From Spizellomyces punctatus DAOM BR117 (taxonomy: Eukaryota), in the NCBI GenBank assembly GCA_000182565.2, contig KQ257474.1: 39,180 nt of DNA, one strand, 5' to 3'. Shown here piece after piece: positions 1 to 39,180 of this stretch. A program made the position numbers and the translations under genes. Positions within the stretch are counted from its first letter, which is position 1. Each line of letters starts with the position of its first letter. The notes beneath the pieces were generated by a model. That model saw only the letters and a program-made list of their open reading frames with translations. It was not told where the DNA came from and did not search any database.

Positions 1-255
1 CGGTCCTTCTGAAGATGCATTGATTTTGGCAAGAAACGTAAGTGCGGCGATTTTGAACCGTTTGTACGTCCTTGTCAATGATTTAATCGTGGCGTAGGCC
101 GGCTTCGACGTCTTCAATTGTTTAGATCTGATGCAAAACGGCAGTTTCCTCGAAGAACTCAAGTTTGGGCGGGGAGACGGTAACCTACATTACTATTTGT
201 ACAACTACCGGTGCCAGCCTTTGAAACCAGAGGAATGGGCTTGGTTCTGTTGTAA
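1..255 (+). CDS. NMT1: Glycylpeptide N-myristoyltransferase, 3' end (partial, spliced)
   Basis: DALILARN | GT-AG intron | [39 protein letters not shown] is the NMT signature. The canonical ending GLVLL* (238-255) lies one base out of frame after KPEE. Confidence 0.93.
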
Positions 256-440
256 TTTCCACCCTTGTACTAGAGGCCTGCCCAGATATAGGATTTGGAA
301 AATAGTGTATTTAGTGAACTAATGACTGAGCTGCCCTACCCAGCCAACATTTACGACGCCTTCCAATACATACTCCCGATTTAATTAGCTTTATTTGCAT
401 ACTATTTACAAAGTAGAAGGCTCTGAGCGCATTTTTTCCA

Positions 441-1393
441 TCATCGAGCTGATTGTATCTTCCGCACGCCACTCATGGTCACAATATCATTTATATTTGT
501 TTCGAGGACCTAACAACCGAAGCGGTAAGCGTTCTGAGGACGCAAGATACATATGCCGTGGGAATGAATTGCAATCCATACCATTCCTCCTGATATCACC
601 TCCGACAACAATTGTGATACCTGGGAAGATAAAGGTGAGTGAGGAGGTATTCTGGTCATGTATGAGTACGTACCTCATCCGGTCGGAAAATTAAATCTAG
701 CTCGCAAACGTTGGTGAATATCCTGTCTAACGCCTCCACGAAAACCTGAACAGAGGAGTCAGGACCATATTGCGAACCGAGAGAGGGAGTAACTGACCTG
801 TATCAGATCCAGGATCCCTATAAACGAACATACATACGGATTAGACACGAGTAGTCAGCATCCGAATCGCCAAGCCTATCTCACCCAATTCACTTTCTGA
901 GGAATCAACAACAAAAACAAAGTACAGTGCTATGCCCCATCACAATCATATCAGCAGCTTGAACGACAAAGCTTCTTTATGCCAAACTTACTTGCGTAAT
1001 GCTAGAAGATTCTCAGTAAGTTAAATCATCTACCATGTATCGAAAAGATGGGAGCATATGTACCCTATATATTATTTTGGTGTCCTGTCCGCCTAGTAAT
1101 GTACTCCCCTCCAGGAAGTTGCAAACGTGATCTGGCCTTGAGGGTGGCAACAGATGGAATACATGAGTATGACTATAGATTCATATACATAGACTTCCTT
1201 ATACCTTTTATGCACAAGTCGAAATATTTCCTTCAACATTTCCTGCTGTGTGCTTACGTCCTTTTGTATCAAAAGCAATCAGTTACGTGCCATTGGCGAT
1301 CCTGTCGAGTTTGTCAGGTCCCACCATTTGCTGATACCACTGCATGAGCCGTGGTTTTCCGTGGTTATTGAATATCATGACCGCCTTGAGCAT
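441..1393 (-). CDS. APS3: AP-3 adaptor complex sigma subunit (multi-exon)
   Basis: Spliced translation MLKAVMIFNNHGKPRLMQWYQQ...RPDHVCNFLEG...KIIYRHYATLYFVFVVDSSESELGILDLIQVFVEALDRIFTNVCELDLIF...GGMVLETNINDIV. ESELGILDLIQVFVE is typical of sigma-3. Includes 10-nt (992-1001) and ~20-nt exons. Confidence 0.9.
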
Positions 1394-2066
1394 CGTTACT
1401 GTCTTTTACTCGGCTACTTTGTACGAATGTGATGCGATGGATTCTCGGCGGTTGTTGACTATTGCAGGCGGGGATTGAAACTCGCTCGAATGAGTCATTG
1501 GCTCACTGACGTGATGGAGAGCTTTTACTGCAGATGGAGACTCGTTTATTGCAACGTTATATCGTAGATTTGTGTTTTTTTGAGCCTTTCATTGGCTTTT
1601 GTCAACCATCACAGTATGTAGTTATAAGCGACAGACGAATGATGTTTTGATTTGTGCTTTGTCCATCAATGCCAAGCACATCAACGGATGATCCAAAAGC
1701 ATCAGCGTCATTGGCGACTTGTCCGTCTTTCCTCCTCTTTCCTACTCTTGGGACCTGAATGTGTCCAGCGGACCCCGTGGTAATAAGACGCAGTCTTGTT
1801 CTTCAAAAGGGCGGATGCAATTCTCATAATGATGACCAAAAAGAAAAGAATAGATCCATGAACGTTTGGAGAATCACACCCTACTAATCGGCAGCTGGAT
1901 CTGCAAAACAACACCGTCTCCTAGACGTTGGGACAAGGCATTTCCCATATCGACAGCGATTCCGGGGAGGTGATGCGCAAATAGGATATACACATTGCAA
2001 ATGGAAACTATATACAGTGATCGATCTTTCGCAGGCAACCAGAGATTGCCTCCCAATTAGCCAGTC

Positions 2067-2598
2067 TCAGTCCGTTACAGGATGCCGAACCATGGTGCGG
2101 AGATCGTCCTTTCCTATGCTCTTCAACTCAAACCCCTTCGTTCTGTCTATTTTGCCCTTTTCCTTCAACTCTAGATCTCGAGTTCTTTCCTTGATACTGT
2201 CTCGCAATCGGCTTATCTCTGCATCTATGTTTTGTTGATCTTTCTCAAGATTCTCCTTCGCACTTTCTTTGGGAAGCTTCATGAACAGGCCGCCGGCAAA
2301 GAAATACACTCGTTTATCTGTCGCATATTCGCTGTTTGGCACCAAGTTTGCAAGTGAAATGACGCAGCTACATACCATCCTTCATCTTTCCCTGCCTGAA
2401 TGACGCCAAGGCCATCCTATTCTCGTTCCGTCTCCTGTCCAGATCTATGATGAGCTGCTTCTCTGTCAGAATTTCTTCGGCAATTCGCTCAAGTTCCGCC
2501 TGATCTGCTCCCAAAGTTGAAAAAGAGGAAATACTGTCAGTGATGCATCCACAGAGAGGCCTTATCTTTAAGCCTTACAGACTTTGCAAGTATTGCAT
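2067..2598 (-). CDS. PDRG1: PDRG1-like prefoldin-beta protein (spliced)
   Basis: AELERIAEEILTEKQLIIDLDRRRNENRMAL...VYFFAGGLFMKLPKESAKENLEKDQQNIDAEISRLRDSIK...KGFELKSI follows the PDRG1 pattern. First-exon junction uncertain. Confidence 0.8.
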
Positions 2599-2759
2599 GG
2601 TGTTGCAAGATTGAGACGCAAAACGGGTGGTTGGTGGTCAAGATCTCTACAGAATGGTGTTTGGACAAGGCGATCTCTTAGTAATTTATCGCGTCCCCAT
2701 TTACGACTGGCAGCAACTGACCATTCCTTCTTTACACTCAACAACAACAATTCGCCATA

Positions 2760-3101
2760 ATGCTGCGTTCTCCAAGGCCTCAACTAATAATACGGTCACT
2801 TCCTCGTCTAACCGTAATCCGATCATATGCCAGCCCACCACCATTCTCACAACCGGGACCAATCCCTCTCGGTGACAAGGAAGCGCAAAAGGAATTTGAA
2901 GAGCTCGTGAAAAAGGCAGAAGAGTTGGCAGCGAAAGAAGGACAAGAAGGTCTAAAGCACCCAGACGCTTTGGAAAAGTTGCAGGGGGAAGACTGGGAAG
3001 GGGAAAAGAACCCTGCCACCGGGGAGGTTGGTGGCCCAAAAGGAAAGGAGCCTACTCGGTATGGAGATTGGGAGAGGAAGGGAAGAGTGTACGACTTTTA
3101 G
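2760..3101 (+). CDS. SDHAF4: Succinate dehydrogenase assembly factor 4 (Sdh8, DUF1674)
   Basis: Arg-rich presequence-like N-terminus; C-terminal NPATGEVGGPKGKEPTRYGDWERKGRVYDF. Confidence 0.93.
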   Translation: MLRSPRPQLIIRSLPRLTVIRSYASPPPFSQPGPIPLGDKEAQKEFEELVKKAEELAAKEGQEGLKHPDALEKLQGEDWEGEKNPATGEVGGPKGKEPTRYGDWERKGRVYDF

Positions 3102-3261
3102 GAAGCAGTAGATATGTGCCTCCTCTAGAAATAGCACCTGTATCCATTATCTTTTTTTAATGTGCATAGTCAAGCATTCTGCGTGGCGTGGTCATAACCA
3201 ACTCATTCTCTCAGCACATTGAGAATCACACTTTGGTCGCGATCCTGAGATCAACAGAGAA

Positions 3262-4678
3262 ATGTCACTTGTACCGCTGGACTATGGTTCTTCCGATGAC
3301 GACGATGAGACAAGCCAAGGACAGGCGAAGGCAGCTTCACCTGTACCATCGCAGTCTGCCAAAAACCCTCACACTTCGTCGACCGGTCTAGCCGCCGTAC
3401 TCCCGTCACCCAAAAGCAATTCGACTTCCCGTTCCTCCCTTTTTGCATCACTCCCTCCCCCAACTCAGCAGTCGAATGCGACAAAGAATGTCGCATCCCA
3501 ACCTTCAGAACGGAAGAAGGTGAAAATATTTGTCGATCTCCCAATGGATGATGATGTCCTGGAGAATATTGGCGCAGAGACAGATCAGACAAAGCCAAAG
3601 AAAGGGTCAAGTCTGTTTGCAATGCTGCCAGCACCGAAGAAGACAGGAGACACCAAATCGGAGAGAGTTGCAGAGTCTAGTGGAGTAACCAAACCTTCGG
3701 TGCCCAGCAAGGCAGCGCCCGCCATGGTGCCCTATTCATTATCAAAGAAGAAGGTTCCAACGAAAGGAGCTTCAGCGATCACAAGCGAGTCCACAGCAGC
3801 AGATAATATCGCAAAACCGATCCCCAAAAAAGAGGAGGAACCCGAAGTGGGTCCAGACTCTTTCTTCACACTGCGTACGTTTGCGTTGGATATCTTGTGC
3901 AACTTGTCTGGTATTCACTTGTCCCAATTGACAGCCGAACCTTCATTGGACAACTACGAAACAAGCGATGACGGTCCAGTACTACAGCAATCGTCCTCGC
4001 AACCAACGATATCAGCCTCTGCACAATATGCATGCGTGTCAGCATCTTCTCAGTATGCATATCCATCCCATTCCTCGACGGATTACTACACATACGACTC
4101 TAATGCAATGTATGCTTATCCCGGTGGTTATGGAAATGAATCAATAACGCCATCATCGTCAACGGGCGCTATGGGAGGATTGTCAGAAGCCGATGTGCGT
4201 TGTCTGCTTTGTCATTTCGTTTAGTGTGCATGAACAAAGAGCATTTACTTTTACTATTCCAGTTGAGAGCATTTGGGACGCGCGACCGGAAACTTGAAGA
4301 AACCATTGAAATTAAAGAAATTTCGCAGTCGCAGCTGATGGGTGACGCTCGGCAGCTGGAAGCAACGAGAAGTGCCTCTATGACGGGAGGTAATCTAAAG
4401 GTTAGAACTACAAGCAAATGTTGCTTTTTGGCCATACTCTAATGGTCTAATGCTCTGCCTCAGGGTCTCGCACCATCAAGAGGACAGAAGCGGAAGCACA
4501 ACATCATGTCTCTTGCTTTTGAAGCGAAGCAGCGAGAGGAAGCATTGAAAGACATGGCGGCACATAGAATTGCAAGTAAACAGTCCACGAGAGCTAAATA
4601 TGGTAGGTGACAATCATCTGATTTGAGCTCGGGTGCTGCATGAAGGGACTCATGTTGATATTCGAAACAGGATTTTGA
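3262..4678 (+). CDS. PRCC: PRCC-family proline-rich protein (spliced)
   Basis: N-terminal MSLVPLDYGSSDDDDE, repeated LFAxLPxP motifs, and C-terminal QKRKHNIMSLAFEAKQREEALK...KQSTRAKYGF* across introns. Confidence 0.85.
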
Positions 4679-4947
4679 CATGGCATCTGTCACTCCAAAC
4701 CTCTGTATATACAAGTAACGATTCGAGATTTGCCCATGCTGCTGAGAGTAACATTTGTGGCTCACTCCCAGAAGCGACAACAGAACACCTCACTTGGGTC
4801 CCCTAAACATTGGCAATGATAGTGGAAGCCATGGAGGACTTGATCTGCACAAAAATGCGAATTTCCAATGTTGTCTAACTATTTACATTCCTACACCCTG
4901 GCTTATCCATGAGAATGAGATCACAACGAAGGCATTGTAGTTGCTTG

Positions 4948-6702
4948 TTATAAATAAATCCTTCGCAAATCTGCGGGTGCTGTGATCTTTTGGCATTGTG
5001 GACATAACCGCTTTGTCGCCAGAGTTTGGAGCCAACACCTGTATTTTCAAGAGATATGAGATACACAAGTCACGCGCAGATACACCATTTCATCCGAAAC
5101 TTACGTCTCACAATGTACATGCCAACAAATAACAGAAACCAGCGGAATCTTATATGCCTCAAGACATATAAGACATTTGTGAGAGGATTTCGTGGTTTGT
5201 GATTCCTGAGGTGCGTGGGCTTGTATCAGCTTAAGTTCTTATGACTTTGCGGACCACAAACGAGCGTACCAAATCCCGTACTCGTGCCTTTAATGACTCA
5301 ATAATCAGCTTGGTGTCTCCGGAAAGTGTGTGCAAACTGTCATCCGCTGGTTCATTGCATTAGTGCACACTCGACAGAATAACGGCAAGATGCGTCAATA
5401 CTCACATGTCTCTACCGCCCCATCGACATCCATATTATGTTCATTTGTATCCAATCTATTCCACATGTTGAATGTCAGTGGGCTCCATGCGCGTGTGACG
5501 CACAAAAGGACAAACTACGCACAAATTAAGTTCTTGCCCAATTCGAGTTCCTCCCCCGGTATCTCCATTTTCTCCGTCGCCATCGCCGCCTTCACGAAAC
5601 GCGCGAATATGCTGTTCTGAATATTGCGACTCGCCAAATTCGCCCGTACCGTCGTCATCAATGTCAATCTCTTCGTCTGTGTCTTCGTCTGTCTTTTTGT
5701 GTACTGAAAAGCCACTAGCTTATGCTGGCGTGAGCTGACAACGTAAATGGAATAAAGCCTATAAAAGCAGACTCACCTGCCAAGCCGCCTTCAAGCATCG
5801 CGGTGGCTCGTACACGTGTCTGACCAGCCCATTCGTACTCTTCCCACACTTGCCCCCCGTTTGTGTCGTCAGAAGTAGTCGCTGGTCCGGCCATTTGCGC
5901 GGCGAGACACTGATCAATATGGCGATTGACCATTTCAGAATCCGTGGGCAATACATCACCACACATGAAGCATGTGTTTCCATCGCCCTCTGCATCTATA
6001 AACAGGACGTTTAACACTGGCTAGCCGAGAGTTTTTACAACTGACAATGCTTACAAGGATCATTCCCGCCTCTTGGTCGCTTCCGCGATCCTGCTAACGG
6101 ACAGTTGAGTAAACCTGATACATGGAGACAACGAAGACGCTCGCGCCCGACCAGATCTTACGCACCTGCCTTGTTACTTTGAACTGTGCGTTTCAAGCGA
6201 CTCGCTCGAACCTGATACAGTAGCTAAAAAAGCTCCGTGTGAGAACCAAGCATGAGACAAGAGTCGCATTTGTCCTGATCAATACCAGTTCGTTTTCATC
6301 CAACTGGCCAGCACCGGCCGAAGCGCTCCCTTTTCCCTTATTTGTAGATGCTATCTGTTGCGCCGCTGCGACAGCCGCTCCTCTCCGCATTCTAGATCTG
6401 ATTTAAAAAACTATGAATTGACCTGCCGACTGCCATGCGTCAACAGACAAGCTAACCCACTTTGCAAAATCATCCACAGGCTCTGGTGACAGATTTCCTT
6501 TCAATCTCCCAAGCTCCCATTCATAATGCTGCTCAAAAGCAGCCTTCGTAATAGGTTGGGAGCATATTGGGCAACGTCTGGTAGAACCTGAAATGGCGTT
6601 GTTTAGGACTTGCCCATGGGACCTGCTAATTGTCTGGACCCCCACACTTCCATTGCTTTCCATGTGGCATCCTTCACTCTTCCATCTTCCATCTTCCATC
6701 AT
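4948..6702 (-). CDS. RNF220: RNF220-like RING E3 ubiquitin ligase (multi-exon; start approximate)
   Basis: CPICSQ...EQHYEWEL; CFMC...HIDQCL; WEEYEWAGQTRVRATAMLEGG; C-terminal RING KCLICLEAYKIPLVSVICWHVHCE|CWLQTLATKRLCPQCQKITAPADLRRIYL*. Confidence 0.88.
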
Positions 6703-7208
6703 ATCATACGAACCTTGGGTGTCGTTAAGCGGCCGACCTGCTCTTCCCGCACTTTTTCCCCGACTCCTGCAATATTCACAGATCAGTTCCACTGCTGCAA
6801 GCGTCACGGAAAACATCGCACGGATTTTCCTACTTTGAGCTCGCAGCATCAGTTGCTGAAGCAGTCTGTGGCATATCGGTTCATAAAGGGAACCTCGCTC
6901 GGGGAGAGCCCGGAAAATCTTGCAAATTGCGAACTAGTAGTTGGTCCGCCAGAGTCGTTTTGCTGACTTCAAAATATTCACGTGATTTCGAGTGTGATAA
7001 TCATCGGTTAGGGTTAGGGTTAACAAATCAGTAGGATGAATGTTGAAGGCGCTGGGGAGATATGCCAGACTGTGTTCTATACATGTATGCAATTGGAGGT
7101 TTGCGGTCCTGCACAAAACTCCAGATAAATGACGAATCTACATTTCTATCGGCTAGCTGTTCATGTTCTCTATCTTCATTATGAGGCTCTTTGGGAGGGC
7201 GCACTTTT

Positions 7209-8431
7209 TCACCCGGCAATGATGTTGTGCTTCACCAGACCCTTCTTCACCTGGTCTTTTATGATGCTGTGCGTCTTTGTGGTGGGATGAACATCAAACA
7301 TGATAAACTGACTCGGGTCTGCGCACATTATCCAAGTAGCCGGATTATTGAGATCGACTTGCTGCAAGCAAGGCTTGGTGATATCCGTCAAGGGCATATT
7401 ATACCCAAAAGATTTACGGTTCAACGCAATGTATCCGAACTCGATAGCCATGTCTGAGACATGCAAAGTGAGATAAAATCCAGGAAATCTTGCCCGCAAC
7501 GTTTGCACCCTTACCCATTGTAACAAGCTTGACACTCGGGTTTGCCACGCTGAATTTAAGGAGCTCAAGACCCAAGCGCAGGTTGTGCTCGAGGAATGGA
7601 ATCTTTTCCTGTCCTGGAGCCATGTTGAAGACAAGCAAATTCTTTGCGCCGGCAGCAACCCTGTTTGTTTTCCATCCAATACATGCGTCAATTGACACAT
7701 CCACATAAGGTACTGCCAGACAGAGTTACTTACAGAGTATTGATAGACTTCATTGTTGCGTCAACAACGGTAGCGGGACTTAGGGGGGTTTTGGCATTAA
7801 AATAGTCTGGACAATTATGAGCATGCCGATTAGATTTTGGCGACTTGGATCTTGCGAATAAAGTTACTTACCATTAGCACCGGACCAGACAGAAAACAAG
7901 GTTGTCGCAGGGTCAAATTGGGGTTTGGAATCTTTCCAAGTAGTCACTTGCTGAATAAGACCAGGCATTTCGGGTATTATAGTTCCAGTTGGAGCTTCTC
8001 CCTAATTGTGTCAAAGTGTGAATACCATACTAAAAAAATCTTGGAGCCATGCAATCGCATGGATATACCTTGACAGACATTGAATCAGTGCTAGATCCCC
8101 CAAACGCATGATTCTCCATTTCCGTTCCGAGCTCTTGCGAAAGGTATTCCACCCAAGTTGGTCCATTGCTGTACCGACCTTGAGAGTAAAAGCTAGGGTA
8201 CGGGTACGTGTTGTTCAAGATTCTAAAAGTGTTGCCGTTGTCTGACAGGGAATCACCGAAAGCTACAATCTTTTTGAGGCCAGCAGGCTTCGAGCCCGGG
8301 ATTTCCCAGGGCCAGAGTGGAAGCGAGAGTCGGCGGTCCAGGACTGCATGTATTTCATCTCGCCGTTCAACAGGGGCAGAGTATGCAGATGTAGCCGCAA
8401 GGGCCAAAAGAACTGGAGCAAAGGGACGCAT
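7209..8431 (-). CDS. Secreted SGNH/GDSL lipase-esterase (spliced)
   Basis: Signal-peptide-like start, block I IVAFGDSLSDNGN, GRYSNGPTWVEYL, block II NHAFGG, and block V CADPSQFIMFDVHPTTKTH. Confidence 0.88.
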
Positions 8432-9600
8432 AGATGGTGACGGACAGATGAGGTGATTGAATAGTTAATGGCAATCTACACGAGAGGCGAGTACATTCAC
8501 TTTCTGGGCACCTTTTTAACTAGGTCAACTTGGTCTTTTTGGCATATCTTTTTTTGACAGTCCTTCTTTTCTAAAACCGTTTTTTCCAACAAAGATCCTA
8601 AAAGAAAAAGGTGTATGCAAACAATTTCATATCCGCTCGTTGGCAATGGCCGCAATGCTTTATTTTTTGTCTTTACTGTGCAACGAAACCGTTTGCTTTT
8701 GAACAAAACAACTCGCCATGGCGGGGATCTACGACAGTTTTCTTCTTGTGTGTGTTGTGACGAGATGGAACTTCTAACCCATGGACGCAAATCAAAAAGC
8801 AAGACGCGGACAAGTGTCACTTGAGTTGCTCCAATCCCGTTGAGCGTATAAGTTTCATTGCCGTCTTCCTTTTGTTTAAAGCTGTTTTTATTCCTTTAAA
8901 TTGGGGGACTCTCCATCAACACACTCAACAAGAGGTTGTTTGGTACGTCTTTTGACTTCCGATGGCCGCCGCAAATCCACCCATGACCATCCAAAAGCAA
9001 CAAAATATGGCATGCCCGCGGTCTTTGCCAACAACTTTTATAAATGATGTTGATGCACTGCTTTTGTTAAATACCACCTAGTAGGAAAAGCCCCGTTTCT
9101 CTCTGCAGGTTCTACCTACGTCCATCCTAGTCTCTGATGCTTATTGTTGAATCTTGCCCAACCTCCAACTGATGGAAACCTTTACTGCTTTCATTAGGAA
9201 ATTGATTTAATTTTTAAAACAAAACAACCATCAACTGGTCCTTTTGCTTATGGGCTCGGATCGTCTCTCCAACCCCATGAATGGTTAAGCTGCAAAAGGC
9301 ACTTATAACACACGACCATCAAACAAACCATATATTCCTTTGCATTGTTTTAGTACGAATAGCGTAGGGATTTATTTCCAAGTCCCAAAACCTCTGCAAA
9401 GTGCCTGAAACGTGAGGCGTACGAGTTGCAAAAGGGCAACGAGAGCTGAAACGCGGTCAGTCTTTTGCTTCTTTAGAGCGGGAATCTTTCAAAATGTCAC
9501 ACTCCGAATCTCTCAACATTGCACTTCATCCTCCTACGCACTTTTTAAACAGTCTGCTCTCCCTCCAGTCTCGGGTCGGCATGCAGGACGGATCTGCATC

Positions 9601-11676
9601 ATGCTTCCCTTTGTGAAAAGTGCAAACGTTGAAATACATTTGGATAATGACCGCATAGAATTGGCAGACGGCTTGCCCAACGGTGCGCCCATTCCTGTCT
9701 TGTCTGGGAAAATTGTTTTGACATCTTCAAAGAATGTGGGATTGGTGGACTTGACGTTGAGCGTGCAAGGCGTTCTGGTAACGCGCATTTACCTTTTCCA
9801 TGTTTGTTTTACTCTGTTGTCTTGACAGTTTCTCACCTCCAGGACTGTGATGCAACTGTATTGAATCTGGTGAATGATGTGATTGGTACATCGCCGGTAC
9901 ATCCCGTAAGCCAGTCCATACTCTCATATGAAAAGACACTATGGCGAGCATCTCCCGGGAAGCCGGCTGTTGCTCCTACCGAAACAGTTTCTACGACCTC
10001 GTCGCCTGTCAAGTCTCGAGAGCTACCTGGGGGAGACACTGTACTTTTGGGTAGTCAGGCTCCCAACAAAGGGTCAAAGGCTTCAACATCCACCAATGGA
10101 GAACTCCCCGCCGGACGTCGCGAGTGGCCATTTTCTTTTAAATTACCTTCCACATTACTCCCCTCTGTTAACACTCGCTACGGACGGGTGTCGTATATTC
10201 TGAAAGCCAGACTAAAGCGAAAAGGCTTGGGACTGGATTTTAACGCCCGACGAACATTTACTGTCGTGCGCACAAGATCACGAGGTGCTGCATCTTTCGG
10301 TGACTTTCCCCTAGAGGACAAAACCGCCTTGTTCTCTGGCATGGTCACAATGCCAACGATAGCATTTTGCGATGATCCGACATTACGTGTCAAACTTAAC
10401 CTCAAAGTTTTGGAACCAAACAAGGTGCGGGATATTCGATCTGTAAAGTGCTATGTGAAAGAGGTTTCGGGCTTCTGGTGAGTTACCCTTAATCTGTTAA
10501 AGCCACATTTGGTCAGCCGTCTAAAGTATATCCGTCATTTTTTAGCCACGAGGGACAATTCTATGAGAATCAGACTCTTCTAGGCAGTCCATCAATATGG
10601 AAGCCTGCTGATGAACCACCGTCACCAGTAGATGATTCCGACGAGCATCCCTTTGCATTGGCGCGCACCATGGTGCAAGCAGGTCAGAAACAGAAACTAG
10701 TGGACACGTCTGCTGTCCCGTTCACCGTATCCACAGTGAGTATCAGGATGGGGTTCTCCCTAGTCGCCTTTTGTTTAATCTCGTTCGACTCTTGCAGGTG
10801 GGCGCGAATATGGATTTTGATACGCCTCATATGCGAATATACCATCTTCTGAAAGTAAAAGTGGATTACGAGCCTTGGGGAGCAGACCTTGGGAAATCCC
10901 CTCCCCTGTCACTGCCAGGCAATCCTCTATCAAGCTCCTCGTCGACCTCCCATCGTAAAGTAGAAACTTGTGTCATGCAAATACCACTCCCCATGTGGTG
11001 GGCCAGCTCTCGACGACCCCAGTCGTGGCTGGAGGGTCTGCCGACGCGGACTGCATCGGAAAAGCTTCTCGGCGTCTCAAAGTCACGTTTCCGTCTCCGC
11101 AATTCGTCAGAACCCGTCGAGCTCCTAACTCGTCGTGTGCATGAGCAATCGCCGAACCGTCCCATTTTTAGGAAGACGGCAGAATCATCACCAGCGCTAT
11201 ATAGCGGTAGGGAAAATACGTTGGAGCGATCAAACGCCGTCCGGGGCAAGAAAAATGACGTGAACAAGGCGTTACCATCTCGGCCAGATTCAATGTCCTC
11301 CGTCACTAGTGGGCAGTGGACATTGGATGAAACTGGTGTATATACTTTCAAGATGGAAGATGGTACTGCCACTTCTAGTGGCCTGGACACAGTTTTCGAA
11401 GAAGCAGACGATGAGAACGCGGACGAAAGGGAAAATAAACCCCCTCAAACTCAAGTCCCTGCTAGCGATAAGAAGCAAAGAAACCGGCAGTCGGCTGGAT
11501 TCTACACATCGATTTCCAGAGACGACGGAAACCCTGTATATAGTTATAATGAACTCGCTCTCAGCGAATCTGTGTTTACGTCTGGAAAGACTCTTACCGA
11601 CAGTCCCATCGCCGTATCTGTTCGCGAAAGTGGCAAATGGGAATTGGACGCGGAAGGTGTATATACATTTGTGTAA
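9601..11676 (+). CDS. Arrestin-domain (alpha-arrestin-like) protein with long disordered tail (spliced)
   Basis: VLSGKIVL...LPAGRREWPFSFKLPSTLLPSVNTRYGRVSYILKARL is the Arrestin_N pattern; the later RIYHLLKVKV is arrestin_C-like. GT-AG introns near 9790, 10465 and 10735. Confidence 0.75.
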
Positions 11677-11755
11677 ATTGTAAATATAGTGTAGCGAGCA
11701 GGCTCCTTCTGAATTCTACCCTGACCTGATGGAATTTTTGACTGCTACCACAGGT

Positions 11756-12520
11756 TCATTCCCCCTTTGCTAATGATGGCGATATTCGGGTCCAAAGCTG
11801 AAATTCATAAGTAAATCCTTTTTCACTTTGCGTCCCACTGGGACATTTGCTCCCCGCTATCCTTCTCAGCTCTCCGGGACTGGCAATTTGAAATTTATCT
11901 TTTGGGATGGATGGAAAAAAGGCGTCACATTCAATCGCAGTTGGTGATTGGACAGATGTCAGAAAGATCCGTTGACAGAGCGGATGAGACAAGGCCGTAG
12001 CGTATAGCTGAGCACCGCCAATGATAAAGATGTTGGTATGTGCGATCGTTCCCACATTGGATAAAGCAGCATCAAGAGCGGAAAATGCATAGGTAGGCGC
12101 CTCCGGGGTACTTTGGCTGAGGAGGTCCAGACATCAAAATGAGCTTTTGAACCTAGACTACTCCAAATCCGGTCTTGCATAACCGAACCTATACCTGATC
12201 ACGTCTTTTCGCACGTCCTCTCTACTTGACAATACAATGTTGATCCGTCCCTTCAAGGGCCGGAATTTCGGTGGTATGGACTCCCACGTTTTGCGACCCA
12301 TTATTGTAACATTCATCGGTCTGTAGTTTTTATCTGATTCATCGTGCAATGGCTCGTCGTCGTCAGGAAAAGCCGAGTCCGGTCTGCGTCCTAAGAAGGT
12401 TGTCACCTGCTGGAAGAAGCGCATGTCGCCAGGCAAGCGCCAGGGCAAGCTACCGTTGACGCCAATCCCTCCATTTGCCAGCGCAGCAACGATGAGTGTT
12501 AGTGATGGTTTGCTCGCCAT
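11756..12520 (-). CDS. DFR1: Dihydrofolate reductase, monofunctional (2 exons)
   Basis: [74 protein letters not shown]. Confidence 0.96.
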
Positions 12521-12698
12521 TGCAAACTGCCTGACAATCTTCAGAACTTTGAGGGAGTGGGAAGCGAACTGGTTTAAACGTGATCGTGTCCACTTGTTCG
12601 GACATTCGGACATGAATGTAAAAGTCCTGAAACACCGACCAAGTACTCAGTTCAGCCCATCTAAACGTTTTATTATCACCAAGACTTTTTTTTGCAAT
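12521..12698. promoter_or_regulatory. Putative bidirectional promoter between DHFR and the R2-like gene (178 bp between start codons)
   Basis: Divergent ATGs at 12520 (-) and 12699 (+); tandem TTCGGACA x2 at ~12597-12612. Confidence 0.55.
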
Positions 12699-13994
12699 AT
12701 GTTGACAGCCGAGAGCTCAGAAAGCTTTAATAAGCTAAACTTGGACGAAAACTGGGACCAAACGGATACGTCGTCGGATCTACCCGAAGAACCTATTCTG
12801 GTCCCCAACCCAAAGCGTTTTGTTCTGTTTCCAGTCCAGTTTCATGAGGTTCGTCCCATATTTGCTTTTGTGCTCATCTCCTGCCTATCTAAATAACGCA
12901 ATCTGCAGGTGTGGCAGGCCTACAAAATTGCCGAGTCGAGGTTCTGGACTGCAGAGGATGTCGAGCTGTCAGAGGACGTACAGGCGTGGAGCAGTATGTC
13001 TGGAAAGGAGCGAGCATTCATTATGCATGCTGTCGGAATGATAGCCGGCAATGATGCGATGATTGGAGAGACTGTGGACTCAAAATTGAGCGACGACGTT
13101 CAGATACCGGAAGCCAGATGGTACCTTCAGAATCGGACCACATCGAATGACGCTTGTATATTGACCAGTTCATGCATAGCTTTTTCGGGTTTCAAATGAT
13201 GCAGAGGAACATTCATGCAGAATTGTTCACAGTTGTAATGGATATCTACTGCAAACCAGCGGAAAGAGACTATGTGTTTGACGGCCTGAAGCAGTGTAAG
13301 ACACGTCCTCGAGCAAAAGGATGAATGATAACTTCTTAAACATTCGCTTTTACTAGTACCCAGTATCAGCAAAAAGACAGCGTGGGTCCAGCGGCATATA
13401 ACGGATTCAAGCGAACATTTCTCTGTTCGCCTTGCTGCCCTGGCCATTTACAATGCAGTGTTTCAGTCTACCGTCATCGCCTGTCTTCTTTATTTGGCGG
13501 CACCGAACCGTCCTGCAGCTAGCTCAACCACGCGAACCGCGCCTTACCTTCCTGGTCTTATTCGCGGTCTAGCTCGGCTCAATCGGGATAATGAGACCTA
13601 TTATCGATTTTGCAACCTTCTCGGCAGCATTTTGGTGAACCGTCCTCCGACAAGCATTATCCATATGATGGCTAATGAAGCGGCAGAAATAGAGAAGCAA
13701 GTCTTTGCGGATATCCTGAGCATCTGTGGTGGCACTATCACTTTGCTTGGTCATCCCATCGAGGCGGCGCAAATTGAACAGCGGATACGATATGTGACGG
13801 ATAAAAGTTTGGTGGGCATGGGCTTTTCGAAACTCTATAAAGTAGAGAATCCGCTGCCGTGGATGGACGAGGTTTTGGCAACTGAAACCGGTGACGAAGC
13901 ACCAACGCAGAAACAGCCACCGTCAGGGAGCTCCAATGGAGGTGGGCAGCAAATGACTTCTGACGAAGGGTTTACAATCGATGCCGACTTTTGA
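12699..13994 (+). CDS. Ribonucleotide reductase small-subunit (R2) homologue with degenerate di-iron/radical site (4 exons)
   Basis: [43 protein letters not shown]...EARCFFGFQMMQRNIHAELF...KVENPLPWM...FTIDADF*. Three in-phase GT-AG introns and no premature stop in the spliced frame. Confidence 0.92.
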
Positions 13995-14166
13995 GGACAC
14001 GGGGTATTGTTTGTATGCAGATTATTTATTGGTGTTAAATAGCTACGTATGTCAATCGATGGCATGCTATATTACAGGGATTCTGTGGGCCACGTTTGAT
14101 GGAATGAGGTATTCGAGCTAATGCAGTACTGGCGAACATGTTGATCTATGTCTGCCTAGCTAGAAC

Positions 14167-15618
14167 TTATTCTTCATCCACAATGTACGTGTCGTATATC
14201 AGCCGCTGAACGAATGACGGCGGATGGGTTCCACTGCAGGCTGTGGTCAGAGAAACGTTTCGTAGAAATAGTTATGCAATTGTGTACACTTACACATTCG
14301 TGATGAAAAGTGAGACGTCTTCTGGTCCCACATAGTCAAAGTGGGGATTCACTATATCGACGCTATCAATGATATCGCCTAAACGGTACTTGAGTGAATC
14401 GCCATTAAATATCAGGGCGCGTTCAAGCAGAAGGGCATTACCCGCTTCAAAGCTGTATACTGCGTCTGGGTTGATGCACAGGTTGAAAATGTCCGTGTCA
14501 TAAGGATAGGATGGAGATAGCTTATGTAGGCCAGTGCATACTACAATCGGGGTTGAGTACTCCTTTGCGGCGGCAGCAACAAGCTGGCTGCCGCAAACGG
14601 CCACCACACCGCCATTTGCGGTAACTGGCAAGAGATTCAATGCCAAGTTTGAGAATTTCGAACGTTATAGACATACCTGCGTGTGCCCCCAAAATCACCT
14701 TGTTGACGCGCGACATGACTGCGAAGATTGCTGTATCTGTGATGACTGTCGTGTCAATGCCCGCAGATGACAAGGCGAGAGCCATTTCGTGTCCTTGATA
14801 GCTGAATGAGGATTGAGATACGTCGTCCGCGGTTCATCTTTCAACCCTTCCCAATCCAGAACTTACGACGGCGCTGTTTCTGCTACAATGACCTGGAACT
14901 CTCGCACCTGCGCTGCCACCTTCAGAAAGTGCTCGACCGTCTTTGACCTTCCCACAGTCAGAATGATCTCCCTGTTGTCAGCGTACTTGGTTTCAGTGAA
15001 AGGTTCATAAACTCTTGAAAACAGATCATACGGACTTGGAGTGTATATGCTCCCATGCTTGATTTGATATATTCGTTGACGTATTCTCGAGTTCGTCAAT
15101 CATCTCTTCTATGCTCTGTTTAACGTCGGCAACAAAGTTCCGTCGGCGTTCTCCAAAGTCATCAGACTCCGACGTGGTTTCGGCAGTTTCCGCAGCATCA
15201 CTGGCTTCAGTTTCGACGTTATGTTCTTCTTTAATCAAATGCAGTACTCGCTTGACCATATTGCCCACAGCAAGCTCTAAAGACAGAGATATATCAGCCA
15301 TTCTCGCCATATATCTCAGGATTTGGTAGTCGCTCGACAAACCTATGGGCTGGGCACCTTCTAACCGACTCCCTACTTCTTTTACCAAGGCCGATAGCTG
15401 TTCCACATCATTGCACCGACTTGCCGCCACCACATTTCGTAGCAAGCGGGACGTTGCTATCGCCACATTATAGGAACCTACAATCTGCCTATACGCCAGC
15501 AAAAGAGGTCATGAAGTTAAGGACGCTTGATTACTTGTTGGGCACTAACGTGCGGTCCTCACCTTCTTCGCAATTTCGCTACAAGCGAGTCGATCTGGTA
15601 ATTTATCTCCTTCAACAT
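14167..15618 (-). CDS. GCD7: Translation initiation factor eIF2B beta subunit (multi-exon)
   Basis: [97 protein letters not shown]. Confidence 0.93.
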
Positions 15619-16387
15619 TTTTTACGAATCTCAGCTCACGAGATCTGAAAACGGAAACGGTGCCAATTTCGTTGTGTCGAGCGAATTTTATGACCGACCG
15701 TCGGGTGTTTACAGCCAGGGTGCTCGCCTTCAAGCTTTGCCCTTGTTCCAAACCTGGTCCCGTCGCCTTTGCAATTTGTGAAATTTCGCAACGTCGTCGT
15801 CGGTCGCAAAAAGTTGAGGCCAACGATCGGTGACTCATTCACGCGCGTGTTCCTTTCTGCACTCGTCGACAGTCGACCGCGGGTGAGAAAAGAGGCCTAC
15901 CAGTCGGGAAAGAAGGGGCGGGAGCAACGGCGTCAAGACGGATAAAGAACACTCTGCAGGAGGGACGGACGCAGCGACATACGTTTGCATACCATTGAAA
16001 CAAAGAAAGCGGATAGCCCTTGATTTTGCTCACCGACAACCATTGACGACTATTCGTGACCCTTGGCGATCTCTCTTGTGCCGTTATCGACAGTCGCCGG
16101 TCTCAGCTTCTCGAACTTTAAAGAGCAGCTGCTTGTGATAGGTCTCCAGTTCTACATTTCCTGTCATTGCAAACTGTCAAATGTTTGGATCTCAATTTGA
16201 TATACTCGTGCGCCCGACCAAGTTCTAAAGCGTGGTTTTTTAGTTCAGTGCGGGGACGTCAATTTAGGGCCATCGGTGCTGCAGAATCAACCACTATCCC
16301 TTCCTTATTGCTATCACGGCTGTTGGAACATAGAGCGCGGTCGTTTTCTCCCGAGGGGATTCGACTGTTCACGGTGCCCTGAATCTT

Positions 16388-19300
16388 ATGGCTCACCATG
16401 GTATTGAACCCGGAGCAGCTGGTGAAGAATTCAAGAAATTGGAATCTGTAAGCTCTTTGATTTATTTCTGCTAAAAAGTTACGATTCTTCATGATCCGAT
16501 TACAACGCCTTTGCAGGTGGACATCACAAACATTCGTATTCAAAAGGAAGAGACTAAGGAAAGGCGAATAGCGTATGCGAGATGGCTACCTAACTGAAAG
16601 ATGTAAAATCAAATGCAAGCTAATGCATAATAATTTCACCTATATAGAGAAATATTGTCACGGCGCCATGAACTATTAAAGGAGCTTTTCATACGGCGAA
16701 GCATCTTGAACGAAACCGAAGCCATCTTACGGGAATTGTCAAATCTTCCTTTGGATGAGGCCGAATTTGCGGAATTCCAAAAGGAGTATAATTTATCGAG
16801 GTATAGTATCTTCCGCCCCGTTCGTGGCTTGAACGCTGGTTGCAGCATGGTTCTCAAATGTTGAATCTCTTTCAGAGACCAAGTAAGGATGGCAGATATG
16901 TCAATAAGTACCGCAAGTCTTAAATGTATTCTCATTAGCTTACGAGAAGAGAAGACGGAACAGTGGCTGAAGGTCAAGGTGGGTCTCAGAAAACGGGCGA
17001 TATCAGCAGAAACCGTCGATGGGATGTCGTGCTGACCGCCTGTCATGTACCAGAGGAACTTCCCGGGTACGACCAAGGTGATAGACGCGGCAGCGGTGCC
17101 GCAGAAGAAGGTAGTGCTTCGGACGAGAAGCCTCCAACAGATCCAGGGTCTGCGCACGTGGATCGCCGGCGCTTCCTTCCGCCGGTTGAGAGAATGGTGA
17201 CCAGGGGCATATCTGCCAAGAAACTAGCTCTTAGCCCGGAGGTAAATTTCTGGCGACCTGAACCTCCTACTTATCCAAAAAATGAACTCTCGATAAGGCT
17301 TCAACAGGTCCTTCGGCGATTTCTCCGCATGTGGCCACACCAACAACAGCTCCTGCAACGCCCAGTCCCAGCGCCTCTACTGCGCGACGTAGAAGTTCAA
17401 CATCTCATCGCATCGCCAATTCCCCAGTCACACCAATCAACGTCACCTCTACAAAGGCCAATCGTCCAAAGCTGTTATTAAGAGACGCGAAAAGTCAACC
17501 TGGGAGACGACCCGCAGCAGGGGGTAGCGGTACTCGTCAAGAAGCAGATACGCAGATCGAAGGCTACCGATGGTACGAATGGCAGCTACGAGTGCAGTCG
17601 AATCCGATTTCAGGGTTGCTGCCGACGGCCACAAAGTCGATGACCACAAGAGACTGGCAGGTTGGTGCAACGCATAAGCGTGGATTTATCGAAATCTAGC
17701 ACGTCGCATGAAATTAACTGCTCCGCTCTAGGCCGCAAGAACTGAAGTGCAGCAGATGAAATTGCTCCAAAAGGTCGATCTGCTCAAAGAGAAGAATCTT
17801 TGGAGTTTCAGGCAGTTGAAACCTCACGTTGCACCTCCACGTCCAAAGACGCACTGGGATGTTCTCTTGGATGAAATGGTATGTCGTTTGGCTCGAAGTC
17901 TGGCTGGTCCGTATGTCATGCTAACTATTTTTATAAGAAATGGATGCGTGTCGACTTTCGCCAAGAGCGTAGATGGAAGATTGCTACTGCATGCAACATG
18001 GCTCATTGGGTCCTTGAGTGGCACGAAGCTACCGACAAGTCGACATTGTGCGTTCCGGTGAGTTGGTGGTTGACAACTCCCGCATCGATTCGCCAATACC
18101 CATAAATTGAATCATCTTAGCGTCGAATGCCCAAGGACAGAACTAAACAGGAAGACCCACCGGGCGATGACCCAATGTGAGTGCCAAATGGTTACATGCA
18201 TCCGATATCTATTCTTCAAATCACTGAGGCTACTGGCGTGATAGGGACGTTTCGACAAATCAGGACGAGGATAAGACACGACCTGGTAAATTTTTGGTTC
18301 AGTGACATTGTTTTATGTATTATGCTTATACATTTCCTGAAAGACTTGTCGCTGAACACTGAGCAAGTCCATGACCATCACGGAGAACAAAAAGAGCTGC
18401 AGTCAACGGACCGGGAAGAAACCCCTTTACCTGCCGACATTGAGCATCCGGAAGGCGAAGAGCCGCTACCATCTCTTTTTATGGATATAGATACGTCCAC
18501 CTATCTGATTTACGATGGAACGAACGGGCAAACGCTAGATATTCCGGTGTACACCCCTCTCACGGTTGATGCTGACGAACTCTACATCGACGAGAATCAG
18601 CATGAGACTGTAGTGCCTGTTTCTGAGTTGATTACAGCGAGAACTATGGTGAAGGACTATGGAGATAACCAGCAAGAGGAATTCACACCCCAACTAACCG
18701 ACCAGCAACGCTATGACAACGCAAGACTCGTCTCTCGTAAGTCTAGTAGTGCACCTTTCACCGTTTTGTATGACATTCTCTGATATTTTCTACCGCATCT
18801 AGCAATTTTCAGTAGAATGTCTGAGCAGCATGAGGATTCGTCAATACCACCACCCCGAATACAGCCCACCAAGACCGAAACACCGAAAACCACGCAGCAT
18901 TGGACGAAGGAGGAAGATGATATCCTTATTTCACTTGCACTCAGCTATCAATATAACTGGACCATCGTCAGCGACATGCTGCACTCCCGTCAAGTTCCAG
19001 GAATTCGATGGCGACGCAGCGAGTGGGAGTGTTATAGTCGCTTCAAGGAACTTGGCCCTGCACGGACTGTGGACCGAAGCATATCAGGTGCAGGATCGTC
19101 TGCGTCACTTGCAACTCCAAGACCAAAGAGTGGTAGTCCACGTGAACTTTCTGCTCAAGCGGAAGCTTCGGAAGCCAGAATTCAAAAGCACCTGACCACG
19201 TTTGAAACTATTAGAAGACTAAGTAGAAACAAAGACAAGTACAAACCGCCTGGAGGTGAGAGCAAGAGTCTACGTGCTACAGTAAAAATGGAGAATCCGA

Positions 19301-20137
19301 AGGTTGACTGTGTCGTATTGCTAAATAGATCGCAAGCCGCCGGCAAAGATTATCCTCACCACACACGAGACACATTATCAATCGCAAGCAGGTGCAGGAA
19401 TAGATCCCGCAGGACCTCCTCTGACGCCGACAGAGCTTGCTATAATGCGGAGAGAGAGGGCATTACGTCAGGCTCAGGAGCATGGACGACATATGTATGG
19501 TGGACACACACGAGCGGTACATATGAATATTGGGCTGTCTTTGAGGTTTTGGAACGTGTACTCAACCAGATGTCGCATGTGTTGCAGGGCATGATGCTCG
19601 GGCGACCGATGCCAGCTGGCGGCGGTGCTCTGCCACATCCATACGCTCAGTACAGAACTGTTGCTCGACCGCCCACCACCGCGAACAGTATCCAAGGATC
19701 ACCGGTCCCCGCTGGCCAAGCTCTTCCTCATACCCCAAACAACTCTCAGCATCCCGCGATACGACCTCCAGCAACGCCAGTGCTACCCGGACAAATACCG
19801 CCGCAAAGTCCGTCTCCCATGGTCAGATTGAATGGTACTGCACCTGCCATGACGCAGGAGCAGTACATGCGGGCGATGCTTGCACGGCAGCAAATGATGG
19901 CCTCCCCTCAGCAAAGGCATTTGGTGTCACCTCAGCCAGGGCAGTCGAGTAAGACTCACACTCATCCTGTAAGGTCCTTTCGATCGCGTATTAATAGTAT
20001 TCCGTTTGCAGCTTCTGTGCCGCAAGTCGGTGATGCTGTGGTAGTGTCTACTTCCGGACCGGTGCCAAACATTGGTTTGCAGAACGCTTCTGTACCCACC
20101 ATTAACCAACGAATGCAGATGGTCAGGCAGCTCCAAT

Positions 20138-20189
<52 letters not shown>

Positions 20190-20723
20190 ACAACAACAAC
20201 AGCAGCAGCAACAGCAACAAACACAACAGTCACCTCAGCTACAGCAACTGCAATTGCATCAGCAGCAGCAACAACAACAGCAGCAGTCTCCTCCCCAGCC
20301 GCAACGTCTGCAGATCCCCGCTGACACACATGCACATACGGCCGCTGCATTTGTGGCTCTGCAGAACGCTCAGCAGGCAGCGAAAATGGGCCAGGTAGTT
20401 TTACCTTGAAAAGCACAGAATCAGTCGATGCTAGATTATAGTTAATAATCATTTATCACCACCTGCAGATGCCAGAGATGATGCAGCAACAGCGCCAACT
20501 CCACCAAGCACGGCAGCAGCAGGCTCTTCTCATGGGCGCTACCTCGGCCACAAGTCCACTCATGGCTGTTTCCACTCCGCGGATACCTACGGTTCCTGCA
20601 GATGCTGCGGCACTGGGCATATCACCATCCCAACAGCAACTACAGCAAAAGCAGGCCACGCAATCACCCCAGACCTCACAGGTTCAGCCAGAGGCGTCGT
20701 CGGCTCCAGGGTCGTCGACGTAG
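16388..20723 (+). CDS. EAF1: NuA4 scaffold Eaf1/Vid21 (HSA + SANT/Myb, Q-rich tail; multi-exon)
   Basis: KSMTTRDW; LKEKNLWSFRQLKPHVAPPRPKTHWDVLLDEM|KWMRVDFRQERRWKIATA (HSA); WTKEEDDILISLALSYQYNWTIVSD...RRSEWECYSRF (SANT); HETHYQS. Confidence 0.88.
20140..20286 (+). repeat. CAG/CAA trinucleotide tract encoding polyQ in EAF1
   Basis: 27 consecutive CAG/CAA codons at 20140-20220, followed by a second shorter Q run ending ~20286. Confidence 0.95.
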
Positions 20724-21260
20724 CACGAAGCGCCAGCTACCCTATAAAAAGCTTGCTTTTTGTGGTTGGAGTATGAGATTTTGGTAATCCGATGGGGATC
20801 AACTATACTTTGATAACTGTATTACACAATATATTTGTAAATTGGAATGGATAGTTACGTTTGAGTTTGGAATATGCAATATGCTGACAACAGCAGCGTG
20901 GCATTACTGCTGCCAGACACACCGCATATCAGACGCGGAAAGTATGGGACAAGTCTGTCAACAAACCAAGAGGCTACTGTTATAATGAACAACCGAACAG
21001 GGGAAAAAGAGAAAAGAATCCTACAACCGAGCACTTCCTACCGTGATGATTGCACGGAGTAAATAAGCCCCGCCCCAAATTGCATAGAGGGTACACATTG
21101 GACACAAAACAATGATGCAACCTTGTTGACGGCCCAGGACTAGACCCCACCCAACCCATCTTATTCACTATATAAAAGAACGAAACATCTGCGAGTTCCA
21201 GTGGTCATATAAATCAGACATTTTGCGCAACTGCTTGTGCCTATGGGATGAACCTTCACC

Positions 21261-22587
21261 TTATTTAGCCTCCTCCGGCTCATCAGCCTTTGCTTCCTCA
21301 GTCTTGTCACCTTCAGCTACGACTTAATGTTAGTAAAAAGCGTCCAAGAACACCGCAAGTCTCCAGCATTTTACTCACCGTCCTGAAGGTCTGAAGTCCA
21401 CAATGTCAAGTTGTCCCTCAGCAGTTGCATGATCAATGTGGAGTCCTTGTAGGACTCTTCGCTGAGCGTGTCCAACTCAGCAATTGCATCGTCGAAGGCC
21501 TGCTTGGCGAGGTGGCAGGCACGATCGGGCGAATTCAAGATCTCGTAGTAGAATACAGAGAAGTTGAGAGCGAGACCGAGACGAATAGGGTGCGTCGGGG
21601 CGAGTTCCGTCTGTGCAATATCCGTGGCAGCCTTGTACGCGTCGTGGGCGTGAGACGCAGCCTCCTTCCGCTTCTCGCCTGTGGCGAATTCGGCGAGGTA
21701 ACGGTGGTAATCTCCCTTCCTGAATAGTGAAAAATGATGTATGGTTAGCAAAATATTTTAGGTGTTTCACGAGGTATCGCACGGAATTCACGCACATCTT
21801 GTAGTAGAAGACCTTGGACTCTCCAGCTTCGGCAGCAGGGATCAAGTGCTCGTCGAGGACGTTGAGGATATCGGAGCAAACTTCGCTCAATTCAGTCTCG
21901 ATCTTGAGGCGGTAATCCTTGATCTTCTTAACCTGGCCCTCGTTACCCTTGCTTTCCTCCTTTTGTTCAATGGAGGAAACAATTCGCCACGACGCACGAC
22001 GAGCACCAATGACGTTCTTGTACGCAACGGACAACAAATTCCGTTCCTCAACAGTCAATTCCACACCAAGCTGTAAGTAAAATGATCAAACAAGACGTTA
22101 TTCGCAGCTCACGCATGAAAAATGGCTTTGCACGGCGTACCTTGGCAACTTCCTGTAATAATCATAGATGCAAACAAGAGCTTTATCCATTAGCACAGTC
22201 GACCGCAACGCGTGGTTACACGCCACGCCAGTGATACTTGCCTTCATGTAAGACACCATCTCTACATGATGAGAAATTCAAAAAAAAAAACCTTGTCAGC
22301 AAAAACAATACATGGGGAAACAACAGCAATTGCTTGCCGCAGTCGCGAGCGTACGACAAAACACGACGTTTGCGCACAGCATTGCGAAATCTCAAGTTCA
22401 TCAAGCTTACCATCGTATCTCTCTGCCTGCTCGGCGAGCTTAGCCATGTAGACTTGGTCCTCCCGTCCTCCTATGAACAGAAAGCACTCTAGTCAGCACC
22501 GACATGCAAACGTCACGGTCAAACACCTTTTTTTTTCGCATCAGACGCGTTCCCATCGTCGCGATGAACCGTACCTTTTTCGGCCAT
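21261..22587 (-). CDS. 14-3-3 protein (BMH/Rad24 type, 7 coding exons)
   Basis: [65 protein letters not shown]...[21 protein letters not shown]. Confidence 0.98.
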
Positions 22588-23048
22588 TTCGAGTCTGTCT
22601 TGTTCTGTAAGGGTGGGTAGTTGAAAGAGATTTCAATGGGGAGCTGTGTGTATGTCAGATACGACAAAGGTGAGCGTCCAAGTAAAAATGCGATTCGTTT
22701 GAGCGTATGTGTTTTTGTGAAATGGAGATGATGCGCACTTATGAAAAACAGCAAATCTCGGGCGTAAAAAAAAAACGAACGGTTGCAAAAGGATGGAACA
22801 GGATGGGGGGGGGAGAGAGAAGGGGGGGGGGGAATTCAAGCGGTTGAAAGTCTCTCAGCCACTTGACCCAATTAGGAAAGTCCATTTCGCGTTTTCTTTT
22901 TCACTCCGACATTTGGCCCACAATGACAATATGACAATATGGACCAATCAAATGATTAGAAGTTGTAAACATTCATCATGTGATCATAATCGCGTGTCAT
23001 TTGATAAGGATTCTAGAAGATTCCAAATGTACAAGGCTTTCGGACATT

Positions 23049-25717
23049 TTAATCCGGTTTAATCGGTTGATCCAAGCTGATCGGCATCGGATTCCCTGGG
23101 ACAAGATTATAGTGGAGGGGACTCGACAAGGGTCGTCCGGGGGACATGGGGGTTTTGTTAAACATGCTGTATATGGTTTCAATCGATGGAAGTTTGGCAC
23201 TGGCAAACTCGCTTGCTGGAGCACTTTGGACAAGTTGCAAGAGTCGTCGTCGGATCTTTTCCGCTAGCGTCGATTCTTCCTCGAATGGGTGCTGACTTTG
23301 TCCGCTCAGTCGCGCAAACTGTTTGTTGGTCCATTCTTCCAATTCACGCGCGTTCCGCTCCAACAGTAGAATCGCGTCGCCCTTGGCCAACTCTTCATCT
23401 AATTCCCGATCTTGCATTCCCAAACACGCAGGAGAGAGCAATGGAACAATATCCACGCCCTCTCGTCGATAATATTCCAGCTCTGCATCCTTGATGATGC
23501 GTTCGGCTTGGCTCTCCACTTGTTGCACTTGCTGTGCAATGTCAACCGCTCCCCACTCAGTCGTCACCTTGTCCCCTTCGGCCCCCTTCTTTACCTTCGC
23601 TGAAAGATATGCTTGTACTCTTTGCACAAGCGAGTGTCCTCCTCTCGTCAACCGATGTATGGTTGCCTCCGCTGGCGCCCGCACCGCTGGTGGAAGACCG
23701 TCGACAAATCTTTCAATGCTTCGAACATAGGCCTGCCCCGTGAAATCCCCATATGCATTTCGTAATAGTATTGGATCTGTATTACTTGGAGGAAGCTCTC
23801 GATAGTGATAAGGTCCATATGCATCCATATCCGCTATTTCCATATGAGTCATCATGATCAGTTCATGTTGTCTCCTGTTACAAGGTCAGATGTAAGGGAC
23901 TTACTTGGAATGTCGGCAAGTGCCACAGACTGCAGCGAGTCATGTGTACACGACAGGTATTGACTGATATGGCGCTCGAATGGAGTAATATCTGGTGGCT
24001 TCCATGACGGCCCTACTCAAAAGGCTATTAGACAGCGAACACAGTGTAATTACTATCTAGAAATAAACGTACCTCGTATAACTGACCCGTCCGGCATGTA
24101 TTGCAAGCTCATTCGACTTTCCAAGTCCTCCGTGTGCTTCATTCGCTTCGACTTCCTTCGTCCTTCTACCTTTTTCTCCGCTGATACTGCCTAATACAGG
24201 CAAAAAAAAAGGACATCAGGGTCGCGAAACGCGACATGTGGGGTTAACCATTAGTGTACCTCCAAGACTGGCTTATCGTCATCAAGATCCAGGTCTATCT
24301 CCACATTATTGGCTTCACGCTCAATGAGTTTCTTTCCCTGGGAGCCCAGCTTTTCCGCCGCCTTGTAATACACCGTGTCTGGTGAATTATACGTTTTGGC
24401 ATTGGAAATGACCAGATCAAAGTCGAACTATTACAGGGAGTAATGTGAATCATGTGTATTTATTCACAAGAGAAAAGAGAATGGCAGCCCAAACCTTAAA
24501 AGCGTCGTACGACTTATACTCTCGTCTTTCAACTCTTTTCTCCATAGTACCTAATATTTTTGAAATGGCGACCACGAGGAGAGTAAGTCCAAGCAACGCT
24601 AGCACCACAGGCATCATCTACATACCCAGATCCATAGGTTCCGAGATGACGGTCATATAATCCGTCACAAGGGAAGTATCCACAGGCTCCAAAAAAAATC
24701 CGTAATGGTCTTTTCTAATATTTGGGATAGAACTTAATAAGAAGGTCCGTATGCTCGGCCGCGGCAAGGATATACTTACTGCTTCAGCGCAGCAATGACT
24801 TTCTTCAAGATGGTGTAAAGGCCCTTCTTTCTTGGTTTCCAAGCCCCTCTGCCATTCACTGCATTGCGGTTTTCGCTATACCCCCTGGCACGATCCTTCG
24901 CTTTTCGGAAGGGTCTTATAGGTCGGCCGTCCGATGAGACATCAATCTCTTCGCCAAACTCGTCCTTGGCGTCGAGCAAACCATCGGATGAGACACTGAC
25001 ATCACGATTCAACGGCACTTGTAAATAGGTCCCTTCCGAGTCCCGTCTTGACCGTTTCAGTTCTGGAGTTGAACTAACCCCATCCCACATCCTCTTCCCC
25101 TCACCCTTTACGCTGTAAGACACTTTGACATCCTCATCCACGTCTATTTCTTCATCTGACTTGATTTCGACGGCATCCGCATCCGAATTTGTTCGCTCCC
25201 TGTCCCGCGGATGCGATACCAAGGAGACTTTATTTGTTCCAAAGCACAGCTTGAGACGAGTGGAACTATCGTCTCCTAGCTGACCCCGTGATATCGAGGG
25301 TGTTGGCGAACCGGCTTCTATGTCGTCTACGACGAGCTCGCCGCCATCTTCACCGTCGCTCGTGTGATCGCCTGATAAGTCCACAGAGCTATCGGAATTG
25401 ACGGCAATCGGTGCTCCTAGTGCACGCGCAGCTTCCAGTGCGGACAGGCCTTTACGTTTTCCGCCTTGGGCAGCATTTGTGGCCGGCTCACTCGCGCGCT
25501 TTCGTTTTCCGCCAGTATTCCCATTTCGGCTGGGCGAGGACACATTTGAAGGCTCAGGTATCGATTGTACTTTTACAGCATTATTGCCCAACTTGAACGA
25601 AAGCTTGATCCGGGGCTTGCCTATGTCCGGCCAGAACGAGGGTTATGAGTGACACCGAGCAAGAAAAACAGACATTTCAGCAGTCCAACAACGACAATGA
25701 GATTGAGAGTTGTCCAT
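23049..25717 (-). CDS. Single-bromodomain protein, BRD7/BRD9-like (multi-exon; start approximate)
   Basis: Spliced bromodomain KDHYGFFLEPVDTSLVTDYMTVISEPMDLGTMEKRV...YKSYDAFKFDFDLVISNAKTYNSPDTVYYKAAEKL; downstream AYG.FTGQAYVRSIERFV recalls the BRD7/9 C-terminal region. Confidence 0.75.
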
Positions 25718-26488
25718 TTTATGTTTTACAGCAAGTTGCAAAGAAGAAAGAGTTGGCAACAAGGCCGATGCAGCGTGCGATGACAACAAGAGCTCAAACT
25801 GTACCTGGCTGTGACATTCAGCTGTCCTGTCCTTGGTTCGCCGGTTTAAACGTCTGGCAAATTGCGAGTTTGGAACGGGTAAAATCAGGATTAGTTGCCT
25901 TTCCACGTGACCATATGGGAGGTTCGAAACTGGGTGGATGGACTGCTTTCGAGTTTTTTGCTCACGTAGTGGAGCATCTCCACAGACTGTTCTTCCTGAC
26001 AATGTCGCATTCTCTGGGCTCTCCAAGCATCGATGTGTCTATATGCCCAAGGATACTGCATGTTGGGAACCTGCGACCACGGATTTGATGGGATTGACCA
26101 TTAACCACTCACCAACCACCTAGAAAACTATTGAGAACTGTCACTGCCTCGCCTTCCTAAAACCATTATAAACATTCTGTCGCAAAAGATAAACGACTGC
26201 AGCTCACTTAAAACAACATTGACGTATCTCAGCCCAAGATCGAAAAGGTGGAAGACGAAGGATTTATAGCCACGTGACTATACAAGCCACATGTCCGCCT
26301 TGCGGGAAGACTCGGCTTCAAAAATTGGCAGGCTAGTTCTGTGGAATCTCGACCAATCATCCGCCATTCTGTAAGTTTGATCGTATCTGTCCTTTGCGTT
26401 GCTCACTTAGCGCGCAGCGTACTATAAAAGTGTGGCAGGCATAATTTTCAACGGCATTCTGGTCAGTAACCCCTAGGTTCTATAGACG

Positions 26489-27269
26489 ATGTTGACCTCT
26501 CGCGTTATTTGCTCGGCGGCTCGTGTCTCTTCAGTAGTACGGCCTTCGGCACTGACCATTCGTGCCAATCCCGTTGCCACTTTCCGCTCTGGTGCGTGTG
26601 TCAGTCCACAAGGACAGTGGTGTTTTGGATCCATGTTGGCGGGATTTCCGGGTATCTTGAAATTTTCGCTCACACACCGTTTGGATTTCGGTTCCTGACA
26701 GCCCGGCCCGACCTCTTTCAAAACACCCAAGCAGACAAGCGAGATGCTGTTGTGGGCGCTGCCGCCCCGGAAAATCGTAAGGACATGTGTTTATAATTTA
26801 CTGGAAACAAGGTGGACATTTGACTGACTCGCTATTATTGCTTCGCTAGCCGGAACAACCAGTGAGTCATAGGTTCAAACAAGGTGCTAGTTTTCAGATC
26901 ATCTTAAACTCCTTGGTTATAGCACAATCGGGCGAACACAAATCCAAACTTCACGGCTCCTACCATTGGGACTTTGAGCGTGCTCTATCGATCGCGCTCG
27001 TGCCCTTGATGACCGCACCTTTCATTATCGGTTCTCACCCGTATGTTGATCTCGGTCTCGGTGTCGTAATTCCCCTCCACACCCATATTGGCTTTGATGC
27101 CGTCATTGAGGATTATCTTCCAGTTCGTCGGAATCCCATTATCCACCGCGTCATGAAATATTCCTTGTATACTGCGACGGGACTGTGTCTATACGGTTGC
27201 TACCAATTTAACACCAATGATATTGGCATCACCGAGTTTGTGAAGCGCCTGTGGACGGGAAAGCAGTGA
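26489..27269 (+). CDS. SDH4: Succinate dehydrogenase cytochrome b small subunit (CybS; spliced)
   Basis: Mitochondrial presequence-like start; HGSYHWDFERALSIALVPL...LHTHIGFDAVIEDY...FNTNDIGITEFVKRLW. Confidence 0.93.
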
Positions 27270-27496
27270 TCACGCTGTCGGTGCTGATGAAACTAAATGA
27301 TAGTGGTTCGGTAGCCGTGTAGAGGAAGGTGGTCAAATTTGTATGTAGAGCACAGCTGCCATGTTTCTTCCTTTCATACCGAATTTGATTATGTGGTCGT
27401 TACAGCCACGATGTATTTCTTCGGATCCCGGCCTTTGCCATAATCTACTTAAACCATCTTTCACTATGACTCTAAGGACTATTCTAACCTGTCTTA

Positions 27497-30400
27497 TCAA
27501 AAACTCTGTGATGACCATAGGTCCAGCACATTTTCAAATTTGCCACGAGATTCCCAGTATCCTCCTTTATAGTGCCACGACCGATTTCCATTAGAATACT
27601 CTTCCGGTCGTAGATCAAACCACTGAGGATGCCACTGCTCGCCGCGTGATTCCAGCATCTTTCGATAGTCGCGCTGCTTTTGCTCTAGTCGTTGCTTTTC
27701 TCGCTCAGCTTCCTCATCCCGGCCCTACATAAAATATTTTAGTTGAACAGAGTCGCAATGGACGTTGCCGCCGTTAATATCTGAGCTCTCTACCTCCTCG
27801 TACATCCTGAACAGCAGCGGTAAGTCACAAACATCATAGAAGGACATGGTTATAGCAAAATGATACGTACCTTTGGTCAGGTCTGTACCGTGTGTCGGTA
27901 TTTGGAAGCAATCCTTCCAGGTCCGGCGTAAGCTCTGGACATGACAATAAAGTGCCCGTAAGGGGACGGAAAATGTTGACATCCAAAACATGAAAGTCCG
28001 TACCATTTAGTTCTAGTGCGAAAGATGTGAAGCCATAGATCTCCGGATGATTAGGTGGGTTGGGCCTTGCGCGCCACACAACCTCCAGTGCATTCGGAGC
28101 AGACTCATGGAACTTTTGTAATGATTTGTCCCAGTTTCCGCTAAATATGGTCCATATAAAGTTCAGGAATGGCGGTAAAAATCCGAAAGGTAGACGCAAC
28201 GGTGTGAGTTACCTTAGAGACATCAACTTTTGCCCTTTTGGGCCACATATCGTGCCAACCACTTCATTTTTAGCAGAGGCAAAATAGCCAGACTCCTTGA
28301 ATGAAAGTTCACAATAATGGCCTGGAGCCATTTCTCAGTCGATGGTCCATCAGAGAGCGTATGCTGGCGGTAACCTACCACTAGAATGGGATATGATTTT
28401 CATGGTGCCGTAATGTTCTAAGTAGCGACCAGAAGAGAAGACATTCCGCATGCATGTGGTAACTAAGAAAGAATAAGCAGAATCAGCGAGTTAAAAATGT
28501 GAATTTGACATTCAGGTACCGAAGATTGCTCCTACCTTTCGTCCAAGTATAATGCTCTCCCAGAGCTGGAAACGCAACGTGCACTGTATCCACAATATGT
28601 TACACAACCATGCTAGTATGTACCGCACAAATTTGCACTAACCGGTGCCTGTTGGTATCAGCTCCATCGATTTTCTGAAAAATCAATGAGAGAATGTTAT
28701 AGCCAATAACGAATTGACTCTCATTACCCCCAAAACTTGGTCTTCACTTGACTATCTTGGAAAAAAATATAGTTGGGCGATTCAGCATGGCACGCCATTA
28801 CCGGCGGATGGTGGCTGACCTGGATCATCAGCCCCAGCTGGTTAGCAGAGCCCTTGATCTCATCTAGATCATGCCCTTACTTTCTCTGATACAAATTTGA
28901 AACCTATAGAATCACTATTGTCAGCACATTTGCCATGGTTGATCACATACATCAGCGTTACCATACCTTTATCCTCTCTGACGCACTCATAGGTCTCACC
29001 CAGCAGTGGATTGAACTAACGCCCCATATTTAAATGATGATAAATGATACGCATGTCATTTAAATTGTTCACATACCGGTTTTCTACCCGCCCGATGTAT
29101 GGTGGATGCATAACCTTATATATTTCGCGCCTTAGCAACAATCGCGGAGAGGATTCTCGGCGAACTTCCGCAACGTACCTGACACCGCAAATGCTGTTTC
29201 AAGTTGCATTAGGACACACGATTGTGAGGCTGTACGATTAGCAACGCGTTATACCTGCTATCAAGGCCAACCGATCAACAGGATCCGTGATGGATGCTGC
29301 TTGATCCAGAAGCTCACAGTATTCCAGCTCCTCGCATAGTTTCTGTAGGAGATTCAAGGGCTCATTCAGAGCGATGGGCATGGCGACCGTAGATAGATCT
29401 TTGCCAACCTATTGGTGTAACATCTAAGTAATCGCAGTCTAAGGTGCTGTTGAAGGCGAACTCACATTGTTCCGCAAGATTCCCATTATGCTAATATTTT
29501 GCATAGAAACCGTTGGAGCAGGCAGCTTTGTTCGTCGTACTATGGGAAGAGGCTGAATGGGCATGGCTACCTTGCTAGTTTCGTCCTTAGCTGGAGGAAT
29601 AGTTTGAGTAACGGTTGCTTCCGACGTAGCGCCCCCAGAGGTAGATGCTGTTGATGCTTGGCGCGATCGCCTATTTGGTGTAAAGCTCTCGTTTGATCCC
29701 TCGTCATCATCCTCAAATTCTTCATCGCTGCTGAGACCTTCCTCCGCTTCATGCATAGAATCACTCTCAGCACTTTCTTCGTCATCGCTGTCTCCACCTT
29801 CTTCAGCATCGTAGAAAACGTCATCCCGCATGGAAGATGTTATTGAGCCCGCTTTGTGGAAATTATTGAGATGGAGCGAGGTAGTACTGGCGTGCGCAAT
29901 GAATGACGTGAGAGTAACTGGCTCCAACCCGAACCTACGGCGCACGCGATTATTGTCGGCCAAGCATGCATGCAGTGCGGATTCCGTTTGCTGGATAGCA
30001 TCATGTGACCGCTCCCTTTGTGACCGAACAGTCTCTCCGTATGAGTACAGCTCTCGCTGCATGTTGTTAGCATTCGACAGAGCATTGGCAATCACGTCCG
30101 AGATAGAATTCAGTATGAGCGTAAAGTCTGAACAAGAAATATTGCGCTCAGCATCGGCGCGCACAATTTGTAGACAGCCAGAACAACACCTTTCATCTGG
30201 CTTCTTTGATCCATCCGTCCTCGAGATGACTCGACTAACTCTTTCAATCGCCCCAACTCATTCGTCAAGGTGATAACCATATTTTCGGCCTTACGTTGCA
30301 CATCACCCAGATCAGGATCCATCGCTCCTTTCGCTGTCCCATCCCACGGGCTTCCGGTATCATCATCATCTGGTATCAATTTGCCTCCACTTTCACTTTC

Positions 30401-31653
30401 GCGACCTAAGCTCATGGTCTTGGCCAATGTAAATCTCTGAAGGACAGATATCCAGGCCTGGAAGTCTTGCGGCGATTGTGCTTTGAAATGATAGAGGGCT
30501 TGACCAGAATCTGTCAGGGTGGTTATTCAGCTAAACGATCATCACGGAGAAAGCAGATGGGCAAGCCTTGGTATACCTATATCTATGAGACTTCGATCTG
30601 ATCCGTAAATGCAGGATGATCAGATGGATGAAACCAGCCAATTGCCCAAAATCACCCCGTACCATGATCTAGATGTACAGCAGCCTTTGGCAGCTCAACG
30701 GATCCGCGGCAAAAGCTGCATGTAACATAGTGAATCCAATGCAAAATGCAAACCAAATGAAGAGAAAGAGTCTTTCGTCCTCCTCACCTTCCTGGATGTT
30801 TATAATAGGACAACGTCCCATTGGTATCTACTGTAACCCATCGTTTTTGGAACCCCTGCATCTTCTTATTCCCTTTCTTCAACAGCCAGTTTTCCATCTC
30901 TTTCCGTACCGGAGCTTGTGATGGCTCAACATCCTTCAATGCCACAAAAAAGAATAGTTTCTTCGACGTATTCCTGATAGGAGAATGGCGAGAGATGAGG
31001 ATAAGTCAGCCAACAAGTAAGGACCGTGTGCTATTACTCACATTGAAAACGTATTATCCCATAATAGTACGCTATGGACGCGAGACTAACATTGAGCATT
31101 TGGCAACGCGGATTCCAATCGTGTACAAAGGTACCCACTAAATCCCAGGTTCTTCTATGTAGAAGCTCCCCTTGACGGTGAATTTCGACGAGTCATAGTG
31201 CGTAACGGGCATGATTTCCACAAGTTCCGGGTCAATGAACGATTCCTTTTTCCTTCGTCTGCCGGAAGCAGAACCCTCGGTGGATTCGGAAAAGGACTTT
31301 GCAGATGCATTGTCCTTCAGGGCGCCAAGACTGGGAGGATATTCGGCGAATTCAGGTGGTGTCACCGCTGAAGTAGTTCCCTTCGACCTGGGAACCAGTG
31401 GCGATGATGGCGTAGATGTTTTCTCATCCCCGTCGCTGCCGACAACCACAAAGCTCTTTCCAACTTCTCTGAGAGTTCCACTTTGTAGTACGTACGTTCC
31501 TGTTTCGGTATATGCACGGTTGACTTTGCGGTACAGTCCAAAGGATATATTTTTACGCCGGGTAAAGAAATTCCAGCACAGTTCCTTGCCCGGTTGGTCG
31601 ACGTTCACAAAATGCTTAAAAGCACTCCTCTGTCTAATTGTAACCTCCTGCAT
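27497..31653 (-). CDS. OSH3: Oxysterol-binding protein homologue, Osh3 type (GOLD-PH-ORD; many exons)
   Basis: GOLD-like N-terminus ([15 protein letters not shown]); PH domain ([18 protein letters not shown]); [67 protein letters not shown]. Confidence 0.92.
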
Positions 31654-31857
31654 ATCCACCTGATAAAGGACCGTGCGTTCCCTCCGGCAATTGTCTGAGC
31701 TGGGAAATCAAGGGAAGATGATTCTTCACGCCCGCTGGCCTTCTAAGGTCAACTTCGAGACGCTTCGAGCGGGACAACAGATCACATGACCCAGTTGCGA
31801 CTTATCTCAGCCAGTTCAGTTACTCTGGTTTCGATCTTGAAAGAATTAGAACTTCCG

Positions 31858-32504
31858 ATGAGCAGCACAGCGGGAGCCCGAACTACGAGAGCACAAATCC
31901 AGAGAGGACATGACCGTGGCCGTGGAAATCGTACGTTCCCGAAACCCGGACAATCAGCCCAACGCAATATCTGAACACTCCAGCAATTTCAGAAACGGAG
32001 ACTTTTGTGACTCCTATTAACCAGCCTGCTGGCGGCGTTCAACAAACCTCTGGAGGTGTGGGACGGGGTCGAGGGCGCGGGCGAGGTCGAGGGCGGTATG
32101 CATGCTTGCTGACACTGTACTCTTGGAACTTCGCTACTTGACGGTCCACCACTCTCACACTCTAGCATTTCACGGCTCTCTCCAAGTGGCACACAATTGC
32201 GAACTGATACACACCAAAGCGGGCAACAATCTTCGACGTCAAACTCATTTCGAAATATGAGAGGAGGCCGACGTCTTGGTACTTCATGCAGTGTTACGGA
32301 ATATGAGCGGGTTGCAGCTAGCACGCAAATGCTCAATTTCACGGTTCTTCGTTTTGTCCCTCGTGCCTAGCTCCTCCTGCTGCAGCACAACCCAAGGATC
32401 GGGATTCTATGAGAGCCAAGATGGCCGAGGCAGCGGAATCTCGAATTAAAGGAGAGGAAGGGACATTCCAAGAAGAGAACAAGAATTCGAAAGGAGAATC
32501 ATGA
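31858..32504 (+). CDS. Predicted ~143-aa RG-repeat protein with C-terminal VIM-type p97/Cdc48-binding motif (4 exons)
   Basis: Exons 31858-31930, 31984-32095, 32166-32278 and 32371-32504 join in phase through GT-AG introns with no stop. Encodes GRGRGRGRGRGR and RAKMAEAAESR. Confidence 0.65.
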
Positions 32505-32763
32505 TTTGTCAAGATCGTGGACATGGTTCACAGCCGGGCAGTGACCATTGGTATTATTGGTGCTTATCTTTTGTAGTTTGGTTTCATTGCCTTGCAAATA
32601 TCGCAGTGCTCCTTCGCATTCTGTCATATGTCTGGGTTTCCTAATGTCACTCCTTCTTGCGGGATATATCTGAGCATCGGCAGCCTTACAAACGTTTCTT
32701 GTGAGCGAAATGAATCTTCACCGAAAATGATGGGTACTGCATATAGTATTAAATGACCGTAGC

Positions 32764-35228
32764 TCAACCAAAATATAGTGGAACGCAACCAATTTTCCCA
32801 TTTTCCCAAACCACCGTTAGTAAGGCCCCTCTGCCGAATTGTGGATGAAAGCCCAGAGCCATTGGTAGAGGCGGTGCATTGTTGCCGCTCCGTTCTACTG
32901 GACGCTGATTCTGGGGACTTGCCTCCCAGTTCGAGGTCGTCGTGATACGGGTATGGCCCCGCTCTGGTGCGTCGACTTCCTGTCGGTAAGGGGACCGTGG
33001 GGGTTGAGGTTGTGGTTCACGTGGGTTCCATTTTGGTCCTCGGATGTATCCACTAGGTAGGATGAGATTCTCAAAGCAGATGCGTCAATGCAAGCTGGCT
33101 CTTACAGTGGTTGAAATTTGGGCAAGGGCCTCGTTCTCACGGCAAGGAGATATATTAATTCGGCACCCAGATGATCGCCCTCAAAGGCCAAAGCTAACCG
33201 CTCCCCAGTCGGATCAAAACTCATACGCTTGATGACACCGCCGACCCTGGAATCTTGTCTTAGCAATGTGAGCAGCAGAGAGCATCAGCAGGAGGTGCTA
33301 CCTACTTTAACATAGTACCGGCTGACGTTCGACTAATGCGCATAGGCACGGGCAGGGTATATACATCCTTACACTCTGTAGGAATCATTTTTTAGCATCG
33401 TAATGGTGCGCAAAGGAATAAACTACTTGCATACCGAGATGCGGTGGTGGGCTATTCATTTGCCATACGCTTATTTGATCAGAACCTTCCATCGCAAACA
33501 TGAACATTTTACTGTCCGGCATCCAACAGACAGACTTACACACCGAACGGGAAATGAGGACACCTAGCCGAGGTGGATGAACGTAATAAAGAATACATAC
33601 ATGTGGTCGGCCGTGATGCGTCGGCAAAGACTTTCCTTCCCATGTTCGCGTTTCCCATATGATCAAACGATGAGTCCTATATCAGAGGGCAATATTACTG
33701 AATACGCAAAAAGAAGCCGTTCTCATATTTTCCTTCCTTACGTGCATGCTTGGATAAGGAACATCCCGTCTGGACTCCATTTTAATTCCGCTGTGCCCTT
33801 GCATGGCCTGCTGATGGACGTCGGGACCTCCGCCGCAACGTCCCAAATTATGATTGCTGAATTTGTACCCGACCCCATTGCTAGAAATTGACCGTCCGGT
33901 GACCATGCTAAGGTCGTGATACTTTCAAAGCCAGGAACGCGTAGAAAATTCATCCATGCGTAGCCTGGATGTACTTCATCGAAGAGCGCCGGAACTGTGT
34001 CTCGATCAAAATTCGCATCTCCGCCTTGCTGAAATCCGGTTTGTTCAAAGAGTAGACGCCACAGACAAACGCCATATCTGGAGGTGGTGTTTAGAAAGCA
34101 CCGCATGCCCTCAGGATGAGTACGATAGATATCCTTACTTGGATCCAACAGCAAGGACAGGCGCTCCATGTGGATTCCACACAGCACATGTTACATCCCG
34201 TTGATAAGGATGATTCAGCCCAAGGGTAGGTCTGGGAAACCACCCTGAAACATGGTTCTTAGTCAGGTTCAAACAAGGTACCTGTGCATGGACATACTTT
34301 CTGCAACAACATCATAGATGTGTACACTGTCTTGCCTGTGGACAATGGCCAGAACTTGACGCGAGTGATGCCACGCAAGGGTTCTGACAGGTGCGCGTTG
34401 CATATCTTGCAGAAGTGTCGTATAGTACTCCATGTGCTGAAGTTGCTGGAAAAGTAATGATTATTGGTCCTTCGGTATATCATTCTGAATCACTACGGCT
34501 CTCATACAATATTCGCTTTTCCATTCATGAGGCGACAGGCATTTTCCGCAATCGCTTTCAAATGAGCTTGAGTTGCAATCCAAAAATCCAGTGATGTGAT
34601 ACTAGTCGAAGTTGTGGGTAAATAGATATCGTGAGACGATCTGACAAAAAGCACAGAATACGCACTGCGATATTATTGGGTACACACTGGACCGTGTCTT
34701 CGAGCTCCAATTCGCATACGAATGAGAGGATGTTCTTGACGCGTCGTCCACCTCGTACGGAAGTTTGATCGATGGATATAGGATACCCTAGAGTAACATC
34801 CAGCAGAGGTCAATAATACAGATGGCGGAGATGTTCTCAACTGACCAATACCTACACCAGCTTTTGCAAATCTCTCCAGGGCTGGGTCATCGTTGCTCTT
34901 GATATTCTCTGAGGACAAAGCATCCAGGTTTACTTTTCCATGTGGATCTCTTTATAGACACCAATTTACTTACCAAGAGCACCGTTCAGTTCGCAGAGGG
35001 TGACTTCATCAGGATCTGGTAGCGAGCACTTTGTACTCTCGGTTTTCCCTGGTACCAAGATATCCTTTATTAGTCTGGTGAATGACCAGATTCCATAATG
35101 AACCTATACCAGACTGGACATCATTCGCGAAGGTTCCGCCTGGAAAGCACCACAGATAGTCAAAATTCACATCACTTCGTTTATAATTTGTACGCTCTTC
35201 TATACTCACCAGGGCTTGCTGCCCTCAT
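32764..35228 (-). CDS. AAAS: Aladin-like WD40 nucleoporin (multi-exon; 5' structure approximate)
   Basis: LPDPDEVTLCELNG; ITTLAWSPDGQFLAMGSGTNSAIIIWDV; LKWSPDG; IWETRTW; C-terminal FHPQFGRGALLTVVWENGKIGCVPLYFG*. Confidence 0.85.
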
Positions 35229-35423
35229 TCTGATCGTTATGTGCGTGATACTTTGGCAAAGATGTCCAGAAGCTCGACTTGCTGCTCTCTGACTCACTTT
35301 ATATCACGTGACTCTCACTCTTTTTGGTTTTCTCGTAATCCATCCTCCTTCCCGCGAGCCCATAAATTCCAATTCCGCGGTGTTCTGTAGTCGACGGAGC
35401 CGATATTGTTTAACAGCCTTTAA

Positions 35424-37828
35424 ATGGCCAAAAACCATAAGAAGAGCGCCTCTGGCGCTAAGCCGTCGGGCAATCCGTCCGTTCAGTTTGCCGACGAACC
35501 AGTGACCACCGACGCACGTTTTACCCGGGTCTATTCCGATCCTCGCTTCATAAAACCCCGCAAAGATGCCACTAAGGTTACAATTGATAGCCGATTCTCG
35601 AAGATGCTCAAGAGTGAGGAATTTGGAACTGGGATTGCGGCCCCGCGGGTTGACAAATACGGTAGGCCAACAAAGAAAACAGCCAGCAAGGATCTCGAGC
35701 GGTTCTACAAACTCGACGAAGAGGAGAAGGGGACAATTGATCAGGATAGCGAGAGTCTAAGTACCTCAGAAGTTGATGAATCTATGGAGGAAGAGTACAA
35801 TGCTGTTGTTGCTGGATATGATCTTGCGCGTGGCGAGGGATTGGTAGAGTCAGATTCAGATGATGATTCATATGAAGACATTGAAGCGGAGGATGGAGTT
35901 GAAGACGCTATTGAAGTGGGCCCTTACGCAGAGGAGAATGTTCCAACGGGCGACGAAACCTACAGGTTCGCCGTTGTAAACTTAGATTGGGACCACGTCA
36001 AGGCGAAAGACTTATTCAAAGTCTTTGATGCTTTCAAGCCGGCTCAAGGGGCCATAAAGTCCGTAAAAATCTACCCATCTGAGTTTGGCAAGGAAAGGCT
36101 GGAACGAGAAGCACGGGAAGGGCCTCCGGCCGACATTTTCGGATCTCCGGCAGGGGACGATGTACTGCAGCCATTGATTCGAGCGGAGGACGGAACTGAG
36201 GATTACGACAATATCAAGCTGCGCAAATACCAAATGGAAAGATTGAAGTACTATTATGCAGTGGTTGAATGTGACTCTGTGGAAACGGCACGAACTATTT
36301 ATAAAACTTGCGATGGCACCGAGTATGAGAAATCTGCGAATTTCTTTGACTTACGGTACATCCCGACTGGAATGGACTTTGACGATAGTCCAAGTGACGA
36401 GGCATATGACGTGCCAGCGGCATATCAACCAAAAGATTTCGTCACCCAAGCGCTGCAGCATTCCAATGTCAAACTTACTTGGGATGAAGATGACGACGAT
36501 CGTGTCCGAATCACGCGAAGGAAATTTACCAAAAACGACCTGCAAGATATGGATTTCAAAGCGTATCTGGCGTCCGCGTCTGAGGACGAGGAATCAGACG
36601 ACAACGCCCAATCCTTAAGGGCCAAGTATCAGGCTCTGCTGCAAGGGAATACAGATGGCAATCGTGATGCTTTTGGTAATAAGGAAACAGAAGAGGAATT
36701 GGAGATTACATTTGCGCCTGGGCTAAGTGAAAAGGCTGCAGCATTATTGGAGAAAAAGAAGGAGAGACAGGTAAGTTATAACCAGACACTAGGTATTTCG
36801 CTGATTGAAGCCCATCCTGATACATCGTTGCGCCAGGCGCAGAAGGACGAGACGGTATTTGAACAATACTTGCGTAAGCGAAAAGAGAAGCGGAAGGCCA
36901 AGAAAACTGCCCAAAAGGAGATGGATGATGGTAATTTAAGTAATTGATCTGCGTACATATAATAGTTCTGGCACTGACAACAGCACGGCTACCGCTACAG
37001 AGCCATTAGTGTCTTCGGGTGACGAAGAAATAGACATGGATGATCCATTCTTCAGTGAGGAGTTTGGTTCTGAATATCAACCGAAAGTGTCGGGTGCGTT
37101 CGGCGCTTGGTGTGATGATGCCACTTCCGTTAGCTTACGCTGTAATGTTCCAGACACAAGCGAAAGAAAGCAGACGAAGAAAGCACTCAAAAGCAGAAAA
37201 CCTAGTGCGGATGACGTGAAATCCAAGGCGGAGCTTGAATTGCTAATGTTGCAAGATGAGGGCGGACCTAACTCTCGACATTTTGACATGAAAGAAGTGA
37301 TAAAGGAAGAAAAAGGCCAAAAGAAGAAGAAGGGCCGTAAACCGAAGAAGGAACGTCGGGAGGGTGGTGTGCAGGATGGGTTTGAGATTGATATCAAGGA
37401 TCCCCGATTTGCGAGCGTGCTAGAAAGTCATCATTTTGCCATTGATCCCACTAATCCTCAGTAAGTTTTCTGTTAGCAATTCCGAATGCAGTGCTTAACC
37501 CGCCCAATTCTAGATTCAAGAAAACACAAGCCATGGAGAAAGTCTTGCAGGAGCGCCGCAAGCGCCGTGACATGAAGGAGGACGGTCAGACTATACCACA
37601 AAATAGAGCCCAGAAAGCGAAAAATGTATCTGAAGAGCAGACACGCCCGGGTTCATCAAATCTGTCGCTATTGGTGGAGTCGGTGAGTTTCCCGCTCGTC
37701 GTCATGGCTGAAGTTTTGGTTCTGCTTCATCTAATGTATGGTGATAGGTGAAACGAAAAAGCGCAGCTGCGATAGGTGATCGCAGTCTCAAAGGCAAAAG
37801 ACAGAAAGTAGCGCCAGTATCAAGTTGA
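35424..37828 (+). CDS. ESF1: Pre-rRNA processing protein Esf1 (NUC153; spliced)
   Basis: DARF..VYSDPRF; VDKYGR; RFAVVNLDWDHVKAKDLF; VKIYPSEFGKERL; LRKYQMERLKYYYAVVEC; DPRFASVLESHHFAIDPTNP. Confidence 0.96.
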
Positions 37829-37990
37829 TAGTAGAAACTCGGTAGTTTAGAGGGTTTATCTACTTCCTGTTGGATATGTCTCTCTTTTATGTACAGATAG
37901 CAAACAGGTTCCCATAGTGCACCAACCAGGCAGGAACGGAAAGCATTTCTGAACGTCCCTGGTCAGATTATAAAACAGTTGGACTTCAGA

Positions 37991-38473
37991 TCACAGATCG
38001 TCATCGTCCTCTTCGTCCTCCAGATCACCCCCGTCCCCAAACACATCATCTTCATCAATCTCCTCATGCCTTTGTTCCAAGTCGTCATCCTCGTGCAGAT
38101 TAGCTTCTTCCCTGGACTCGATATCACGAGTACCACCTCGACCCCGGGCTTCTTCATTCGCCTTCTTTTGGGCCTCCTCCGCTGAATCGAGCATTCTGAG
38201 TACACGTCCACGGGTTCGGCCAGCGAATGTATACCGGTTTGAAAGGTAACCCCACATGCGCGGCAGGCCAGATGACCTACTTTGATCTCTCGATCACTGC
38301 AAGACGTAGGGTGCCGTTGGATGAAGCATTATGCCACCTATTAGCGATGGTGAAAAAGATACTTACAGCTTAACGCCCACGGTACTCTCATGGCTGCAGT
38401 AGATGCATAAAACGTCTATCTAATGTCTGCTTAATCTTCTTTTGGGGTTTGCGGGCCGTCTTTCGCTTACCAT
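37991..38473 (-). CDS. ELF1: Transcription elongation factor Elf1 (zinc ribbon plus acidic tail), frameshifted as assembled
   Basis: GKRKTARKPQKKIKQTLD / CIYCSHESTVGVKL | DREIKVGHLACRACGVTFQTGIHSLAEPVDVYSE / LDSAEEA plus a D/E-rich tail. Needs three frame corrections (~38471, ~38408, ~38192). Confidence 0.85.
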
Positions 38474-38639
38474 GACAATGGCAACCTGCGAGACGATCTC
38501 AGAAAGCTTATTACAAGTATTGCACGGATTTTGAAAGCTCGGCACGATCATGTACATTCCAACACATTTCCAATGCATTGCCGAAATTCGGAACTTGGTT
38601 GGGCAGCAATATATAGGACGTGTGCAAAAGCGATATCCG

Positions 38640-39180
38640 TCAGGAATTATTCAATTTGGACTTCTTGGTAGTTTGCTCACACAACGTTCCTCCGTTTTGG
38701 ACTCGCCATCCTAACGGTTGAGTGGATGATTTTTCCGGCCCCAGATTTTCGCCGTCTTTCGTATGCGCATGCTTTCTTTTCACGAGTGATTGGACGGTTA
38801 TGGCATCTTTTGAAATAGGCTTCCGTTTTACAAAGTTTTGAAGGCTCATCACATTGAGGCCGGTGCCCGATCGGTCCACTGTTCCCGGCGGTTGTACATC
38901 GTTTCGAACAGAGATGTCCATGTGCTGGACCTTTAGTTCCCTATACATCTGATCCAGTTGTTCAGCAGAGTGCGCTGCGCTCTCCAGTGAGCCGAAGTCC
39001 AGTACGGACAGTTTGTGTTGAAATTCTATGAACTGTTTCGTATTTGGGCAGCTCGATGGAGTAGCGTAGGAGGCCCCGTGGTCACCCTTAGCCTTTTCCC
39101 CGAGATCAATTGCAAAAAGGCCAGAAACTCTACCAGCCCCACATTCTCCAGTTGTTTCTAGCAGTTGTCAAACTCGGATG
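38640..39180 (-). CDS. Probable Rtt109 (H3K56 acetyltransferase) C-terminal part, partial
   Basis: Open frame from ~39167: QLLETTGECGAGRVSGLFAID...LDFGSLESA...VQSLVKRK. Resembles the recalled Rtt109 ECxxGRxxGF, DF-helix and basic tail motifs. Confidence 0.5.

Follow-up and report, generated by a model that had tools for sequence, protein, structure and literature searches.

A dead R2 gene in four exons beside a divergently transcribed DHFR gene

The window, i.e., the whole stretch of DNA that was analyzed, comprises 39,180 nt of contig KQ257474.1 (assembly GCA_000182565.2) of Spizellomyces punctatus DAOM BR117. Its positions 12699-13994 (+) splice to one open frame of 1116 nt and 371 aa, and the spliced product is letter-for-letter the NCBI protein SPPG_08741 (P0237), annotated as “uncharacterized protein”. 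This identity with the deposited protein, together with homology across all three junctions, underlies the splice model. The preliminary description had read the locus as an open spliced frame resembling the small subunit (R2) of ribonucleotide reductase (RNR) throughout, in an early-diverging fungus, and this holds for SPPG_08741 and its host S. punctatus. The features of the locus are as follows, with mouse R2 numbering for the corresponding sites.

12520-12518, minus strand: ATG of the DHFR gene (Pfam DHFR_1, 7.3e-18, on 12158-12646(-))
12521..12698, no strand: spacer to the divergently transcribed DHFR gene, 178 bp from start codon to start codon, likely a shared promoter region
12699..12848, plus strand: exon 1 (aa 1-50), with the start codon, the disordered N-terminus, LDENWD and the beginning of the conserved arm; from identity with P0237
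12741-12758, plus strand: LDENWD, family-specific motif (aa 15-20, exon 1)
12849..12908, plus strand: intron 1 (60 nt, GT..AG); homology spans the junction FHE/VWQ
12909..13120, plus strand: exon 2 (aa 51-120 and 2 nt), with FWTAE, W77 and helix B including D99; PF00268 at 4.6e-16, profile 12-82
12987-12989, plus strand: W77 (mouse W103), exon 2
13053-13055, plus strand: D99, mouse D139, the only carboxylate metal ligand kept, helix B
13121..13179, plus strand: intron 2 (59 nt, GT..AG), splitting codon 121 (Cys); junction EAR/CFF corresponds to canonical EARCFY
13180..13295, plus strand: exon 3 (aa 121-159 and 1 nt), helix C CFFGFQMMQRNIHAELF with R130, H133, E135 and F137; matches PF00268 alone
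13205-13207, plus strand: R130, replacing ligand E170, helix C
13214-13216, plus strand: H133, mouse H173, ligand kept, helix C
Exon 3, plus strand: E135 (E175 site), kept, helix C
13226-13228, plus strand: F137, replacing radical Y177, helix C
13296..13356, plus strand: intron 3 (61 nt, GT..AG), splitting codon 160 (Leu)
13357..13994, plus strand: exon 4 (aa 160-371 and stop), with the family signature TAWVQRHITDSSEHFSVR; PF00268 at 2.2e-16, profile 123-281
13452-13454, plus strand: N192, replacing ligand E233, exon 4
13512-13535, plus strand: low-confidence insert (aa 212-219), exon 4
13587-13589, plus strand: D237, mouse D266, kept, exon 4
13590-13592, plus strand: N238, replacing ligand E267, exon 4
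13599-13601, plus strand: Y241, replacing ligand H270, exon 4
13971..13991, plus strand: FTIDADF, C-terminal heptapeptide, the R1-docking tail of eukaryotic R2 (aa 365-371; alignment and site table)
13992-13994, plus strand: stop codon TGA, end of exon 4

PF00268 spans the whole protein (1.8e-56, 192.1 bits against a cut-off of 33.6, profile positions 1-281 of 281) and is also matched by exons 2, 3, and 4 taken singly, while the Pfam scan of SPPG_08741 returned no other family. In phmmer searches, the protein matched human and mouse R2 at 1e-60, with bit scores of 208 for mouse R2, 191 for yeast Rnr2, and 152, the lowest, for yeast Rnr4. An AF2 model reached pLDDT 81.5 and pTM 0.80 (residues 1-24 at pLDDT <50), and Foldseek aligned it to human R2/p53R2 with target-normalized TM scores of 0.89-0.92 and to yeast Rnr2 with 0.78, at rmsd 2.0-2.6 Å. 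The eight-helix R2 fold is, as modeled, present in SPPG_08741.

The 178-bp spacer likely acts as a shared promoter of the dead R2 and DHFR genes, and this head-to-head arrangement would fit co-expression with genes for DNA precursors; inspection of the spacer by eye revealed neither ACGCGT nor an E2F-like site. RNA signal was uneven. In run X7 (~6% of reads, 60-nt), depth was ≤0.66 over most of the coding sequence, 1.8-13.6 over the last 220 nt, and 12-65 over the 3′ flank, where the strand of the signal is ambiguous because a convergent gene overlaps the flank. No splice joints were reported in these ~6% of X7 reads, and runs X1-X3 consist of contigs colinear with the genome, introns included, and hence carry no information on splicing.

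Loss of the metal site and retention of the docking tail

Catalytic residues were mapped through a HMMER alignment of the orthologue P0001 (91.6% identical) to mouse R2 (1h0n_A/1w68) and a site table. All substitutions listed in the preliminary description were recovered in this way: the radical tyrosine and four of the six metal ligands are lost from SPPG_08741, so that only D99 and H133 remain of the ligand set. The Tyr-free linker described in place of the GKTNFFEKRVxEY segment was likewise found, with no tyrosine at all in the last 45 residues, as were the RFVLFP and FWTAE motifs and the FTIDADF terminus. Because the same site table returned the full D-E-H-Y-E-D-E-H set for 43/43 canonical R2 rows, the pattern of loss in SPPG_08741 is not noise. 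With four of six ligands replaced, and Arg at the E170 position, the protein is by its residues incapable of building a di-iron site; F137 likewise precludes a tyrosyl radical, and the C-terminal relay-Tyr motif is missing as well. The tail differs by one residue from that of the canonical R2 of the same species (FTIDADF vs FTLDADF), and its docking role is assigned from this sequence pattern alone. SPPG_08741 is, by sequence, an intact and conserved R2 paralogue that is catalytically dead and keeps the R1-docking tail.

An old and fast-evolving family in chytrids

SPPG_08741 has many relatives. Among 393 collected R2 proteins, 55 formed a sharply separate family with no ambiguous member, family membership being called when the family profile outscored the canonical one by >75 bits; the family profile was built from 25 of the 55, leaving the other 30 as independent cases. 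The family is one clade with 100/100 support in a maximum-likelihood (ML) tree and is found in 30 named taxa, all bearing chytrid names and belonging to several orders, Batrachochytrium among them, with frames that are open and alignable end to end. Both B. dendrobatidis and Synchytrium endobioticum have it. Many of these family members are annotated as “ribonucleoside-diphosphate reductase subunit M2”, and metabolic reconstructions should not take them for active R2. A DNA scan of metagenomes kept 80 loci, all 30-36% identical, i.e., at about the level of canonical R2 rows, with no closer relative; the ESM Atlas yielded generic R2 clusters only, and a literature search found no description of the family.

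The losses seen in S. punctatus recur throughout the family. Across 42 non-redundant family rows (denominators are the rows covering each site), the E170 site is R or K in 30/40 and E in 2, while the H270 site is Y or F in 35/38. The Y177 site holds Tyr in 1/40 and otherwise varies freely (F, L, I, C, V, A, W, S, Q), and the E233 and E267 sites retain Glu in 1/39 and 0/38, respectively, with 13 different residues at each. The relay-Tyr motif occurs in none of the 42 rows, and W103 is replaced by Phe in 15/35. For rows covering all six ligand sites, 0, 1, 2, and 3 ligands are kept in 1, 10, 18, and 2 rows. Other positions are nearly fixed: H173 is kept in 39/40, E175 in 40/40, and D266 in 38/38.

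A terminal F-x-x-[DESN]-x-[DE]-F closes 31/42 rows. Of the 11 rows without it, 5 are fragments, 2 are labeled partial, 3 are over-long models whose ends are aberrant, and 1 has a variant tail. Nearly all complete rows fit F-[TS]-x-[DE]-x-[DE]-F, the pattern of an R1-docking tail. Tails of the dead and canonical copies of 14 taxa displayed no pattern of co-variation. Along the whole protein, 50 columns are conserved with the canonical residue and cluster at aa 31-73, at aa 112-135, and in the tail, while 102 columns conserved in canonical R2 are relaxed in the dead family. The parts that selection has preserved are the arm at the N-terminus (aa 31-73), helix C (aa 112-135), Asp266, and the terminal heptapeptide. 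The family also has conserved elements of its own that are absent from canonical R2, namely the TAWVQRHITDSSEHFSVR region, GG at aa 284-285, and an N-terminal W motif, [DE][DN]W[DE], found in 11/30 family rows vs 0/27 canonical rows.

The preliminary description had looked to a canonical R2 elsewhere in the genome, and protein searches located one in S. punctatus (P0129, on another contig), to which SPPG_08741 is 38.5% identical. A canonical R2 is listed for 13 further taxa with a dead copy, and Gaertneriomyces and Rhizophlyctis have two canonical copies each. The dead copy evolves several-fold faster than canonical beta: identities for dead vs canonical copies are 91.6 vs 98.6% within Spizellomyces and 41-53 vs 77-87% between orders. 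The dead copies of the two Spizellomyces species differ by 31 substitutions, 26 of them conservative and none in the 7-residue tail, with a 2.6-fold enrichment in disordered segments (p 0.027). By sequence, SPPG_08741 is a catalytically dead paralogue of class Ia R2, maintained in many chytrid lineages next to a fully canonical beta.

Origin of the family relative to yeast Rnr4

To our knowledge, Rnr4 is confined to budding yeasts. The preliminary description had proposed an independently evolved analogue of it; the phylogeny bore out a distinct family clade, while independence from Rnr4 was not shown by the tree. The ML tree groups P0270, an Rnr4 orthologue, and P0272, which is Rnr4-like, with the dead family at 86/96, a node flagged as long branches meeting. 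This join would be expected if the chytrid family were orthologous to Rnr4, i.e., if a single ancient fungal duplication had survived only in chytrids and budding yeasts, and the replacement of His270 by Tyr in both points the same way, as does the number of relaxed columns common to an Rnr4 orthologue and the dead family (71 vs 56.2 expected, p 7e-6). However, a tree with Rnr4 in Dikarya and the family outside was 0.44 log-likelihood units better (p-AU 0.498, not rejected), and in a quick tree without Rnr4, the family was not placed near Dikarya. An origin inside chytrid R2 was not rejected either (p-AU 0.335). Derived residues shared by Rnr4 and the dead family number only 4, three of them conservative, and the ligand losses differ: Rnr4 of S. 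cerevisiae loses only three ligands (H173Y, E267R, H270Y) and keeps D139, E170, Y177, E233, and the relay motif FFEKKVSDY, whereas SPPG_08741 keeps H173 and has lost E170, Y177, E233, E267, H270, and the whole relay segment. Orthology would also need many losses, since protein searches found no family member among named Blastocladiomycota, Mucoromycota, Zoopagomycota, and other Dikarya rows. We therefore consider a common origin with Rnr4 improbable and favor a dead family that would have arisen independently.

Balance between a partner of canonical beta and other roles

SPPG_08741 is probably a helper or regulator of DNA-precursor synthesis without catalysis of its own. The best reading, whose chances we judge to be about even, is a beta-prime subunit comparable to yeast Rnr4 or Plasmodium PfR4. 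This reading draws on the R2 fold, the dead site, purifying selection, the presence of a canonical partner, the retained columns, the Rnr4-like relaxation, precedent, and the position next to DHFR. Specifically, the dead subunit would still take part in RNR, albeit non-catalytically: it would most likely pair with canonical beta as a beta/beta-prime heterodimer and dock alpha by its tail, and beta-prime would stabilize beta or help assemble it, as Rnr4 and PfR4 do. The basic residue 130 probably neutralizes the acidic residues that remain where the metal would be bound. Several observations count against a beta-prime role: the family is far more degenerate than Rnr4 and evolves several-fold faster than canonical beta, with W103 often Phe and the relay segment gone, and RNA reads are very few over most of the coding sequence (~6% of one run). 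Moreover, a need for a helper is not evident, because canonical beta is no less conserved in chytrids than in fungi that have no beta-prime.

The same degeneration would suit a protein that works against RNR. Alone or as a homodimer, the dead subunit would fill the beta-docking cleft of R1 with FTIDADF and lower RNR activity, for example in stages without DNA replication. Outside the N-terminal arm and helix C, no part is better kept than the tail, and the core evolves fast. Everything that radical delivery requires has gone (the ligands, Y177, the relay Tyr, and often W103), a loss that a pure blocker could bear. The R2 C-terminus is described as binding a hydrophobic cleft of R1, and blocking this contact has been proposed to prevent holoenzyme formation (PMC3824934), while the N-terminal [DE][DN]W[DE] could recruit a regulator. 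Yet a blocker needs the tail only, and here the folded core, N-terminal arm, and helix C keep canonical residues; both dead R2 paralogues known so far act as positive subunits according to PMC3824934, and the head-to-head DHFR gene suggests co-expression with synthesis genes. We thus regard an R1 decoy or negative regulator as unlikely, though as the main rival of the beta-prime reading. Its fuller form, in which a folded and possibly homodimeric decoy caps the R1 clefts and the acidic Trp motif at the N-terminus recruits or releases it to turn dNTP synthesis off, is slightly less likely still. Were such a decoy nevertheless at work, RNR would be tied to the chytrid life cycle (a quiescent zoospore vs a sporangium with rapid nuclear cycles), and SPPG_08741 would be an encoded counterpart of the classic R2 C-terminal peptide inhibitor, a kind of protein-level RNR inhibitor undescribed in eukaryotes.

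In a more complete departure from RNR, the protein would have an unrelated binding or scaffolding role that uses its ferritin-like fold, its N-terminal motif, and its acidic tail. The very fast divergence of the core is in line with this, as are the elements lacking in canonical R2 (TAWVQRHITDSSEHFSVR, GG at aa 284-285, and the N-terminal W motif). However, the elements that keep canonical identity are solely those typical of R2, the tail follows the docking pattern in nearly all complete rows, and the protein matches no other Pfam family, all of which makes such a role quite improbable.

R2 classes that are metal-free (class Ie) or hetero-metal (class Ic) exist, and this, along with the retention of D139, H173, and D266 in S. 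punctatus, would be the ground for a subunit that still generates a radical through some new, metal-poor chemistry. Conservation would be expected of an active site, though, while here the E233 and E267 sites show 13 residues each, 39/40 rows have no oxidizable Tyr at the radical position, where the residue varies freely, the relay Tyr is absent, and a canonical beta is present; we hold continued activity to be very improbable. Finally, a decaying duplicate, i.e., an unprocessed pseudogene open by chance, would account for the lost catalytic residues, the fast evolution, and the low RNA depth over the coding sequence (one run, ~6% of reads), but is hardly credible given open, end-to-end alignable frames with the same losses in one clade of 30 named taxa, residues and a tail invariant across the family, and conservative substitutions within the genus, the orthologues having removed this reading, which the preliminary description had left open.

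Dead R2 partners have so far been studied in budding yeast and Plasmodium alone; chytrids add a third lineage, with a family that is old, widespread, and much more degenerate. Its conserved core shows which parts may be relevant to a non-catalytic role: the N-terminal arm, helix C (His173, Glu175), Asp266, and the tail. S. punctatus, a culturable saprotroph that is genetically tractable, offers a tractable model. For the pathogens B. dendrobatidis and S. endobioticum, the family represents a lineage-specific RNR component not found in their hosts, an argument already made for PfR4.

Comparison with known R2 systems

As an active class Ia R2, SPPG_08741 fails on the six-ligand set, on Y177, and on the relay Tyr, with the heptapeptide alone in place. 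p53R2 and second canonical copies also constitute a second R2 gene per genome but retain every catalytic residue and are active. Class Ie NrdF is a metal-free bacterial protein that needs conversion of a Tyr to a DOPA radical and the partner NrdI. Like SPPG_08741, it carries other residues, a basic one among them, at carboxylate ligand positions; unlike in class Ie, where the Tyr is required, the position is F137 here and variable across the chytrid family, which rules this class out. Class Ic R2 (the Mn/Fe protein NrdB of Chlamydia trachomatis) is described in PMC3824934 as active with six ligands, including Glu for Asp, and a Phe at the radical site. SPPG_08741 likewise has Phe at this position, but four of six ligands are lost only in SPPG_08741, and this incomplete set excludes class Ic; Chlamydia NrdB also ranked far below eukaryotic R2 as a Foldseek match to the model (E 1.9e-9, 18% identity). 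By its residues, the protein fits neither class Ic nor class Ie, as the preliminary description had held. R2lox, which in the same paper keeps six metal ligands plus residues of its own, is ruled out by the lost ligands. PMC8085122 reports class I RNR in all early fungi and class II in some, which has no bearing on SPPG_08741.

Closer parallels come from the dead R2 partners already known, yeast Rnr4 and the apicomplexan PfR4/R2_e2 (both treated in PMC3824934). Rnr4 is presented there as a ligand-deficient, non-catalytic partner in an alpha2-beta-beta-prime enzyme. Like SPPG_08741, it is a paralogue that coexists with a canonical R2 and has no functional di-iron site, and the two share the R2 fold, an acidic C-terminal tail ending in DF, the change of H270 to Tyr, and overlapping relaxed columns. 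R2_e2 is portrayed in that paper (Munro et al. 2013) as a second, lineage-specific, long-branched R2 with frames open in all taxa, in which the radical Tyr is F, I, or V in most members, the relay Tyr is absent, and the last 7-8 residues are conserved; PfR4 was reported to bind both canonical R2 (PfR2) and R1. Compared by published description, the chytrid family falls among fungal R2, whereas R2_e2 branches sister to all eukaryotic R2. Both have lost the radical Tyr and the relay Tyr and kept the tail, but R2_e2 as described retains all six metal ligands, while the chytrid family keeps 0-3.

An intact, spliced gene for a dead R2

The dead R2 (RNR small-subunit) paralogue is encoded by four exons, which join into a 1116-nt open frame of 371 amino acids, with three GT-AG introns (60, 59 and 61 nt) between them:

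12699–12848, + strand, exon 1 of the dead R2 gene, spliced open frame
12909–13120, + strand, exon 2, spliced open frame
13180–13295, + strand, exon 3, spliced open frame
13357–13994, + strand, exon 4, spliced open frame

The product is 100% identical to P0237 (SPPG_08741, an "uncharacterized protein" at NCBI) from Spizellomyces punctatus DAOM BR117, which lineage look-up places in the chytrid order Spizellomycetales. Across profile positions 1–281, the whole protein matches PF00268 (ribonucleotide reductase small chain) with 192 bits (1.8e-56), and exons 2, 3 and 4 each match it separately; P0129, the canonical R2 of S. punctatus, scores 399 bits. Since similarity to canonical R2 runs unbroken over all three junctions (FHE/VWQ, EAR/CFF and LKQ/LPS), the splice model is backed without reliance on the deposited annotation.

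Catalytic residues were read from a HMMER alignment of P0001, a 91.6% identical orthologue, to mouse R2 (1h0n_A, also 1w68), together with a site table in which 43/43 canonical rows carry the full catalytic set. The window protein has a Tyr-free linker where canonical R2 has the relay-Tyr segment GKTNFFEKRVxEY, and ends in the heptapeptide FTIDADF. The substitutions, linker and tail claimed in the preliminary description, as well as its coordinates 13205 and 13226 for the changes at Glu170 and Tyr177, were all borne out by alignment and site table.

Sites in the window protein and across the dead R2 family, in mouse R2 numbering
Asp139, ligand: kept as D99; family Asp 21/35
Glu170, ligand: Arg, R130, 13205–13207, + strand; family R 15, K 15, E 2 (n = 40)
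His173, ligand: kept as H133; family His 39/40
Tyr177, radical: Phe, F137, 13226–13228, + strand; family Tyr 1/40, with Phe 20, then L, I, C, V, A, W, S, Q
Glu233, ligand: Asn, N192; family Glu 1/39, 13 different residues
Asp266, conserved non-ligand: kept as D237; family Asp 38/38
Glu267, ligand: Asn, N238; family Glu 0/38, 13 different residues
His270, ligand: Tyr, Y241; family Tyr 32, Phe 3, His 1 (n = 38)
W103: family Trp 16, Phe 15 (n = 35)
E175: family Glu 40/40

A conserved family across chytrid lineages

A word-based search with P0001 returned 17 proteins with the same type of losses among 60 tabulated rows, and a profile built from 16 of these, scored against 1.84 billion representatives, yielded more members. 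When 393 collected proteins were scored with a family profile (25 rows) and a canonical R2 profile (29 rows), 55 preferred the former, each by >75 bits, and none lay within 40 bits of the boundary; 25 of the 55 had gone into the family profile, while the other 30 were independent of it. The named sources comprise 30 taxa: Spizellomyces (2), Gaertneriomyces (2), Rhizophlyctis, Borealophlyctis, Blyttiomyces (2), Synchytrium (2), Phlyctochytrium, Entophlyctis (3), Homolaphlyctis, Batrachochytrium dendrobatidis, Boothiomyces, Terramyces, Globomyces, Gorgonomyces, Zopfochytrium, Chytridiales sp., Chytriomyces, Chytridium, Rhizoclosmatium (2), Polychytrium, Cladochytrium, Clydaea and Lobulomyces. 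Three of them, checked by lineage look-up, are all Chytridiomycetes, and the remainder we take to be chytrids. No named member came from another fungal phylum, with 16 of the 42 non-redundant rows carrying no source name; Blastocladiomycota, Mucoromycota, Zoopagomycota and Dikarya are present among the matches listed in the canonical R2 search.

The canonical R2 that the preliminary description wanted sought elsewhere in the genome was found on another contig: P0129 (351 aa) retains every catalytic residue as well as the relay motif, and its tail reads FTLDADF. Among the 120 matches listed, at least 13 further family taxa also have a canonical R2. Gaertneriomyces semiglobifer and Rhizophlyctis rosea each have two canonical copies (P0148/P0165, 92% identical, and P0122/P0128, respectively), and R. 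rosea also has two dead-type records (P0004/P0006), one of them partial.

Sites were tallied on 42 family rows, one per 90% cluster or species, after removal of 13 near-duplicates. Among rows spanning all six ligand sites, one kept no ligand, 10 kept one, 18 kept two and two kept three; the relay-Tyr motif was found in 0/42 rows. Position 170 repeatedly carries Arg or Lys, as if to balance the charge of a metal site left empty. The tail F-x-x-[DESN]-x-[DE]-F ends 31/42 rows, the other 11 being five short fragments, two "partial" models, three over-long sequences with aberrant ends and one LMDDF variant. A single row, P0323 (240 bits with the family profile vs 128 with the canonical one), keeps a Tyr at the radical position while having lost five ligands; it also contains a long poly-Gln stretch. 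Among 30 rows with an N-terminus, 17 start with ML[TS]A, not a canonical R2 feature, and 11 contain an acidic Trp motif, [DE][DN]W[DE], vs 0/27 canonical rows. The latter, which may be a docking motif, reads LDENWD in the window protein and lies within its first 20 residues (12699–12758, aa 1–20).

Constraint and predicted structure

The dead copies of S. punctatus and S. "palustris" share 91.6% identity and their canonical copies 98.6%; between orders the values are 41–53% and 77–87%, i.e., the dead copy evolves several-fold faster, yet is clearly constrained. Within the genus, 26/31 substitutions in the dead copy have BLOSUM62 scores ≥0, the C-terminal tail shows no differences, and differences are 2.6-fold enriched in three low-confidence segments of the structural model (11/63 vs 23/308 positions, p 0.027). 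Fifty columns are conserved with the identical residue in family and canonical R2, grouping in aa 31–73 (EEPxLxxNxxRFVLFP...FWxAEE), aa 112–135 (IQxPEARCFxGFQxMxxNIHxE) and the tail, whereas 102 canonical-conserved columns are relaxed in the family and span most of helices B, E and F near the metal site. These sequence patterns indicate long-term purifying selection on the dead R2.

An AlphaFold2 model of the window protein from a 25-row family alignment reached a mean pLDDT of 81.5 and a pTM of 0.80, with low confidence only at residues 1–24, the insert 212–219 and the tail region 341–371. Foldseek placed eukaryotic R2 on top (yeast Rnr2, 1jk0_A, E 7e-17; human R2 and p53R2 at TM by target 0.89–0.92, rmsd 2.0–2.6 Å), with Rnr4 next at 1.7e-12 and bacterial class Ic and Ib much lower. 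Judged from sequence and model, the window protein has a predicted R2 fold without metal site, radical residue or relay Tyr; its aligned sequence retains the conserved arm, helix C, Asp266 and docking tail, and it coexists with a canonical R2.

Genomic setting

Pfam searches identified the following genes and frames in the window, with no match at 1e-4 for eight other long frames:

9651–10478, + strand, Arrestin_N frame
12158–12646, − strand, DHFR gene, start codon 12520–12518 (DHFR_1, 7.3e-18)
13771–14300 and 14290–14664, − strand, IF-2B family gene, convergent and downstream of the dead R2 gene (1.8e-15)
18784–20406, + strand, Myb-like DNA-binding domain frame
21477–22082, − strand, 14-3-3 frame
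35424–36944, + strand, ESF1 RRM domain frame

The DHFR and dead R2 genes, a pair assigned to DNA-precursor synthesis, lie head to head with 178 bp between start codons and may share a bidirectional promoter. In RNA run X7, of which about 6% of the reads were used, reads accumulate on both strands at 14002–14300, and five have a poly-T loose end just before 14007, 13 nt beyond the dead R2 stop codon. This looks like the poly(A) site of a minus-strand transcript, so that the 3′ ends of the IF-2B and dead R2 genes probably overlap. The three spliceosomal introns, the ordinary gene setting and an even GC content (0.44–0.52 across 9–18 kb) argue against a recent foreign insertion, while an ancient viral origin of the duplicate stays conceivable.

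Relation to other altered R2 proteins

In a quick tree built from 54 rows and lacking Rnr4, the family formed a single clade (SH-aLRT 100) with a stem length of 6.9 changes per site; it fell among fungal R2, with no resolved placement. For a careful tree, Rnr4 was represented by P0270 of Kazachstania barnettii, an Rnr4 orthologue by score (443 bits to Rnr4, 1jk0_B, vs 370 to Rnr2), although labelled at source as similar to RNR2. Its 43 rows comprised 15 family, 24 canonical and two bacterial sequences, P0270 and the Rnr4-like P0272; the longest-branched, partial or near-duplicate family rows were left out (P0001, P0005, P0006, P0009, P0010, P0015, P0022, P0024 and all fragments). The family clade was supported at 100/100 and joined P0270/P0272 at 86/96 within Dikarya, with a tool warning of long branches meeting. 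A constrained tree with Rnr4 in Dikarya and the family outside was 0.44 log-likelihood units better (p-AU 0.498), and one with the family beside chytrid canonical R2 was 5.67 units worse (p-AU 0.335). Given this warning and these values, the R2 phylogeny with Rnr4 called for in the preliminary description upholds one clade and leaves its placement unsettled.

Descent of family and Rnr4 from one duplication, which would bear on origin and not on mechanism, appears improbable. The columns relaxed in both exceed expectation (71 vs 56.2, of 199, p 7e-6), and the derived residues in common number only four (D to E, M to L, S to A, H270 to Y). We read this overlap as the same constraints lifted, i.e., a similar loss of function rather than common descent; the taxonomic gap that separates chytrids from budding yeasts favours this view too. 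S. cerevisiae Rnr4 has a milder and different pattern of losses than the window protein: it keeps D139, E170, Y177, E233 and the relay motif, with H173 changed to Tyr, E267 to Arg and H270 to Tyr. P0270 goes further, with Asp139 to Glu and the relay Tyr to Phe (FFEKKVSDY to FFEKQVSDF), which suggests that a beta-prime, i.e., a non-catalytic R2 partner, can do without the relay Tyr.

Ten other R2-like proteins among the best 150 profile hits (P0272, P0278, from a JGI metagenome record, P0300, P0303, P0322, P0327, P0348, P0350, P0374 and P0381) lack between one and several of the ligands, still end in an acidic ...DF tail and are matched better by the canonical profile than by that of the chytrid family. 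Tail-bearing R2 paralogues that are dead or altered may have many separate origins.

Munro et al. 2013 (PMC3824934) describe an R2 clade, R2_e2/PfR4, from apicomplexans only. It keeps all six ligands and the terminal residues; the C-terminal Tyr is missing throughout the clade, and most of its taxa also lack the radical Tyr. In that paper, PfR4 of P. falciparum reportedly binds PfR2 and R1 as part of an alpha2-beta-beta-prime complex, and Rnr4 is summarised as lacking key ligands and possibly a chaperone.

Likely role

The dead R2 would be a non-catalytic beta-prime, pairing with canonical beta and docking on alpha (R1). On our analysis this is the likeliest role, with about an even chance of being right, because of both precedents, Rnr4 and PfR4. 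The main rival, a decoy blocking alpha, is rather unlikely. In its favour, everything for radical transfer is lost and the core evolves fast; against it, the folded core is retained, and arm and helix C carry canonical residues. Since the elements kept with canonical identity are all typical of R2 and the tail matches the pattern for docking on R1, we infer that the dead R2 is still part of RNR; a role outside it seems improbable. New chemistry is very improbable, as ligand and radical positions vary freely across the family, which counts against a new active site; decay of the duplicate, set beside the purifying selection, is hardly credible.

Taken together, the dead R2 family is real and conserved across many chytrid lineages, and undescribed as far as we found: the literature searched, which omits most subscription journals, returned no description of a chytrid dead R2. 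The finding corrects a widespread annotation of family proteins. S. punctatus is genetically tractable, and the family offers a third system in which to study the function of dead R2 subunits, as a more extreme form of the already known non-catalytic R2 paralogue.
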